Of a DNA stretch of 64,000 nt, positions 1 to 64,000 are shown piece by piece. This stretch comes from Nitrosopumilaceae archaeon (GTDB taxonomy: Archaea > Thermoproteota > Nitrososphaeria > Nitrososphaerales > Nitrosopumilaceae), in NCBI GenBank assembly GCA_965209085.1, contig OZ242376.1:672001-736000 (forward strand), given 5' to 3'. The notes under the pieces are model-generated. The model was given only the letters and a program-made list of their open reading frames with translations. It had not been told where the DNA came from and made no database searches. Positions within the stretch are counted from its first letter, which is position 1, and the number at the start of each line of letters is the position of its first letter. The position numbers were made by a program, and so were the translations under genes.

Positions 1-842
1 AATTCTTCATTTAATAATATCCAATTCCATAACGTATAAAAATTATATCCAAGAGAAATAAATTTAATTAATTCTTTATCATCAGCATTTAATAATTGTT
101 TTATATATTCTATAACTCTAGTTTTATTTTCTCGATAGTCATCTAGAATAAAATCTGGGACATTATTTAGATTATCATATTTTGCATACATTTCATCAAT
201 ATGATCCGGGTGAAAACCATAATTTGTTTTTCCTATTGTCATGATCAATAATTCTGAAATAAATTGTACATCTTTCATACGTCTCGCTTTTTGGATCGAG
301 CTAACTTTAACTTCGGTCCAGAATTTATCATTAGATGTTAATGTGGATTCCGTGATAAACCAACCACTATATTTTGCGTGTCTTAATTCTTGCTGATTTA
401 AATTGTGTGCATTTCGATTAAACCTATCAAACATTTCACTTATGACGTCAGATTCTACCGAATCTATTTGTTCTATAACTAACGAATATTGCCAAAAATC
501 TTTTTTTTGTTCTATTGAAAGTTCATTAAATTTTTTCCCAGCTAAATTTTTATCTGCAAACTCACGAGGTATGCATAGATCATTATTGTTAAAATCTATG
601 ATGGTTTGTAATCTTTGCTTTCCATCAATGATGGAATATATTGATACCCCTTCGTCGTCAATACGATGGTTCAAAAATAATGCCGGGCAAGGATAATTTT
701 TAAATATTGTTTCTAGGAAATATTCTTGATCAGAAATTGACCAAACACTATATCTTTGATATGGCGGATCAAGATTAAGTAATCTGCGAGAATTAAGATC
801 TAAAAACCAACTAATTTGTTGAGTATTCGTTATATGTACCAT
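1..842 (-). CDS. DUF262 (GmrS/ParB-like) domain protein, 3' end outside window
   Basis: Manual translation from ATG at 842 gives MVHITNTQQISWFLDLNSRRLLNLDPPYQRYSVWS...IIDGKQRLQT. PxYQR..W and DGKQRL are DUF262 motifs. Absent from the ORF track because it runs off the window edge. Confidence 0.8.
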   Translation of the reverse strand, partial: MVHITNTQQISWFLDLNSRRLLNLDPPYQRYSVWSISDQEYFLETIFKNYPCPALFLNHRIDDEGVSIYSIIDGKQRLQTIIDFNNNDLCIPREFADKNLAGKKFNELSIEQKKDFWQYSLVIEQIDSVESDVISEMFDRFNRNAHNLNQQELRHAKYSGWFITESTLTSNDKFWTEVKVSSIQKARRMKDVQFISELLIMTIGKTNYGFHPDHIDEMYAKYDNLNNVPDFILDDYRENKTRVIEYIKQLLNADDKELIKFISLGYNFYTLWNWILLNEE

Positions 843-889
843 ATTATCACACAATGAATGTATTTCTTATAAATATCTACGGTGTGTTC

Positions 890-1083
890 TAACCATATGT
901 GCCCAAGAAATCAAGGAATTCAGATGGTTGCTTAAATGATAAATCCGTATCAGTCAACAAACGTAAACCCAAAAGCAAAGCTCAAAATGCAAACAAAAAC
1001 ACTAGGGCATTTAATAGGAAATCTATGTTTGATGGAATCAACACCAATAAAGAATTCCTTGATTTCTTGGGTACATATGGTTA
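890..1083. mobile_element. 194-bp fold-back relic with two inverted left ends of IS110 family B
   Basis: 890-921 TAACCATATGTGCCCAAGAAATCAAGGAATTC matches the reverse complement of 1052-1083 at 31/32. The interior matches the 5' part of the element at 58168-58335. Confidence 0.8.
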
Positions 1084-1142
1084 TGTAGGACATTATTTAG
1101 ATCAAACATACCAAAAAATGCAAAGAACGTCTTGGAATCATC

Positions 1143-3575
1143 TTATTCATATGGACCTAAAAATCGTATACCATCAAAATGAATCATATGTGATGGAGAA
1201 TCTGCGATCCAAACTTCAGATTCCCACGATATTTTTTGTAAATATTTGCGCATGGTCGCTTTATTTAAAAATGCAGTAATAAAGACTAGACCAACTTTTG
1301 ATTTAGAAAAAATCTTTTTTAGTTCTAATCGTCTTTTATCATCCATCGGTCCATGACTAGTTACCGCTTCAATTATTAATAACCATTCATCTTTATGTTG
1401 AATTATAACATCTGGCATTTTTCCATGTGGATCTATGGTTATGCCTAGTTCTTTTAATCTGTCGTTTCCAATACTAGATTTTTTTTTAGCATCGCCAACA
1501 TAAAGTAAACACCCACCTGGAGCAAATCTTGGACCTAATTCGGTCCAAATTTTTTTTATAAGAGGATTTTGCCCCCCGGGAGATAATGATAATAATTTTT
1601 CAGGTATTTTCAATGGTATCATATTCATTTTACGTTTTATTGCATAATTTTGTTTAAGTGAAGGTTGATGTAATCTATATTTTAATAATTTTTTGTTCCA
1701 GTCAATAGTTTTATACGTTTTTAGCAGCTTTAATGATTCTTTAGTTATTCTATAAACAGTTTTTCCACTATTTGGAGGCCTCGTCGGATTATCTGGATTA
1801 ATTTCTATTAGCCCTGCATCTAAAAATTGATGAATTGTTTGTCTTCTCACGGTTTCGCGTGAATTTGGCGCATATTTTTTATCATACTTATTTTCAAAAT
1901 ATTTCATCATTTGTGTAACACCAAGCATTGGATTTTTTGACATACTCCACAGATTGTTTTTATCTAGATCTAGTAGAGCTAATAATGTCAATGCAGAACG
2001 AATGTTTTGTTGTCCTTTAGGAAAGTCTAATTGTTTTAATACGTAGATTGCTTCATTGATTTTTTGTTTTTTTGTCATGATATTATTGGTATTTTTGGTA
2101 TTAAATAATATTTTCCACATAAGCACGTCTATTTTATCTTGGTTATCGTGTACTTCAAGATATTTTACCCCTAATGATTTTAACTGATTATATGTAGGAT
2201 ATTTTATGTATTGAAGATCAGATGCGTTAACTTGTGTATGACCGTTAAATTGTCTGAAATATTGATCCACCATACTAGAATTAAGAAATAGTGATAGACC
2301 ACGTGCAATATTTATATTCATATTTTTATCACCCATATGGAAATAATTTACCCTGTTATCAAATCCGACTAAAGAATATTTATATTCATTTTTTGATATT
2401 ACTGCGCTAGAGATGCGTTTTACTTCTTCTTTAGAACTAAATCGTTTTATAATTACATAATTTTTAATTGTTAATAATAATTTACGAGATTGATGCGTGA
2501 TTTTAATATAATTATGTTTTTTAGAATTAACAGGATGTGTTATAATACCTTCATTGATGTTATATGGTTGAATAAGTGGTATAACATCTTCATCATATTT
2601 ATGCCGTAACAAATGTTTAATTCTAAAATCAACTATTTTACCTGTAGATACATATATGTTAAGATCATACAATGAAGTTTTTAGTTGAGCCATTATTAAC
2701 GATATTTGTTTATTTGAATCATCCGATATTATATGAATAAATTTCTTTGAATCATTTGGTTTGATTATTAAATCACTTGAAATATTTTTTATTATCATGT
2801 TAAAATCATTTGGACTAGATGATGTTGTGATGGTCAGGGTATTTTTTTTAATTTTTTCATTAACAGAATATACAATTATATTTTCCTGCAATACATCATC
2901 GTCACTAAATGATGTAGTTCTAGAATCAAATATATGTATTCTTTTTAAAAGTAATGATCGTAAAAATTTTTTTCTAAATGATTCAAAATAAACACCATTA
3001 CAAAAACTTCTTGGAGATATAAACACCATTTGACCATGTAATTTCAACACTTTTTGAGATATTGCAATGAATGCACTGTAAATATTTGTATGATCAATAT
3101 TTTCTGTTAACAATAATTTAGCTGTAGTAGACGAATTGTTGATTTTTGAGTATGGGGGATTTATTATTATGTGACTAAATTGTTTATTAAAACATGAGGC
3201 TATCATATCCGTAATAAAATTTTTATGAATTACACTATATGAAAAATTTATTCCGTTCTTATTGCATAATGTCATACACCGTTTCATCGATTTTTCTAAA
3301 TATGGTATTAATGATTTATCTATTTCATAGGCGGTTATTCTTATAACATTTGGTCTAAAATTATTATTAATAATTTCTTCTATACATGCTACGGATAACG
3401 CGCCAATTCCAGCTCCAGGATCTAGAATATCTATTTCGTTTTTTTTGTAGCTCATCATGGATGCCATAAGTTTAGAAAGAGAAGCACTTGAAAAATATTG
3501 TTTAAATTTGTCTTTTTTCTTGTGTCGATCCATACTCAATCTTAATACATCGACATATGATGATATTTCATTCAT
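1143..3575 (-). CDS. Fused N6-adenine methyltransferase + BsuBI/PstI-type restriction endonuclease (810 aa)
   Basis: MTase motif I (ILDPGAGIG) and motif IV (IINPPY). The C-terminal ~310 aa carry YAPNSRETVRRQTIHQF, LSPGGQNPLI, HGKMPDV and IEAVTSHGP, typical of BsuBI/PstI endonucleases. Confidence 0.85.
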   Translation of the reverse strand: MNEISSYVDVLRLSMDRHKKKDKFKQYFSSASLSKLMASMMSYKKNEIDILDPGAGIGALSVACIEEIINNNFRPNVIRITAYEIDKSLIPYLEKSMKRCMTLCNKNGINFSYSVIHKNFITDMIASCFNKQFSHIIINPPYSKINNSSTTAKLLLTENIDHTNIYSAFIAISQKVLKLHGQMVFISPRSFCNGVYFESFRKKFLRSLLLKRIHIFDSRTTSFSDDDVLQENIIVYSVNEKIKKNTLTITTSSSPNDFNMIIKNISSDLIIKPNDSKKFIHIISDDSNKQISLIMAQLKTSLYDLNIYVSTGKIVDFRIKHLLRHKYDEDVIPLIQPYNINEGIITHPVNSKKHNYIKITHQSRKLLLTIKNYVIIKRFSSKEEVKRISSAVISKNEYKYSLVGFDNRVNYFHMGDKNMNINIARGLSLFLNSSMVDQYFRQFNGHTQVNASDLQYIKYPTYNQLKSLGVKYLEVHDNQDKIDVLMWKILFNTKNTNNIMTKKQKINEAIYVLKQLDFPKGQQNIRSALTLLALLDLDKNNLWSMSKNPMLGVTQMMKYFENKYDKKYAPNSRETVRRQTIHQFLDAGLIEINPDNPTRPPNSGKTVYRITKESLKLLKTYKTIDWNKKLLKYRLHQPSLKQNYAIKRKMNMIPLKIPEKLLSLSPGGQNPLIKKIWTELGPRFAPGGCLLYVGDAKKKSSIGNDRLKELGITIDPHGKMPDVIIQHKDEWLLIIEAVTSHGPMDDKRRLELKKIFSKSKVGLVFITAFLNKATMRKYLQKISWESEVWIADSPSHMIHFDGIRFLGPYE

Positions 3576-3626
3576 GAATTAATGTACTATAACTACCATA
3601 TATCATATGATCATTAATAGAGTTTA

Positions 3627-5047
3627 TCCATGCGAATACTTTAAAGATTTCTTGATTTTCGGTGTCATGCGATATGGCTTTCGCTATGTGTCTGTTTCTA
3701 GTCAAAAGATACAAGACATCTATCCATTCGGGATTTAATCCCACAACCATCTTCATCTACATGTTAAAGATTACCGCAGTTATGCCGCCGAGGTAACATC
3801 CCCAAAGTCTAACCCGCGGTTTGTTGCTTTAACTATGATGTATTTCAAATTCACTCCTATCCTTTAGCATACGAAATATGACATCAAGCATCTTGGCCGC
3901 TGCTGCAACTTTGGCCTTGGATGATCCTCTCTTTTTTGCAAGACGCCGGTAAAATTCAGAAATGTTCCTCTCTGATGAAAATTGGACATGAGTGGTATAC
4001 TGCCGCTCATAAATAAATGCAATTTTTGAAGCATGTTAACATTAGGACTAGGCGTGAATAATTGCAGTTACTTTTGAGTGGCAGTATAATAGCTTCCACC
4101 AGTGCTCACCGCATCATCCTACTTCCTCTTTTTGTTATATGTCCGTGATGGACCACATCTCTGAATTGTGAACAGATGGGGCAAGACCAGCATATGATGT
4201 GAGTTGTTTTGGTTCAGAAAACCTCTCAATTCCATCAATTTCTGCTGCCAGTATCAATGAAATAAAATCCACTATGCCAGGTATTGTCTTGAGCAACATT
4301 GCATCCTTGTTTGAACAGGATGCGTTGTGCACCTTTATGTTTGAATCTGCAATTTTTGTATTAACGAATCCAATAGAATCCAAATATCCGTTTATACGAT
4401 AGTCCTTTAGAAAACGCAGTTTTTATTGTATGCAAGCGTAAATGTTACTCCAAAGATCTTTATCCTTCCCTGTAACAAAATTCCATATATTTTGTTTTTT
4501 TAGAGTTGTTCTTGTCTTGACAAGACTGTTGCGATATTGTACAAGTTGCTGTTGTTCCATTATGTCCTTGTTTGAGACATGACAGAGGGATATGTATCTG
4601 CAGCGTAATATGTCTGCAAGTGTTACAGCATCCCTCTTGTCAGTCTTTTTCTTGGATGCGGCGATGATTTTTGTAGCCCAATGATTTGACAATACGACAT
4701 CATAACCCATCTTGTCTGTCATGCATCGATTTAGTCTGTATCATACGGATGAAGATTCCATGACGATTTTTGCATTTTCAGGTACGCTTGATCAGATGAA
4801 TAATCTGATGGACTTGTTTTCATTTTCAATCCTCTCATTAAAAATCACTTTAGCTTTTTTATCCATCATTGCAATTTGGAGAAATTTCTTGTGAACGTCC
4901 ATTCCCACAAACATATCCTTCCCAGAATATGTGGTAATCTGTTTGTTTACATTTGGATCTTTTTTAGATGATTTACGTCTCGGTAATACGGATCGTTTGA
5001 CATTCTGACAACCATCGATGGTCTTAGAATCTTTCTTCACATATGGT
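3627..5047 (-). mobile_element. IS110 family A copy 1 (frameshifted transposase)
   Basis: Ends ACCATATGTG / TTCGCATGGA flanked by TA. ORF pieces 4792-5040, 4423-4722 and 4135-4383 match the intact 373-aa copy at 21763-22884. Confidence 0.9.
3998..4086. mobile_element. 89-bp IS630-derived MITE inside IS110-A1
   Basis: TA duplication, TIRs TACTGCCGCTCA / TGAGTGGCAGTA, and AATTGCAGTTACTTTTG shared with the end of the IS630 at 60618-61733. Confidence 0.8.
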
Positions 5048-5123
5048 TATGCATAATGAGCCAAATTCACAATTTTTACGAATAAAAATGACCGATTTGA
5101 ACGATTATGTATACGATCTTTTG

Positions 5124-5311
5124 TATACCTGCAAGCATAAATTCGTTTAAAAATCAACCATTGCACAATATCCATAAACGAGTTCTGCGAAAAATACAAG
5201 AGTTGTGAGTTGGTGTGAAGTTTCGGAAGTGGTTTTTTCATTGACAGATCCACTCCAGAGGAGGTAAAATTTGTAACACTTGGAGCATTCTCATTTTATG
5301 AGGTCTACTCT
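5124..5311. mobile_element. Orphan IS ends (IS630 end, then IS3 end)
   Basis: 5124-5167 matches the IS630 start at 59144. About 5252-5311 matches the IS3 end at 56262-56322. Confidence 0.6.
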
Positions 5312-5346
5312 AATTTCAAGTAATGCTGTAATTTGCTTGATCAAAA

Positions 5347-6315
5347 TTAACAATTTACAACAAACCTCGTCCTATCAGTAACTGTACCGATAATGAGATC
5401 TGTACTTTCTTTTTTATTTGAATCCTGATTGTCCAATTCTACATCGATCACTTTGAAAAGAAATTTTGTATTCTCATCCCATGTGGAAAAATGCATTCCA
5501 CTCGTAAGATAATATCCGATACAATATTCGAACATTTTTTTTGACATTGACATAAAAGATGAATCCATGGTTCTCCCTGATTCATCAGATGTTAATTTTG
5601 TCGGGTGGATTATGAACATGTCCGGTTTGCACGGTGTGGTGACTGTTTCTAATATTTTGAGGGTGATTTTTAGAGCATTTGTTGTTTTGACAGGTACGAC
5701 CTCTACAAGATCGCCATTGTCAATTACACCGTTAAATCTCAAACCCTGATTTATTACAGTTTCAGGTAGTTCGCCATTATATACGAAATGCGATATACAT
5801 GTGGCTACGGTTTGCTTTGCTCCTGTCACTAGGACCGGATCTCCATCGTCAATTCCAAGTTTTTTCACAATATCATAACTTGTACGTAAAATGTTGGCTC
5901 CAACAGGCACTTGCACTAGGGTACTCCGATTGTCATCTTCTGATTCCTCTATCATCCAAACGTCTCTAATGTGCGTATCCGGATCAGCAAGCATGAATGC
6001 TCTCATTTCGCCGTGTGGTATGTAGTACATTCTACTTTTTTTGTAGCGATTTGGATTGAGAATGCCCTCCACATGCTTGTCTATAATGGAATCGGTTCCA
6101 TCCACATTCTTGTTTTCAATCAATCTTGACATCTGATCTAATGGTGCATCGTGAAAATTTACAGTGTGACCATATTTTGATTTTAATTCTTCTTTATCAT
6201 CATCTGTCCATCTGGCAACATGTACGTATGGAACTGGGACATCATCTGCAACACACAGTAACTCATTTATGGCAACTCTAAGCGGTGTTGATTTTTGATC
6301 TTTATTTTTTGACAT
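5347..6315 (-). CDS. Protein with a CDC48/VAT N-domain-like region and no AAA ATPase domain
   Basis: ILRTSYDIVKKLGIDDGDPVLVTGAKQTVA...INQGLRFNGVIDNGDLVEV...FKVIDVE...TVTDRTRFVV resembles CDC48_N + CDC48_2. No Walker A motif. Confidence 0.6.
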   Translation of the reverse strand: MSKNKDQKSTPLRVAINELLCVADDVPVPYVHVARWTDDDKEELKSKYGHTVNFHDAPLDQMSRLIENKNVDGTDSIIDKHVEGILNPNRYKKSRMYYIPHGEMRAFMLADPDTHIRDVWMIEESEDDNRSTLVQVPVGANILRTSYDIVKKLGIDDGDPVLVTGAKQTVATCISHFVYNGELPETVINQGLRFNGVIDNGDLVEVVPVKTTNALKITLKILETVTTPCKPDMFIIHPTKLTSDESGRTMDSSFMSMSKKMFEYCIGYYLTSGMHFSTWDENTKFLFKVIDVELDNQDSNKKESTDLIIGTVTDRTRFVVNC

Positions 6316-6321
6316 ATTTTT

Positions 6322-9300
6322 TTATTCCTCTGTCGGCTCCACAGGATTCCCGTCTGTTTTGGATGAAGGTTTGCTGGGTTTTTTATGGATGTATTTTTTA
6401 GGTTCATAGTCTGCTGGAAGATCTACTACAAACGTACGTATCCTCTCATAACCTTCATCCACCTCTTCTCGCAGGTTGACAATTTTGCCGTTTGCAGACC
6501 AGACATGGCATTCATCAAAGCCAAGTTCAATCCATTTTCTCATGTTGAATAATACATGCTCTGGGTGGGATTGAACCTCTGTTATTGATTCAATCTCGAC
6601 TGAAACTGCCATACCAACAGAATAATCATATGCAACAAAGTCCGGTCTGTTTTGCCCCTTTTGGGCACTTTGATGTGCAAGGCTGACAAACCATCCTTTT
6701 TTGCGGTAATAATCCACTGCCTGCTGTGCTACAAGTGGGGTATCTGGGGCGCTGCCAATCTGATTGTAATCCAAATCAACGTATGCCTTTATGCCATTAT
6801 CTGTTAGACCATATAACGGACTGCGCTGTACCTTTGAATTTAGAATGTGTTCCACAAAACCTGAATCCTGCAAAGTTGTAAGGGCAGCTGTCACAGCATC
6901 TCGCGTCATGGCCTTTATGCCTCGGGTTATGTCAAGCAGTATGTGCTTTTCATGCATTAGGTGCATTATCACCTGCCATTCTATTTCAAATGGCAGACCA
7001 TTTGAGCAGCATACTTTCCACTTGCTTGCCCCGCCTTGTATTTGATCATACTCTAAATTCTCTTCAAGATCTTTAGATTTTATGCCGTATATGGCCTTAC
7101 ATTTTGCATATATTTCATCAACTTTAACATTGCTTAGCAGAACAGGTGGCGGAGGCAGGGAATTTGTATACACGGGCATGCCAGGCTCGTGTCCATCAGG
7201 GGAGCGTTGCTTTACGTAAAATGCGTGATCTGCAAGTCCTGCAAGTGAATTGCGCAGTTTTTCAGACAGTGCCGGATCCACCATTAGTGCAATTTTAGAT
7301 GCATCAGAGCCTGAGAGTCGGCCAAAGATCATAGTAGAGCAGTTGCCCATAATCCCATCCAAAATTGGTTTGCTAATCTGTGCAGAGTTTTGATGTGCCA
7401 ATATTACACCCATGCCAAAACTGCGGGCCTGTGCCATCAAGGTTGCAATAAGACCCATATCTCCAATTCGCTGAAACTCATCCAATGCAAGTATCACTGG
7501 TATACGCTCCTCTGAACTTGTCCGTACCGCACGTTTTTTTACAGCATACCATATCTTTGAAACCATCGACATCAGCAAAACCCTGTGGGCAATTTCCGGT
7601 GTTTCAGCATCGCTTATGCGAATCAAAATTACAGTATTTGGCTTTAACATTTCACCGAATTTGATCTTGCTTTTTCTAACACCAAAATGCCGGCGCAGAT
7701 ACTCATCTGTAACAAACGGCTCTATGCGGTTTAGTATGGAATTCCATGCATCATCACGAAGTGTCGCAGCTGATTCAAGAGCCTGAATGAATTCTCTGTT
7801 TGGTATGCGATAGGAGCGTTTTATGCGCTCCATTGCCCCATCTTTTTTAAACGTCATTACAAGGCGGTACATGTCCGCAAGTGTTGGAGAATCCGCATTA
7901 TGATAAAGTAATTGTAGCAACAGTTTCAAGAGCCGCTCCATCTGCACATACTGTTGCGTCTGTTGGTAAAATTCCTTAAACATGGATAAAACATGGTCCA
8001 CCATGAACGAGACAGTAACACTCCTCTCGCCGTGCTTGTATTCTGGAAGCTCTAAAAGGTTTATTCCAAAATCCGTCTTGTTTATGTCCAGTAAAATTAC
8101 GTTGATTCCAGGAATTGTGCGTTTTACAAATTCAAAGGTGTCATTTTCCTTGCTGTCGATTCCTATGTAAACGCCTGGTCTGCCGGCGGCCATCGCATTT
8201 ATCATGTGCAAATATATGTTTAACAACATTGTAGTCTTGCCGCAGCCAGATGCCCCTAACACATAGGTGTGCCGTGTTAAATCATCAAGATCGTATACCG
8301 TATTGTGTGAGCTAGACGGTACCATTTGCCCGTATTTGATATTTGCCTGATTATCCTTACTGTCGGTCCCGATTACACATCCGCTGCGCTCTTGTGGGAG
8401 TGTCTCAAAATGTGCCCGATTATATCTGACGGGGAGTGTTTCTGTATACGGCATATGGCATGCGATTTGTATCAGCTCATCCGCATTTAGACAGAAAAAC
8501 GGTACCATGTCGCGGCCTCTACCCCAAAGACCATCCTTCCACATTTTTTTATTATCGTATAGCTGCTGTATTGCATTATCATCGTACATCGTACGGGATT
8601 TCATGTATTGATCAAAATATGGATATTTTTTGTATGTTATCAGCAAACCTCTGTCCTGTTTTGAGCGCAGATGCTCTGCAAGACTCTGCATGGTTTTTAG
8701 ATTTGCACCATGCTCATCTTTTGCAATGATTCCACGTATGCTCATTGCACAAAGGTTCTCATGCACTCTTTGTTCATAATCGGGGCGTGCGGTACGCATG
8801 AATTCTGGCACCTGTTTGTCACTTGGGGTATGGACCGTGTTGTATTTTGGTATAAAATTTCTATCAACGGATGCATGAAAATCTGTTTTGCCCTTTGTAA
8901 TGTCTTTTATTTCATTATATAGTGAGTTTAGATGAATACTGCATGCATCATTTATTCGATCATCACGTACGAATAAAATTTGAATCCATGCATAACTCAT
9001 GTTTGAAATAGTCGATATGAGCATTTCTAGAAAATCTGTATTATCCATCAGCATGGGTGAAAAGTTGAACGCTTTACTAACTTCAATGTCAAACTGTATT
9101 GCATCATCGGGTCTTCCCACAGGTTCTGTCTGCTCCAAATGATCGTAATTTACAAGGTTTAGGGAATTTGTAAAAAATTTCATCTCACCTTGCTGTGCAC
9201 CAAGAATTATCCGAACCTGCTCTGATTTTGGCTCTTTCCACAATTCGATTGCTCTTGTCCTGTTTGTCACGACCGTATTTTGCGTCTTTGATTTTATGCC

Positions 9301-9495
9301 AGATGTGGGGTATATTTCGGCAAGCTGTATGGGATTTTGTACATCCTCTGCTGGCTCATCCATTGCATGCATGCCTCCGCCAAAATATTTCATGTTCGGT
9401 TCTTTGATTTTTTTGCCGTTTTCTTTGATGATTTCATACACTTTCTTTTTTACTGTTCTACCCAGCCAGTCCTTTTTCTCATCATGCCAAACCAC
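6322..9495 (-). CDS. VirD4/TraD/HerA-family ATPase with C-terminal wHTH and PD-(D/E)XK-like region (1057 aa)
   Basis: RHTYVLGASGCGKT (Walker A), ILALDEFQR (Walker B), ARSFGMGVILAHQ and a C-terminal RPDFVAYD...SVEIES. Higher GC than the neighbouring R-M genes. Confidence 0.8.
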   Translation of the reverse strand: MVWHDEKKDWLGRTVKKKVYEIIKENGKKIKEPNMKYFGGGMHAMDEPAEDVQNPIQLAEIYPTSGIKSKTQNTVVTNRTRAIELWKEPKSEQVRIILGAQQGEMKFFTNSLNLVNYDHLEQTEPVGRPDDAIQFDIEVSKAFNFSPMLMDNTDFLEMLISTISNMSYAWIQILFVRDDRINDACSIHLNSLYNEIKDITKGKTDFHASVDRNFIPKYNTVHTPSDKQVPEFMRTARPDYEQRVHENLCAMSIRGIIAKDEHGANLKTMQSLAEHLRSKQDRGLLITYKKYPYFDQYMKSRTMYDDNAIQQLYDNKKMWKDGLWGRGRDMVPFFCLNADELIQIACHMPYTETLPVRYNRAHFETLPQERSGCVIGTDSKDNQANIKYGQMVPSSSHNTVYDLDDLTRHTYVLGASGCGKTTMLLNIYLHMINAMAAGRPGVYIGIDSKENDTFEFVKRTIPGINVILLDINKTDFGINLLELPEYKHGERSVTVSFMVDHVLSMFKEFYQQTQQYVQMERLLKLLLQLLYHNADSPTLADMYRLVMTFKKDGAMERIKRSYRIPNREFIQALESAATLRDDAWNSILNRIEPFVTDEYLRRHFGVRKSKIKFGEMLKPNTVILIRISDAETPEIAHRVLLMSMVSKIWYAVKKRAVRTSSEERIPVILALDEFQRIGDMGLIATLMAQARSFGMGVILAHQNSAQISKPILDGIMGNCSTMIFGRLSGSDASKIALMVDPALSEKLRNSLAGLADHAFYVKQRSPDGHEPGMPVYTNSLPPPPVLLSNVKVDEIYAKCKAIYGIKSKDLEENLEYDQIQGGASKWKVCCSNGLPFEIEWQVIMHLMHEKHILLDITRGIKAMTRDAVTAALTTLQDSGFVEHILNSKVQRSPLYGLTDNGIKAYVDLDYNQIGSAPDTPLVAQQAVDYYRKKGWFVSLAHQSAQKGQNRPDFVAYDYSVGMAVSVEIESITEVQSHPEHVLFNMRKWIELGFDECHVWSANGKIVNLREEVDEGYERIRTFVVDLPADYEPKKYIHKKPSKPSSKTDGNPVEPTEE

Positions 9496-9555
9496 GTATT
9501 ATAATACACGTTCTGATAAAAAAGTATTATTATGAACGATATATGACATAATTAC

Positions 9556-10032
9556 ATGTATGAACACGATTCATATCTTTTAGCATTTATTGATAGTGGT
9601 GGCGACGTATATGATGTTCACATATGTGATGATTTACATTCTAGTGGAACATTTGAATATGTTGAATTCAAGTATTCATTACCTTATGCTCATTATATTG
9701 TAATTTGGAGAAGGGATCACAAAAAAATCACACGAAAAAATGCAGACGTGATTTTTAAATACATAAAAGATGACATGGAAGAATTTATGATGGAGGACGA
9801 AGGGGAAAAGAATGCATGGCACGTGCATATTCGACGTAAGCTAACTCGCGATCATGATTGCTTGGTACTTGCATGGGATAAAATGTCATTGCCAAAATCA
9901 TTTCCAACATGGCCAGAATTTCTTAGTTGGGCATATATGATAGTAGAAGAAAATTCATCTGTTATTGCAGAACCAAATTCAATACATGATAGAGAACTTG
10001 CAATTTATGACGGGCGAATGTTTCCAAAATAA
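9556..10032 (+). CDS. Hypothetical protein (158 aa)
   Basis: ATG-started ORF with protein-like composition, divergent from the ATPase. No recognised motif. Confidence 0.55.
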   Translation: MYEHDSYLLAFIDSGGDVYDVHICDDLHSSGTFEYVEFKYSLPYAHYIVIWRRDHKKITRKNADVIFKYIKDDMEEFMMEDEGEKNAWHVHIRRKLTRDHDCLVLAWDKMSLPKSFPTWPEFLSWAYMIVEENSSVIAEPNSIHDRELAIYDGRMFPK

Positions 10033-10081
10033 ATCTGTCAATATCGGTCTAATAATATAATTCTAAATATAATGGACCTTA

Positions 10082-11413
10082 TCCATGTGAATATTTTTTA
10101 AACGTTTCTTGCTTTTTTGTGTCATGCGGTATGGCTTTCGCTATGTGTCTGGTTCCAACCAAAAGATGAAAAGACATTTACCCATTCGGGATTTAATACC
10201 ACAACCATCTTTATCCACATGTTAAAGCTTACCGCAGTTATACAGCCGGGGTAACATCCCCAAAGTCTAACCCGCGGTTTGTTGCTTTAACTATGATGTA
10301 TTTCAAATTCACTCCTATCCTTTAGCATACAAAATATGACATCAAGCATGTTGGCCGCTGCTGCAACTTTGGCCTTGGATGATCCTCTCTTTTTTGCAAG
10401 ACGTCGGTAAAATTCAGAAATGTTACTCTCTGATGCAAATCAGACATGGGTGGTAACAGCTTCCACCAGTGCCCACCGTATCATCCTGCTGCCTCTTTTT
10501 GTTATATGTCCATGATGTACCACATCTGCTGAATTGCGAACCGATGGGGCAAGACTCGCATATGATTTGAGTTGTTTTGGTTCAGAAAACCTCTCATTTT
10601 CATCAATCTCTGCTGCCAGTACCAATGAAATAAAATCACCTATGCCAGGTATTGTCTTGAGCAACATTGCATCCTTGTTTGAACAGGATGCGTTGTGTAC
10701 TTTTATGTTTGAGTCTGCAATTTTTGTATTAACGAATCCAATAGAATCCAAATATCCGTTTATACGGCAATCCTTTAGAGAACGCAGTTTTCTATTGTAT
10801 GCAAGCGTAAATGTTGCTCCAAAGATCTTTATCACTCCCTGTAACAAAATTCCATGTATTTTGTTTTTTAGAGTTGTCCTTGTCTTGATAAGACTCACGA
10901 TATCGTACAAGTTGTCGTTGTTCCACTATGTCCTTGTTTGAGACATGACAGAGGGATATGCATCCACACCGTAATAGGTCTGCAAGTGTTACAGCATCCC
11001 TCTTGTCGGTCTTTTTCTTGGATGCGGCGATGATTTTTGTCGCCCATGGATTTGACAATACGACATCATAACCCATTTTATCTGTCATGTATCGATATAA
11101 TCCGTACCATACGGACGAAGATTCCATTACGATTTTTGCATTTTCAGGTACACTTGATCTGAAGAATCGGCTGATGGACTTGTTTTCATTTTCAATCCTC
11201 TCATTAAAAATCACTTTGGCTTTTTCATCCATCATTGCAATTTGGAGAAATTTCTTGTGAACGTCCATTCCAACAAACATATCCTTCCCAGAATATGTGG
11301 CAATCTGTTTGTTTACATTTGGATCTTTTTTAGATGATTTACGTTTCGGTGATACGGATCGTTTGACATTCTTACAACCATCTGTGGTCTTAGAAGCTCC
11401 CTTCACATATGGT
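10082..11413 (-). mobile_element. IS110 family A copy 2 (frameshift and premature stop)
   Basis: TA cores at 10080-81 and 11414-15. ORFs 10792-11406 and 10440-10910. Confidence 0.92.
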
Positions 11414-11880
11414 TATAACTGATAGAAAAGGTGATGCGCTACAGCTTTCCAGTCTACTAGAGGATGCAAAAAACGTTCTCGGGAAACGACCTGTGCTAAA
11501 CGGGGATGGAAGTTATGATTCAAAGGAGAATTTTAATTATTGTCACAGGCTGGAAGTGGATGCAAGAATTAAAGTTAGCATAAACTCTGGGTTAAATGCT
11601 GGAGGATTTGCACGCAATTCCCCAGTACGGGATCAGCTCGGTGGATGAAAAGATCGCTAACGTATAATGCACATACGCAAAGATGAGATGATACACAATA
11701 GGATCGAGTGGAAAAACGTGTGCATTATGGACGGAGATGGATAACAGAGGTAGTTTTTTCAGCGTTTAAGAAAATCTTTGGTGATTCTGTATACTCTAAG
11801 AAATGGGACAATATTGTCCAGGAGATTCGAATAAAAGTATCAGCATATTGGCTGTTTCTAGTGACGATCTGTATTGATTT
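11414..11880 (+). pseudogene. C-terminal half of an IS5-family transposase (N-half at 15733-16184, opposite strand)
   Basis: ITDRKGDA...GDGSYDS...RWITEVVFSAFKKIFG. Joins in frame to the minus-strand sequence ending at 15733. Confidence 0.75.
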
Positions 11881-11960
11881 TTGATTCAAATCCATTGCTG
11901 TGTACACCATTGTCTTTTTCGTAGTTTAAGGGCTTTTTGATTTTTTCATACATACCACCT
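11850..11960 (-). pseudogene. Short N-terminal relic of another IS110 transposase
   Basis: MVYTAMDLNQKSIQIV resembles the first RuvC-like strand. GGAGG upstream. Confidence 0.35.
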
Positions 11961-12344
11961 CCTACAGGGATCCACATCAGACCATTTTTTCTATGTGTAT
12001 GTGTATCACAAAATTAAGAAAAATTTAATACCACACAAGTAAATTTAATCATATTGGAGAAGTTAATATCTAAACTTGCACATATGGATTGTCACGTTAT
12101 TTGCATATCCCATAAAGCTGATGTGGATGGCATTGGTGCTGCTACTTTAATAAAAAAAATTTTTAATGCAGAACCAATTTTAGTAGATACTAATGATTTT
12201 ATTAAAACACTTGAGATTGTTTCTAATACTGAAAAATTAAAAAAACTCTATATTTGTGATTTTGGTATCGATATTAAAGATACACAACAATTCAACAAAA
12301 TAATAAATAATCTCATTGCCAAAAATATTTTGGTAACATATATT

Positions 12345-13601
12345 AGATGCCTTGCGTAATAAAGAAATTCGATCATGCAGTCCAAACTTTTAGATCACAT
12401 CGATCTATTTTCATGCATATTTACGGTGTTTTGTGTTCTCAGAAACGACAATGCGCAAAAAACCGCATGCATTCAAGGCGTTTACCGGTCTTACGGTCGA
12501 AGAATTTGATTCCTTGATTCCTGGCATACGTAAAAAATATCTTGAATGCCAGCTGGATGTTGCAGATGCAGCAGAAAGACAACGAAGTCCAGGAGGAGGC
12601 AGGAAACATCACTTGTCACTGCCAGATCGGTTAATAATGACGCTTGTTTATTTACGAGAATACCAGTCGTATGAAAAAATAGGATACATGTTTGACTTGG
12701 ATCAAAGTAATGTACAACGAAACATAGGCATGATTCTAAAGATATTGGCAGATATTCTTCCAACTCCACATAAACTACACAAACAAGTTTTAGAAATAAA
12801 ATCTTCCAAAGATCTTGAAAAGAATTTTCCAGACAATTATTGCGTTACAGATGCTACAGAACAACGGGTATGGCGTCCAAGTGACAAGGAAGAACAAAAG
12901 AAAAACTATTCTGGCAAGCACAAAACACATACTAGAAAAACAACAGAAGTCATAAACGGAAACGGAATGATCTTGTATAGCTCAATGTCATATCCTGGCA
13001 GTGTACACGATTATGCCATTGTGAAAGAGAATCACCCACTGCAGTGTGAAAACAAAATTACGCAGGATCTGCTGAATTCTGTCTCAAATCTCTATGATAG
13101 CGCATATCAGGGAATACATGACGCGTTTCCACAAGCAAATTCGATCATACCCTGTAAAAAATATAAAAACAAAAAGAGAACCCGTGAACAAATATTTCAC
13201 AATAAATTACTCTCAAGCGTACGTGTGCGGATAGAACATGTTTACAGCAGAATTAAGAAATTCAACATACGCCGAGATGTATTCCGATCCCGATTTGATA
13301 AATATGATGGAATCGTGCAGGTTGTAAACGGATTAATAAATTACAAAAATGAGTGGGCACGCTCATTATAATATCATACTGCACGCCAGATATTGACCAG
13401 ATGTACATGTTGTCGTGTGGATTTGCAAACCTACATTGTTCCAACATGAATTACTGCAAACGGTGATCACATAATTGACATGTGGCGTATTGTCTTAGAT
13501 TAACTGTAAATCATATTCCAGAATGTGATTTTTTAACATAACACTTTAATTATTAGGCACAATATATTGTTATGCCGAATTTTTTATTACGCAAGACATC
13601 T
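12345..13601 (+). mobile_element. IS5-family (ISL2-like) element, intact
   Basis: TIRs AGATGCCTTGCGTAATAAAGAAATTCG / CGAATTTTTTATTACGCAAGACATCT and ATT target duplication (12342-44, 13602-04). Confidence 0.92.
12433..13371 (+). CDS. IS5-family transposase (HTH_Tnp_4 + DDE_Tnp_4 type)
   Basis: FKAFTGLTVEEF, DATEQ, YSGKHKTHT, GSVHD, YDSAYQG, RVRIEHV. Confidence 0.9.
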   Translation: MFSETTMRKKPHAFKAFTGLTVEEFDSLIPGIRKKYLECQLDVADAAERQRSPGGGRKHHLSLPDRLIMTLVYLREYQSYEKIGYMFDLDQSNVQRNIGMILKILADILPTPHKLHKQVLEIKSSKDLEKNFPDNYCVTDATEQRVWRPSDKEEQKKNYSGKHKTHTRKTTEVINGNGMILYSSMSYPGSVHDYAIVKENHPLQCENKITQDLLNSVSNLYDSAYQGIHDAFPQANSIIPCKKYKNKKRTREQIFHNKLLSSVRVRIEHVYSRIKKFNIRRDVFRSRFDKYDGIVQVVNGLINYKNEWARSL

Positions 13602-14327
13602 ATTGATCATCACGATACAGACCAAAAAATTATTGAAGAATTAAAAATTAAAATAAATGTAATTCATAATAGTTCTGAATGCGCAACAGTTCTTGCATAC
13701 AATGAATTTGGTGAAAATTTATCATATACTGCACAATTTTTAGCTGCATGTGCTGCAATCACTGATTATACCGACAAAGCACCTAAAAGCAGTAAGCTTG
13801 TAAGCATGTTTGATCGACAATTTTTATTTGCAAATGCTACAATGTTTACCTATTACATTTCAGATAATCAAAAGAAGGATAATGTTTTAGAAAAATTGAT
13901 CATAGAATTAATAAATTCTAATCTTCCCTGTGAAATTACAGGATTATATAAAAGTGCAAAAGATGCAATGTCAAAAATTGCACAATTGATTCCATATGTG
14001 GATAAAAATAAAATCATTTTGGATAATCTCGCATATTTAGAAATCAAAAAATCTTGGCGCCCACGTGATGTCACTCATTTTGTTCATGGTTTATCAGGCA
14101 AAAATGTTGGAATTGCGTATAAAAAGAAGTCAAATAATGAGTACGGCGTGTCAATAAAAGGTTCAGGGGACAATCCTCATTTGGGAAATTTGGTAAGCAC
14201 ATTAGCACCTAAATTTGGTGGATTTGGATGTGGGCTTAAAAACGCATGTGGTTGCAACATACCAACATTAAAAATGATTTCATTCATACATGAATTTGAT
14301 AAACATGTTGGATTATATTTTAATAGT

Positions 14328-14399
14328 AGACCGTATGCATAATCGTTCAAATCGGTCATTTTTATTCGTAAAAATTGTGAATTTGGTTCATTATGCATA
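14328..14399. mobile_element. MITE (72 of 78 bp) with IS110-A3 starting in its right TIR
   Basis: AGACCGTATGCATAATCG...CATTATGCA-TA. The missing tip (AGGTCC) lies inverted at 10074-10079. Confidence 0.85.
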
Positions 14400-15730
14400 A
14401 CCATATGTGAATAGAGCTTCTAAGACCACAGATGGTTGTAAGAATGTCAAACGATCCGTATCACCGAAACGTAAATCATCTAAAAAAGATCCAAATGTAA
14501 ACAAACAGATTGCCACATATTCTGGGAAGGATATGTTTGTTGGAATGGACGTTCACAAGAAATTTCTCCAAATTGCAATGATGGATGAAAAAGCCAAAGT
14601 GATTTTTAATGAGAGGATTGAAAATGAAAACAAGTCCATCAGCCGATTCTTCAGATCAAGTGTACCTGAAAATGCAAAAATCGTAATGGAATCTTCGTCC
14701 GTATGGTACGGATTATATCGATACATGACAGATAAAATGGGTTATGATGTCGTATTGTCAAATCCATGGGCGACAAAAATCATCGCCGCATCCAAGAAAA
14801 AGACCGACAAGAGGGATGCTGTAACACTTGCAGACCTATTACGGTGTGGATGCATATCCCTCTGTCATGTCTCAAACAAGGACATAGTGGAACAACGACA
14901 ACTTGTACGATATCGTGAGTCTTATCAAGACAAGGACAACTCTAAAAAACAAAATACATGGAATTTTGTTACAGGGAGTGATAAAGATCTTTGGAGCAAC
15001 ATTTACGCTTGCATACAATAGAAAACTGCGTTCTCTAAAGGATTGCCGTATAAACGGATATTTGGATTCTATTGGATTCGTTAATACAAAAATTGCAGAC
15101 TCAAACATAAAAGTACACAACGCATCCTGTTCAAACAAGGATGCAATGTTGCTCAAGACAATACCTGGCATAGGTGATTTTATTTCATTGGTACTGGCAG
15201 CAGAGATTGATGAAAATGAGAGGTTTTCTGAACCAAAACAACTCAAATCATATGCGAGTCTTGCCCCATCGGTTCGCAATTCAGCAGATGTGGTACATCA
15301 TGGACATATAACAAAAAGAGGCAGCAGGATGATACGGTGGGCACTGGTGGAAGCTGTTACCACCCATGTCTGATTTGCATCAGAGAGTAACATTTCTGAA
15401 TTTTACCGACGTCTTGCAAAAAAGAGAGGATCATCCAAGGCCAAAGTTGCAGCAGCGGCCAAGATGCTGGATATCATATTTCGTATGCTAAAGGATAGGA
15501 GTGAATTTGAAATACATCATCGTTAAAGCAACAAACCGCGAGTTAGAGTTTGGGGATGTTACCCCGTTGCATAACTGCGGTAAGCTTTAACATGTGGATA
15601 AAGATGGTTGTGGGATTAAATCCCGAATGGATAGATGTCTTTTTACCTTTTGACTGGAAACAAACACATAGCGAAAGCCATACCGCATGACACAAAAAAG
15701 CAAGAAACCTTTAAAAAGTATTCACATGGA
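14400..15730 (+). mobile_element. IS110 family A copy 3 (same lesions as copy 2)
   Basis: ACCATATGTG...TTCACATGGA flanked by TA. ORFs 14407-15021 and 14903-15373. Confidence 0.92.
15527..15730 (+). ncRNA. Predicted bridge/seek RNA in the IS110-A3 right end
   Basis: Target loop AGAGTTT-[GGGG ATGTTA CCCC]-GTTGCATA inside stem ACCGCG/TGCGGT. Donor loop ATGGTTG-[GGGAT TAA ATCCC]-ATGGATA. Transcript ends unknown. Confidence 0.7.
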
Positions 15731-15732
15731 TA

Positions 15733-16184
15733 ACTCTAAAGGCGAATATTTTTCTAGTTTTGATTTCTACAAGAAAGTGTATCTTGATAAATCCGTGCCG
15801 TACGTTCCATTTTTCACGTATCCGTTCGCCACGATCGTTTAGCTGCAGGTAGATAACTGTCAACTGTCAGCATGTGCAATCGTTGTCAGTTCTGTACACA
15901 TGCTCATCATAATTTAGCGTTACATCAAGTGCATTTATCCTTCTGCACATGGTGGTGTGATCTGATACATCATCTCTTAGAATGCTGCGTGCTATTCCCT
16001 CGTATGCCCTGTAAGAGATGCCCGTACACGATTTGATTAATGCAAGCGTTTCAAACATGCTGTATGTATACTTGAAACGTCTGCCGTTTTTGTTCTTGTT
16101 TTTTGCTCTGATTTGGATCCTCCAGACTCGGGATTTTTTAAAATTCAAAAATTTACCGCGTGCGATGCATCTGTGATCACTCAT
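15733..16184 (-). pseudogene. N-terminal half of the split IS5-family transposase
   Basis: GRRFKYT...ISYRAYEG...DHTTMCRRIN, then (after frameshifts) LVEIKTRKIFAFRV up to the IS110 junction. Confidence 0.75.
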
Positions 16185-16256
16185 GCAGACAACATCTCAC
16201 GGTAATGCCACCTGTCTGTATACGGTGCGGTGAAGACATACGACAGAAATATTAAT

Positions 16257-16392
16257 TGACATGATGTACTCAACACGGATCATCTATGGTGGGTTTTGTT
16301 TTCATCGATAATCCATATATCTGGGGGTGATCTATTTGTTTAGATGAGATTATTGTCAGATGTGCAGTTTAGGCAGGTTATACAACTACGTA
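16257..16392 (-). repeat. Copy of a non-coding repeat or IS end also found at 51265-51402
   Basis: Reverse complement TACGTAGTTGTATAACCTGCCTAAACTGCACATCTGACAATAATCTCATCTAAAC matches 51265 onward. Confidence 0.7.
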
Positions 16393-16402
16393 AAAAAGAT
16401 GG

Positions 16403-16945
16403 ATGCCGATTAATGTGTCATCCCAAACGATTCTTGGACAAAAATGTTTGCGAGAATTAAACATATGGTCAATAAACGATTCACTAGACGTTATTTCGTT
16501 CCTAAATGACAGGATTTACCAATTGGATCTTCGAATACGTAAAAAAGCAGAAAATGGCAAATATGCAAAAATCCTTATCACCATGCCTGGAATATCATAC
16601 TATTCGGCACTTTCTATATCTGCAGAGATTGTAGACATTGACAGATTTGAAAACCATGAACACTTGTGTTCATATGCACGATTGATTCCAAGAGTGTATC
16701 AATCTGGGGAAAAGCTAGAGATGCGCGCTGTAGGAAAACGTGGAAGTCAAATGCTCAGCTGGATGACTGTACAATGCATGTTTGTTCACAGAAAAAATTG
16801 TCCAAATTCGGTAATCACCATACACTACAACAAGATAGCAGAAAGACGCAACAAATCAAAGGCAAAGATCGTAGCGGCTAGAAAGATGATGAAAATCATC
16901 TATGTAATGCTAAAAGAAAACACATCTTTTAGACATGATGGATAA
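16403..16945 (+). pseudogene. C-terminal fragment of a divergent IS110 transposase (family D)
   Basis: TMPGISYYSALSISAEIVDIDRF...LIPRVYQSG...AKIVAARKMMKIIYVMLK. The DEDD domain is missing. Confidence 0.8.
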
Positions 16946-17258
16946 GTGGACGGCATAAAGGCCCATAACGTTCTTGTACTACAAGTGCGTGAATGAGGTC
17001 GGGTCCATAATGCCGCATAAGCGAAAACCACGATGCGTTTGGAACGTGAATAGTAGTATGCGATCCATCTGATTCAAAATCCACAAATGTGGAGACTGAC
17101 CCATAGCGATAGATATGCACCGTTTTAAACAAAACCGTGTAAGTTTATAACAAAATGACTCCAATCGTTCATAGGAGAACCATTCTTTTGAAAATATTAA
17201 TACAAGAACCAATCATGGTTGATCATGGTATTATATGTAAAAGATGTAACAGTTGTAG

Positions 17259-20126
17259 ATGATATGGTGTTTAATATTGACCACAAGTGAAACCGAGTTA
17301 AACAGTGCCATGTCTGAAGTTCTAAATGATATGCGTGAAAATTGGAATGTAAAAGGTGAACAGATGGGAAAGATTTTGGAAGGAGGAAAGAGACCTGACA
17401 TAATAATTACAGAAGAAGGTTATGCTCCAGTAATTATAGAAAATGAATTTGAACCTGCAATTACGGTGGAAACGGATGCTAAAGAACGACTTCATCTTAA
17501 ACATCGTGATACAGGATTGAATATAGAATCATTAATAGCAATTAAAGTTCCTAAACAATTGAAAAATTTTAATGGGATGGAACTAAGATCTGAATTAACA
17601 AAAACCAATACATTGCAATACGTCATATATACTCCAGAGAGATATCCTGATAAAGGATGGATTATTGGTAATCTTGTAGATATAGTAACAGCTGCACAAA
17701 TAATATCAATTCCAAAACAACAAGTAGAAGAATGTGTAAATTTATTAAATGAAAGTATGAAAAGAATTTCAAATCATATAAATACACTTAATGATCAAAA
17801 AAAACAAGAAATTGCAAACAGATTAAATCAAAATCCGTGTGAACAAACATGGAAAATGGCAGCATTAGTCACATCAAATGCTTTATTGTTTTATGATATT
17901 ATCTCTGGAACTAATGAAGCAGAAAACATAAATATAAAAAGTATATCAAAATTACATATTCTTGGATCTATTCCACAAAATATGTTAGTAGAAGCTTGGA
18001 ATAATGTATTAAAAATTAATTATTATCCGATATTCAAAGTCGCACAAGATATATTGCAAATCATGAATGAAGATGTAGCTAGTAAAGTAATACAGGAATT
18101 AGTAAAAACTAATGGTGTGGTCATTGCAAAACGATTGACACGATCATCTGATATGTATGGATTATTATTTCAAAAAGTAATAAGTGATCGAAGTAAGCTT
18201 GCTACATTTTATACTAGACCAGAATCTGCTGTACTTATAGCAACTATTGTGGTTCCATCTCCAACGGATAATTTATGGAATGATGAAAATATTTTAAAAT
18301 ATCGTGTAGCAGATTTTGCATGTGGTACTGGCATATTACTTACATCTATCTATAAAAAAATAATTTCCAATTATGAAATTAATGGAGGTAACATGAAGAT
18401 TATGCATACCCGTATGATGGAGAATTGCATCCATGGTCTTGACGTGCTTCCAATTGCTACACATTTGACAGTGTCTGCATTAGCTAGTATATTTCCTACA
18501 AGAATATTCACTAAAACAAAAATTCATACTATGCCCATAGGTATACAATTAAAAGGTGAAAAAGATTACAGGTTAGGATCATTGGATCTAATAGACGATA
18601 CTAATAAAAGTACACTATTTCCTTCTAGTCAACAAATCACAGGAAGTGGTGAAAGTGGCAGCACACACCATGGAATACATGACGCATCATGCGATTTAAT
18701 TGTAATGAATCCTCCATTTGTTAGACCAACAAATCATGTTGGTACGCACCAGGGTGATGCAGTTCCTGCATATGCCGCGTTTAATACAACAATCGAGGAT
18801 CAGAAAGAAATGGGCAAATTAGCAAGTAAAAAATTTCAAGGCACATGCGCTAATGGTAATGCTGGTCTTGCTTCAAATTTTGTTGCAATTTGTGATAAAA
18901 AGATTGCCAAAAATGGCACTATTGCATTAATACTTCCTGCAACGATATGCAATGGAGAAAGTTGGAGTGCAGTACGTACTTTATTTAATAAATATGATAT
19001 CACAGTAATCAGCATAGCAAGAAAAGAACTAAAATTAGAAGATTATGCTTTCTCATCCGATACCGGAATTGGCGAAATAATACTTATTGCCAAAAAACAT
19101 GATAAGCCAAAAAACTCGAATAATAGAGGAAAATTTGTCGTGTTATCTGAAAGACCATCATCGATTCTTAGTGGAATACATATAGGCACTATAATTAAAA
19201 AACAAGGCATTATTCATAAATTGGAAAACGTGCATGGGGGCTCTCTCTTAAAAGTAGGTGATAAAATTGTAGGAACTATGCTTGATTGCCCTATCGATAA
19301 ATTCTGGCCTTTTGTTAATGTTGTTGATCCAGCATTAATTCAGTACATGCACAAAATTACAAATAATACAACTACAAAATTTATTACATTAGGCAAAATA
19401 TCTATGGTCGGGCCACACGCATTAGATATAACAGGAAATAATCTTAGAGGTCCATTTGATCGGCATTATATTGATGGAATACCATTATACCCTACATTAT
19501 GGAATAACGACAAGGATGCACAATCATCACTAATTGTCAAACCAGATCAAATGTTAATACCGCGAATAGATGCAAAAAACGATCATGTTGAAAAAATATG
19601 GAATACATCTACACATATGCATATCAACATAAACCCTAGATATACATCCCAATCTATAATTGCGGCATATACAAATGTGCCATCGGTAGGTGGAAGATCT
19701 TGGCCAAGTATAATATTAAATAAAAAATATGAAAAAGCATTAACTATATGGTGTAATTCGATATTTGGCATATTCTATTTCTGGTACATTACTGGAAAAC
19801 AGCAGTTTGGTCGCGGTATGTCCTCCAGAACCGCTATTTTATCACTATTAGTGCCAGATTTTAATACATTCGATCCAAAAAAATTAAGATTATATAATTC
19901 ATTATTTGATAAATATAGGTATGAAAAATTACTTCCCATATGCCAACTTCATCGCGATAGCACAAGGAAAAAAATTGATAATGAACTAGCTGATATACTG
20001 GATATCGATATAAACTTGGATGATTTGAGGTTACGACTATGTTCAGAACCGTCAATTAGTGGAGGGAAATTAGATGACGATTTGAAAAAATTTGATCGCG
20101 GTCTTTTATCATTTGACAGCGCTTAA
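17259..20126 (+). CDS. Type IIG-like restriction-modification enzyme (955 aa)
   Basis: N-terminal RPDIII...IIENEFE nuclease motif, FYTRP, VADFACGTG and IVMNPPF. AT-rich. Confidence 0.85.
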   Translation: MIWCLILTTSETELNSAMSEVLNDMRENWNVKGEQMGKILEGGKRPDIIITEEGYAPVIIENEFEPAITVETDAKERLHLKHRDTGLNIESLIAIKVPKQLKNFNGMELRSELTKTNTLQYVIYTPERYPDKGWIIGNLVDIVTAAQIISIPKQQVEECVNLLNESMKRISNHINTLNDQKKQEIANRLNQNPCEQTWKMAALVTSNALLFYDIISGTNEAENINIKSISKLHILGSIPQNMLVEAWNNVLKINYYPIFKVAQDILQIMNEDVASKVIQELVKTNGVVIAKRLTRSSDMYGLLFQKVISDRSKLATFYTRPESAVLIATIVVPSPTDNLWNDENILKYRVADFACGTGILLTSIYKKIISNYEINGGNMKIMHTRMMENCIHGLDVLPIATHLTVSALASIFPTRIFTKTKIHTMPIGIQLKGEKDYRLGSLDLIDDTNKSTLFPSSQQITGSGESGSTHHGIHDASCDLIVMNPPFVRPTNHVGTHQGDAVPAYAAFNTTIEDQKEMGKLASKKFQGTCANGNAGLASNFVAICDKKIAKNGTIALILPATICNGESWSAVRTLFNKYDITVISIARKELKLEDYAFSSDTGIGEIILIAKKHDKPKNSNNRGKFVVLSERPSSILSGIHIGTIIKKQGIIHKLENVHGGSLLKVGDKIVGTMLDCPIDKFWPFVNVVDPALIQYMHKITNNTTTKFITLGKISMVGPHALDITGNNLRGPFDRHYIDGIPLYPTLWNNDKDAQSSLIVKPDQMLIPRIDAKNDHVEKIWNTSTHMHININPRYTSQSIIAAYTNVPSVGGRSWPSIILNKKYEKALTIWCNSIFGIFYFWYITGKQQFGRGMSSRTAILSLLVPDFNTFDPKKLRLYNSLFDKYRYEKLLPICQLHRDSTRKKIDNELADILDIDINLDDLRLRLCSEPSISGGKLDDDLKKFDRGLLSFDSA

Positions 20127-20633
20127 AATTTGAACAAATAGACTCTGCACAATCCAATATTGATCAAACATGATGATCTCATACAAAATTATTGATGCAA
20201 AATACAAAAAATCATAGAAATGAATGGAGACTGCTAATTACATTTCATTTTTTTCTTCATTTTTATAGTTTCAAATTCTGTACAAAGATTATCAAGTTCG
20301 TCTGGATGTTCTTTTGTAGCCTTGATCAATGTATTCAAAACATCATGATCGCTAGGCATATTATATATTGCATGTTTTTGGTTATAAATCTTGATGGTGC
20401 ATTAATAGTTCTTAGGGATTTTCTCATAATTCCCTCCTGGAATCATATGTTTATCCGAGTAAAATTGACAACATTTCAAAAGCAATGATGCTTTTGTCTT
20501 TGATACATTTTTTCAATATGCCATTCCAGCCTGAAATCTCCTTCCGCAGATTCCACCGACCTCCGTTATGAGTTCTTTTTACAACTCTGGCCAAAAGATA
20601 TGTTGTTAGAACAATCTCTGGTATGAATTCCAT

Positions 20634-20874
20634 TTATTCGAGCACCTGCCTTGCACCAATTTCTGTGCTAAATCCACAGATGTTTGATAGTCGATTCATA
20701 TCTTGGTGTGTTATCGTACATCTATCATGAGCTAGTCTCAATGAATATGGATACCCTTTGAGGCTATTATTGGCAAGAGAGTTGATCAGTAATTTTATTT
20801 CAGATTCTGTATGACCGTTGTCAAATAATTCCAGTTTTAACAGCGGACAGCAATCCGCAAGGCGTACATATAAT
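20634..20874 (-). pseudogene. nurA: C-terminal remnant of a NurA-family nuclease
   Basis: YVRLAD...LLKLE...KGYPYSLRLAHDRCTI matches the NurA GYPYxLxxAH motif. The 5' part is lost beyond the IS at 20875. Confidence 0.6.
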
Positions 20875-21558
20875 AGATGCCTTGCGTAATAAAGAAATTC
20901 GATCATGCAGTCCAAACTTTTAGATCACATCGATCTATTTTCATGCATATTTACGGTGTTTTGTGTTCTCAGAAACGACAATGCGCAAAAAACCGCATGC
21001 ATTCAAGGCGTTTACCGGTCTTACGGTCGAAGAATTTGATTCCTTGATTCCTGGCATACGTAAAAAATATCTTGAATGCCAGCTGGATGTTGCAGATGCA
21101 GCAGAAAGACAACGAAGTCCAGGAGGAGGCAGGAAACATCACTTGTCACTGCCAGATCGGTTAATAATGACGCTTGTTTATTTACGAGAATACCAGTCGT
21201 ATGAAAAAATAGGATACATGTTTGACTTGGATCAAAGTAATGTACAACGAAACATAGGCATGATTCTAAAGATATTGGCAGATATTCTTCCAACTCCACA
21301 TAAACTACACAAACAAGTTTTAGAAATAAAATCTTCCAAAGATCTTGAAAAGAATTTTCCAGACAATTATTGCGTTACAGATGCTACAGAACAACGGGTA
21401 TGGCGTCCAAGTGACAAGGAAGAACAAAAGAAAAACTATTCTGGCAAGCACAAAACACATACTAGAAAAACAACAGAAGTCATAAACGGAAACGGAATGA
21501 TCTTGTATAGCTCAATGTCATATCCTGGCAGTGTACACGATTATGCCATTAGACCGTA

Positions 21559-21762
21559 TCCATGTGAATACTTTTTAAAGGTTTCTTGCTTTTTTGTGTC
21601 ATGCGGTATGGCTTTCGCTATGTGTCTGGTTCCAACCAAAAGATAAAAGACATCTATCCATTCGGGATTTAATCCCACAACCATCTTCATCTACATGTTA
21701 AAGCTTACCGCAGTTATGCAGCCGGGGTAACATCCCCAAAGTCTAACCCGCGGTTTGTTGCT
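21559..21762 (-). ncRNA. Predicted bridge/seek RNA of the intact IS110-A4
   Basis: Target loop AGACTTT / GGCTGCATA and donor loop ATGGTTG / ATGGATA, with the same hairpins as the other copies. Confidence 0.7.
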
Positions 21763-22884
21763 TTAACGATGATGTATTTCAAATTCACTCCTATCCTTTA
21801 GCATACGAAATATGATATCCAGCATCTTGGCCGCTGCTGCAACTTTGGCCTTGGATGATCCTCTCTTTTTTGCAAGACGCCGGTAAAATTCAGAAATGTT
21901 ACTCTCTGATGCAAATCGGACATGTGTGGTAACAGCTTCCACCAATGCCCACCGCATCATCCTGCTGCCTCTTTTTGTTATATGTCCGTGATGGACCACA
22001 TCTGCTGAATTACGAACCGATGGGGCAAGACCCGCATATGATTTGAGTTGTTTTGGTTCAGAAAATCTCTCAACTCCATCAATCTCTGCTGCCAGTATCA
22101 ATGAAATAAAATCACCTATGCCAGGTATTGTCTTGAGCAACATTGCATCCTTGTTTGAACAGGATGCGTTGTGTACCTTTATGTTTGAGTCTGCAATTTT
22201 TGTATTAACGAATCCAATAGAATCCAAATATCCGTTTATACGGTAATCCTTTAGAGAACGCAGTTTTCTATTGTATGTAAGCGTAAATGTTGCTCCAAAG
22301 ATCTTTATCCCTCCCTGTAATAAAATTCCATGTATTTTGTTTTTTAGAGTTGTTCTTGTCTTGACAAGACTGTCGCGATATCGTACAAGTTGCCGTTGTT
22401 CCATTATATCCTTGTTTGAGACATGACAGAGGGATATGTATCCGCATCGTAACAGATCTGCAAGTGTTACAGCATCCCTCTTGTCGGTCTTTTTCTTGGA
22501 TGCGGCGATGATTTTTGTCGCCCATGGATTTGACAATACGACATTATAACCCATTTTATCTGTCATGTATCGATATAGACCGTACCATACGGATGAAGAT
22601 TCCATTACGATTTTTGCATTTTCAGGTACGCTTGATCTGAAGAATCGACTGATGGACTTGTTTTCATTTTCAATCCTCTCATTAAAAATCACTTTGGCTT
22701 TTTTATCCATCATTGCAACTTGAAGAAATTTCTTGTGAACGTCCATTCCAACAAACATATTCTTCCCAGAATATGTGGTAATCTGTTTGTTTGCATTTGG
22801 ATCTTTTTTAGATGATTTACGTTTCGGTGATACGGATCGTTTGACATTCTTACAACCATCTGTGGTCTTAGAAGCTCTCTTCAC
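21763..22884 (-). CDS. IS110-family recombinase (373 aa)
   Basis: DEDD residues GMDVHKK, MESS, KTDKRD. Tnp domain TIPGIG...YAGLAPSVRNSA...GHITKRG. Confidence 0.95.
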   Translation of the reverse strand: MKRASKTTDGCKNVKRSVSPKRKSSKKDPNANKQITTYSGKNMFVGMDVHKKFLQVAMMDKKAKVIFNERIENENKSISRFFRSSVPENAKIVMESSSVWYGLYRYMTDKMGYNVVLSNPWATKIIAASKKKTDKRDAVTLADLLRCGYISLCHVSNKDIMEQRQLVRYRDSLVKTRTTLKNKIHGILLQGGIKIFGATFTLTYNRKLRSLKDYRINGYLDSIGFVNTKIADSNIKVHNASCSNKDAMLLKTIPGIGDFISLILAAEIDGVERFSEPKQLKSYAGLAPSVRNSADVVHHGHITKRGSRMMRWALVEAVTTHVRFASESNISEFYRRLAKKRGSSKAKVAAAAKMLDIIFRMLKDRSEFEIHHR

Positions 22885-23288
22885 ATATGGTTATGCATAA
22901 TCGTTCAAATCGGTCATTTTTATTCGTAAAAATTGTGAATTTGACCCATTATGCATAAAGTCTATTGTGAAAGAGAATCACCCACTGCAGTGTGAAAACA
23001 AAATTACGCAGGATCTGCTGAATTCTGTCTCAAATCTCTATGATAGCGCATATCAGGGAATACATGACGCGTTTCCACAAGCAAATTCGATTATACCCTG
23101 TAAAAAATATAAAAACAAAAAGAGAACCCGTGAACAAATATTTCACAATAAATTACTCTCAAGCGTACGTGTGCGGATAGAACATGTTTACAGCAGAATT
23201 AAGAAATTCAACATACGCCGAGATGTATTCCGATCCCGATTTGATAAATATGATGGAATCGTGCAGGTTGTAAACGGATTAATAAATT

Positions 23289-24643
23289 AGACCTTATGCA
23301 TAATTAACCAAAAAATCAATTTTGACAAATCGAAAGATCTATGATCTAGTATCACATTCGTACAGCATGTGTGCCCCAGACAAGCGTATAATCGCCCAGC
23401 AAACAGAGATGATCTCCAAGCTTGAAGCAGAAATTCAACACTACAAAAAAACGATACATGATAATGAGGTCGAAAAGCAACAATCTGCCTACGAATATTT
23501 GAACCACATAATTGATGATGACAATTATTTGTACGGGACGACTGGAATGAACCGTGAAGAGTTTGAATGGATTCAGGAACGGTTTGAAAAAGTTATCGAA
23601 TATTCGCCCAAGGTCCCCCGCTTTTCAGATTATGTCGACGATCCTGGAAACACCTGTATTCTCACTGCATCTCAAATTTTGTTTGTCACACTGTGCCGCA
23701 AACGCAACAATCCTAAACAGGAATTGCTTGCGGCCATTGCAGGCGTTGATCAGAGCACCATTAGCAGATATCTGACCTTTTCTGATGAATTGTTGATGAA
23801 TATTCTTCCAACGGCTAAGAATATTGGTGCTGCAATACGGACAATACGTACAAGCGAGTTGTTTAAAAAATTCGTACCCGGTAGAGGCGGCGGCGAGCTG
23901 TATCTTGATGCCACGTTTGTACAGGTTCAAAGACCGCAGGAAAACCAAGAGGTAGTATACTCTGGAAAGCGTAAGAGGCACGTCTACAACGTACAGATAA
24001 CCTCAAACAAAGACGGGTTGGTACTTGACATTGGCGGACCTGAAGATGGCTCAGTACATGACATGGAGGTACTGCGGCGTAATCCGCCAAATTTTGGCAA
24101 ATGGACCGATGGCATGAAAAACTCTGATACAAAAAAAGAGCGCCAAATTATGCTATATACTGACAAGGGATATCTGTCCGTGGAAAAAGACTATCGGGGC
24201 ATTATCTCAAAGCAGCCGTACAAAAAACCAAAGGGTAAGGGATTGACAGAGACGGAACGTGAATACAGCAAGAGAATCAGTCGTAAGCGCATAAAAGTAG
24301 AGCATGCCATAAACCGGCTCAAATGGTTCCGCAGAATGAGTGCCGTATATGATGATACAATGGATGCGTTTTATACAGAAATCCAAGTGGTTACAGGACT
24401 GACCAATCTGCACATCATGTTAAAGGATCGCAAGTATATCGAACCGTTGGAAAAAGTTTGCGCTCAAATCAAGTAGCACATCTTTGTGCATACAGTCACG
24501 CATAATATTCTGCTTTTTGTCATGCATATGATATTTTGATTTATTTTGTTGTCTGCTTGAAGGTTTTAGGCCATGTGTACTTTGATCATGACAGCGTCAT
24601 AGTCGGAACCGTATGTCTCAGTGATTGATTATGCATAAGGCCT
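23289..24643 (+). mobile_element. IS5-family element, likely autonomous partner of the 78-bp MITE
   Basis: TIRs AGACCTTATGCATAAT / ATTATGCATAAGGCCT, the same as the MITE TIRs, and ATT duplication (23286-88, 24644-46). Confidence 0.92.
23322..24476 (+). CDS. IS5-family transposase (DDE_Tnp_4 type)
   Basis: LDATFV, YSGKRKRH, GSVHD, YTDKGY, RIKVEHAI. Confidence 0.9.
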   Translation: MTNRKIYDLVSHSYSMCAPDKRIIAQQTEMISKLEAEIQHYKKTIHDNEVEKQQSAYEYLNHIIDDDNYLYGTTGMNREEFEWIQERFEKVIEYSPKVPRFSDYVDDPGNTCILTASQILFVTLCRKRNNPKQELLAAIAGVDQSTISRYLTFSDELLMNILPTAKNIGAAIRTIRTSELFKKFVPGRGGGELYLDATFVQVQRPQENQEVVYSGKRKRHVYNVQITSNKDGLVLDIGGPEDGSVHDMEVLRRNPPNFGKWTDGMKNSDTKKERQIMLYTDKGYLSVEKDYRGIISKQPYKKPKGKGLTETEREYSKRISRKRIKVEHAINRLKWFRRMSAVYDDTMDAFYTEIQVVTGLTNLHIMLKDRKYIEPLEKVCAQIK

Positions 24644-24911
24644 ATTACAAAAATGAGTGGGCACGCTCATTATAATATCATACTGCACGCCAGATATTGA
24701 CCAGATGTACATGTTGTCGTGTGGATTTGCAAACCTACATCGTTCCAACATGAATTACTGCAAACGGTGATCACATAATTGACATATGTGGCATATTGTC
24801 TCAGATTAACTGTAAATCATATTCCAGAATGTGATTTTTTAACATAACACTTTAATTATTAGGCATAATATGTTGTTATGTCGAATTTTTTATTACGCAA
24901 GACATCTACTA

Positions 24912-25040
24912 TACCCCAAAGCATTAATTCGTTTAAAAAAACCGTCAATATTATCATAATATGACGAAGTTATAGATGTAAAAAACATGAATCATTTATG
25001 AACGTTATTCAGAATTTAAATGAATTTATGATCTGCGGTA
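24912..25040. mobile_element. IS630-derived MITE
   Basis: TA flanks. Ends TACCCCAAAGCATTAATTCGTTTAAA / TTTAAATGAATTTATGATCTGCGGTA match the TIRs of 59146-60255. Confidence 0.7.
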
Positions 25041-25246
25041 TAGAACGTTCTTTTTTGTACGCTTTTTCAAGTTGTTCTAATTTGTTCATGTGTATTGCAA
25101 TAATTTGGAGATCCAAATACTTTTCGGTTCGATAAATTTAGCTCATGAACTTTTGCGTGTGGCTAAAGAATGTCAAACTTTCTAACATGCGTTTTGACAT
25201 GGAAAATGCAGAGTAAAAGCGTCTTTGAAGAGGTGCTCAGTATAGT

Positions 25247-25323
25247 AGACTTCATGCATAATGGACCAAATTCACAATTTTTACGAATAAAAATGACTGA
25301 TTTTAATGATTATGCGTAAGGTT
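25247..25323. mobile_element. Empty MITE directly upstream of the giant gene
   Basis: AGT|AGACTTCATGCATAAT...ATTATGCGTAAGGTT|AGT. Confidence 0.85.
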
Positions 25324-25358
25324 AGTTTAATATCTAGCCTCATACATCATAATACAAT

Positions 25359-28300
25359 ATGTATGTGGTATTCGCAATAATGTTGGTATTACTCTCACCT
25401 TTACCATTTACTTCGCCATTTATATACGATGATCAGGATATCTCAGTAAATCGTGCATATGGAGTAGAAAATAATGCCACGCAAACACTATCAATTATCA
25501 TAGTCCAGGATCTGTTCACATACCCCACATCTAGCATAACCAATAACGCCGAATATTCTTTATGGATTGCACAAGACATTACCACCGTTACTTTGAATGA
25601 TGCCGTATACGCGTTGGTCACATCTGTGGGTAACCACAGCGTCCAAATAATCAACATTACAGACCCCTCATCGCCGTCTGCTGTATCTAGCATACGTGAT
25701 GGTCATGGGGGTTTTGATACACTATACCGTCCACGTGGCATTACCACCGTTACTTTGAATGATGCCGTATACGCGCTGGTCACATCCTTTGGTGACAACG
25801 GCGTTCAAATAATAAACATTACAGACCCATCATCGCCGTCTGCTGTATCTAGCATAATTAATGGTTCTGATGGTTTTGATACACTACATCAACCACGTGG
25901 CATTACCACCGTTACTTTGAATGATGCCGTATACGCGCTGGTTGCATCCTTTGGTGATCACGGCGTTCAAATAATAAACATTACAGACCCATCATCGCCG
26001 TCTGCTGTATCTAGCATACGTGATGGTCATGGGGGTTTTGATACACTATATGGTTCAATCGACATTACCACCGTTACTTTGAATGACACCGTATACGCAC
26101 TGGTCACAGCCTTTAGTGATATAGGCGTCCAAATAATAAACATTACAGACCCCTCATCACCGTCTGCTGTATCTAGCATACGTGATGGTTTTGATGATTT
26201 TGATACACTACGTAATCCCGACTCTATTACCACCGTTACTTTGAATGACACCGTATACGCGCTGGTCACATCTTGGGGTAACGCGGGCGTTCAAATAATA
26301 AACATTACAGACCCCTCATCGCCGTCTGCTGTATCTAGCATACGTGATGGTCATGGGGGTTTTGATACACTGAGAACTCCGCGTGACATTACCACCGTTA
26401 CTTTGGAAAACGCCACATACGCACTTGTTATATCTGATCATTATCTTGAAAACGGCATCCAAATAATCAACATTACAGACCCCTCATCGCCGTCTGCCGT
26501 ATATGGAATACGTGATAGTTCATATGGTTTTGATACACTAAGCGCTCCACGTGGCATTACCGCCGTTACTTTGAATGACACCGTATACGCGCTAGTCACA
26601 TCCGCCGATGATGATGGTGTTCAAATAATAAGATTTGAAACCAAAGAAAAAGTCTTGTCAATAAAAAGCAGTAATAGAAACCCGGAATACGCAAAAGCAG
26701 AAGATACACTGACTGTCAAATTTAAAGTAAATGGTACAATTGATGAGGGTAACGCCACAATACTAGACTTGAATGCATCATCAAACTTTATTGATCAAGA
26801 CTTTACCGCTAGCATAACTGTGCCTGACACCGAACGGGAAGAGTATGCAAACTTTAGAGCAGTGGTTGAAAACAATCAAACTTCCAGCCTTGTTGTAACA
26901 CAGAATGATCTGCCTGCTCGAAACATATTCATTGATACCATACCCCCCACCATAACACTGATCGGGGATGCAAACTATACGGTATTTGCAGGCACTACAA
27001 ACCCGTCCATTCCAGGCGCCACTGTAAGCGATGGAGATCCAAAATATTCTAGCGATGTTACCATCACCCCAAACGGCACTTTGAATACAAGTAAAATCGG
27101 CTCTGTAATTCTCTATACGTATACGGCAGATTCAGATGAGGCAGGAAACCTTGCAACACACGTCAGCCGAACTGTGACAGTGATAGACTATGAACCCCTT
27201 GACATCACAGCCCTGACCGTGAGCAGTACTAATTCAGTGAACAGTACCAATTATGCAAAGGCAGACGATATTGTGATAATTCAGATCAACACCACTAGCA
27301 CCAATATTACAAGCATAACAGGCAGCATACCTGGCGGCATATTTACACCTGACATCTCTGGAAATGGTGGAATAATACGCCTGTACAAAATCATCGAACA
27401 AAGTGACACAAACGGCAACCTCACATTTGACATATCTGTGATAAATTCCAACGATTACGCAATCAGAGTTACACAAGATGACCTAACTAGTGAGAATATT
27501 ATAATAGATACAACGGCGCCAAACATAACACTTAACGGTGCAAACAACCCCGTATCAATACTGAATCGTACGTATGCGGATAAGAATGCAACAGCCTATG
27601 ATCTCTCGTACGGCTATAAAACAATCCTGCCAACAGGATCTGTGGACACAACTAGTGTGGGAAACTATACGCTCACTTATACTGCACCTGATGATTATGC
27701 AGGCAATCCAGGCAACACTGTATCCCGCACTGTACACGTCCAGGTTGCATCACCACCTGAAATTGTATCTAATGCCACGCAAATACTACCAATTGCCATA
27801 GTTCAGGGTCTGTTCACATACCCCACATCGAGCATAACCAATAGCGCCGAATATTCTTTATCGGATAGACTACAAGACATTACCACCGTTACTTTGAATG
27901 ACGCAGTATACGCGCTGGTCACATCCTCTGGTGACAACGGCGTCCAAATAATCAACATTACAGACCCCTCATCTCCGTCTGCTGTATCTAGCATACGTGA
28001 CGGTTCCAATGATTTTGATACACTAAATCAACCACACTCCATTACCACCGTTACTTTGAATGACACCGTATACGCGCTAGTCACATCTTTGGGTGACAAC
28101 GGCGTCCAAATAATCAACATTACAGACCCCTCATCTCCGTCTGCTGTATCTAGCATACGTGACGGTTCCAATGATTTTGATACACTAAATCGACCACACT
28201 CCATTACCACCGTTACTTTGAATGACGCAGTATACGCGCTGGTCACATCCTCTGGTGACAACGGCGTCCAAATAATCAACATTACAGACCCCTCATCACC

Positions 28301-31300
28301 GTCTGCTGTATCTAGCATACGTTACGGTTCCAATGGTTTTGATATACTAAATCGACCACACTCCATTACCACCGTTACTTTGAATGACGCAGTATACGCG
28401 CTGGTCACATCCTCTGGTGACGACGGCGTCCAAATAATCAACATTACAGACCCCTCATCACCGTCTGCTGTATTTAGGATACGTGATGATCATGATGGTT
28501 TTGTTGCACTAGACACTCCAAGTAGCATTATCACCGTTACTTTGAATGACACCGTATACGCGCTAGTCACATCCTATCGTGAGCACAACGTCCAAATAAT
28601 CAACATTACAGACCCCTTATCGCCGTCTCCCACATCTAATATAGGACGGTCTGATGGTGCTGGTGCCTTATTTTACCCGATTGACATTACCACCATTACT
28701 TTGAAAAACGTCACATACGCACTAGTTATATCTTGGCACGGGAGTTGTAGTTGCGTCCAAATAATCAACATTACAGACCCCTCATCACCGTCTCCCGTAT
28801 ATGCCATATATGATAATAATGCTGACTTTCGTCATCATAGTAATCCTGATGGTTTTGTTGCACTAGGTAATCCATACTCCATTACCACCGTTACTTTGAA
28901 TGACACAGTATACGCGCTAGTCACATCCTATGAAGGCATCCAAATAATAAGATTTGAAACCAAAGAAAAAGCCTTGTCAATAAACAGCAATAATGGAAAT
29001 TCGTATTACGCAAAAGAAGGAGATACACTGACTGTCAAATTTAAAGTAAATGGTACAATTGATGAGGGTAACGCCACAATACTAGACTTGAATGCATCAT
29101 CAAACTTTATTGATCAAGACTTTACCGCTAGCATAACTGTGCCTGACACCGAACGGGAAGAGTATGCAAACTTTAGAGCAGTGGTTGAAAACAATCAAAC
29201 TTCCAGCCTTGTTGTAACACAGAATGATCTGCCTGCTCGAAACATATTTGTCGATACCATACCCCCCACCATAACACTGATCGGGGATGCAAACTATACG
29301 ATATTTGCAGGCACTACAAACCAGTCCATTCCAGGCGCCACTGTAAGCGATGGAGATCCAAACTATTTTGGTCGTGTTTTCTCTTCAACAAACGGCACTT
29401 TGAACACAAGTAAAATCGGCTCTGTAATTCTCTACACGTATAAGGCAGATTCAGACCGGGCAGGAAACCTTGCAACACCCGTCTACCGAACCGTGACAGT
29501 GATAGACTATGAATCACTTGACATCACAACCCTGACCGTGAGCAGTACTAATTCAGTGAACAGTACCAATTATGCAAAGGCAGGCGATACTGTGAGAATT
29601 CAGATCAACACTACTAGCACCAATATTACAAGCATAACAGGCAACATACTTGGCAGTAGCTTTACACCTGAAACCTCTGGAAATGGTGGAATAATACACC
29701 TGAACAAAACCATAAAGCAAAGCGATACAAACGGCAACCTCACATTTGACATTTTTGTGGTAAATTCCAGCGATTACGCAATCAGAGTTACACAAGATGA
29801 CCTGACTAGTGGGAATATCATCATAGATACAACGGCGCCAAACATAACACTCAACGGTGCAAACAATACCGTATCCCTACTGAATCGTACATATGCGGAT
29901 AAAAATGCAACAGCATATGATCTCTCATACGGCTATAAAACCATCCTGCCAACAGGATCTGTGACCACAACTAGTGTGGGAAACTATACCCTCACCTATA
30001 CTGCACCTGATGATTATGCAGGAAATCCAGGTAACACCATATCACGTACTGTGATTGTTTCGGATGCGGCGCCGTTGGTGCTTGTAACTAAACTTATCCA
30101 CTCTCCGAGTGGAATACTAACAAAAGGTACTGATTTTTCAACCGATATACAACCTGAAAACATCAATCTGTTTGAAACAAGTGGTAAAACATATGCCTTG
30201 TTAGCGGAAGGATCCAGCGGAGCATGGATTATTGCAGACGTTACAAATCCTGCATTACCTAGTATAGTATATAATAATACCTTTTTCACACCTGCATTAA
30301 AAACATCCATCTTTACAATAGATAATACCCAATATGCCATAGCTGCAGGTGGTATCGGTATTACTAGTATAATCGACATCAGCTTACCTGCATCCCCCTC
30401 TATTATTGCAACACTTGTAAACGGCACAGACTATCCGCGACTATACAATGCACAAAGCGTTACAACCGTAACAATAGGCGCCTCAACTTTTGCACTGTTT
30501 GCATCGGCCCATCCTACAAACGGCGTCCAAATCATAGACGTTACAAACCCCCACAGCCCATCACATGTATCCTACCTTACCGATGATACGGATGGTTATT
30601 TGGAACTAGGAGACGCATCTGACATTACCACTGTAACAATCGGCGCATCCGTTTATGCCTTGGTGGCATCCTATGATAATGGCATCCAAATCATAGACAT
30701 TACAGACCCATACAACCCATTACCTGCATCAAATGTAACAGATGAAATGGACGGCTATGATGAACTAGATAGTCCAAGTAGCATCACCACCGTAACTGTA
30801 GGATCATCAGTTTATGCCTTGGTGGCATCCTTTAATGATAATGGCATCCAAATCATAAACATTACAGACCCATACAACCCATCAAATGCATCAAGCGTAA
30901 CAGATGGAATAGGCGGCTATGATGAACTAGATAGTCCATATGGGATCACCACCGTAACTGTAGGATCATCAGTTTATGCTTTGGTGACATCTTATTTTGA
31001 TAATGGCGTCCAAACAATAGACATTACAAACCCCTACAACCCCAAACCTGCATATTCTTTCATAGATAATACTGATGGTTATGAAAATCTGAATCAACCA
31101 CGAGATGTCATTACTGCAACCATAAATGGCGCAGCATATGCATTTATACCCTCAACTGAGGGTCTCCAAATAATAAAACTGGAATCACCACTGGTTAACA
31201 TAATTAGCAACAATACAAATCCAGCATATGCAAAAACAGGCGATACACTCACCATACAATTTGCCATAAATGATACAATCTCATCTCATACAAGCCAAAT

Positions 31301-34300
31301 ACTGGGATTAACCCCCGCCGTATCCATAAGCGGTGCAGATTTTAGTGCAACAATAACCGTACCTCCTGTACAAACTGAATCGTATGCAACCTTTGCAGCA
31401 GAGGTTGTAAACAATGATGGCGCAACCCTATCTGTGACAGAAAACGACGTACCACTAGCCTCCAACGTATTCATCGACACAATTGGACCTAGAATATCAC
31501 TCATCGGCGCCTCATCTTTTAATGTACCTTTGAATTCAACTGATCCGTTCATCCCTGGTGTAACCGTAACTGACGGGGACCCAAACTATCCTGATACCTT
31601 TACTACCACAATCATCGGCACTTTGGATACTAGTACTGTGGGATCTGTAATCTATACATATACTGCAGACTCTGATGCGGCAGGAAACTTGGGAGCTAGC
31701 ATCAACCGTACAGTAAGCGTAATAGATTATGATCCAATTAACATTACATCCCTGACTGTATCAAGTGATAATTCAAACGCCAGCGGCAATTATGCAAAGT
31801 CCGGCGATGTGATAACAATCACGCTTGTAACTGACGGATCTGATATTGGAAACGCAACAGGTAACATACAAGATGGCAACTTTACGTCAAATCCATTTGG
31901 CGGCAACATACTCTTCGAGAAAACCATTACAAATGATGATACAAACGGTAACCTCACATTTGACATATATGTGACAAATTCCACAGACCATGCAATCCGT
32001 ATAACACAAGATAATCTTACAGGTGAGAACCTTATCATAGATACAATACCGCCCCTGTTATACCTGTATGGTGCAAACAATACAGTATCTCCCCTTGGTG
32101 CCACATACGCCGATGATGGAGCATACTCGTACGATACATCATACGGCAAACAGAATGTATCAGGTACGGGTGCAGTTAATACAAACAGTGTTGCAGAATA
32201 TGTGATAACATATGCCGTATCGGATTGGGCAGGCAACCAAAGGCAAATAACAAGAACCATCAGCGTGGAAATACTGCCAGAGATCTCACTGACAAATCAG
32301 ATATACAGTTTCCTAGCATCCCCTACATCAAATGTAACAAAATCTGCAGCATATCCGCATCTAAAGGATCCGCGCAATCTTGAAATTGCCCAAATAGGCG
32401 GCACTACATACGCACTGGCAATAGGTTATGGCGGTAGTAGCATTACAATCTTGGACATTAGTTACCCGCAATCACCTAGTCTGGTATTTAGCGCAAATAC
32501 GAGCACTGCAAACTATGAAAACCTAAATGGCGTAATTGGCATATCTGTAATCCAAATACAATCTAAAACGTATGCAGTGACAGCATCATTGTTTTCCAAC
32601 AGTGTTACAATGATGGATATTACAAACCCTGCCTCACCTATTGTAACATCTAGCATTGTAAACGGCACAAATTACCCGTTCCTTGATGTACCGTATTCAG
32701 TCTCCACAGTCCATATAGATAACAACGCATATGCCCTGGTACCCTCGTATCCAAACAACTGGGTTGCAATTTTAGATATTACAAATCCTGCATCCCCCAT
32801 ACACGTGGGAGTCATGAAAAACGGCACAGACTATGCATTAAATGGCGTACAATACGTTACAACAGTAAACATTGATGGCTCAACGTATGTCCTAGCTGCG
32901 TCACGTAATGGAAATAATATTGCAATAATCAACATTAGCAATCCGGCATCCCCGGTCCAGGTGCATGTCATAAGTGATAGTAATGGTGTAGATTTGGAGC
33001 TATATCATGTTATTAGAATTGAGATTCTCCACCAAAATGGCCGCATATACGCCCTGGCAACAGGCGGTGATAATGGAGTGCAAATCATAGACATTACGCA
33101 TATAGAGTTGCCATTCCCCGTCTCAGCTGTACAAAACGAAAACGGATATCCGGCACTTGTCTTAGCGCAGGATATTGCAACAATACGTGTGGGAAATTCA
33201 ACATATGCCCTTGCACCATCCAAACCTGCCAATGCAGTACAAATCATCGATATTACAAATCCCCAATTGCCGCAACCAGTATCTGCCATAGGATCAAATA
33301 CGGATACATCATATCTTAACGATCCATATGCTATTGAAACTGTAACGATAAACGGCGATGCATACGCTGTTGTAACCTCACGTACAAGTAATGGCGTGCA
33401 AATCATAAAACTTGAACATGCGATAGAATCAATACCGTCGGCATTTTCAATTGCTAGCAACAACTCAAATAATGCGTACGCCAAAGCCGGAGATACAATT
33501 TCCATGCAACTTGCCGTAAACGATACCATATCCTCATATGCGGTGCAATTTGTAAACCCGTCAGTATCTGTCACTACAACCTCTGGTATAAACACGATAA
33601 ACGCACTAGTTACAATTCCAACTGTAAGCATACAAGGATATGCAAACTATACTGTTTCACTTGAAAACTCTCTCAAAGTAACGCTCAATCTGACACAAGA
33701 TGATATTATAGGCCAAAACGTGTTTGTTGATACAATACCTCCGGGAATAGAGTTGATTGGACCAGCACAGTATACAGTATTTGTAGGCACACAAAACCCA
33801 ACCATTCCAGGTGCCAAGGCACTAGATGAGAGTCCAGGTTATTCTGTATCAAATTATACTGTAGCATCAGACCCGCTTAATACAAGTAATATTGGAGATA
33901 CTGTCACATATACATACACAGCTAATGCTGATGCGGCAGGAAACTTGGGAGCTAGCATCAACCGCACAGTAACGGTGGTCGATTTTGATCCAATCATCTT
34001 CACATCACTGATCGTGAACAGTGACAATTCAAACTCTAGTTATGTAAAGTCTGGCGATGTGATAACAATCACGCTTGTAACTGACGGATCTGATATTGGA
34101 AACGCAACAGGTGACATACTTGGAGACAGCTTTACAGCATTTGCATCCGGCGGCAGCATATCCTTAACAAAGACTGTAACACAAAGTGATACAAACGGTA
34201 ACCTCACATTTGACATATATGTGACAAATTCCACAGACCATGCAATCCGTATAACACAAGATAATCTTACAGGCGAGAACCTTATCATAGATACCATACC

Positions 34301-37300
34301 GCCCCTGTTATACCTGTATGGTGCAAACAATACAGTATCTCCCCTTGGTGCCACATACGCCGATGATGGAGCATACTCGTACGATACATCATACGGCAAA
34401 CAGAATGTATCAGGTACGGGTGCAGTTAATACAAACAGTGTTGCAGAATATGTGATAACATATGCCGTATCGGATTGGGCAGGCAACCAAAGGCAAATAA
34501 CAAGAACCATCAGCGTGGAAATACTGCCAGAGATCTCACTGACAAATCAGATATACAGTTTCCTAGCATCCCCTACATCAAATGTAACAAAATCTGCAGC
34601 ATATCCGCATCTAAAGGATCCGCGCAATCTTGAAATTGCCCAAATAGGCGGCACTACATACGCACTGGCAATAGGTTATGGCGGTAGTAGCATTACAATC
34701 TTGGACATTAGTGACCCGCAATCACCTAGTCTGGTATTTAGCGCAAATACGAGCACTGCAAACTATGAAAACCTAAATGGCGTAATTGGCATATCTGTAA
34801 TCCAAATACAATCTAAAACGTATGCAGTGACAGCATCATTGTTTTCCAACAGTGTTACAATGATGGATATTACAAACCCTGCCTCACCTATTGTAACATC
34901 TAGCATTGTAAACGGCACAAATTACCCGTTCCTTAATGTACCGTATTCAGTCTCCACAGTCCATATAGATAACAACGCATATGCCCTGGTACCCTCGTAT
35001 CCAAACAACTGGGTTGCAATTTTAGATATTACAAATCCTGCATCCCCCATACACGTGGGAGTCATGAAAAACGGCACAGACTATGCATTAAATGGCGTAC
35101 AATACGTTACAACAGTAAACATTGATGGCTCAACGTATGTCCTAGCTGCGTCACGTAGTGGAAATAATATTGCAATAATCAACATTAGCAATCCGGCATC
35201 CCCGGTCCAGGTGCATGTCATAAGTGATAGTAATGGTGTAGATTTGGAGCTATATCATGTTATTAGAATTGAGATTCTCCACCAAAATGGCCGCATATAC
35301 GCCCTGGCAACAGGCGGTGATAGCGGAGTGCAAATCATAGACATTACGCATATGGAGTTGCCATTCCCCGTCTCAGCTGTACAAAACGAAAACGGATATC
35401 CGGCACTTGTCTTAGCGCGGGATATTGCAACAATACGTGTGGAAAATTCAACATATGCCCTTGCACCATCAGACTCTACCAATGCAGTACAAATCATCGA
35501 TATTACCAATCCCCAATTGCCGCAACCAGTATCTGCCATAGGATCAAATACGGATACATCATATCTTGCCGATCCATATGCTATTGAAACTGTAACGATA
35601 AACGGCGATGCATACGCTGTTGTAACCTCACGTACAAGTAATGGCGTGCAAATCATAAAACTTGAACATGCGATAGAATCAATACCGTCGGCATTTTCAA
35701 TTGCTAGCAACAACTCAAATAATGCGTACGCCAAAGCCGGAGATACAATTTCCATGCAACTTGCCGTAAACGATACCATATCCTCATATGCGGTGCAATT
35801 TGTAAACCCGTCAGTATCTGTCACTACAACCTCTGGTATAAACACGATAAACGCACTAGTTACAATTCCAACTGTAAGCATACAAGGATATGCAAACTAT
35901 ACTGTTTCACTTGAAAACTCTTTTGGAGTAGAGCTCAATCTGACACAAGATGATATTATAGGCCAAAACGTGTTTGTTGATACAATACCTCCAAGAATAG
36001 AGTTGATTGGACCAGCACAGTATACAGTATTTGTAGGCACACAAAACCCAACCATTCCAGGTGCCAAGGCACTAGATGAGAGTCCAGGTTATTCTGTATC
36101 AAATTATACTGTAACATTTGGCCCGCTTAATACAAGTAATATTGGAGATACTGTCACATATACATACACAGCTAATGCTGATGCGGCAGGAAACTTGGGA
36201 GCTAGCATCAACCGCACAGTAACGGTGGTCGATTTTGATCCAATCATCTTCACATCACTGATCGTGAACAGTGACAATTCAAACTCTAGTTATGTAAAGT
36301 CTGGCGATGTGATAACAATCACGCTTGTAACTGACGGATCTGATATTGGAAACGCAACAGGTGACATACTTGGAGACAGCTTTACAGCATTTGCATCCGG
36401 CGGCAGCATATCCTTAACAAAGACTGTAACACAAAGTGATACAAACGGCAACCTCACATTTGACATATATGTGACAAATTCCAGCGATTACGCAATCAGA
36501 GTTACACAAGATGACCTGACTAGTGGGAATATCATCATAGATACAACGGCGCCAAACATAACACTCAACGGTGCAAACAATACCGTATCCCTACTGAATC
36601 GTACGTATGCGGATAAAAATGCAACAGCATATGATCTCTCATACGGCTATAAAACCATCCTGCCAACAGGATCTGTGACCACAACTAGTGTGGGAAACTA
36701 TACCCTCACCTATACTGCACCTGATGATCCTGCAGGAAATCCAGGTAACACCATATCCCGTACTGTGATTGTTTCGGATGCGGCGCCGTTGGTGCTTGTA
36801 ACTAAATTTATCCACTCTCCGAGTGGAACACTAACAAGAGGTATTGATTTTCCAAACGCGATATTTACTAATAACATCAATCTGTTTGAAACAAGTGGTA
36901 AAACATATGTCTTGTTAGCGCATGGATCTAGCGGAGCATGGATTATTGCAGACGTTACAAATCCTGCATCACCTAGTGCAGTATTTAGTAATAACACTTT
37001 CGCATCTGCATACATAACATCAATCTTTACAATAGATAATAACCCATATGCCATAGCTGTAGGTAGTACCGGTACTACTCGTATAATTGACATTAGCTTA
37101 CCTGCATCCCCCTCTGTTATTGCAACACTTGTAAACGGCACAGAGTATCCGCGACTATACAATGCACTAGGCGTTACAACCGTAACAATAGGCGCCTCAA
37201 CTTTTGCACTGGTTGCATCAGGTAATCCTTCAAACGGCGTCCAAATCATAGACATTACAAACCCCCACAGCCCCTCACCTGTATCATACATCACCGATGA

Positions 37301-40300
37301 TACGGATGGTTATTTGGAACTAGGAGGCGCATTTGACATTACCACCGTAACTATAGGATCATCAGTTTATGCCTTGGTGGCATCCATCACTGATGATGGC
37401 GTCCAAATCATAAACATTACAGACCCATACAACCCATCAAATACATCAAGCGTAACAGACGGAAATGAAGGCTATGATAAACTAGATGGTGCATATGGCA
37501 TCACCACCGTAACTGTAGGATCATCAGTTTATGCCTTGGTGGCATCCTTTATTGATGATGGCGTCCAAATCATAAACATTACAGACCCATACAACCCATC
37601 AAATGCATCAAGTGCAACAGACGGAATAGGCGGCTATGATACACTAGATGGTCCAGACAGCATCACCACCGTAACTGTAGGATCATCAGTTTATGCCTTG
37701 GTGGTATCCATTTTTGATGAAGGCATCCAAACAATAGACATTACAAACCCCTACAACCCCAAACCTGCATATTCTTTCATAGATAATACTGATGGTTATG
37801 AAAATCTGAATCAACCACGAGATGTCATTACTGCAACCATAAATGGCGCAGCATATGCATTTATACCCGCAACTGAGGGTCTCCAAATAATAAAACTGGA
37901 ATCACCACCGGTTAACATAATTAGCAACAATACAAATCCAGCATATGCCAAAACAGGCGACACACTCACCATACAATTTACCATAAATGATACAATCTCA
38001 TCTCATACAAGCCAAATACTGGGATTAACCCCCGCCGTATCCATAAGCGGTGCAGATTTTAGTGCAACAATAACCGTACCTCCTGTACAAACTGAATCGT
38101 ATGCAACCTTTGCAGCAGAGGTTGTAAACAATGATGGCGCAACCCTATCTGTGACAGAAAACGACGTACCACTAGCCTCCAACGTATTCATCGACACAAT
38201 TGGACCTAGAATATCACTCATCGGCGCCTCATCTTTTACGGTAATTTTGAATTCAACTGATCCGTTCATCCCTGGTGCAATCATAACTGATGGGGACCCA
38301 AACTATCCGAATACCTTTACTATCACAATCAACGGCACTTTGGACACTGGCGTGATAAACTCTACAGTAACGTACACGTATACTGCTGCAGCAGATGGGG
38401 CAGGGAATGCCGGTTCTAGTGTAACACGAACAGTTACAGTGGTTGAGGCTGAACCAATTACAATCAACTCGCTGACTATTGCAAGCTCGTCAGGCACCAA
38501 TTATGCAAATGCAAACAAAACCATAACCGTCACACTTGCCACTGATGGTTCGGATCTTGGCAACTTTACTGGAACACTGCTTGGCAGATCATTTACAAAT
38601 ACTACAAACGGCGGCTCTGCTGAATTTACTGCCACTGTCGTATCCGGCGATGATGGAAATGCCACGTTTTCAATTACCGTGACAAACTCTAGTGGCAGCC
38701 AAATTTCAATAACAAATGCAAACATCACAGACGGCTCATATGTCACAATAGATACGATAAAACCCGTAATTGCCCTGACTGGAGGCAATGATTCTGTACT
38801 CCAGGGTGAGACATATCAGGATCCGGGCACCATAGTATCAGATAGTAACAATGCATCATATGCCGGTCCAGTATCTGCCTCATCAATTGACACCTCTACA
38901 CTTGGCGCAAAAACCATTACCTATACTGGCACAGCAGATGCGGCAGGTAACGAGCCGAATCAAATAACTAGAACAGTTACAGTATTGGCAAAACCTCTGG
39001 GTATAAATTCGCTGACAATTGAATCAAATAACAATGTAAACACCTCTTTTGCCAAAGACGGGGATGTGATTACAGTAACGCTTGTTGCAAACGGCACGAT
39101 TGGTAATGTTACAGGGGTAATTGCAGGCAATTCTGCTACATACACTGTCACCGGCAATAATGCATCAGCTACGGTAACAGTTGATGGAACCTTTACTGAT
39201 ACTGCCAGCGTCACATTTTCGATTACCGTATACAACGAGGATAATTCCACATTTAGAACATTTACAAATACAAATCTGACTGGATCAAATATTGCCATAG
39301 ATACAACTGCACCTAGTATAACATTAAACGGTGCAAACAACACCATTGTTATCATGAATCAACCATATGAGGATCCAAACGCCACAGCATCTGATACATC
39401 ATATGCAACAGGTAGCGTACAGGTATCCGGAGCTGGCAATGTAAATACCGCAATAGTTGGCAATTATACCCTCACCTATACTGCACCTGATGATTATGCA
39501 GGCAATACAGGACCTATCATAACACGGACTGTTATCGTACCGGATGCACCGACAATTAACATTACCAACTTTACCATAACATCTGACAATTCCAATACAT
39601 CATACGCTAAAGCCGGTGATACACTGACTCTAACGTTAAGTGTAAATGATACCATTACAAACTATACGGGTAAAATTCTAAATATTGCCCCTGATACTCA
39701 AACTCTTGGCAACAATGATCGTACATTCTCTCAAACTTTACTAGTTCCAACTAGTGCAACCGAATCATACGCCAACTTTACTGCTACGGTTGAAAATGTC
39801 AACGGAACAACACTGACTGTGACCGAAAACGATCTAACCGGTCCCAACGTATTTGTCGACACCATACCTCCAAACATAACCCTGATAGGACTTGCAGACA
39901 GTGACATAGTTTTAAACAGCGCATATACTGATCTAGGTGCCACTGCAAGAGACGGGGATCCAAACTATTCTGGCAATTATACCTCTACAATAAACGGCAC
40001 ATTTGGTACTGCAACACTTGGTGCAATCTACGAATACACGTATACAGCGGATGCTGATGCTGCAGGCAATCCTGGAGATAGCGTAAATAGAACTGTAACT
40101 GTAGTCAATCTCCCATTTGGACTGTACGACATACAATACAATCTTACAGTATACCCAATATACGACATACATGATAGTACGAGCGTCAACCCGACTGATT
40201 ATAACACATTAAAAGGTGCAATCGATTCAAGTATTGTACGGATAAACAATTCTATATACGTATTGGTTGCAGCATTCGTTGACGACGGCGTACAAATTAT

Positions 40301-43300
40301 AAATATCACAGATCCAGAATCTCCAGAATCAGTATATGATATAAATTCTGTTAATGGATTTGGAAACTTGGATCAAATTACAGACATTGTTACTACTCAA
40401 ATTGATGGTTTTACATACGCATTGACCATATCTAATGCCCTTAATGAAATTCAAATTATAAACATTACAAACATTTCATTACCTGTTTCACTGGACACCC
40501 TGCGTGATGATGCTAGTACCATACTTGATGACCCGCGCGGCATTGACGTTGCACAAATAGGAAATCACACATATGTGCTGGTGGCATCGAGTACTGATAA
40601 TGGCATACAAATCATAAACATCACAGATCCTACATCTTTGCAACCTGTATCTAACATAACTGACTCTGTTAACCTAAACTCTACATCAGCCGTTTCCATA
40701 GTCAAAATAGACGGCCACACATATGCCATAGTCGCCGCCCGTTATGCTAATGCCATACAAATCATAAACATTACAAATCCCAGCTCGCCGGACATTGTAT
40801 CTAATGCAACATATGCTGCAGGTTATGCGGGATTATCCGATGTATTTGATGTTGACACGATCAAAATAAATGGATTCACTTATGCGGTAACGACATCCAA
40901 GGGTAATAATGGAATTGAAATTATAAACATCACAGATCCTTTACTCCCTGCCCGTATTTCAAACATACCTAATCCTAGCGAATTTATATTTGGACACGAC
41001 ATTTCTACGATGCATCTAGATGGACTCTCGTATGTACTAGCATCGTCATTTAGGAACGATACTGTTGCAATATTGGACATATCAGATCCAACATCTCCAT
41101 TCATCGCGGCCAATATATCTGACGGGGAAGAATATCCTGGACTAGATGGTCCGCACAGCGTTATCCCAGTTGAAATAAATGGCTATTCATATGCTGTGGT
41201 GGCATCAGAATTTGACAATGGCGTACAAATTATACGCCTTGCACATAACACCACTGCCGTACAGCTGCCAAATTTCATTACCAACACCACTGCCGTACAG
41301 CTGCCAAATTTCATTACCAACACCAATGCCAACAGCTCGTATGCCAAAGCTGGCGATAATCTGACCATTCAAATAAATGCAAATTATGAGATAACCTCGC
41401 ACAATGTTACTATTTTAACTCCCGGATTAAATCATACAAATGTTAGCAATGGGGACCGTCTGAATGTATCAATAACAATACCTGACGACCCTCTGATAGA
41501 AAGCTACCTAAACTTTACAATTACAATTTCAAACTATAATTCATCACTTGTACTCACGCAAAACAATCTGACTGGAGGGGACATATTCATCGACAACATA
41601 CAGCCGACTATATCTTTGGTGAATTTTTCAAATTACACTGTACTTCGGAATGGCCTAAATCAGTCAATTCCGGGAGCTGTTGCAAATGACGGCAGCCCAG
41701 GATATGCGGGCAATTATACGGTAAAGACAAATGACACGCTTAATACAAGGATCTTGGATCACACTGTTCTTTACACGTATACAGCAGATGAGGATGCTGC
41801 AGGTAATCCTGGAGCAAGCATAGATAGAACGGTTACTGTAGTTAATCCATCAATTGGAGTGCACGACGTACAATATAATTTTACAGTATATCCTGTATCA
41901 GTTTTATTTGATGATAATCTGAATGCATTACAGGGCGTCAAAGATGTAAGCACTATAAAAATAAACGGTTCCACATATGCTTTGGTTACCGTATCTGGTG
42001 ACAACATCATACAAATTATCAACATTACCGACCCAGCATCTCCGGAAATTGTAACCGCGATAGCTAATACTGAAAATTTTGCGATTCGTACTTTTATTGA
42101 TGAAATTGTCACACTCCAAATTGATGGTTTTGCATATGCACTATATGCATCGTTTAATAATAATACATTACAAATTATAAACATTACAAATATTTCGTCT
42201 CCCAATACATTAAACGTCATACGCGATAATTCAACTTTGATCCTCAACCGCACTGGTCAAATTGACATCGCAATAATAGAAAATCATACGTATGCACTAG
42301 TAACATCACTTGAAGATAACGGTATTCAAATCATAAACATTACAAATCCTGAATTTCCTAGCATAACGTCTAACATAACTGGCCGTTTATTTGAAGAACC
42401 ATTTGCATTATCTGTAGTCAAAATAGATGACTACACATATGTTTTGACTGCCAATTTTCTCAGAGATAACATCCGTATCACAAACATCACCAATCCAAAA
42501 TTCCCTGAATTGGTAGGAGTGTATCCGAGTGTAATTGGTTATCACGGAATAGCTTCTATTGATTCGTATAATATAGATGGATCAACATATGCGGTAACAG
42601 GAGCATCCATTAGTAACAAAATTGAAATTATAAACATCACAAAACCATTATTCTATACGCATGATTTACAATTATTTGATGCCCCAGGTTACTTTTTGGA
42701 TATTAGCATAACACAACTAGATGGTCGTTCATACCTCATAGCATTATCGCCATATAATGACACCGTTACTATATTTGATATATCCGATCCGGAACTACCG
42801 TACGTTGCAGCTAGTATATCAGACGGATTAGAATACACAATACTGAATAAACCGTCTAGCCTTGACTTCTTTGAAATAAATGGCTATTCATATGCTTTGG
42901 TGACAGCAACAGATGACAACGGTATACAAATTATACGACTCGAGTATGCATCTAGTACCCCATTGCCAATTTTAATTACTAGTGATAACGCCAACAGCTC
43001 GTTTGCTAGAAGCGGCGATGTATTGACCGTCGAAATAAATGCAAACGACACCATAACCTCATATAATGCTGTAATTTTAGATCCTACGTTAAATACTACA
43101 GTTACATTAGTTGGGGAGAACCGCCTGATAGCATCAGTCATCGTACCGTTTGAGTATGCAGGAGGTAGCGCCACTTTTAACATTATAATTAGAAATCCTA
43201 CCTCGTCCTTTGCCGTAACTCAAAATGATCTTACAGGAAAAAATGTATTTATGGCCATTGCAGTGGTAAATTTGACAATATCTAGCAACAACCATGATCC

Positions 43301-46300
43301 ATCGTTTGCAAAGGTCGGAGATGTGATAGACATCACCCTGCAGGTAACAGCACAAATCCAAAATGCAACCCTGATAATTCTAAACAACACCATCAACATG
43401 AACGTAACAAATGATACAGCATCTGCAAACGTCACGATTCTGCAAAACTCTGTAAACGGACCTGTATCGTTTAACATTACTGCATATGATAATATCGGTA
43501 ACAGGTTTACCATAACGCAGGCCAATCTTACATCCAACAATGTTACAATCGATACAATCGATCCTCTTTTGGTAAACCTGACCATATACAGCGACAACTA
43601 CAACTCGTCGCTTGCAACCACGGGCAACACGCTAAACATTACAATTACTGCAAACGAGACCCTCTCTTTTGCAAACATTACGGTTCTAGGCAACACCCAT
43701 GTGATGAGTGTAAACGGCAGTACGGCAAATACAACCCTGACTGTAAATGACAGCCATGCAGAAGGACCTGTAACATTCAACATTACCGCATTTGATCTTG
43801 CAGGAAACAGCCTTGTAACAAACCAGACGCAGATAAACTCCTCAAATGTCACAATAGACAAAAGTACACCTGGCGTGAGCAATCTAACCGTATACAGCAG
43901 CAATCAGAATACGTCGCTTGCAAAGGCCGGAGATGTGATAAACATCACCCTGCGTGCATCTGAGCAAATCAACAATGTGACCCTGTCAATCCTCAACAGC
44001 ACCATTGCCATGAGCATAACAAACGATACTGCCACTGCAAACTATACGGTTGAACAAAATGACACAAACGGACCTGTATCATTTAGCATTACAGCATATG
44101 ATAACACTGGCAATACGCTTACCGTAACACAAAGCGACCTCACATCCGAGAATGTCATAACCGATACAATCAATCCGCAACTGGCAAACCTAACCATATA
44201 CAGCAGCAACCCTGATGCATCACTTGCAACCACAGGCGACACACTAAACATTACAATCACCGCAAACGAGGCACTACAGGGGGCAAACGTCACTGTTCTA
44301 AATGCCACATATGTGATGACCATAACCGGCACCTCAGCAAACATATCCCTGACGGTAAACCCTGCTCATCTGGATGGACAAGTCACCTTTAACATCACAA
44401 TCTTTGATCTTGCAGGAAACAGCCTGACGGCAAACCAGACAAATCTAAACTCCTCAAACGTCACAATTGACAGCACAAATCCACAGCTGACAAATCTAAC
44501 CGTATACAGCGGCAATCCGAATACATCGCTTGCAAAGGCCGGAGATGTGATAAACATCACCCTGCGTGCATCTGAGCAAATCAACAATGTGACCCTGTCA
44601 ATCCTCAACAGCACCATTGCCATGAGCATAACAAACGATACTGCCACTGCAAACTATACGGTTGCACAAAATGACACAAACGGACCTGTATCATTTAGCA
44701 TTGCAGCATATGATAACACTGGCAATACGCTTACCGTAACACAAAGCGACCTCACATCCGAGAATGTCATAACAGATACAATCAATCCGCAACTGGCAAA
44801 CCTAACCATATACAGCAGCAACCCTGATGCATCACTTGCAACCACAGGCGACACACTAAACATTACAATCACCGCAAACGAGGCACTACAGGGGGCAAAC
44901 GTCACTGTTCTAAATGCCACATATGTGATGACCATAAACGGCACCTCAGCAAACGTATCCCTGACGGTAAACCCTGCTCATCCGGATGGACAAGTCACCT
45001 TTAACATCACAGCCTTTGATCTTGCAGGAAACAGCCTTGTAACAAACCAGACGCAGCTAAACTCCTCAAATGTCACAATAGACAACACAAACCCCGAACT
45101 GACAAACCTGACCATATACAGCAGCAACCCTGATGCATCACTTGCAACCACAGGCGACACACTAAACATTACAATCACCGCAAACGAGGCACTACAGGGG
45201 GCAAATGTCACTGTTCTAAATGACACATATGTGATGACCATAAACGGCACCACGGCAAACGCATCCCTGACTGTAAATGCAAACAATACGGACGGACAAG
45301 TCACATTTAACATCACAGCATTTGATCTTGCAGGAAACAGCCTGACTGCAAACCAGACAAATCTAAACTCCTCAAACGTCACAATAGACAACACAAACCC
45401 CGAACTGACAAACCTGACCATATACAGCAGCAACTCTGATGCATCACTTGCAACCACAGGCGACACACTAAACATTACAATCACCGCAAACGAGGCACTA
45501 CAGGGGGCAAACGTCACTGTTCTAAATGCCACATATATGATGACCATAAACGGCACCACGGCAAACGCATCCCTGATTGTAAATGATACACATCCTGAAG
45601 GAATAGTGACCTTTAACATCACAGCATTTGATCTTGCAGGAAACAGCCTTGTAACAAACCAGACGCAGCTAAACTCATCAAACGTCACAATAGACAAAAG
45701 TATACCTGGCGTGAGCAATCTAACCGTATACAGTAGCAATCAGAATGCATCGTTTGCAAAGGCCGGAGATGTGATAAACATTACCCTGCGTGCATCAGAG
45801 CAAATCAACAATGTGACCCTGTCAATCCTCAACAGCGCCATCAACATGAGCATAACAAACGATACTGCCACTGCAAACTATACGGTTGAACAAAATGACA
45901 CAAACGGACCTGTATCATTTAACATTACAGCATATGATAATACTGGCAACAAGTTTATCGTAACACAAAGTAGCATTATAACCGGCAGCGTTACAATTGA
46001 TACAGCAGATCCGCAGCTGCAAACCCTGACCATATACAGCAGTAACTCTGATGCATCACTTGCAACCACAGGCGACACACTAAACATTACAATCACCGCA
46101 AACGAGGCACTACAGGGGGCAAACGTCACTGTTCTAAATGCCACATATGTGATGACCATAAACGGCACCACGGCAAACGCATCCCTGACTGTAAATGCAA
46201 ACAATACGGACGGACAAGTCACATTTAACATCACAGCATTTGATCTTGCAGGAAACAGCCTTGTAACAAACCAGACGCAGCTAAACTCCTCAAACGTCAC

Positions 46301-49300
46301 AATAGACAAAAGTATACCTGGCGTGAGCAATCTAACCGTATACAGCAGCAATCAGAATGCATCGTTTGCAAAGGCCGGAGATGTGATAAACATTACCCTG
46401 CGTGCATCAGAGCAAATCAACAATGTGACCCTGTTAATCCTCAACAGCGCCATCAACATGAACATAACAAACGATACTGCCACTGCAAACTATACGGTTG
46501 AACAAAATGACACAAACGGACCTGTATCATTTAACATTACAGCATATGATAATACTGGCCACGAGTTTATCGTAACACAAAGCAGCATTACAACCGGCAG
46601 CGTTACAATTGATACAGCAGATCCGCAGTTGCAAACCCTGACCATATACAGCAACAACCCCATAACCGATCATGCAAAAACGGGACATTTGCTAAACATT
46701 ACAATCACCGCAAACGAGGCACTACGGGGGGCAAACGTCACTGTTCTAAATGCCACATATGTGATGACCATAAACGGCACCACGGCAAACGCATCCCTGA
46801 CTGTAAATGCAAACAATACGGACGGACAAGTCACATTTAACATCACAGCATTTGATCTTGCAGGAAACAGCCTTGTAACAAACCAGACGCAGCTAAACTC
46901 CTCAAACGTCACAATAGACAACACAAACCCCGAACTGACAAACCTGACCATATACAGCAGCAACCCTGATGCATCACTTGCAACCACAGGCGACACACTA
47001 AACATTACAATCACCGCAAACGAGGCACTACAGGGGGCAAACGTCACTGTTCTAAATGCCACATATGTGATGACCATAAACGGCACCACGGCAAACGCAT
47101 CACTGACTGTAAATGCAAACAATACGGACGGACAAGTCACATTTAACATCACAGCATTTGATCTTGCAGGAAACAGCCTTGTAACAAACCAGACGCAGCT
47201 AAACTCCTCAAACGTCACAATAGACAAAAGTATACCTGGCGTGAGCAATCTAACCGTATACAGCAGCAATCAGAATGCATCGTTTGCAAAGGCCGGAGAT
47301 GTGATAAACATTACCCTGCGTGCATCAGAGCAAATCAACAATGTGACCCTGTTAATCCTCAACAGCGCCATCAACATGAACATAACAAACGATACTGCCA
47401 CTGCAAACTATACGGTTGAACAAAATGACACAAACGGACCTGTATCATTTAACATTACAGCATATGATAATACTGGCAACGAGTTTATCGTAACACAAAG
47501 CAGCATTACAACCCGCAGCGTTACAATTGATACAGCAGATCCGCAGTTGCAAACCCTGACCATATACAGCAACAACCCCATAACCGATCATGCAAAAACG
47601 GGACATTTGCTAAACATTACAATCACCGCAAACGAGGCACTACGGGGGGCAAACGTCACTGTTCTAAATGCCACATATGTGATGACCATAAACGGCACCA
47701 CGGCAAACGCATCCCTGACTGTAAATGCAAACAATACGGACGGACAAGTCACATTTAACATCACAGCATTTGATCTTGCAGGAAACAGCCTTGTAACAAA
47801 CCAGACGCAGCTAAACTCCTCAAACGTCACAATAGACAACACAAACCCCGAACTGACAAACCTGACCATATACAGCAGCAACCCTGATGCATCACTTGCA
47901 ACCACAGGCGACACACTAAACATTACAATCACCGCAAACGAGGCACTACAGGGGGCAAATGTCACTGTTCTAAATGACACATATGTGATGACCATAAACG
48001 GCACCACGGCAAACGCATCCCTGACTGTAAATGCAAACAATACGGACGGACAAGTCACATTTAACATCACAGCATTTGATCTTGCAGGAAACAGTCTGAC
48101 GACAAATCAGACGCATCTGGACTCTTCAAACGTCACAATAGATCACAGCATACCTGGAGTGGGCAGCCTGACCATATACAGCAGCAACGCCAATCAATCG
48201 CTTGCAAAAGCTGGAGACGTGATAAACATTACCCTGCAGGCAACAAAGCCAATCCAAAATGCAATCCTGATAATTCTAAACGACACCATCAACATGAACG
48301 TAACAAATGATACAGCCTCTGCCATCATCACGGTTCTACAAATCACCGCAAACGGACCTGTATCATTCAACATTACTGCGCATGACATTGTAGGCAACGC
48401 ATTTACAGTATCAGAGAACAGTCTCCCATCCGGCAGCGTCACAATCGATACAATCAATCCAGAGCTGACAAACCTGACCATATACAGCGACAATTTCAGA
48501 ACAGATTATGCAAAAACAAACCACATGCTAAACATTACAATTACTGCAAACGAGACCCTCTCTTTTGCAAACATTACGGTTCTAGGCAACACCCATGCGA
48601 TGAGCGTAAACGGCAGTACTGCAAATACAACCCTGACTGTAAATGACAGCCATGCAGAAGGGCCTGTAACATTCAACATTACCGCATTTGATCTTGCAGG
48701 AAACAGTCTGATGACAAATCAGACGCATCTGGACTCTTCAAACGTCACAATAGACAAAACAGATCCGCATCTGACAAACCTGACCATATACAGCGACAAC
48801 TCCAACTCGTCACTTGCAAAGGCAGGAAATGTGATAAACATAACTCTTCAGGCATCAGAAAAAATCTGGAATGCAACTTTGATAATTCTAAACAACACCA
48901 TAGACATGAGCGTAACAAACGATACCGCTTTTGCAAACATTACGGTTTTGCAAAACACCACAAACGGATTGGTGGAATTTAACATTATCATATATGATAA
49001 TGCAGCCAACACGCTTGATGTGACGCACGCTGACCTTGCATCCGATAACGTCGTAATAGACACAATCGACCCGAGTCTGGTAAACCTGACCATATACAGC
49101 GACAACCCCAATCCATCCTATGCAAAAGCAGGCGATCTGATAACCATCACGTTAACTACAACTGAGCCAATCGGCAGCGTAAATGCCACCATACTAGGCA
49201 AAACCGCCAACACATCCATCAACGGTAGTGTATCTATTGCAAGTATTTTGATCGAACAGGATGCCACAAACGGTCAGATCGAATTCAAGATGGACGTATT

Positions 49301-51206
49301 TGACAACACTGGCAATGTATACGTGACTACATACACCCAATACAATCTACGGACTGGTAATGTATTTGTAGACACGGAAATACCAGTAATTGAGCTCATA
49401 CTTGATGCACATTCAGCTAGTGATCTTGATGGCAACGTTGGCGACAGAGTGAAAATAAACAACACATACAATGATCCTGGATCTCGTGTATACGATAATG
49501 ATCCCAATTATGATGGTGTAGCAAACACCACGTCAAACGTAAACGTATCTGTTATTGGAGTATATCATGTTAAATACGATGCAACAGATAATGCAGGCAA
49601 TACTGCGCAATTAGTGTACAGGACAGTATCTGTGCTAACTATTAACGGTTCAGTAAACGTAGTATTGTCATTACCCATACCAACTCCTGTAATATATTCG
49701 CACATTGCATACCTAAATACTACAAAATGGAATGAAAATAATGCTACATCTTTTAACCATAATCTAATAATATTGATAAACAACACGATGGTGATAAAAA
49801 TTGAAAATTCTACCGTATTTGATACAAACACGCAGAACATTAGAAACCTTGATTTTGACAATTTCCTCATCCACGGCTCTGTATTAAACAACAGCCGCAC
49901 AGTATCACTTGGCCATAATAATATTAAATACGATATTTCATCTAGTGCCGTAATGATTACGTTCATTAACGTTCGGGATCTATCCAATGTGCCATTTTAT
50001 TGGGAAACTTTGAACGGGCCTACCACAAATATAGCGCGATATTACAGTGACGATATCCAAAATGGCACTATCGCACATCAAATTTTATCTGATAATTCGA
50101 CATTAAATGGCAGTATGTATACGGTGGATGCTGAGAATAGGCGTATAACAGTTTGGACAACCCATCTTACCAGCTATGCAATTAATGATATTGTTATTGG
50201 CAGTAATGGCGAATCTGACAATGATAATTCTGCGCCGACCATGGGACTTGGCAGCATTGGAAACCGCCTCGTAGAGAACGGCTTTGAGTATAACGGTCTT
50301 GCCGTAAACGCAAACAGGTATTATACGGAATTCCCGTTAATTGGCACAAACGTAGGAGCATTAAACACGCTGAAAATGAAATTCTACGACAGTGCCGGAC
50401 CTGCTGGCATAAAACGGGTGGAGATTGCATTTGGCGTACCAGACATCGGATTATACCACGAGGCTGAAGCATTTGTAGAGATTTGGATGCAACGAGACGC
50501 ACTTGCAGTACAAGAGATCGTAATTGAAGACAAACTAAACATACTTGAAGATTCGGACATATCGGTAACAATTTCCGAGACGTCGTGTTCAGGTGATGCA
50601 GAACAATGCTTGTTGGTGGATCTAAAATATTCATACAAGGAATCCCCCGCATATGAGACTGTTGCAATCAAACCCGTAGACTGGGATAATGACGCCTTTC
50701 AGTTTTACTTTAACGATGGAATACACGTTTATGGGGATTCGTTAAACCTTCCAAAAGAAATTATAATAAGCAACTCGCATGCCATATCTGACAATCGGGA
50801 ACAACTGCACTTGATTCAAACTGACAGAATAAACGGAATCTGGGTGGATCAGTATGGATCAACTTGGGCGATAAACGAGAATAACATAAGACAAATTACT
50901 ACCCTGTATGAAGAGCAAAGGAGTGAAAAGAGTGCTGGCATCCTGCACGGTCCGAATCGTCATCATGAGAGTTTTGAATCTGTAAAACAGCTCGAAGTTC
51001 AAAAAGCGCAAATAGTTGTAGCAGAGTTGCTTGGTTCAGCGTACCATCTAAATCCGTTGCCCGAGCACGATAAGGGCATCTACTTTTATGCCTCGGATTC
51101 AAACGGTGATAAAGCATTTATCACGATCTTAAAACTTGAAAACGAACGCATGCAAAAACTTGCAGATGAAATGTACGGAAACCTGCACGATGATGGCGAA
51201 GACTAA
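25359..51206 (+). CDS. Giant secreted surface protein (8615 aa): about 8 LVIVD-like beta-propeller blocks alternating with DUF5011/Ig-like modules, an Asn/Thr-rich Ig-like stalk and a unique C-terminal domain
   Basis: N-terminal hydrophobic signal, blades YALVTS...GVQIINITDPSSP, modules DTxPPxITLxG...YTAxDxAGN...RTVTV, and very dense N-x-T/S sequons in the stalk. Confidence 0.9.
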   Translation: MYVVFAIMLVLLSPLPFTSPFIYDDQDISVNRAYGVENNATQTLSIIIVQDLFTYPTSSITNNAEYSLWIAQDITTVTLNDAVYALVTSVGNHSVQIINITDPSSPSAVSSIRDGHGGFDTLYRPRGITTVTLNDAVYALVTSFGDNGVQIINITDPSSPSAVSSIINGSDGFDTLHQPRGITTVTLNDAVYALVASFGDHGVQIINITDPSSPSAVSSIRDGHGGFDTLYGSIDITTVTLNDTVYALVTAFSDIGVQIINITDPSSPSAVSSIRDGFDDFDTLRNPDSITTVTLNDTVYALVTSWGNAGVQIINITDPSSPSAVSSIRDGHGGFDTLRTPRDITTVTLENATYALVISDHYLENGIQIINITDPSSPSAVYGIRDSSYGFDTLSAPRGITAVTLNDTVYALVTSADDDGVQIIRFETKEKVLSIKSSNRNPEYAKAEDTLTVKFKVNGTIDEGNATILDLNASSNFIDQDFTASITVPDTEREEYANFRAVVENNQTSSLVVTQNDLPARNIFIDTIPPTITLIGDANYTVFAGTTNPSIPGATVSDGDPKYSSDVTITPNGTLNTSKIGSVILYTYTADSDEAGNLATHVSRTVTVIDYEPLDITALTVSSTNSVNSTNYAKADDIVIIQINTTSTNITSITGSIPGGIFTPDISGNGGIIRLYKIIEQSDTNGNLTFDISVINSNDYAIRVTQDDLTSENIIIDTTAPNITLNGANNPVSILNRTYADKNATAYDLSYGYKTILPTGSVDTTSVGNYTLTYTAPDDYAGNPGNTVSRTVHVQVASPPEIVSNATQILPIAIVQGLFTYPTSSITNSAEYSLSDRLQDITTVTLNDAVYALVTSSGDNGVQIINITDPSSPSAVSSIRDGSNDFDTLNQPHSITTVTLNDTVYALVTSLGDNGVQIINITDPSSPSAVSSIRDGSNDFDTLNRPHSITTVTLNDAVYALVTSSGDNGVQIINITDPSSPSAVSSIRYGSNGFDILNRPHSITTVTLNDAVYALVTSSGDDGVQIINITDPSSPSAVFRIRDDHDGFVALDTPSSIITVTLNDTVYALVTSYREHNVQIINITDPLSPSPTSNIGRSDGAGALFYPIDITTITLKNVTYALVISWHGSCSCVQIINITDPSSPSPVYAIYDNNADFRHHSNPDGFVALGNPYSITTVTLNDTVYALVTSYEGIQIIRFETKEKALSINSNNGNSYYAKEGDTLTVKFKVNGTIDEGNATILDLNASSNFIDQDFTASITVPDTEREEYANFRAVVENNQTSSLVVTQNDLPARNIFVDTIPPTITLIGDANYTIFAGTTNQSIPGATVSDGDPNYFGRVFSSTNGTLNTSKIGSVILYTYKADSDRAGNLATPVYRTVTVIDYESLDITTLTVSSTNSVNSTNYAKAGDTVRIQINTTSTNITSITGNILGSSFTPETSGNGGIIHLNKTIKQSDTNGNLTFDIFVVNSSDYAIRVTQDDLTSGNIIIDTTAPNITLNGANNTVSLLNRTYADKNATAYDLSYGYKTILPTGSVTTTSVGNYTLTYTAPDDYAGNPGNTISRTVIVSDAAPLVLVTKLIHSPSGILTKGTDFSTDIQPENINLFETSGKTYALLAEGSSGAWIIADVTNPALPSIVYNNTFFTPALKTSIFTIDNTQYAIAAGGIGITSIIDISLPASPSIIATLVNGTDYPRLYNAQSVTTVTIGASTFALFASAHPTNGVQIIDVTNPHSPSHVSYLTDDTDGYLELGDASDITTVTIGASVYALVASYDNGIQIIDITDPYNPLPASNVTDEMDGYDELDSPSSITTVTVGSSVYALVASFNDNGIQIINITDPYNPSNASSVTDGIGGYDELDSPYGITTVTVGSSVYALVTSYFDNGVQTIDITNPYNPKPAYSFIDNTDGYENLNQPRDVITATINGAAYAFIPSTEGLQIIKLESPLVNIISNNTNPAYAKTGDTLTIQFAINDTISSHTSQILGLTPAVSISGADFSATITVPPVQTESYATFAAEVVNNDGATLSVTENDVPLASNVFIDTIGPRISLIGASSFNVPLNSTDPFIPGVTVTDGDPNYPDTFTTTIIGTLDTSTVGSVIYTYTADSDAAGNLGASINRTVSVIDYDPINITSLTVSSDNSNASGNYAKSGDVITITLVTDGSDIGNATGNIQDGNFTSNPFGGNILFEKTITNDDTNGNLTFDIYVTNSTDHAIRITQDNLTGENLIIDTIPPLLYLYGANNTVSPLGATYADDGAYSYDTSYGKQNVSGTGAVNTNSVAEYVITYAVSDWAGNQRQITRTISVEILPEISLTNQIYSFLASPTSNVTKSAAYPHLKDPRNLEIAQIGGTTYALAIGYGGSSITILDISYPQSPSLVFSANTSTANYENLNGVIGISVIQIQSKTYAVTASLFSNSVTMMDITNPASPIVTSSIVNGTNYPFLDVPYSVSTVHIDNNAYALVPSYPNNWVAILDITNPASPIHVGVMKNGTDYALNGVQYVTTVNIDGSTYVLAASRNGNNIAIINISNPASPVQVHVISDSNGVDLELYHVIRIEILHQNGRIYALATGGDNGVQIIDITHIELPFPVSAVQNENGYPALVLAQDIATIRVGNSTYALAPSKPANAVQIIDITNPQLPQPVSAIGSNTDTSYLNDPYAIETVTINGDAYAVVTSRTSNGVQIIKLEHAIESIPSAFSIASNNSNNAYAKAGDTISMQLAVNDTISSYAVQFVNPSVSVTTTSGINTINALVTIPTVSIQGYANYTVSLENSLKVTLNLTQDDIIGQNVFVDTIPPGIELIGPAQYTVFVGTQNPTIPGAKALDESPGYSVSNYTVASDPLNTSNIGDTVTYTYTANADAAGNLGASINRTVTVVDFDPIIFTSLIVNSDNSNSSYVKSGDVITITLVTDGSDIGNATGDILGDSFTAFASGGSISLTKTVTQSDTNGNLTFDIYVTNSTDHAIRITQDNLTGENLIIDTIPPLLYLYGANNTVSPLGATYADDGAYSYDTSYGKQNVSGTGAVNTNSVAEYVITYAVSDWAGNQRQITRTISVEILPEISLTNQIYSFLASPTSNVTKSAAYPHLKDPRNLEIAQIGGTTYALAIGYGGSSITILDISDPQSPSLVFSANTSTANYENLNGVIGISVIQIQSKTYAVTASLFSNSVTMMDITNPASPIVTSSIVNGTNYPFLNVPYSVSTVHIDNNAYALVPSYPNNWVAILDITNPASPIHVGVMKNGTDYALNGVQYVTTVNIDGSTYVLAASRSGNNIAIINISNPASPVQVHVISDSNGVDLELYHVIRIEILHQNGRIYALATGGDSGVQIIDITHMELPFPVSAVQNENGYPALVLARDIATIRVENSTYALAPSDSTNAVQIIDITNPQLPQPVSAIGSNTDTSYLADPYAIETVTINGDAYAVVTSRTSNGVQIIKLEHAIESIPSAFSIASNNSNNAYAKAGDTISMQLAVNDTISSYAVQFVNPSVSVTTTSGINTINALVTIPTVSIQGYANYTVSLENSFGVELNLTQDDIIGQNVFVDTIPPRIELIGPAQYTVFVGTQNPTIPGAKALDESPGYSVSNYTVTFGPLNTSNIGDTVTYTYTANADAAGNLGASINRTVTVVDFDPIIFTSLIVNSDNSNSSYVKSGDVITITLVTDGSDIGNATGDILGDSFTAFASGGSISLTKTVTQSDTNGNLTFDIYVTNSSDYAIRVTQDDLTSGNIIIDTTAPNITLNGANNTVSLLNRTYADKNATAYDLSYGYKTILPTGSVTTTSVGNYTLTYTAPDDPAGNPGNTISRTVIVSDAAPLVLVTKFIHSPSGTLTRGIDFPNAIFTNNINLFETSGKTYVLLAHGSSGAWIIADVTNPASPSAVFSNNTFASAYITSIFTIDNNPYAIAVGSTGTTRIIDISLPASPSVIATLVNGTEYPRLYNALGVTTVTIGASTFALVASGNPSNGVQIIDITNPHSPSPVSYITDDTDGYLELGGAFDITTVTIGSSVYALVASITDDGVQIINITDPYNPSNTSSVTDGNEGYDKLDGAYGITTVTVGSSVYALVASFIDDGVQIINITDPYNPSNASSATDGIGGYDTLDGPDSITTVTVGSSVYALVVSIFDEGIQTIDITNPYNPKPAYSFIDNTDGYENLNQPRDVITATINGAAYAFIPATEGLQIIKLESPPVNIISNNTNPAYAKTGDTLTIQFTINDTISSHTSQILGLTPAVSISGADFSATITVPPVQTESYATFAAEVVNNDGATLSVTENDVPLASNVFIDTIGPRISLIGASSFTVILNSTDPFIPGAIITDGDPNYPNTFTITINGTLDTGVINSTVTYTYTAAADGAGNAGSSVTRTVTVVEAEPITINSLTIASSSGTNYANANKTITVTLATDGSDLGNFTGTLLGRSFTNTTNGGSAEFTATVVSGDDGNATFSITVTNSSGSQISITNANITDGSYVTIDTIKPVIALTGGNDSVLQGETYQDPGTIVSDSNNASYAGPVSASSIDTSTLGAKTITYTGTADAAGNEPNQITRTVTVLAKPLGINSLTIESNNNVNTSFAKDGDVITVTLVANGTIGNVTGVIAGNSATYTVTGNNASATVTVDGTFTDTASVTFSITVYNEDNSTFRTFTNTNLTGSNIAIDTTAPSITLNGANNTIVIMNQPYEDPNATASDTSYATGSVQVSGAGNVNTAIVGNYTLTYTAPDDYAGNTGPIITRTVIVPDAPTINITNFTITSDNSNTSYAKAGDTLTLTLSVNDTITNYTGKILNIAPDTQTLGNNDRTFSQTLLVPTSATESYANFTATVENVNGTTLTVTENDLTGPNVFVDTIPPNITLIGLADSDIVLNSAYTDLGATARDGDPNYSGNYTSTINGTFGTATLGAIYEYTYTADADAAGNPGDSVNRTVTVVNLPFGLYDIQYNLTVYPIYDIHDSTSVNPTDYNTLKGAIDSSIVRINNSIYVLVAAFVDDGVQIINITDPESPESVYDINSVNGFGNLDQITDIVTTQIDGFTYALTISNALNEIQIINITNISLPVSLDTLRDDASTILDDPRGIDVAQIGNHTYVLVASSTDNGIQIINITDPTSLQPVSNITDSVNLNSTSAVSIVKIDGHTYAIVAARYANAIQIINITNPSSPDIVSNATYAAGYAGLSDVFDVDTIKINGFTYAVTTSKGNNGIEIINITDPLLPARISNIPNPSEFIFGHDISTMHLDGLSYVLASSFRNDTVAILDISDPTSPFIAANISDGEEYPGLDGPHSVIPVEINGYSYAVVASEFDNGVQIIRLAHNTTAVQLPNFITNTTAVQLPNFITNTNANSSYAKAGDNLTIQINANYEITSHNVTILTPGLNHTNVSNGDRLNVSITIPDDPLIESYLNFTITISNYNSSLVLTQNNLTGGDIFIDNIQPTISLVNFSNYTVLRNGLNQSIPGAVANDGSPGYAGNYTVKTNDTLNTRILDHTVLYTYTADEDAAGNPGASIDRTVTVVNPSIGVHDVQYNFTVYPVSVLFDDNLNALQGVKDVSTIKINGSTYALVTVSGDNIIQIINITDPASPEIVTAIANTENFAIRTFIDEIVTLQIDGFAYALYASFNNNTLQIINITNISSPNTLNVIRDNSTLILNRTGQIDIAIIENHTYALVTSLEDNGIQIINITNPEFPSITSNITGRLFEEPFALSVVKIDDYTYVLTANFLRDNIRITNITNPKFPELVGVYPSVIGYHGIASIDSYNIDGSTYAVTGASISNKIEIINITKPLFYTHDLQLFDAPGYFLDISITQLDGRSYLIALSPYNDTVTIFDISDPELPYVAASISDGLEYTILNKPSSLDFFEINGYSYALVTATDDNGIQIIRLEYASSTPLPILITSDNANSSFARSGDVLTVEINANDTITSYNAVILDPTLNTTVTLVGENRLIASVIVPFEYAGGSATFNIIIRNPTSSFAVTQNDLTGKNVFMAIAVVNLTISSNNHDPSFAKVGDVIDITLQVTAQIQNATLIILNNTINMNVTNDTASANVTILQNSVNGPVSFNITAYDNIGNRFTITQANLTSNNVTIDTIDPLLVNLTIYSDNYNSSLATTGNTLNITITANETLSFANITVLGNTHVMSVNGSTANTTLTVNDSHAEGPVTFNITAFDLAGNSLVTNQTQINSSNVTIDKSTPGVSNLTVYSSNQNTSLAKAGDVINITLRASEQINNVTLSILNSTIAMSITNDTATANYTVEQNDTNGPVSFSITAYDNTGNTLTVTQSDLTSENVITDTINPQLANLTIYSSNPDASLATTGDTLNITITANEALQGANVTVLNATYVMTITGTSANISLTVNPAHLDGQVTFNITIFDLAGNSLTANQTNLNSSNVTIDSTNPQLTNLTVYSGNPNTSLAKAGDVINITLRASEQINNVTLSILNSTIAMSITNDTATANYTVAQNDTNGPVSFSIAAYDNTGNTLTVTQSDLTSENVITDTINPQLANLTIYSSNPDASLATTGDTLNITITANEALQGANVTVLNATYVMTINGTSANVSLTVNPAHPDGQVTFNITAFDLAGNSLVTNQTQLNSSNVTIDNTNPELTNLTIYSSNPDASLATTGDTLNITITANEALQGANVTVLNDTYVMTINGTTANASLTVNANNTDGQVTFNITAFDLAGNSLTANQTNLNSSNVTIDNTNPELTNLTIYSSNSDASLATTGDTLNITITANEALQGANVTVLNATYMMTINGTTANASLIVNDTHPEGIVTFNITAFDLAGNSLVTNQTQLNSSNVTIDKSIPGVSNLTVYSSNQNASFAKAGDVINITLRASEQINNVTLSILNSAINMSITNDTATANYTVEQNDTNGPVSFNITAYDNTGNKFIVTQSSIITGSVTIDTADPQLQTLTIYSSNSDASLATTGDTLNITITANEALQGANVTVLNATYVMTINGTTANASLTVNANNTDGQVTFNITAFDLAGNSLVTNQTQLNSSNVTIDKSIPGVSNLTVYSSNQNASFAKAGDVINITLRASEQINNVTLLILNSAINMNITNDTATANYTVEQNDTNGPVSFNITAYDNTGHEFIVTQSSITTGSVTIDTADPQLQTLTIYSNNPITDHAKTGHLLNITITANEALRGANVTVLNATYVMTINGTTANASLTVNANNTDGQVTFNITAFDLAGNSLVTNQTQLNSSNVTIDNTNPELTNLTIYSSNPDASLATTGDTLNITITANEALQGANVTVLNATYVMTINGTTANASLTVNANNTDGQVTFNITAFDLAGNSLVTNQTQLNSSNVTIDKSIPGVSNLTVYSSNQNASFAKAGDVINITLRASEQINNVTLLILNSAINMNITNDTATANYTVEQNDTNGPVSFNITAYDNTGNEFIVTQSSITTRSVTIDTADPQLQTLTIYSNNPITDHAKTGHLLNITITANEALRGANVTVLNATYVMTINGTTANASLTVNANNTDGQVTFNITAFDLAGNSLVTNQTQLNSSNVTIDNTNPELTNLTIYSSNPDASLATTGDTLNITITANEALQGANVTVLNDTYVMTINGTTANASLTVNANNTDGQVTFNITAFDLAGNSLTTNQTHLDSSNVTIDHSIPGVGSLTIYSSNANQSLAKAGDVINITLQATKPIQNAILIILNDTINMNVTNDTASAIITVLQITANGPVSFNITAHDIVGNAFTVSENSLPSGSVTIDTINPELTNLTIYSDNFRTDYAKTNHMLNITITANETLSFANITVLGNTHAMSVNGSTANTTLTVNDSHAEGPVTFNITAFDLAGNSLMTNQTHLDSSNVTIDKTDPHLTNLTIYSDNSNSSLAKAGNVINITLQASEKIWNATLIILNNTIDMSVTNDTAFANITVLQNTTNGLVEFNIIIYDNAANTLDVTHADLASDNVVIDTIDPSLVNLTIYSDNPNPSYAKAGDLITITLTTTEPIGSVNATILGKTANTSINGSVSIASILIEQDATNGQIEFKMDVFDNTGNVYVTTYTQYNLRTGNVFVDTEIPVIELILDAHSASDLDGNVGDRVKINNTYNDPGSRVYDNDPNYDGVANTTSNVNVSVIGVYHVKYDATDNAGNTAQLVYRTVSVLTINGSVNVVLSLPIPTPVIYSHIAYLNTTKWNENNATSFNHNLIILINNTMVIKIENSTVFDTNTQNIRNLDFDNFLIHGSVLNNSRTVSLGHNNIKYDISSSAVMITFINVRDLSNVPFYWETLNGPTTNIARYYSDDIQNGTIAHQILSDNSTLNGSMYTVDAENRRITVWTTHLTSYAINDIVIGSNGESDNDNSAPTMGLGSIGNRLVENGFEYNGLAVNANRYYTEFPLIGTNVGALNTLKMKFYDSAGPAGIKRVEIAFGVPDIGLYHEAEAFVEIWMQRDALAVQEIVIEDKLNILEDSDISVTISETSCSGDAEQCLLVDLKYSYKESPAYETVAIKPVDWDNDAFQFYFNDGIHVYGDSLNLPKEIIISNSHAISDNREQLHLIQTDRINGIWVDQYGSTWAINENNIRQITTLYEEQRSEKSAGILHGPNRHHESFESVKQLEVQKAQIVVAELLGSAYHLNPLPEHDKGIYFYASDSNGDKAFITILKLENERMQKLADEMYGNLHDDGED
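25578..26630 (+). repeat. 162-bp tandem blade repeats (first propeller)
   Basis: ATTACCACCGTTACTTTGAATGA recurs at 25578, 25740 and onward with a 162-bp period. A second array lies at ~27880-28950. Confidence 0.9.
31791..36480 (+). repeat. 2250-bp near-identical tandem duplication inside the giant gene
   Basis: TATGYAAAGTCYGGCGATGTG at 31791, 34041 and 36291. Antisense ORF pairs are offset by 2250. Confidence 0.9.
43270..49380 (+). repeat. Array of ~306-bp Ig-like stalk repeats
   Basis: Repeated NLTIYSSN...A(K/T)xGDxxNIT...FNITA(F/Y)DxxGN...NVTID units. Confidence 0.85.
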
Positions 51207-51264
51207 GTATGATGACGCATTTTATAAACAAATATTTTACAAACAAAACTCTCTATCATTCGAG

Positions 51265-51438
51265 TACGCAGTTGCATAACCTGCCTAACCTGCACATTTG
51301 ACAATAATCTCATCTAAACAAATAGATCACCCCCCGGATATGGTGATTATCGTTGAAAACAAAACCTGCCAGAGATGATTCCGTATTGGAGTGAAAACAT
51401 GTAAGCAAGTCCGATGCACTTGAAGTGTTGGCAGACCC
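51265..51438 (+). repeat. 174-bp non-coding repeat of unknown element family
   Basis: The left part is repeated at 16257-16392. The right ~50 bp is repeated inverted at 52988-53035. Confidence 0.65.
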
Positions 51439-51555
51439 TAGGGTTCGTGATCCTTGAGACCTTTGGAGTGAGTGGGGGTATCTGAGCTGCTGTGTTTCTT
51501 GGCTTTGAGCCCTGATAGGTGAGTGCAGCTTTTCAGCCGACAAAGGAAAAAGGAG

Positions 51556-52600
51556 GTGAAAAACATTGGAATTGACATTGGAAAAAAGACATGCGTAGTG
51601 TGTATTGTAGATGATTTTGGTAAAATACTAGAGGAGACAAAATACAACAATACCAGAAAAGATGCCAAAAAATTTGCCATACGTGTCAAAAAAAAAAGTA
51701 CAAAGCGTGCAGAGCAGTATGCGAATCCACCGCCAACATGTGGATAAAGACATCGAAGAATTTGAAGTTCAGAAAATATCTATAAAACTAGCAAATCCGT
51801 TTAAAACAAAGGCTATAGCACAGGCAAAAATAAAGACCGACAAGCTTGATGCAAGAGTCTTGGCACAACTGTGCAGAACGGATTTTGTGGCCGAATGCTA
51901 TGTGGTATCTATAAGAAATCCTGCGAAAATCGGGATCTTCTCAGGCATAGAATACGACTAGTGGAAGATCAGACAAAAGTAAAAGCAAGAGTAATCAGCA
52001 TACTGGACAAATACGACTTAACCAATACAGAAAAGCACGTTTGGCGTACATGGTATTGCATGGCTCAAAAAACAACAATACGATAACGGCAAAGGCAAGG
52101 CGATAATATTATCATGCATAAGACAGATTGAGCATATAGATTCAGAGATTGGTATGACAGAAGAACTCATCAGAGCAGAAGCAAAACATGACCAGTACGC
52201 CAAAACAATGAGTATGATCGGATTTGATTATTTTGGAGCCATGCTGCTTGCAACGGAAATTGATCGCATTGACAGATTTGATACGCCAAAACAACTTGTC
52301 TCATGGTCTGGTATGTGTCCTACAGTACACCAGTCTGGAGATTCGTTATATCATGGCAAGATGAAAAAAGATTCAAACCGTAAAGTGAACTGGATGTTGA
52401 CGCAGGCTGCAAACTCTGCGATAAGAGCGGATGGGAGGATGAAAAAATACTATCAACGCATACACAAAAAACATCCACACTCGGTGGCAGTAACACACGT
52501 TGCAAACAAAATGATAACGATAATCTGGCACATGCTGACAAACGATAAACCATACGATGTAAAACCAAAACTCTACGCTCAAAAGATCAACTGTGCATAA
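51556..52600 (+). pseudogene. IS110 family C transposase, multiply frameshifted
   Basis: GGAG-GTG start, KNIGIDIGKK, KIKTDKLDA, GMCPTVHQSG, AVTHVANKM across several frames. Confidence 0.85.
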
Positions 52601-52619
52601 GGATTAGGCTGATTGGCAA

Positions 52620-52985
52620 CGAGGAATCAACCATTGTGTCCGGATTGCTTACATAGGTGTTTTTCTGAAAGATGGCATTCTCTGCCAAGATGTTTATGTT
52701 GTATATGGAGGTTAGCCCATCCTCCATTACCCTGTATGAGTCATTGGCATATTGTTGTCTCTTTTACACCAAATTCCTCGCCAATCTCCTCCATTGTTTT
52801 GCCCTGTTTTCTTTTAATCCATGAGAGAAGACGCTGTTTTTGCAACTGGAATCTTTTCTTTTGCATGACAATTTCCAAGATATGCGTTGAGTTGTTTGCT
52901 TAGATTGTCCATATTGTGATGGATGTTGTACCGATCAAAAAGTTTTACTGTTTATGCAATATGAAAAGACTTTTGCTCATGACTA
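52620..52985 (-). pseudogene. 5' relic of an IS630-like element
   Basis: HTH-like GKTMEEIGEEFGVKETTICQ* on the minus strand, with a TA-flanked end at ~52985. Confidence 0.45.
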
Positions 52986-52987
52986 TA

Positions 52988-53035
52988 GGGTCTGCCAACA
53001 CTTCAAGTGCATCGGACTTGCATGTTTTCAGTCCA
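52988..53035 (-). repeat. Inverted partial copy of 51387-51438
   Basis: GGGTCTGCCAACACTTCAAGTGCATCGGACTTGC. Confidence 0.75.
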
Positions 53036-53046
53036 TTAAACGGACA

Positions 53047-54375
53047 TTATGCGGTAGGATCTGAGATTCGACCCATAAATAAAATGGTTTCAGTCTGATC
53101 ATCCCATATTGCAAATATAAACGGATGATCCGCTTTGAATATGATTGAGGAGAATCTCAAAACATCCTCCATCGCAGCAGGTGGATCCGCTGGAACGGTT
53201 CCTTTTTCATGCACGTTTAAAAATGCTCTGTGAATCATATCGTCGATGCTTAATTCAGGTGCAGGTGACATATTCAACATGTTGGAATTTTTTTTATCAA
53301 ATGCATCAGTTATTCCAAGTTTTTTTAATGATGATATTAACGATCCAGAATATTCTGTATCTAATTTGAATGTTGGTATGATCACTTGAATGCTGTTCTG
53401 TAGCTCTGTGCTATCTATCCACGCAACAAATATCTCTGCTGTAAGTCTTTCTTCAAGTTTAGCAATACCGTACCTCTCTTCGGGAAGAACTATTACCATA
53501 GACAGACGTTGCGGATCAGACTTGTACGGGAGTTTTAGTATTTGTACATTGTCGATTTGTCTGTATTGTACATTCTCAATTTGTCTGTATTGTGCACCAC
53601 CGGCACGCACCATCACGTTAGTTTTTACAGATTCAACATTGTTTATCCAAAAATCAACGTAGCCTATTCTATCTTCTGCTATGAATTCATCCATCCAGGA
53701 TCCATAAAAAAAAATCGTGTTGACAATCATGAAATTCAAATCAGGATCCGATAGTGTCGTATAGTTTACTATTTTAGGTATCTTTCCCCTTGTTGAATCA
53801 TTCATCCATTTGTTAATTTTATCAGAACTTTGTGCATTAAATGAACCAACGGTATTGTTGTAATGGACAGCCATCGTATCGGTGTATTCGGGGAGTATTG
53901 GAAAACTATCTCTAACCCACAGGGAGTTTTTTATGTCCAAATCATAATCTGAGTTTGGGTTTGTAAGGCTCTCCACTAGATCTATTATTTCATTTCTGCG
54001 TGAATTATCATCAGAAGATATGTCAAGTGCGTCTTCCATCTGCAATGCAGTATTGTTTCTTGTACCCTCGTATGCCATCATCATGCCTACAAATATGCTT
54101 GTGGGTGAAAAAAAGATATTTTTATTACCGTCGGATTCGAGCATTTTGTACAAATTTATGGCAAGTATATTGTTTGCTTTGGAAACAGATTGTTCTGTAT
54201 TGTTTGCTTTGGAGATATATTGTTCTATATTGTTTGTTTCAGAAACAGATTGTTCTGTATTATCTTCAAGCTGTAATTTTAAATCGTATTCTGATATTAG
54301 AAATACAAAACCAAATGCGGCCGATATGATAATCCCTACTATGATAATTGAGAGTTTATCGTACGTTGAGACCAT
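53047..54375 (-). CDS. Serpin with N-terminal membrane anchor (442 aa)
   Basis: KNIFFSPTSI, INKWMNDSTRGKI, VNTIFFYGSW, SMVIVLP, IPTFKL, FKADHPFIF...ILFMGRI. Confidence 0.92.
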   Translation of the reverse strand: MVSTYDKLSIIIVGIIISAAFGFVFLISEYDLKLQLEDNTEQSVSETNNIEQYISKANNTEQSVSKANNILAINLYKMLESDGNKNIFFSPTSIFVGMMMAYEGTRNNTALQMEDALDISSDDNSRRNEIIDLVESLTNPNSDYDLDIKNSLWVRDSFPILPEYTDTMAVHYNNTVGSFNAQSSDKINKWMNDSTRGKIPKIVNYTTLSDPDLNFMIVNTIFFYGSWMDEFIAEDRIGYVDFWINNVESVKTNVMVRAGGAQYRQIENVQYRQIDNVQILKLPYKSDPQRLSMVIVLPEERYGIAKLEERLTAEIFVAWIDSTELQNSIQVIIPTFKLDTEYSGSLISSLKKLGITDAFDKKNSNMLNMSPAPELSIDDMIHRAFLNVHEKGTVPADPPAAMEDVLRFSSIIFKADHPFIFAIWDDQTETILFMGRISDPTA

Positions 54376-55001
54376 TTTTTACGTTTTCCCATGCGCTGAA
54401 GAATTTATAATATGTATCTTCGTAATTACTATTTTGAGATGTAATAATAATATTTGAATTACAAAATGATGAATTACTGACATCTATAGTGTTGGTATCT
54501 TCGGGTGTAAATATACAAACAGAACCAACATGTACACCCACAAGTACGGCGCCATCCCCATGATAAACAATAGGAGCCCCATTATCGCCAATTCTAGATT
54601 TATAATTGTCAATTCCCATTTCAGTGTATGTTCCTTGAATACTATCTATTGTTACGTTTTTGAAAACAAGACTCCCATCATTATTATTATATTGACCGTA
54701 TATGTTAATCGTGGACAAAACTTCCACGTCAGATAAAGTGCCATGAGTTACAGTGAATATAGTACCGTTTAACATTCGTACGTGGTTTAATGGTGCAGTT
54801 GTGTCACTATTACTTGTCCGAATAAATGCCGCGTCATAATTTCCAATAGTACCAATTCCATTCAATGTGGAAAATACTACTGTATTATTTAAATCACCTA
54901 TATGTGGTAATGGAATTACGTGCGTTGGTTCGTAAAAGTTGCGTGATGCGTTTATGGTATGACCTGCCACTACAACACCATGATGGCCATTAGTGGTTGT
55001 A
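54356..55001 (-). pseudogene. 5'-truncated trypsin/chymotrypsin-like (S1) protease domain
   Basis: VVAGH, YDAAFI, GDNGAPIV, VGVHVG. Cut by the IS3 end at 55002. Confidence 0.65.
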
Positions 55002-55064
55002 TGGTGCGGACCCCTGTACAATGAGAACGTTTTTTGCATTAAAAATGATAGGATCGGAGGGCTT

Positions 55065-55883
55065 ATTTTATCATTGCCCTCCGTGCGAGACCAAATTCTG
55101 ATGGCACCACACATCCTATTGCAGTGTACCTGGTTCTGATTGTAATCCTCAAAGGCGTATGATATTGCATTCTCTGCGTCCTGGAACGGCTCAAAGTCGC
55201 GCGGCCAGACATACTCTTTCTTGAGATTCTTGTGGAAGGATTCCACATGAGCATTTTGCTCTGACGTGTGATAGTGGATGAATTCCTGCCTCACACCGTA
55301 TACTTTTACAGCCTTGTCAAATTGCGCTAAAATATACTGGGAGCCGTTGTCGGTTCTTAAAACAAGCTTTGAGCAGTCTGGTTTCTTGGATGCCAAAGCT
55401 TCAGTTAATGCTGCAATTGCACCGTCGGTAATAGCTCTTGACTCAAACGCATATCCGACCCATTCGCGGGTAAATGCAAAGGATGTTGAATAGGTAACAC
55501 CATCTGTCCTGACCGCACCAAATGTACGTCATGTCAGCTTTCCAGAGCTGATCCGGTCCTGCAGGTTTTAGGCGCTTCCTTGAGCGAATAATCTCTTTTT
55601 TGGGTTTTGCAGACACACTCCGGCCCAGATAATGGTATATTTTCTTCACTTTTTTGCAGTTTACTGGTTTGCCTGTAATACGGGACATGGTGGCAGCCAT
55701 TCTTCGTGTTCCATATGTGGGTCTGCTCTGAGCAACCTGTTGCACCATCTTTGAGATTTCCTTGTCGATTTGAATAATGCGTGGTTTTTTCGGAGCGTAC
55801 AGCATATTGTTTGATATTCCGGTATAACGTATGGATTTGCGTGTACTGAGGCCTTGTTTTTGCATGAGGGTCAATGCTTTCAT
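55065..55883 (-). pseudogene. IS3 orfB (rve integrase), frameshifted
   Basis: YGTRRM, WKADMTYI, RTDNGSQY, NAHVESFHKNLKKE split over frames. Confidence 0.8.
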
Positions 55884-56170
55884 TTTGTGCTCTCCTCTAA
55901 CGTTTTTTTTAAAGCATCATTGGCTATGGTTAGATCTCCAATGATTCTCTTCAACTTGTCCATCTCATGATCGTGCTTTTTACTCTCATTACGATTATAC
56001 GGTTTTTTTATGCCTGCCTTGCCACATTCAAAGAATATGTCCCTCCACCGGGTAAAGGATGCCGGATTTATGTTATGTTTGCGACACAGTTCTGCAGGAG
56101 TGATGTGCGTGTTTATTGACTCCATGACGATACGCACCTTTTCGTCTGGAGCATGATGTGGTCTTTTCAT
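55880..56170 (-). CDS. IS3 orfA (HTH)
   Basis: EKVRIVMES...AELCRKHNINPASFTRWRD...LKRIIGDLTIANDALKK. Confidence 0.85.
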   Translation of the reverse strand: MKRPHHAPDEKVRIVMESINTHITPAELCRKHNINPASFTRWRDIFFECGKAGIKKPYNRNESKKHDHEMDKLKRIIGDLTIANDALKKTLEESTK

Positions 56171-56171
56171 T

Positions 56172-56249
56172 AGACCTCATGCATAATCATTAAAATCAGT
56201 CATTTTTATTCGTAAAAATTGTGAATTTGGTCCATTATGCATGAAGTCT
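56172..56249. mobile_element. Empty 78-bp MITE between the RBS and start codon of IS3 orfA
   Basis: ATT|AGACCTCATGCATAAT...ATTATGCATGAAGTCT|ATT. Confidence 0.9.
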
Positions 56250-56322
56250 ATTGATGGATACCTCCAAGACTGGGTAAAATTTGTTTCACTTTGGGTGTTC
56301 TCATTTTATGGGGTCCACTCCA

Positions 56323-56590
56323 ATGCTTGATATCATATTTTGTATGCTAAAGGATAGGAGTGAATTTGAAATACATCATAGTTAAAGCAACAACCCGCGG
56401 GTTAGACTTTGGGGATGTTACCCCGGCTGCATAACTGCGGTAAGCTTTAACATGTAGATGAAGATGGTTGTGGGATTAAATCCTGAATGGATAGATGTCT
56501 TTTCATCTTTTGACTGGAAACAGACACATAGTGAAAGCCATACCGCATGACACAAAAAAGCAAGAAACCTTTAAAAAGTATTCACATGGA
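56323..56590 (+). mobile_element. IS110 family A copy 5, right end only
   Basis: MLDIIFCMLKDRSEFEIHHS* plus a complete right end, followed by TA-AACTCT (MITE tip). Confidence 0.88.
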
Positions 56591-56599
56591 TAAACTCTA

Positions 56600-57250
56600 T
56601 TATTCAAAGAGTTTATTCTTGCTAATCGTACTATCTTCGCCTATTAATCTATCACCATTTACTTTGTACATACCATACATGTCAGCCAAAGGCCACCATG
56701 CATCTGGAAAAATACGATGAGCTCTATCCACCATGATAAATACTTGATCTCCCTCATCATATAGTATCCTTGTAGAAGGAAATCTGCTTACAATCTCAAT
56801 TGTATCGTGTTCATATTCTTCTGTACCTCCTAGTATTTCATCAACATTGAGAAAATATTTAGTGTATGATAATTCACATCTAGATGTACAATTTTCTTTC
56901 GTGACTGTTCCTTTTTCCATCGAAGTTATTGTGCCGATCATTACGAGTTGTGCGTCATCTTTTATTTCATACGGATCTGTTGTAGTAAATGAACCAATAG
57001 ATACAATAGAGTTTGAATTAATTTCCGATGCATCAGTCAAATTCAATGCGTGTGGATTGTCACTTGAGGTTTCTGATTTTTTAGTATTTTTCAAATCATC
57101 ATTGTTCGTATGTATTTCCGAATTACTCGTATTCATGTTGTTGGCAGATACTAGTACATCATTACCAATTATGGTATCAGAACTGATAACAAAAACAACA
57201 GCTAGACCTGCAAACAATACGGTTAATGATAGTACAAGTTTTATATTCAT
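56600..57250 (-). CDS. Secreted or membrane-anchored hypothetical protein (216 aa)
   Basis: N-terminal hydrophobic segment, low-complexity linker and a beta-rich C-terminal domain. Confidence 0.65.
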   Translation of the reverse strand: MNIKLVLSLTVLFAGLAVVFVISSDTIIGNDVLVSANNMNTSNSEIHTNNDDLKNTKKSETSSDNPHALNLTDASEINSNSIVSIGSFTTTDPYEIKDDAQLVMIGTITSMEKGTVTKENCTSRCELSYTKYFLNVDEILGGTEEYEHDTIEIVSRFPSTRILYDEGDQVFIMVDRAHRIFPDAWWPLADMYGMYKVNGDRLIGEDSTISKNKLFE

Positions 57251-57360
57251 TAGTACAACCTCATTGCGATCTTACGATCATCTTCATCGATATATGTGTT
57301 ATTATCATTCAGGCTCTGTCCATGAATAAAATCAAAAACATACCATAAAGCTTTTAGATC

Positions 57361-58167
57361 ATGAACGTAAACAACCGAAAAAGCTTTGGATCAGTAGATC
57401 CGAGCCAATTTAATGAAATCAACAAAGCACAAACGACGAGGAAATCTTGCCAGATCATACCAAATGTTAACCTCGATTATAATGAAAGCAAAAAATCAAG
57501 TGATAAAGCCATGGAAACCAAGTCCGTTAGGACAAACCGGCTTTGACCACCTTGGGAATGACTGCGTGTATTGCCCTAAAAACAATGTAACAACTGTCAT
57601 ACGATGAACTCGTAGATTATCTTGAAGATTCACCACGTTTACTATCAATACTGGGCTTGAAAAGAGTGCCGTCAAGGTCGGCGTTGCAAGTAGCATCTAC
57701 TAGAATTGATGTACATTTCATCACATGAGTGATAAATTCTGCGAGCTGACCTGGAATGAAAGGTACGCTATACGGGGATTCTACAGGAATTGCAATAAAC
57801 GGGCATAACACATGGCTTGATGCAAAAAATGGATCAAGGTCCAGACGGGATTATCGCAAATTGCATATTGTAACTGCTGAAAACGGCATAATCATATCAT
57901 ATGATATTACCCATGCACGATGCCATGATGTACCAATATTTGAGCAAATATGTGGCACGCTGCCGCACGGTTCCGGCCACGTGATGCTTGATGCAGCATA
58001 TCTTTCACGTAATATATGCACGCTCATAGAAAAGATCGGACAAATTCCTGTAATAATGCCAAGAAAAGGTGTTCGCGTACGTGGATTTGACGCAATGGGA
58101 AAGATGCTTCGATGGCATCGTGATAATCCTGATGAATTTCGATCCACATACCACAAACGCAGCAACG
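57361..58167 (+). pseudogene. Degenerate IS5-family (DDE_Tnp_1) transposase truncated at IS110-B
   Basis: GDSTGI, YRKLHI, HDVP, LDAAY, YHKRSNV. Confidence 0.75.
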
Positions 58168-59145
58168 TAACCATATGTGCCCAAGAAATCAAGGAATTCA
58201 GATGGTTGCTTAAATGATAAATCCGTATCAGTCAACAAACGCAAGCCCAAAAACAAAGCTCAAAATGCAAACAAAAACACTAGGGTGTTTAAGAGCAAGT
58301 CCATGTTTGTTGGAATTGACGCCCATAAAGAATTTCTCCAGATAGCAGCAATTGACGGCAAAGGCAAACTGATCTTAAACACGCGTGTTGAAAACAGACA
58401 CGCGGACATTAGAAAGTTTTTCCAAACAAGCATACCCGAGGGTTTAAAGATGGTAATGGAGTCATCATCTGTCTGGTACGGACTGTTCCGATACATGACC
58501 GACAGACTGGATCTTGATGTGATTCTCTCAAACCCATATCAGACAAAGGCCATTGCCGCATCCACTAAAAAAACAGACAAAGTTGATGCGCAAATTTTGG
58601 CAAATTTGCTGCGAGGAGGATATATCAACGAGTGCCATGTTCCAGGTAAAAAGATTGTAGAGCAAAGACAACTGGTCCGATACAGGCACAAACTTGTACA
58701 GGCGAGAACAAATATGAAAAATTCCATACATGGAATACTGCTCCAAAAAGGAATTAAAATTCCAGGACGTACGTTTTCGTACAAATACATTGCAAGCCTT
58801 TAAGCCATAAACGACTATCGAATAGACGGTTTTCTTGCATCCATTGGCCTTTATGATAATCAGATACAAAAAGCCAATGTACTGATCTACAAGAGTGCAC
58901 GTACAAGCCGGTATGCCGATATACTCAAAACTGTCCCCGGAATTGCAGATTTTACGGCATTAACGATTGCATCTGAGATTGATAATGTTGAGAGATTCTC
59001 TGATCCTGAAAAGCTAAAATCATACGCAGGACTTGCACCATCGGTCCGCAATTCTGCCAATCTCGTACATCATGGACACATAACAAAAAGAGGAAGCAGA
59101 ATGCTCAGGTGGGTTCTAGTTGAGGCAATACACTCGCACGTACTA

Positions 59146-60255
59146 TACCTGCAAGCATAAATTCGTTTAAAAATCCACCATTACACAGTAGCAACGTTTT
59201 TTGATCACGACATCGGAACCAATTCATGCAAGTTAGCAATGAGGATCTCCTCCAGGCTTATAATGACTGCAAAGATTCTCGCGTAGAAACAAGACTGCAT
59301 GCGATGTGTCTGGTGCAAATACGCGGCTACGACATACAAGAAACCGCGGATCTCGTATTCCGAACGTACCAGTTTGTACACAAATGGCACGTTCGATACG
59401 AAAAATACGGACTCATAGGCCTGGAGGAAGGGTCCTGATGCGGACGACCGCCAAAGATTTCACCAAATATCATGATGCAGATAGAAAAAAAGTTTACAAA
59501 AATCGGAACCATTACGCTTCCAAAGCAGGTCCGTGATTACATTAAAAATATGACAGGAATAACATATCATATTACGCATATATGCAGACTGATGCGGGAA
59601 TGGAAACTAAAATCAAAGGTACCGCAAAAAATACACGCTAATGCCTGCATCATACGCTGAGTGTTATGCATGGTATAGGCGCATAATGTGCATTATTGCC
59701 CACGAAATGGCAAGAGGGACAAAGATCTTTGTCCAGGATGAGACCATAGTGAGCAGTGATGGTAAACCGACTAAAAAATACTGGTGTAATGAGAATGAAC
59801 GTCCCATCTATACATGGAAGGGGGATCGCAGAAAATTCATAACATACGGAATGATTTCAGTTTCAGGGGAGAAATTTTTTAGATCATACGACAAGTTTGA
59901 TGGTCTGACGTTTTTATGATACATAAAAGATGCAGTAGCAAAATACGGCAGAATACTGGTAATCGTAGACAGAGCCCGGCAGCATAAAACGATAAAGCTT
60001 GAAGAATACATCAAAGAGAACAAGGATAAGATTCAGATAGAACACCTCCCAAGAGCATCACCACAACACAACACCATGGAGACGATCTGGCTTGTCGCCA
60101 AGCAGGATATGGATCATTCAGAATATTATCCCCAACTTGAAGAGAAGAGGGTTAGGTTTATGGAATATCTGCGTACGAGAAAACTGCCGGGTAATGTCAT
60201 TGATTATTTTAAACCAGAGTGGGTTAATTTTTAAACGAATTTATGATCTGGGGTA
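59146..60255 (+). mobile_element. IS630-family element, degenerate
   Basis: TA duplication and TIRs TACCTGCAAGCATAAATTCGTTTAAAA / TTTTAAACGAATTTATGATCTGGGGTA. QDET, DRARQH and SPQHNTMETIW motifs with internal stops. Confidence 0.88.
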
Positions 60256-60410
60256 TACATGCACCAAAAAGTGACATTTCAATATTTTACAAGCGGCTTG
60301 CAAGAAAGAGAGGAAACTCCAAGGCTGCAGTTGCAGCAGCTGGAAAAATGCTAAAGGTGATTTACTGGTTACTAAAGGAGAATCGGGATTTTGAACAAAA
60401 TTACAGTTAG

Positions 60411-60615
60411 TTGCACGACCGCGGCGCAGTATATGGAGATAGTGCTCCGAGATTGTAACTGCGGTAAGCTCTAACAAGTGGATGAAGATGGTTGTGGGGA
60501 TAATGCCCCGAATGGATATATGTCTCTCATTCTTTAATTGGAAAAATAGCCCCTAGTGGATACTGTACAAAAATATGGAAAAACGCAAGGAATACTTAAA
60601 AAAGAGGCACATGGA
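60411..60615 (+). ncRNA. Predicted bridge/seek RNA of IS110-B
   Basis: Same scaffold as family A with compensatory changes (GGAG/CTCC for GGGG/CCCC). Identical donor guides, different target guides (GCAGTATAT / GAGATTGTA). Confidence 0.7.
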
Positions 60616-60617
60616 TA

Positions 60618-61733
60618 TACTGCGGATCAAAAGTAACTGCAATCTACAGCTTTTCTCATAACAAAATCCATTATTGATACTTTGAATCGTACAGTTCTAA
60701 AATATTCTGAAATTGTATATTTCATATTCTCAAATGTTTCATAATATTCAGTGACGGCCAACGCACGTTTGGCCTGATACCAACATTCTTCAACGGCACT
60801 CAGAAACGGTGAACTTGTAGGGAAAAACAAAAGCTTTACCTCATCTTTATTCTCAGATATATATTTTTTAATAATTTTGGATTTTCTGTGTTGTGCAGCT
60901 CTATCCGTAATTATGCAAATTTTTCCAAATTTTTGATGAGCCATTTTTAAAAACTTGAGAAATGATTTTGCATCAAACAAATCATAGCTTGCAAACATCT
61001 GCCTGCCATCAGATAAGAATAATCCAAAGACAACAACTTTTTTGTGAAAACCTGTGGATTTTACGTAACAATTTTTGCTTATTTCAATCCAGAGTTTCTT
61101 GCCGGATAATGAATCGTATTTTATTATACATTCATCCTGAACGCCTACTGCAAATCCACGCTCTTCAAGTAGGCGTATTTGACGCCTAGTGTTTTGCGAC
61201 CAGTTGTAGCAGACTGATGCCGGCGCTGCATTGACATGAATTCTTTTTGGAGCCTTGCTGACAAATGAGAATTTGTGAAGTCTTTTTCTGATGTTTGATA
61301 TGTGATATTTTACTTCGGTTTTGCGTTTAATGTTGTGCATTACCTGTTTTGGATCAACTGAACCGTTCTCTCGTCTTGTCATGTCAATAATTTTTTTAAA
61401 TCGTATATTTGATAATAATAAAGGCCTGCCCGATTTGGGCAGGGTTTTAAGACCGTCTAATCCAAGCTCGTCATATCGTTGCATGCATTCTTTGCCCCAG
61501 TTGTAGCTTTTCATCAATAATTCAGAAGCTTTAGCTATGGATATGTTTTGGTATTTGACCATGCTTACAAGATATATTTTTGATATCTCTTTTCTGTCTT
61601 TGACATGCCTGCTTGCATTATACAGTTCCTGATGTTCTTTGTTCATGATTGATTCATACCCGAGGTGATCCAAATATCTTGCGGTTACATTGTGTCTAGA
61701 GTCATAAATTGCAGTTACTTTTGCGTGTCAGTA
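60618..61733 (-). mobile_element. IS630-family element, intact
   Basis: TA flanks and TIRs TACTGCGGATCAAAAGTAACTGCAAT / ATTGCAGTTACTTTTGCGTGTCAGTA. Confidence 0.9.
60627..61673 (-). CDS. IS630 transposase
   Basis: KSGRP, VQDEC, TDRAAQH, SPFLSAVEECW. Confidence 0.9.
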   Translation of the reverse strand: MDHLGYESIMNKEHQELYNASRHVKDRKEISKIYLVSMVKYQNISIAKASELLMKSYNWGKECMQRYDELGLDGLKTLPKSGRPLLLSNIRFKKIIDMTRRENGSVDPKQVMHNIKRKTEVKYHISNIRKRLHKFSFVSKAPKRIHVNAAPASVCYNWSQNTRRQIRLLEERGFAVGVQDECIIKYDSLSGKKLWIEISKNCYVKSTGFHKKVVVFGLFLSDGRQMFASYDLFDAKSFLKFLKMAHQKFGKICIITDRAAQHRKSKIIKKYISENKDEVKLLFFPTSSPFLSAVEECWYQAKRALAVTEYYETFENMKYTISEYFRTVRFKVSIMDFVMRKAVDCSYF

Positions 61734-61746
61734 TAGTACGCAGGAT

Positions 61747-62028
61747 TTGGCACCTCCTGTACTAGTATCTGCCATTTCAACAACCACAACTGAAATAATC
61801 CTCACGTTTAGCGAACCGATAACTGAGCAATCTGGCAATGAGATAAACTATGCAATAACAGGAGCAGAGATCCGGGACATTACAAAGATCGGCTCAAATA
61901 CTGTGTTAATATCTGCAAGCCCGTTCATTATTGCAATAGTTCAGACTGCCCCCCTCTCAAACATACAGGACTTTTCTGGCAACACCGCAGAAAGAGGGTT
62001 AGACCAGAACGTCTTTAAAAGTGGTTAA
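61747..62028 (+). pseudogene. Single Ig-like domain remnant of a truncated surface protein
   Basis: DLAPPVLVSA...IILTFSEPI...IQDFSGN, directly after the IS630 end. Confidence 0.5.
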
Positions 62029-62617
62029 AGATAACCCATGTATGAGATCCGCACCTCGTGCTAATTTGTGCCTACATCTTCATTTATTGCATAAATTCTA
62101 GGCATGATGTGACCTCATACTAACACATCATCTAGTAGTAAAACTACACCCGTATGGAACTGCATCTAAAAAATCTCATACTGTAAGAAAAACTATACCT
62201 GAATTGCTTGCATCAAAAACGATCAAGATAAACGCATACGATACACGTAGTTTTTTGCAGCAATATGGGGGGCTCTAATGGAGCGCAGATTGTCGATTCA
62301 AAAGATACCGTTACAATCCTGCCTGAAATTAAACGCCAACCAAAATTCCTCGCATTTTGTAAAACCTGTAAAACACATCCGTAAACCCTGTAAATCCGGC
62401 ATAAAAAACAAAAGATTTGATCTGCAAACCGTAGATTCACTCTATAATTTTGATCGCAAACTCTTCAAAAAACTCTCAATTACACACTAGAGAATTCACA
62501 TTTTACCTGACTGCGTATTTTCCAAAGCCGTGTGCAAATAACAGCCAACATTTTGTCGCCAATAGTCAAAAAATATTGTTTATCATAGTCTATGATACGG
62601 TACATCGTATACAATAC

Positions 62618-64000
62618 ATGGTACACATCCGTAAAGTGGAGATATTTGGTTTCAAATCGTTTGGTTTTCGCAATACGGTTGTGGATTTTAGACCCGGACT
62701 TGTTTCAATATCCGGACCCAACGGTTCGGGAAAAAGCAACATACTTGATGCGATCATATTTGCAAGCGGCGAGATGCGCCCAAAAGTAATGAGAGTCGAT
62801 AAAATCCGATCCCTCATACACGATGTCTCATCCTCTGGCGGGGGTTCCCGCATGGCCCGGGTGAGCGTCCATTTTGATAATTCAGACAGAAAGATACCCT
62901 TTGATTCAGACTCTGTAGAGATAACGCGCGAGCTCTCCCCTGACGGTGAGAATACCTATTACATTAACAAGAAAAAAACCCAGCGAACGCACGTGGTGGA
63001 CCTGCTAGAGATGGCAAACGCGGGACTGCACCAGCTAAACGCGGTCCAGCAGGGAACTGTCACGAGGATATCTGAATTTACCGCCGAGGAAAAACGCCAC
63101 GCCATAGAGGATTTGGTGGGCATGTCAATGTTTGATGAGAAAAAAACAGCGGCACAAAACCAGCTAGAAGCGGCTGATAACAAACTCAACGTGGCGTTTG
63201 CCACAATGGTGCAGATAAAAAAACAGATAGATGATTTGGAATTGCAAAGAAATCTGCAGATGCGGCATGTCTATATGCAAAACGAGCTTGCAAGACTGCA
63301 GGCAGAGTCTGCTGCCGGAAAAATCTACCGCCTAAATAACACAAAACAGGAAAAATCGCAGACACTCCTGTCAGTATCCGAAGAGATAAACTCTACCAAA
63401 GAAAATCTTGGAAAAATACGCGCAGTAATAAAAACAGTAGAGGATGAAAAATCTCAATTTCTTGCAAAGATGAACGAGTATAATAGGGAAAAAGCGCAGA
63501 CTGACAAACAACTAGCCGATGCTATGGGATCCTTTGAGGAGACGCGCGCAATCCTTGCGGTTTCAAAAAAACGCACAGACCAGATTGATGCGCGCACAAA
63601 CGATCTACACATACAGTCTAAAAATGCAGCAAAACTCAAAGATGAAGCAAAATCAAACCTGCATACAAAACATGAATCACTTGAAAAACTTGAATCAGAA
63701 AAAAAACGCATCGCAGGCAATGTTACATCATCTGATGAGCGCCGAATGAAAATACTGCAAAGACAGTCAGCTGAATCTGAGCGCCGTCGGCAAGTGGATG
63801 AAAAACTGCAAGAGATGACCTCTGCATTTCATGATGAGGAGCTAGCGGCAATAAAGGCTAAAAACACACTCTCAGAGTATGATGCAAAAATTAACACAAA
63901 CAAAACAAAAATGACACAATGCATGCAAAACATTGAAAAACTGCAAAATCTAAAAAACAGCGTATCTGCCATTTGGCAGGGACGAAAAGATGATGTGCAG
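62618..64000 (+). CDS. smc: Chromosome segregation protein SMC (5' part)
   Basis: MVHIRKVEIFGFKSFG...ISGPNGSGKSNILDAI, VQQG Q-loop, then coiled coil. Runs off the window. Confidence 0.95.
   Translation, partial: MVHIRKVEIFGFKSFGFRNTVVDFRPGLVSISGPNGSGKSNILDAIIFASGEMRPKVMRVDKIRSLIHDVSSSGGGSRMARVSVHFDNSDRKIPFDSDSVEITRELSPDGENTYYINKKKTQRTHVVDLLEMANAGLHQLNAVQQGTVTRISEFTAEEKRHAIEDLVGMSMFDEKKTAAQNQLEAADNKLNVAFATMVQIKKQIDDLELQRNLQMRHVYMQNELARLQAESAAGKIYRLNNTKQEKSQTLLSVSEEINSTKENLGKIRAVIKTVEDEKSQFLAKMNEYNREKAQTDKQLADAMGSFEETRAILAVSKKRTDQIDARTNDLHIQSKNAAKLKDEAKSNLHTKHESLEKLESEKKRIAGNVTSSDERRMKILQRQSAESERRRQVDEKLQEMTSAFHDEELAAIKAKNTLSEYDAKINTNKTKMTQCMQNIEKLQNLKNSVSAIWQGRKDDVQ

What the first reader, a model, noticed from the sequence alone, without database searches (positions are those of the whole stretch)
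15527..15730. Readable bridge-RNA architecture in the right end of archaeal IS110 elements, with a fixed donor loop and a variable target loop
Seen: six right ends (3627-, 10082-, 15527+, 21559-, 56385+, 60411+) share two hairpin-capped internal loops. Loop 2 (ATGGTTG..GGGATTAAATCCC..ATGGATA) matches both strands of the predicted circle junction CACATGGA-TA-ACCATATG, and its guides are the same in families A and B. Loop 1 sits in stem ACCGCG/TGCGGT around a hairpin with a compensatory change (GGGG/CCCC in A, GGAG/CTCC in B), and its guides differ by family and match insertion flanks. Known: IS621 bridge RNA and IS1111 seekRNA guide IS110 recombinases. Inference: this is an archaeal, right-end-encoded system with a palindromic TA core, right-guide-before-left-guide order in both loops, and an intact 373-aa recombinase at 21763-22884.
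Basis: partly seen in the sequence, partly recalled or inferred. Interest (0 to 1): 0.92.

Follow-up and report, generated by a model that had tools for sequence, protein, structure and literature searches.

The report
Archaeal IS110 element's bridge RNA
The stretch is the right end of a jumping gene in an archaeon, and it encodes a small two-loop guide RNA that appears to tell the element's recombinase where to insert; this kind of RNA is already known from bacteria, so this is a new archaeal example and not a new mechanism.

Summary
Window 14400-15730 is one copy, with a broken transposase gene, of an IS110-family insertion sequence. About 125 nt just after the transposase stop codon (15522-15646) fold into P1, a target loop (P2/P3) and a donor loop (P4/P5). 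A covariance model finds 83 such RNAs in 19 of 151 genomes of the same archaeal family. Stems are 94.9% paired against 37-44% when slid, and 15 of 21 pairs show compensatory changes. The donor-loop 3' strand equals the last 7 nt of the right end in 54 of 62 elements, in four co-varying variants. The target-loop 5' strand pairs with the right flank (run >=8: 31 of 61 own flanks, 43 of 1824 foreign). The 3' strand matches the left flank plus TA. The recombinase has both Pfam domains and aligned DEDD+Ser residues.

Right-end encoding and "top-strand guide first" are the published IS1111-type arrangement (Siddiquee 2024; Durrant 2024), not new. No RNA or circle-junction data could be obtained.

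New details: the targets are the terminal repeats of other transposons. A conserved TATA-like box in the right end lies exactly 30 nt from the GTG start once the ends are joined, which suggests an archaeal junction promoter. An unexplained same-sense copy of the donor guide sits inside the left end.

The parts
14398..14399 (.). Left copy of the TA core (last two bases of the left flank ...ATTATGCA-TA)
   Evidence: Flank comparison of 12 left ends; sequence
14400..15730 (+). Family-A IS110-family element, the copy of the finding (1331 bp, guide variant A2)
   Evidence: blastn against the genome; the boundaries are where copies stop being alike
14400..14409 (+). Left terminal repeat ACCATATGTG. 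The GTG at 14407-14409 is the first start of the long ORF
   Evidence: Nearly invariant across families; ORF start
14430..14439 (+). Left-end internal same-sense copy (AGATGGTTGT) of the donor-loop 5' strand; unexplained
14407..15526 (+). Transposase pseudogene: frameshift near 14903-15021, in-frame TGA near 15371, stop TAA at 15524-15526
   Evidence: ORFs 14407-15021 and 14903-15373; split match with 1 TGA
15522..15646 (+). Predicted bridge RNA / seekRNA: P1 15522-15529 with 15584-15591, target loop domain, donor loop domain, then a T5 run at 15640-15644
   Evidence: cmsearch 119.6 bits; RNAalifold; pair counts
15535..15581 (+). Target-binding loop domain: P2 15535-15540/15576-15581; 5' guide AGTTAGAGTT(T) 15541-15551; P3 hairpin 15552-15565 closed by U15551.G15566; 3' guide TTGCATAA(C) 15567-15575
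   Evidence: Guide-to-flank matches; P3 compensatory changes
15596..15640 (+). Donor-binding loop domain: P4 15596-15600/15636-15640; 5' guide AAGATGGTTG 15601-15610; P5 hairpin 15611-15625; 3' guide AATGGATAGA 15626-15635
   Evidence: The 3' guide equals the right-end tip in 54 of 62 elements; left-end variants co-vary with the 5' guide
15668..15681 (+). Third small hairpin ATAGC-GAAA-GCCAT, conserved; role unknown
   Evidence: Alignment A1
15704..15717 (+). BRE-like GAAACC plus TATA-like box TTTAAAAA (15710-15717), 23 nt before the end of the TA core
   Evidence: 25 of 36 distinct right ends carry the box at this offset; spacing argument
15723..15732 (+). Right terminal repeat CACATGGA (to 15730) plus the right copy of the TA core (15731-15732)
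21559..22891 (-). Intact family-A copy (guide variant A1): transposase 21763-22884, RNA 21642-21771
10082..11413 (-). Family-A copy with frameshifted transposase and an A1 right end: RNA 10166-10295
3618..5067 (-). Degenerate family-A copy: RNA 3708-3837
56323..56599 (+). Solo right-end fragment of family A: RNA 56377-56506
58170..60615 (+). Family-B copy (about 65% DNA identity to A), interrupted by about 1.1 kb of other DNA: RNA 60402-60531; TA cores at 58168-58169 and 60616-60617
14328..14399 (.). Small MITE-like repeat whose terminal inverted repeat (...ATTATGCATA) is the insertion target of this copy
23289..24643 (+). IS5-like element ('ISX') whose terminal repeats are the main target of family A
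   Evidence: Paired ends; Pfam DDE_Tnp_4, DDE_Tnp_1, HTH_Tnp_4
60618..61737 (-). IS630-like element (DDE_3). Its end TACTGCGG..., together with the adjoining TA, is the target of family B

Best explanation
The region is the right end of an IS110-family insertion sequence with IS1111-type architecture in an archaeal genome.

The RNA. The first ~125 nt after the transposase stop codon encode a bridge RNA (seekRNA) with two internal loops.
[quoted passage not shown] The 3' strand (4-7 nt including TA) pairs with the bottom strand to the left.
- In the second, donor-binding loop, the 5' strand pairs with the left-end top strand (TA-ACCAT). The 3' strand pairs with the right-end bottom strand (ATGGA-TA).

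Inferred mechanism, by analogy with IS621 and IS1111 elements. The DEDD+Ser recombinase binds this RNA. It excises the element as a circle with a RE-TA-LE junction and inserts it at a TA flanked by the guide-matching bases, with no duplication other than the TA.
- Family A is thereby aimed at the terminal inverted repeats of an IS5-like element and its MITE.
- Family B is aimed at the TA next to the end of an IS630-like element.

Further inference. Joining the ends puts a BRE/TATA box of the right end exactly 30 nt in front of the GTG start at left-end base 8. This gives an archaeal-style junction promoter for a leaderless transposase-plus-RNA transcript.

Shown: the sequence anatomy, the stem covariation and the guide-to-DNA covariation. 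Inferred: expression, RNA ends, binding, circle formation and the promoter.
For: Protein:
- PF01548 and PF02371 are both present.
- NCBIfam NF033542 'IS110 family RNA-guided transposase' scores 223.9 bits against a cut-off of 140.
- D48, E95, D134, D137 and S293 align with the corresponding residues of the IS621 and ISCro4 transposases.

Structure:
- RNAalifold on 11 diverse sequences gives 25 pairs, 13 with compensatory changes.
- A model built from them finds 83 matches in 19 of 151 genomes of the family.
- On the 76 distinct rows, 94.9% of cells are paired against 36.8-44.1% when slid. 15 of 21 pairs and 172 cells change on both sides, and 0 of 500 shuffles reach this.
- P3 occurs as GAGG/CCTC (12), GGGG/CCCC (8) and GGAG/CTCC (7) among 40 distinct sequences.

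Donor loop:
- The 3' 7-mer equals the right-end tip in 54 of 62 elements: ATGGATA 40, ATAGATA 12, ATGGGTA 1, ATAGGTA 1.
- Left-end variants GTCAT and ATCAT go with AUGAC/AUGGC and AUGAU.

Target loop:
- A pairing run >=8 is found in 31 of 61 own flanks and 43 of 1824 foreign ones. A Watson-Crick run >=7 is found in 26 of 61 against 8 of 1824.
- For the 3' strand, >=4 contiguous matches next to the core occur in 12 of 27 own and 3 of 508 foreign pairs.

Insertion geometry:
- Left flank plus right flank of a filled site is identical over 162 nt to an uninterrupted ISX end.
- 2 of 6 IS630-like ends are empty and read N-TA-TACTGCGG.

Promoter:
- The box is at -23..-16 in 25 of 36 distinct right ends and in <=1 at any other offset.
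- Genome-wide, TATA-like boxes peak 30 nt before the first ATG of long ORFs (28 against a background of 3.15 per offset).
- The frame from the GTG is open in the 13 families whose left ends I read off.
Against: - No RNA run holds the sequence, so no transcript, RNA end or circle junction was seen.
- The copy of the finding is a pseudogene, and its right flank is one A shorter than in the other A2 copies.
- 19 of 36 distinct target guides have a best run under 8 with their flank. Some of these are truncated RNAs or possibly mis-set ends.
- Within family A the association is weak. All 4 A2 copies lie at CTCTA flanks. Of the 11 A1 copies, 6 lie at the matching GTCTA/GTCCA and 5 do not (4 at CTCTA, 1 at CTTTA).
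- The donor 5' guide has a mismatch to the left end in the L031 family (AAGGUU against AACCAT), in L002 and in L029. In several families its last two bases do not pair with the TA core.
- The register between the target 5' guide and the core differs by 0-2 nt between families.
- The alignment used for the pair counts was fitted to the model.
Confidence: 0.85

Rival explanations
1. Only the first loop is a guide, as in a seekRNA in the narrow sense. The second loop is a protein-binding scaffold, and its likeness to the element's ends merely reflects the terminal inverted repeats, which the recombinase reads itself.
For: - Siddiquee et al. (PMC11187229, section 9 read) describe only target matches in IS1111 seekRNAs.
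- The left end is almost invariant (TAACCAT in most families), so its covariation with the 5' strand rests on few changes.
- Several families have mismatches between the 5' strand and the left end.
Against: - The 3' strand tracks the G/A change in the right-end tip without a single crossed case among the 52 elements with ATGGATA or ATAGATA.
- The rarer variants ATGGGTA and ATAGGTA also agree.
- The loop has the same build as the target loop: a U.G-closed hairpin, the top-strand guide 5' and the core included.
Confidence: 0.08
2. The structure is a 3'-UTR, terminator or protein-binding element with no guide role. The matches to flanks arise because the elements always sit in the same repeated sequences.
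For: - Families A and B do sit in repeated DNA, namely the ends of other transposons.
- A T5 run follows P4.
- No expression data were obtained.
Against: - 17 of 36 distinct guides from several genera, with unrelated targets, pair with their own flank over 8-11 nt.
- Single-base differences track each other, for example L015, L025 and L058 and L017 against L083.
- The matching bases lie exactly in the unpaired strands between co-varying stems.
- The target repeats exist without the element at about 30 sites.
Confidence: 0.04
3. The family is extinct in this genome. The RNAs are relics, and the pattern records past activity only.
For: Most copies carry stops, frameshifts or truncations. The copy of the finding is one of them.
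Against: - Two copies at different loci have uninterrupted 373-aa frames that are 99% alike, with identical RNAs.
- Empty target sites remain.
Confidence: 0.03

Closest known systems
IS1111-group elements of the IS110 family with their seekRNA / right-end bridge RNA (ISEc11, ISPa11, ISKpn4; Siddiquee et al. 2024, PMC11187229; Durrant et al. 2024, PMC11208160)
   Same: - The left end is short and the right end long, with the non-coding RNA directly downstream of the transposase.
- The top-strand match lies 5' of the bottom-strand match.
- The ends carry terminal or sub-terminal inverted repeats.
- Insertion is site-specific without a target duplication.
- A junction promoter is expected when the ends are joined.
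   Different: - The host is archaeal.
- The donor loop is a simple internal loop, whereas Durrant et al. note a multi-loop donor site in many IS1111 orthologues (passage read).
- The motif at the catalytic serine reads GL-P----SA instead of the SG/TG/TA given by Siddiquee et al.
- The inferred junction promoter is of the archaeal BRE/TATA type with a leaderless GTG.
- The transposase has a basic N-terminal extension of about 40 aa.
- Placement of the protein inside the IS1111 clade was not tested.
IS621 bridge RNA and recombinase (Durrant et al. 2024; structures 8WT6 and others; Hiraizumi et al. 2026, PMC13626964)
   Same: - There are two internal loops, target loop first and donor loop second.
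- Each loop has two strands that read opposite DNA strands on either side of a shared 2-nt core.
- The aligned DEDD and Ser residues are present.
   Different: - The RNA lies in the right end, not the left.
- The guide order within each loop is reversed. In IS621 the 5' strand reads the bottom strand with 8-9 nt (passage read); here the 5' strand reads the top strand with 8-11 nt.
- The core is TA, not CT.
- Protein similarity is weak (E 2.6e-06).
[quoted passage not shown]
   Same: The target is the terminal inverted repeat of another transposon, at a fixed position and in a fixed orientation.
   Different: Here the targets are an IS5-like element with its MITE and an IS630-like element in an archaeon. 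The paper itself was not read.

Membership tests
IS110 family (transposase) | N-terminal DEDD/RuvC-like domain (PF01548) plus C-terminal Transposase_20 domain (PF02371) | tested here: met
   98.2 and 81.3 bits, both above the Pfam cut-offs. NCBIfam NF033542 scores 223.9 bits against a cut-off of 140.
IS110 family (transposase) | Catalytic D-E-D-D and the serine of the G--P----SG region | tested here: met
   D48, E95, D134, D137 and S293 align with the equivalent residues of IS621 and ISCro4. That these are the catalytic residues of IS621 is recalled and comes from no call.
IS110 family (element) | Site-specific insertion with no target duplication beyond a shared core dinucleotide | tested here: met
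   A filled site minus the element and one TA equals an uninterrupted ISX end over 162 nt. Empty IS630-like ends read N-TA-TACTGCGG. This compares paralogous copies, not the same locus.
IS1111 group | Long non-coding right end, short left end, non-coding RNA downstream of the transposase | tested here: met
   The left end has 7 nt before the GTG. The right end has 204 nt after the stop codon. The RNA model matches lie there in all families.
IS1111 group | Top-strand target match located 5' of the bottom-strand match in the RNA | tested here: met
   criterion from PMC11187229, sections 9 and 12.
IS1111 group | Sub-terminal inverted repeats of 7-17 bp | tested here: inconclusive
   Left CCAT(AT)GTG against right CACATGG: 7 bp with a 2-nt indel, one base from the core. 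This is at the lower limit.
IS1111 group | Transposase inside the IS1111 clade; motif GL-P----S(t)G; length 330-350 aa | tested here: inconclusive
   The motif reads GLAPSVRNSA (SA). The protein is 373 aa, or about 330 without the N-terminal extension. No reference IS1111 proteins were on hand for a tree.
Bridge RNA / seekRNA | Structured RNA with internal loops whose strands co-vary with target and donor DNA on opposite strands around a common core | tested here: met
Bridge RNA / seekRNA | The RNA is expressed, binds the recombinase and is required for recombination; changing the guides changes the target | not testable with these tools
   No RNA run was listed. Only natural guide variants with matching flanks were seen.
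Rfam families | Match to a curated RNA family | tested here: not met
   No match at gathering score in the window, and none up to E = 10 in 15450-15760.

The most novel reading that the evidence does not exclude
Beyond being an archaeal IS1111-type bridge system, the element may carry two features not described for the family.

(1) A junction promoter in archaeal form. A BRE/TATA box in the right end comes to lie exactly 30 nt before a leaderless GTG at left-end base 8 only after circle formation.

(2) A third, RNA-read donor site. The donor-loop 5' strand has a same-sense twin at left-end bases 29-41, and the two co-vary in their variable last 2-3 nt. The RNA could therefore pair better with the bottom strand of that internal site (8-10 bp) than with the terminus (5-7 bp). 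Alternatively, the twin acts as a fold-back or autoregulatory mimic that gates transposase translation.
Probability: 0.25. Interest if true: 0.7.

Novelty: new member of a known kind. Interest (0 to 1): 0.5.

Why it matters
- It extends RNA-guided bridge recombination, so far studied in bacterial elements, to a family of archaea. A compact RNA of about 125 nt and dozens of natural guide variants are linked to readable targets. This is a ready-made data set of natural reprogramming and a possible source of new recombinases.
- It shows these elements preying on the ends of other transposons.
- It suggests how the circle-dependent promoter switch of this IS family has been rebuilt with archaeal promoter parts.
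- It does not reveal a new mechanism.

Tried and rejected
- RNA evidence: the look-up of sequencing runs listed no RNA holder, so expression is untested.
- Read laying on four contig-only runs gave no joint across the element and no circle junction. Loose ends at 14398 and 15732-15733 were simply other copies' flanks. Contigs cannot show rare forms.
- Rfam gave no family.
- The sigma-70 and intrinsic-terminator scan does not apply to archaea and showed nothing above shuffles.
- Guide variant against flank type within family A: all 4 A2 copies are at CTCTA. Of the 11 A1 copies, 6 are at GTCTA/GTCCA and 5 are not. This is too weak to count alone.
- I tried to fix one register between the target 5' guide and the TA core. 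It differs by 0-2 nt between families, and TAA makes the crossover ambiguous in family A, so 'TA core' stays an inference.
- I tried to explain the last two bases of the donor 5' strand as core-binding or as handshake guides (concept from PMC13626964, passages read). No parse fitted all families.
- A fold-back hairpin between the left terminus and the internal twin is strong in family A (11 of 14) but only 5-7 bp in others (read).
- No complementary partner of the donor 5' 8-mer with <=1 mismatch exists elsewhere in 12 elements, apart from two chance-like hits.
- Rows left out. 21 of the 83 RNA matches had no right-end motif under my search pattern and were dropped. One more, containing an N, was dropped. 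Left ends were found for only 27 distinct guide/flank pairs.
- Literature: searches found no paper describing bridge RNAs of Nitrosopumilus-like archaea. Supplementary tables were closed, for example Durrant et al. Supplementary Table 5 with predictions for all ISfinder IS110 elements. These may already list archaeal IS1111-type RNAs.
Full report
**What is there**

The window is bases 672001-736000 of a single-contig genome of 1.69 Mb. Its SSU rRNA scores 1472 bits on the archaeal model and 1107 on the bacterial one. The stretch 15527-15730 is the non-coding right end of a 1331-bp repeat at 14400-15730.

A blastn of this repeat against the genome gives 27 matches:
- about 17 right ends and 12 left ends of a family I call A (92-100% identity);
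- several copies of a family B (about 65%).

Copies stop being alike at TA|ACCATATGTG on the left and at CACATGGA|TA on the right.

The ORF of the copy at 21763-22884(-) is open for 373 aa. It carries PF01548 and PF02371. It passes NCBIfam NF033542 'IS110 family RNA-guided transposase' at 223.9 bits against a cut-off of 140. D48, E95, D134, D137 and S293 align with the matching residues of the IS621 and ISCro4 transposases of the PDB.

The copy named in the finding is broken. It has two overlapping ORFs, 14407-15021 and 14903-15373, and an internal TGA. Only two copies in the genome are uninterrupted, this window's and one at G000 156522-157640.

**The RNA**

Eleven right ends from six genomes, whose transposases share 41-61% amino-acid identity with the window's, align well. 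RNAalifold predicts five stems:
- an outer stem P1, whose 5' strand contains the transposase stop codon;
- P2 and a hairpin P3 enclosing a first internal loop;
- P4 and a hairpin P5 enclosing a second.

Of the 25 predicted pairs, 13 show compensatory changes.

A covariance model of the first ~130 nt behaves as follows:
- It finds 83 matches in 19 of 151 genomes of the same taxonomic family, in 9 of 27 genera.
- In a sample of the phylum, it matches only that family: 3 of 19 genomes besides G000, and 0 of 131 genomes of other families (stricter filters).

On the 76 distinct rows of the model alignment:
- 94.9% of cells are standard pairs, against 36.8-44.1% when the partners are slid by 1-3 columns.
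- 15 of 21 pairs and 172 cells change on both sides.
- None of 500 shuffles reaches any measure.
- The alignment was fitted to the model, which favours it. The slid controls and the independent MAFFT/RNAalifold result speak against an artefact.

P3 was not in the model. Parsed separately, it reads GAGG/CCTC in 12, GGGG/CCCC in 8 and GGAG/CTCC in 7 of 40 distinct sequences. Both hairpins are closed by a U.G pair. No Rfam family matches.

**Donor loop**

The 3' strand (AAUGGAUAGA in A) has the sense of the right-end tip. Its 7-mer equals the last 7 nt of the right end plus TA in 54 of 62 elements for which my pattern found a right end. The four matched variants are ATGGATA 40, ATAGATA 12, ATGGGTA 1 and ATAGGTA 1. 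The eight others differ by one or two bases.

The 5' strand (AAGAUGGUUG) is complementary to the left-end top strand TA-ACCAT. The left end is nearly invariant. The few variants agree with the guide: GTCAT with AUGAC/AUGGC, and ATCAT with AUGAU. The L031 family, L002 and L029 each have one mismatch.

**Target loop**

The reverse complement of the 5' strand reads into the right flank.
- Family A2: AAACTCTAAC against TA-AACTCTAAT.
- Family A1: AAAGTCTAAC against TA-AGGTCTAAT, with two wobbles.
- Family B: TATACTGCGC against TA-TACTGCGG.
- Families of other genomes show their own sequences, some differing by single co-varying bases: L031, L025, L058 and L015; L017 against L083.

Over 61 elements with 36 distinct guides:
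- A pairing run of >=8 (G.U allowed) is found with the own flank in 31 of 61 and with flanks of unrelated guides in 43 of 1824.
- A Watson-Crick run of >=7 is found in 26 of 61 against 8 of 1824.
- 17 of the 36 guides reach 8 with at least one of their elements.

The 3' strand has the sense of the left flank and ends in the conserved UA-A. At least 4 contiguous matches next to the core occur in 12 of 27 own pairs and 3 of 508 foreign pairs.

So the right-side guide is long and the left-side guide short. The top-strand guide comes first in both loops.

**Comparison with the literature**

- In IS621 the 5' strand of each loop reads the bottom strand with 8-9 nt and the 3' strand reads the top strand with 4-7 nt. 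The RNA lies in the left end (PMC11208160, passages read).
- Durrant et al. predict a bridge RNA in the right end of 93.0% of IS1111 elements. They add that many have the donor-binding bases in a multi-loop (passage read).

Here the donor site is a plain internal loop.

- Archaeal IS110 recombinases are known in number: 662 in Vaysset et al., preprint 10.1101/2024.06.21.599552 (passages read).
- I found no description of their RNAs in this archaeal group.
- The one named relative among the best 120 listed is annotated 'IS110 family transposase [Nitrosopumilus sp. D6]', at 53% identity.

**What the elements aim at**

The left flanks of family A are themselves repeats. A genome-wide listing of the motif shows the following:
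- ...ATTATGCAT(A/G)-(A/C)(A/G)(G/C)TCT is the terminal inverted repeat of a 1355-bp element, at window 23289-24643.
- Its ORF has DDE_Tnp_4, DDE_Tnp_1 and HTH_Tnp_4. IS5-family models score best but below cut-off.
- It makes 3-bp ANT duplications.
- The same repeat ends a 66-84-bp MITE, one copy of which (14328-14399) hosts the element of the finding.

The two guide variants of family A fit the two different ends of this element, AGGTCT and AACTCT. About 30 uninterrupted sites with TGCATA remain.

Joining the flanks of one filled site gives a sequence identical over 162 nt to an uninterrupted end elsewhere. The insert is therefore the element plus one TA. This is a paralogous site, not the same locus.

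Family B sits at the TA next to the end TACTGCGG... of a 1.12-kb IS630-like element with a DDE_3 domain. 4 of its 6 such ends are occupied and 2 are empty. The left flanks are unrelated, which fits the weak left-side guide match of B.

In a sister genome another family hits the same repeat at a TA four bases further in. Targeting the inverted repeats of other transposons is known for IS1111-family members. I saw this only as a reference title and did not read the paper.

**A junction promoter in archaeal form (inference)**

- All families share a (T/C)TTA(A/T)AAA box, preceded by purines, at -23..-16 from the end of the TA core. 25 of 36 distinct right ends match a strict pattern there, and at most one does at any other offset.
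- The left end ACCATATGTG is nearly invariant. The frame from its GTG (base 8) is open in the 13 families whose left ends I read off. tblastn matches to the window's protein begin at its residues 1-3 in the closer families.
- Many database homologues are called at about 371 aa.
- With the ends joined through one TA, the first base of the box lies exactly 30 nt before the GTG.
- In this genome, TATA-like boxes upstream of the first ATG of 1468 long ORFs peak at 29-31 nt: 28 at 30, against a background of 3.15 per offset.
- The left flanks of the integrated copies have no such box at that place (read).

This is the archaeal counterpart of the bacterial junction promoter. That promoter is described for ISEc21 in PMC11187229 section 12. 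A Pjunc of ISEc11 is named only in a reference title I saw.

**Unexplained**

Every family has, at left-end bases 29-41 (14430-14439 here), a same-sense copy of the donor-loop 5' strand (AGATGGTNN). It lies in frame in the N-terminal extension.
- The variable last 2-3 nt agree between the two sites in most families, also where they do not complement the left terminus.
- The 8-mer has <=1 mismatch in 10 of 12 families.
- The 9-mer matches >=8 of 9 in 13 of 25 own pairs and 48 of 398 foreign pairs.

I could not decide between three readings: an extra RNA-read site, a fold-back that hides the start codon in read-through transcripts, and a protein-binding mimic.

**Other points**

- The copies at 14400-15730 and 10082-11413 are 99.4% alike in left end plus transposase but 92.3% in the right end. 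Each right end is about 94-98% like other members of its own guide variant. Right-end modules are therefore exchanged between copies.
- No RNA run was available. Contig-only runs showed no circle junction.

**Verdict**

The best reading is a bridge RNA / seekRNA of the IS1111 type serving an IS110-family recombinase (confidence 0.85). It is a new archaeal member of a known kind, with some features worth testing: the archaeal junction promoter, the left-end twin and transposon-end targeting.

Noticed in passing
window 23289-24643; also G000 at about 11 further paired sites: An IS5-like element of 1355 bp ('ISX', ORF 23322-24476 with DDE_Tnp_4, DDE_Tnp_1 and HTH_Tnp_4). It has conserved terminal repeats ...ATTATGCAT(A/G)AGGTCT and ...AACTCT and 3-bp ANT duplications. 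Many ends read TGCATG, which lacks the TA used by family A.
   Followed up: partly
window 14328-14399 and about 20 other places in G000: A 66-84-bp MITE-like repeat with the same terminal repeats as ISX, found in both orientations. It is the commonest host of family-A insertions.
   Followed up: partly
window 60618-61737; G000 1091052, 1361698 and others: A 1.12-kb IS630-like element (DDE_3), six copies, flanked by TA. Four of the six TACTGCGG ends carry a family-B insertion. The other end (TACTGACAC...) carries none.
   Followed up: partly
window 14430-14439 (and left-end bases 29-41 of every family, e.g. L052, L076, L039): A same-sense twin of the donor-loop 5' strand lies inside the left end. 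It co-varies with that strand in its last 2-3 nt. It remains unexplained.
   Followed up: partly
window 14400-15730 versus 10082-11413: The two inverted copies are 99.4% alike up to the target loop but only 92.3% in the right end, and they carry different guide variants. This points to exchange of the RNA module between copies.
   Followed up: yes
G000 558887-561648: A family-A copy is split by an ISX insertion (559680-561057), so the two elements insert into each other.
   Followed up: no
window 56323-56599 and G000 959195-959471: Solo 277-nt right-end fragments with a complete RNA region and identical flanks; probably a duplicated segment.
   Followed up: no
window 25359-51206: A giant ORF of 8615 aa built from tandem repeats of 162, 306 and 612 nt.
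   Followed up: no
window 16403-16945: A fragment of a different IS110-family transposase (Transposase_20 domain only, 36% identity to family A).
   Followed up: no
L026 (G015), right end: A tandem duplication of 51 nt repeats the right-end tip CACATGGATA. The outer flank fits the target guide better than the inner one.
   Followed up: no
L015, L025, L031, L058 and others (G001): A sister family in a genome of the same genus targets the same ISX-type terminal repeat at a different TA (TA-TGCATAAGGTCT). Single-base guide changes match single-base flank changes.
   Followed up: partly

What the first reader, a model, noticed from the sequence alone, without database searches (positions are those of the whole stretch)
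21551..22963. IS110 family A appears programmed against the TIR of a MITE/IS5 family
Seen: of five A insertions, four sit at the same TA within a MITE TIR in the same orientation, ATTATGCA-TA-[IS]-TA-(CGGTCT / AACTCT / AGGTCC); for copy 5 only the right flank survives. The guides read TGCATA (left target plus core) and AGACTTT, the reverse complement of AAAGTCT, which is the MITE tip at 22957-22963. The same TIR bounds the autonomous IS5 at 23289-24643, and empty MITEs remain at 25247 and 56172. Known precedent: IS4321/IS5075 target Tn21-family TIRs. Inference: an RNA-guided hyperparasite using a proliferating 78-bp MITE as a renewable safe landing pad.
Basis: partly seen in the sequence, partly recalled or inferred. 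Interest (0 to 1): 0.85.

Follow-up and report, generated by a model that had tools for sequence, protein, structure and literature searches.

The report
RNA-guided IS that targets transposon ends
An IS110-family insertion sequence in an ammonia-oxidising archaeon carries a guide RNA that matches the terminal repeat of another transposon family, and nearly all of its copies sit inside such repeats.

Summary
Family A has 19 loci. All 17 right-end flanks are the tip of the IS5/MITE terminal inverted repeat (TIR). 11 of 12 left-end flanks are the inner part of that TIR, always in the same orientation. One detail is wrong: in the window three copies, not four, have both flanks in a MITE TIR.

The element is IS1111-like: a DEDD transposase followed by a 3' non-coding region that folds into two internal-loop modules. 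The loops of the second module match the element's own joined ends.

Across 17 distinct guide loops from this and related genomes, each element's loops fit its own flanks far better than other elements' flanks. Four copies with a changed guide (AGAGUUU) all sit at the matching TIR variant (AACTCT). A sister IS in a congeneric genome hits the same TIR 6 bp away.

This is a new archaeal member of a known kind (compare IS4321/IS5075). No wet-lab or RNA evidence was available. A possible arms race, TIRs with the core TA changed to TG, is suggestive but unproven.

The parts
21557..22893 (-). IS110-family (IS1111-like) element 'family A', with a TA at each junction
   Evidence: the element used was cut 7 nt short at the left end; corrected
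21763..22758 (-). transposase gene, 331 aa from the ATG (the open frame runs on to a GTG at 22884)
   Evidence: Pfam PF01548 + PF02371. NCBIfam NF033542 'IS110 family RNA-guided transposase', 224.5 bits against a cut-off of 140. Matches ISCro4 and IS621 transposases in the PDB.
21697..21767 (-). target-binding module of the predicted seekRNA/bridge RNA (two stems, an internal loop, an inner hairpin)
21738..21747 (-). 5' side of the loop, GUUAGACUUU: complementary to the top strand right of the core (A-AAGTCTAA)
21714..21723 (-). 3' side of the loop, GGCUGCAUAA: same sense as the left target plus core (TGCA-TA)
21648..21692 (-). donor-binding module. AUGGUU (21679-21684) is complementary to A-ACCAT of the left end. 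AUGGAUA (21655-21661) has the same sense as ATGGA-TA of the right end.
21551..21556 (+). outer 6 bp of the MITE TIR, cut off from the rest of the MITE by the IS
22894..22963 (+). rest of the 78-bp MITE. Its far end (22953-22963) is an empty, perfect match to the guides: TGCA-TA-AAGTCT.
23289..24643 (+). autonomous IS5-family element bounded by the same TIR
3625..5049 (-). family A copy in end B of a MITE, itself interrupted by a ~90-bp element of another kind at about 3998-4086
10080..11415 (-). family A copy with the TIR tip on the right flank only
14398..15732 (+). family A copy with guide variant AGAGUUU, in end B of a MITE
56323..56592 (+). 3' fragment of family A; right flank AACTCTA

Best explanation
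Family A is an IS1111-like member of the IS110 family. Its 3' non-coding region encodes a bridge/seek RNA with two modules. [quoted passage not shown] The second module pairs in the same way with the element's own joined ends, ATGGA-TA-ACCAT. The DEDD/Ser recombinase then exchanges strands at the shared TA. The 14-15 bp that the guides specify are the outer part of the TIR of the resident IS5-family elements and their 78-bp MITEs, plus the first base of their target duplication. So the IS lands in either end of these elements, always pointing outward, and splits the TIR 8 bp from its tip.

Shown here in silico: the positions and orientation of the insertions, the RNA fold with covariation, and the fit between guides and flanks. 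Inferred from the family: that the RNA is made and bound, a circular intermediate, the strand-exchange chemistry, and any effect on the host element.
For: (1) Insertion sites: all 17 right flanks and 11 of 12 left flanks are TIR, at four different kinds of TIR end, in one orientation.

(2) Fold: RNAalifold on 13 elements from 9 genomes gives two internal-loop modules with 25 pairs, 14 of which have compensatory changes.

(3) Guides: loops were extracted by rule from stored sequences. The 5' loop fits its own right flank at a mean of 5.3 of 7 positions (n=30), against 2.81 of 7 for other elements' flanks (n=702). For 17 distinct loops, Mann-Whitney p=1e-10. The 3' loop fits its own left flank at 3.21 of 5 (n=24) against 1.14 of 5 (n=528), p=5e-9.

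(4) Within the genome: all 4 copies with the AGAGUUU guide are flanked by AACTCT (7 of 7 matches), against 2 of 9 independent copies with AGACUUU. My hand-computed Fisher test gives p about 0.02.

(5) Donor loop: the G/A in AUGGAUA/AUAGAUA follows ATGGA/ATAGA at the right end in 13 of 13 aligned elements.

(6) Relatives: a sister IS (59% aa identity) in a genome of the same genus sits in the same TIR at a TA 6 bp further in, at all 4 right ends read. Its guides ...UGUGCAUU and ...UAUGCAUU match TGCATAAGG and TGCATACGG. An element of another genus reads ACGCA-TA-CGGTCTAAT with loop GGACGCAUAA.

(7) Protein: NF033542 scores above its cut-off. The alignment to ISCro4/IS621 shows GMDVHK, VMESSS, KTDKRDA and GLAPSVRNSA at the D, E, D..D and Ser positions. 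Naming these as the catalytic residues rests partly on the motif given in PMC11187229.

(8) Two copies (99.7% identical in DNA) have open transposase frames.
Against: There is no RNA evidence: no RNA run holds the element. Rfam 15 has no matching family, and the single-sequence fold is only weakly better than shuffles (z -1.87).

Copies with the AGACUUU guide never sit at its perfect target AAGTCT. Their flanks have 1-2 mismatches next to the core (CGG, AGG, TGG, ACC, AAC).

The register of the 5' guide relative to the core differs by 0-2 nt among relatives, and my score allowed for that.

One left flank is not a TIR.

Some copies could have spread as passengers of a MITE or IS5 rather than by their own insertion: three copies are in near-identical MITE A ends and two in identical IS5 left ends.

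The sub-terminal repeats and terminal extensions do not have the 7/3-bp form described for IS1111 (PMC11187229, Introduction).
Confidence: 0.87

Rival explanations
1. Hitch-hiking. The IS entered a TIR once or a few times, and most copies arose because MITE+IS or IS5+IS composites were moved or duplicated. On this reading the enrichment does not reflect repeated targeting.
For: Three copies lie in near-identical MITE A ends and two in identical IS5 left ends. Loci 728323 and 959195 share flanks and are one duplication. Each composite examined has its own 3-bp duplication, which fits either order of events.
Against: Insertions occur at four different kinds of end and in at least five distinct MITE B-end variants. 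The guide sub-lineage tracks the TIR variant. Relatives in other genomes are in TIRs with matching guides. A TIR split 8 bp from its tip is unlikely to remain a substrate for the IS5 transposase (inference).
Confidence: 0.07
2. The protein alone, or DNA structure, recognises the TIR. The complementarity in the non-coding region is then a by-product, for example of sequence captured from past targets.
For: No experiment here shows that the RNA exists. A 2026 preprint reports a structural layer of recognition for ISPpu10 (10.64898/2026.03.19.712850; search listing and abstract only).
Against: Own-versus-other guide fit at homologous loop positions holds across 17 distinct loops. The stems show compensatory changes while the loops vary. 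The donor loop covaries with the element's ends. The experimentally shown mechanism in the same protein family is RNA-guided (PMC11208160, PMC11187229).
Confidence: 0.04

Closest known systems
IS4321 / IS5075 (IS1111 group)
   Same: An IS110-family element that inserts in one orientation at a fixed position inside the terminal inverted repeats of another transposon family, Tn21. I saw only the title of Partridge & Hall 2003 in reference lists and a mention in PMC11187229 section 13; the paper itself is not held.
   Different: Bacterial, with a 38-bp Tn3-family TIR as target (recalled). Here the host is archaeal, the target is an IS5-family/MITE TIR present in more than 100 ends, guide sub-lineages match TIR variants, and a sister lineage uses a neighbouring TA.
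IS1111-type seekRNA elements (ISEc11, ISPa11, ISKpn4, ISPst6)
   Same: The non-coding region lies 3' of the transposase. The top-strand match lies 5' of the bottom-strand match, and the two matches overlap at the crossover. Targets are repeated sequences (REP, attC) (PMC11187229, sections 4, 6, 9, 13 read).
   Different: Protein similarity to solved IS110 members is low (E 8e-9 and 2e-6). The sub-terminal repeats are short with a 2-nt indel, and the terminal extensions are not 7/3 bp. Placement in the IS1111 clade was not tested by a tree.
IS621 bridge RNA
   Same: Two internal loops, one for the target and one for the donor. Each side pairs with one strand and includes the core (PMC11208160, passages read).
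   Different: In IS621 the RNA is in the left end and the guide order is reversed; its core is CT, against TA here.

Membership tests
IS110 family (RNA-guided DEDD transposases) | Transposase with an N-terminal DEDD RuvC-like domain and the C-terminal PF02371 domain | tested here: met
   PF01548 98.2 bits and PF02371 81.3 bits. NF033542 224.5 bits against a cut-off of 140.
IS110 family (RNA-guided DEDD transposases) | Catalytic D, E, D, D and the Ser of the G..P....S(G/A) motif | tested here: met
   In the alignment to ISCro4/IS621, GMDVHK, VMESSS, KTDKRDA and GLAPSVRNSA stand at the aligned positions. The motif definition is from PMC11187229 section 6.
IS110 family (RNA-guided DEDD transposases) | Site- and orientation-specific insertion without a true target duplication (a shared core dinucleotide) | tested here: met
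   A TA at both junctions and one orientation relative to the TIR in 11 of 12 + 17 of 17 flanks.
IS110 family (RNA-guided DEDD transposases) | A non-coding RNA with target and donor loops that is made and bound by the transposase | not testable with these tools
   The fold and covariation support the RNA. No RNA run is listed.
IS1111 group | The long non-coding region lies downstream of the transposase gene | tested here: met
   About 205 nt between the stop (21763) and the right end (21557), against about 130 nt upstream of the ATG.
IS1111 group | The top-strand match lies 5' of the bottom-strand match in the RNA | tested here: met
IS1111 group | Sub-terminal inverted repeats of 11-13 bp with 7-bp and 3-bp terminal extensions | tested here: not met
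   The ends read TA-A-CCATATGTGAA ... TTCACATGG-A-TA: about 9-11 bp with a 2-nt indel and extensions of 1-3 nt. Repeats are present but not of the described form.
IS1111 group | The transposase branches within the IS1111 clade | not tested
   No ISfinder reference set was available, and the script machine was lost.
IS5 family (the target element) | DDE transposase, terminal inverted repeats, short target duplication | tested here: met
   PF13359 77.1 bits and PF01609. A 16-bp TIR and a 3-bp AWT duplication. The NCBIfam IS5 models score below their cut-offs.

The most novel reading that the evidence does not exclude
An arms race between an RNA-guided IS and the transposons it lands in. In this genome, TIR variants whose right half fits the guides mostly carry G instead of A at the second core base (TGCA-TG). 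That base must match the donor core for strand exchange. None of the TG lineages is seen occupied. In the other direction, the IS has split into guide sub-lineages (AGACUUU and AGAGUUU) that track TIR variants, and in the sister species a related IS has moved to another TA of the same TIR.

Counts: TGCATGARSTCTA occurs 40 times here and 2 times in the congener, which lacks family A. TGCATAARSTCTA occurs 17 and 22 times. Among empty TGCA-TA ends, the poorly fitting tips (AGGCCT, CGGTCT, CGCTCT, CGGTTT, CGATCT) number 29 against 17 well-fitting ones. Among TGCA-TG ends the figures are 3 against 39. TG occurs at both ends of a MITE subfamily and both ends of an IS5 subfamily, so at least two independent A-to-G changes are needed.

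Caveats: the copies within a subfamily are not independent, so there are only a handful of lineages. Co-evolution of the TIR with its own IS5 transposase, or a chance burst of one subfamily, would give the same counts.
Probability: 0.35. Interest if true: 0.75.

Novelty: new member of a known kind. Interest (0 to 1): 0.55.

Why it matters
The finding gives a natural, archaeal, multi-copy example of bridge/seek-RNA targeting. The target is itself a proliferating mobile element, and guide variants, target variants and a shifted sister lineage can all be read off two genomes. This makes two questions testable: how guides are reprogrammed in nature, and whether transposons can escape RNA-guided parasites by changing the core base. 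It also adds a clade of compact TA-core recombinases with 13 aligned guide RNAs from Nitrosopumilaceae.

Tried and rejected
Rfam 15 scan of 21400-23100: only chance-level hits, no bridge-RNA family.

Sequencing runs: no RNA holder is listed. Contigs of 4 DNA runs were laid. A joint 21547->22964 (skips 1416 = MITE + IS + one ATT) appears in 3 runs of 3 studies, so the host IS5-like gene exists without the composite, though possibly at other copies of that gene. No IS-only empty site and no circle junction was listed, which proves nothing with contigs.

Metagenome scan with the transposase: no relative found. Genome-collection scan: one named relative, L001.

I considered that a copy in a 'TG-type' IS5 right end (genome 476692) showed insertion into a TG core. 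The host IS5 there is a decayed copy whose other end has a TA core, so it shows nothing of the kind.

Inversion between the inverted window copies 10080-11415 and 14398-15732 was considered to explain the odd left flank. It was not resolved.

Rows dropped: L005 (hairpin mis-picked by the rule). L014, A_1642687 and A_675625 could not be parsed.

Papers searched for a prior description: none describing an IS110-family element aimed at a MITE/IS5 TIR in archaea was found in the held library. Supplements were not seen; the target tables of PMC11187229 and PMC11208160 may list similar cases.

Full report
What is there. The window is part of a single-contig 1.69 Mb genome of 41% G+C. The only named relative found is a Nitrosopumilus MAG, and relatives occur in 34 of 201 genomes of the same family that were searched. 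The range given, 21551-22963, is a 78-bp MITE with a 3-bp duplication (ATT). The MITE lies inside an IS5-like gene (frames 20963-21646 and 22967-23290). It is itself split by a 1.33-kb element at 21557-22893. That element encodes, on the minus strand, a 331-aa transposase with PF01548 and PF02371. It is named by NCBIfam as an IS110 family RNA-guided transposase, at 224.5 bits against a cut-off of 140. Its nearest solved relatives are the ISCro4 and IS621 transposases. In the IS sense orientation the junctions read ATTATGCA-TA-ACCATATGTGAA ... TTCACATGGA-TA-CGGTCT.

Genome-wide test. BLAST of the element against the genome gives 19 family-A loci: 7 full and uninterrupted, 2 full but interrupted by other elements, 1 internally deleted and 9 fragments.
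- All 17 right ends abut a TIR tip followed by A and W-T, the start of the host element's duplication. The tips are CGGTCT, AACTCT, AGGTCT, TGGTCT, ACCTCT, AACTTT, AGGTCC, and ACTCTA in one copy that is a base short. Two of these loci share flanks and count once.
- 11 of 12 left ends abut the inner TIR (..TATGCA-TA): 3 in MITE end A, 5 in MITE end B, 2 in IS5 left ends and 1 in an IS5 right end.
- The IS always points from the inside of the host element outward.
- The exception is the window copy 10080-11415, whose left flank is unrelated DNA.
- TGCATA occurs 2074 times in the genome, and only 91 of these are followed by NNNTCT.

The RNA. The ~205 nt between the stop codon and the right end fold into two modules of the same plan: an outer stem, an internal loop and an inner hairpin. 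In module 1 the 5' side of the loop is GUUAGACUUU and the 3' side is GGCUGCAUAA. In module 2 the loop sides contain AUGGUU and AUGGAUA. UGCAUA has the sense of TGCA-TA (left target plus core). UUAGACUUU is complementary to A-AAGTCTAA (second core base, TIR tip, first bases of the duplication). AUGGAUA has the sense of ATGGA-TA (right end plus core), and AUGGUU is complementary to A-ACCAT (core plus left end). This is the geometry shown for bridge RNAs, in which each guide includes the core (PMC11208160, passages read). The order, top-strand match first, and the 3' position are those reported for IS1111-type seekRNAs (PMC11187229, sections 4, 6, 9).

Is the fold real? I fetched relatives (41-62% aa identity) from other genomes of the family. 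RNAalifold on 13 elements gives the same two modules with 25 pairs, 14 of them with compensatory changes. The loop sides are the most variable columns.

Are the loops guides? A script took the loop sides and the flanks from the stored sequences by rule and scored every guide against every flank.
- Own pairs score 5.3 of 7 for the 5' side, against 2.81 of 7 for foreign pairs.
- Own pairs score 3.21 of 5 for the 3' side, against 1.14 of 5 for foreign pairs.
- Over 17 distinct loops, p = 1e-10 and 5e-9.
- The donor loop follows the element's right end (ATGGA or ATAGA) in 13 of 13 aligned elements.

Within this genome, 4 copies carry AGAGUUU instead of AGACUUU. All 4 sit at AACTCT tips, a perfect 7 of 7. 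The 9 independent AGACUUU copies sit at xGGTCT (6), AACTCT (2) and ACCTCT (1). Among TA-core ends, tips that break the distal pairing are never occupied: AGGCCT has 9 empty ends, CGCTCT 5, CGGTTT 4 and CGATCT 3. AACTCT, AGGTCT and CGGTCT are occupied (hand tally).

Relatives. In the one other genome of the genus, a sister IS (59% aa identity) sits in the same TIR family at the TA 6 bp further in (..CAA-TA-TGCATAAGGTCTA). This holds for all 4 right ends that I read, and its guides follow the AAG/ACG variants. One of its left flanks lies in another IS end rather than in the TIR. An element of another genus reads ACGCA-TA-CGGTCTAAT with a matching loop, but that genome has no intact copy of the motif. 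A second IS110 family of this genome (60% aa identity; one copy ends at window 60617) abuts the terminus TACTGCGGATCAAAAG.. of yet another repeat at 4 of 4 right ends, with a guide complementary to TA-TACTGCG. Aiming at other mobile elements' ends thus looks like a habit of this clade.

What is not shown. No RNA data exist for the element. Rfam has no model. No circle junction or IS-only empty site was seen in contigs. The AGACUUU copies tolerate 1-2 mismatches next to the core and are never at the perfect AAGTCT site. The guide register varies by 0-2 nt among relatives. Some copies may have spread as passengers. Calling the element a hyperparasite is inference from the split TIR. The traffic also goes both ways: an IS5 sits inside one family-A copy, with duplication AAT.

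The bolder reading. 45 of 109 empty TIR ends have the core TA changed to TG, and these are almost all the variants whose tip fits the guides. The congener without family A has 2 such ends against 22 with TA, where this genome has 40 against 17. This fits escape by a core mutation. It also fits a burst of one subfamily, or co-evolution of the TIR with the IS5 transposase. I give it 0.35.

Verdict. It is a new archaeal member of a known kind (IS1111-type seekRNA elements; a TIR target as for IS4321/IS5075), with an unusually readable record of guide and target variation.

Noticed in passing
window 25359-51206 (+): A single open frame of 8615 aa directly beside the IS cluster. Minus-strand ORFs of similar size recur inside it, which suggests internal repeats.
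   Followed up: no
window ~59290-60617 (+); genome 667870, 856437, 1172113: A second IS110-family lineage (60% aa identity) with the same ends. All 4 of its right junctions abut the terminus TACTGCGGATCAAAAGTAACTGCA of another repeat. Empty termini are preceded by TA and unrelated DNA, so only its 5' guide can be specific.
   Followed up: partly
L034 (genome 544850-546470); also genome 751102 and 919141: A DDE_Tnp_1 IS (368-aa frame, TIR TAGGTCAT..) sits at the same position (TTATG|) of the same IS5/MITE TIR in three places, with an 8-bp duplication. This may be a second element with a taste for this TIR, or one nested unit that was copied.
   Followed up: partly
window 21572-21582 (minus strand); same position in relatives: A conserved A/T box (TTTAAAAA, TTATAAA) about 15 nt inside the right end. 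It points outward, like an archaeal TATA box. In a circle it would start transcription in the left end, upstream of the transposase gene. This is an inferred archaeal counterpart of the junction promoter described for bacterial IS110/IS1111.
   Followed up: no
window 22953-22966: The other end of the very MITE that holds the IS is one of only 2 empty perfect matches (TGCA-TA-AAGTCT) in the genome. No MITE has both ends occupied.
   Followed up: no
genome 728323, 794907, 959195: Three family-A fragments are cut off, at two different positions, by the same end of yet another repeat (..GGGTCCACTCCA).
   Followed up: no
window 3998-4086: A ~90-bp MITE-like element with ends TACTGCCACTCAAAAG.. / ..TGAGCGGCAGTA lies inside a family-A copy. 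It is related to the repeat that the second IS110 lineage targets.
   Followed up: partly
L006, L029 (other genomes): One relative is flanked by a ~29-bp direct repeat of its target region, and another carries a tandem duplication of its last ~50 bp including the right end.
   Followed up: no
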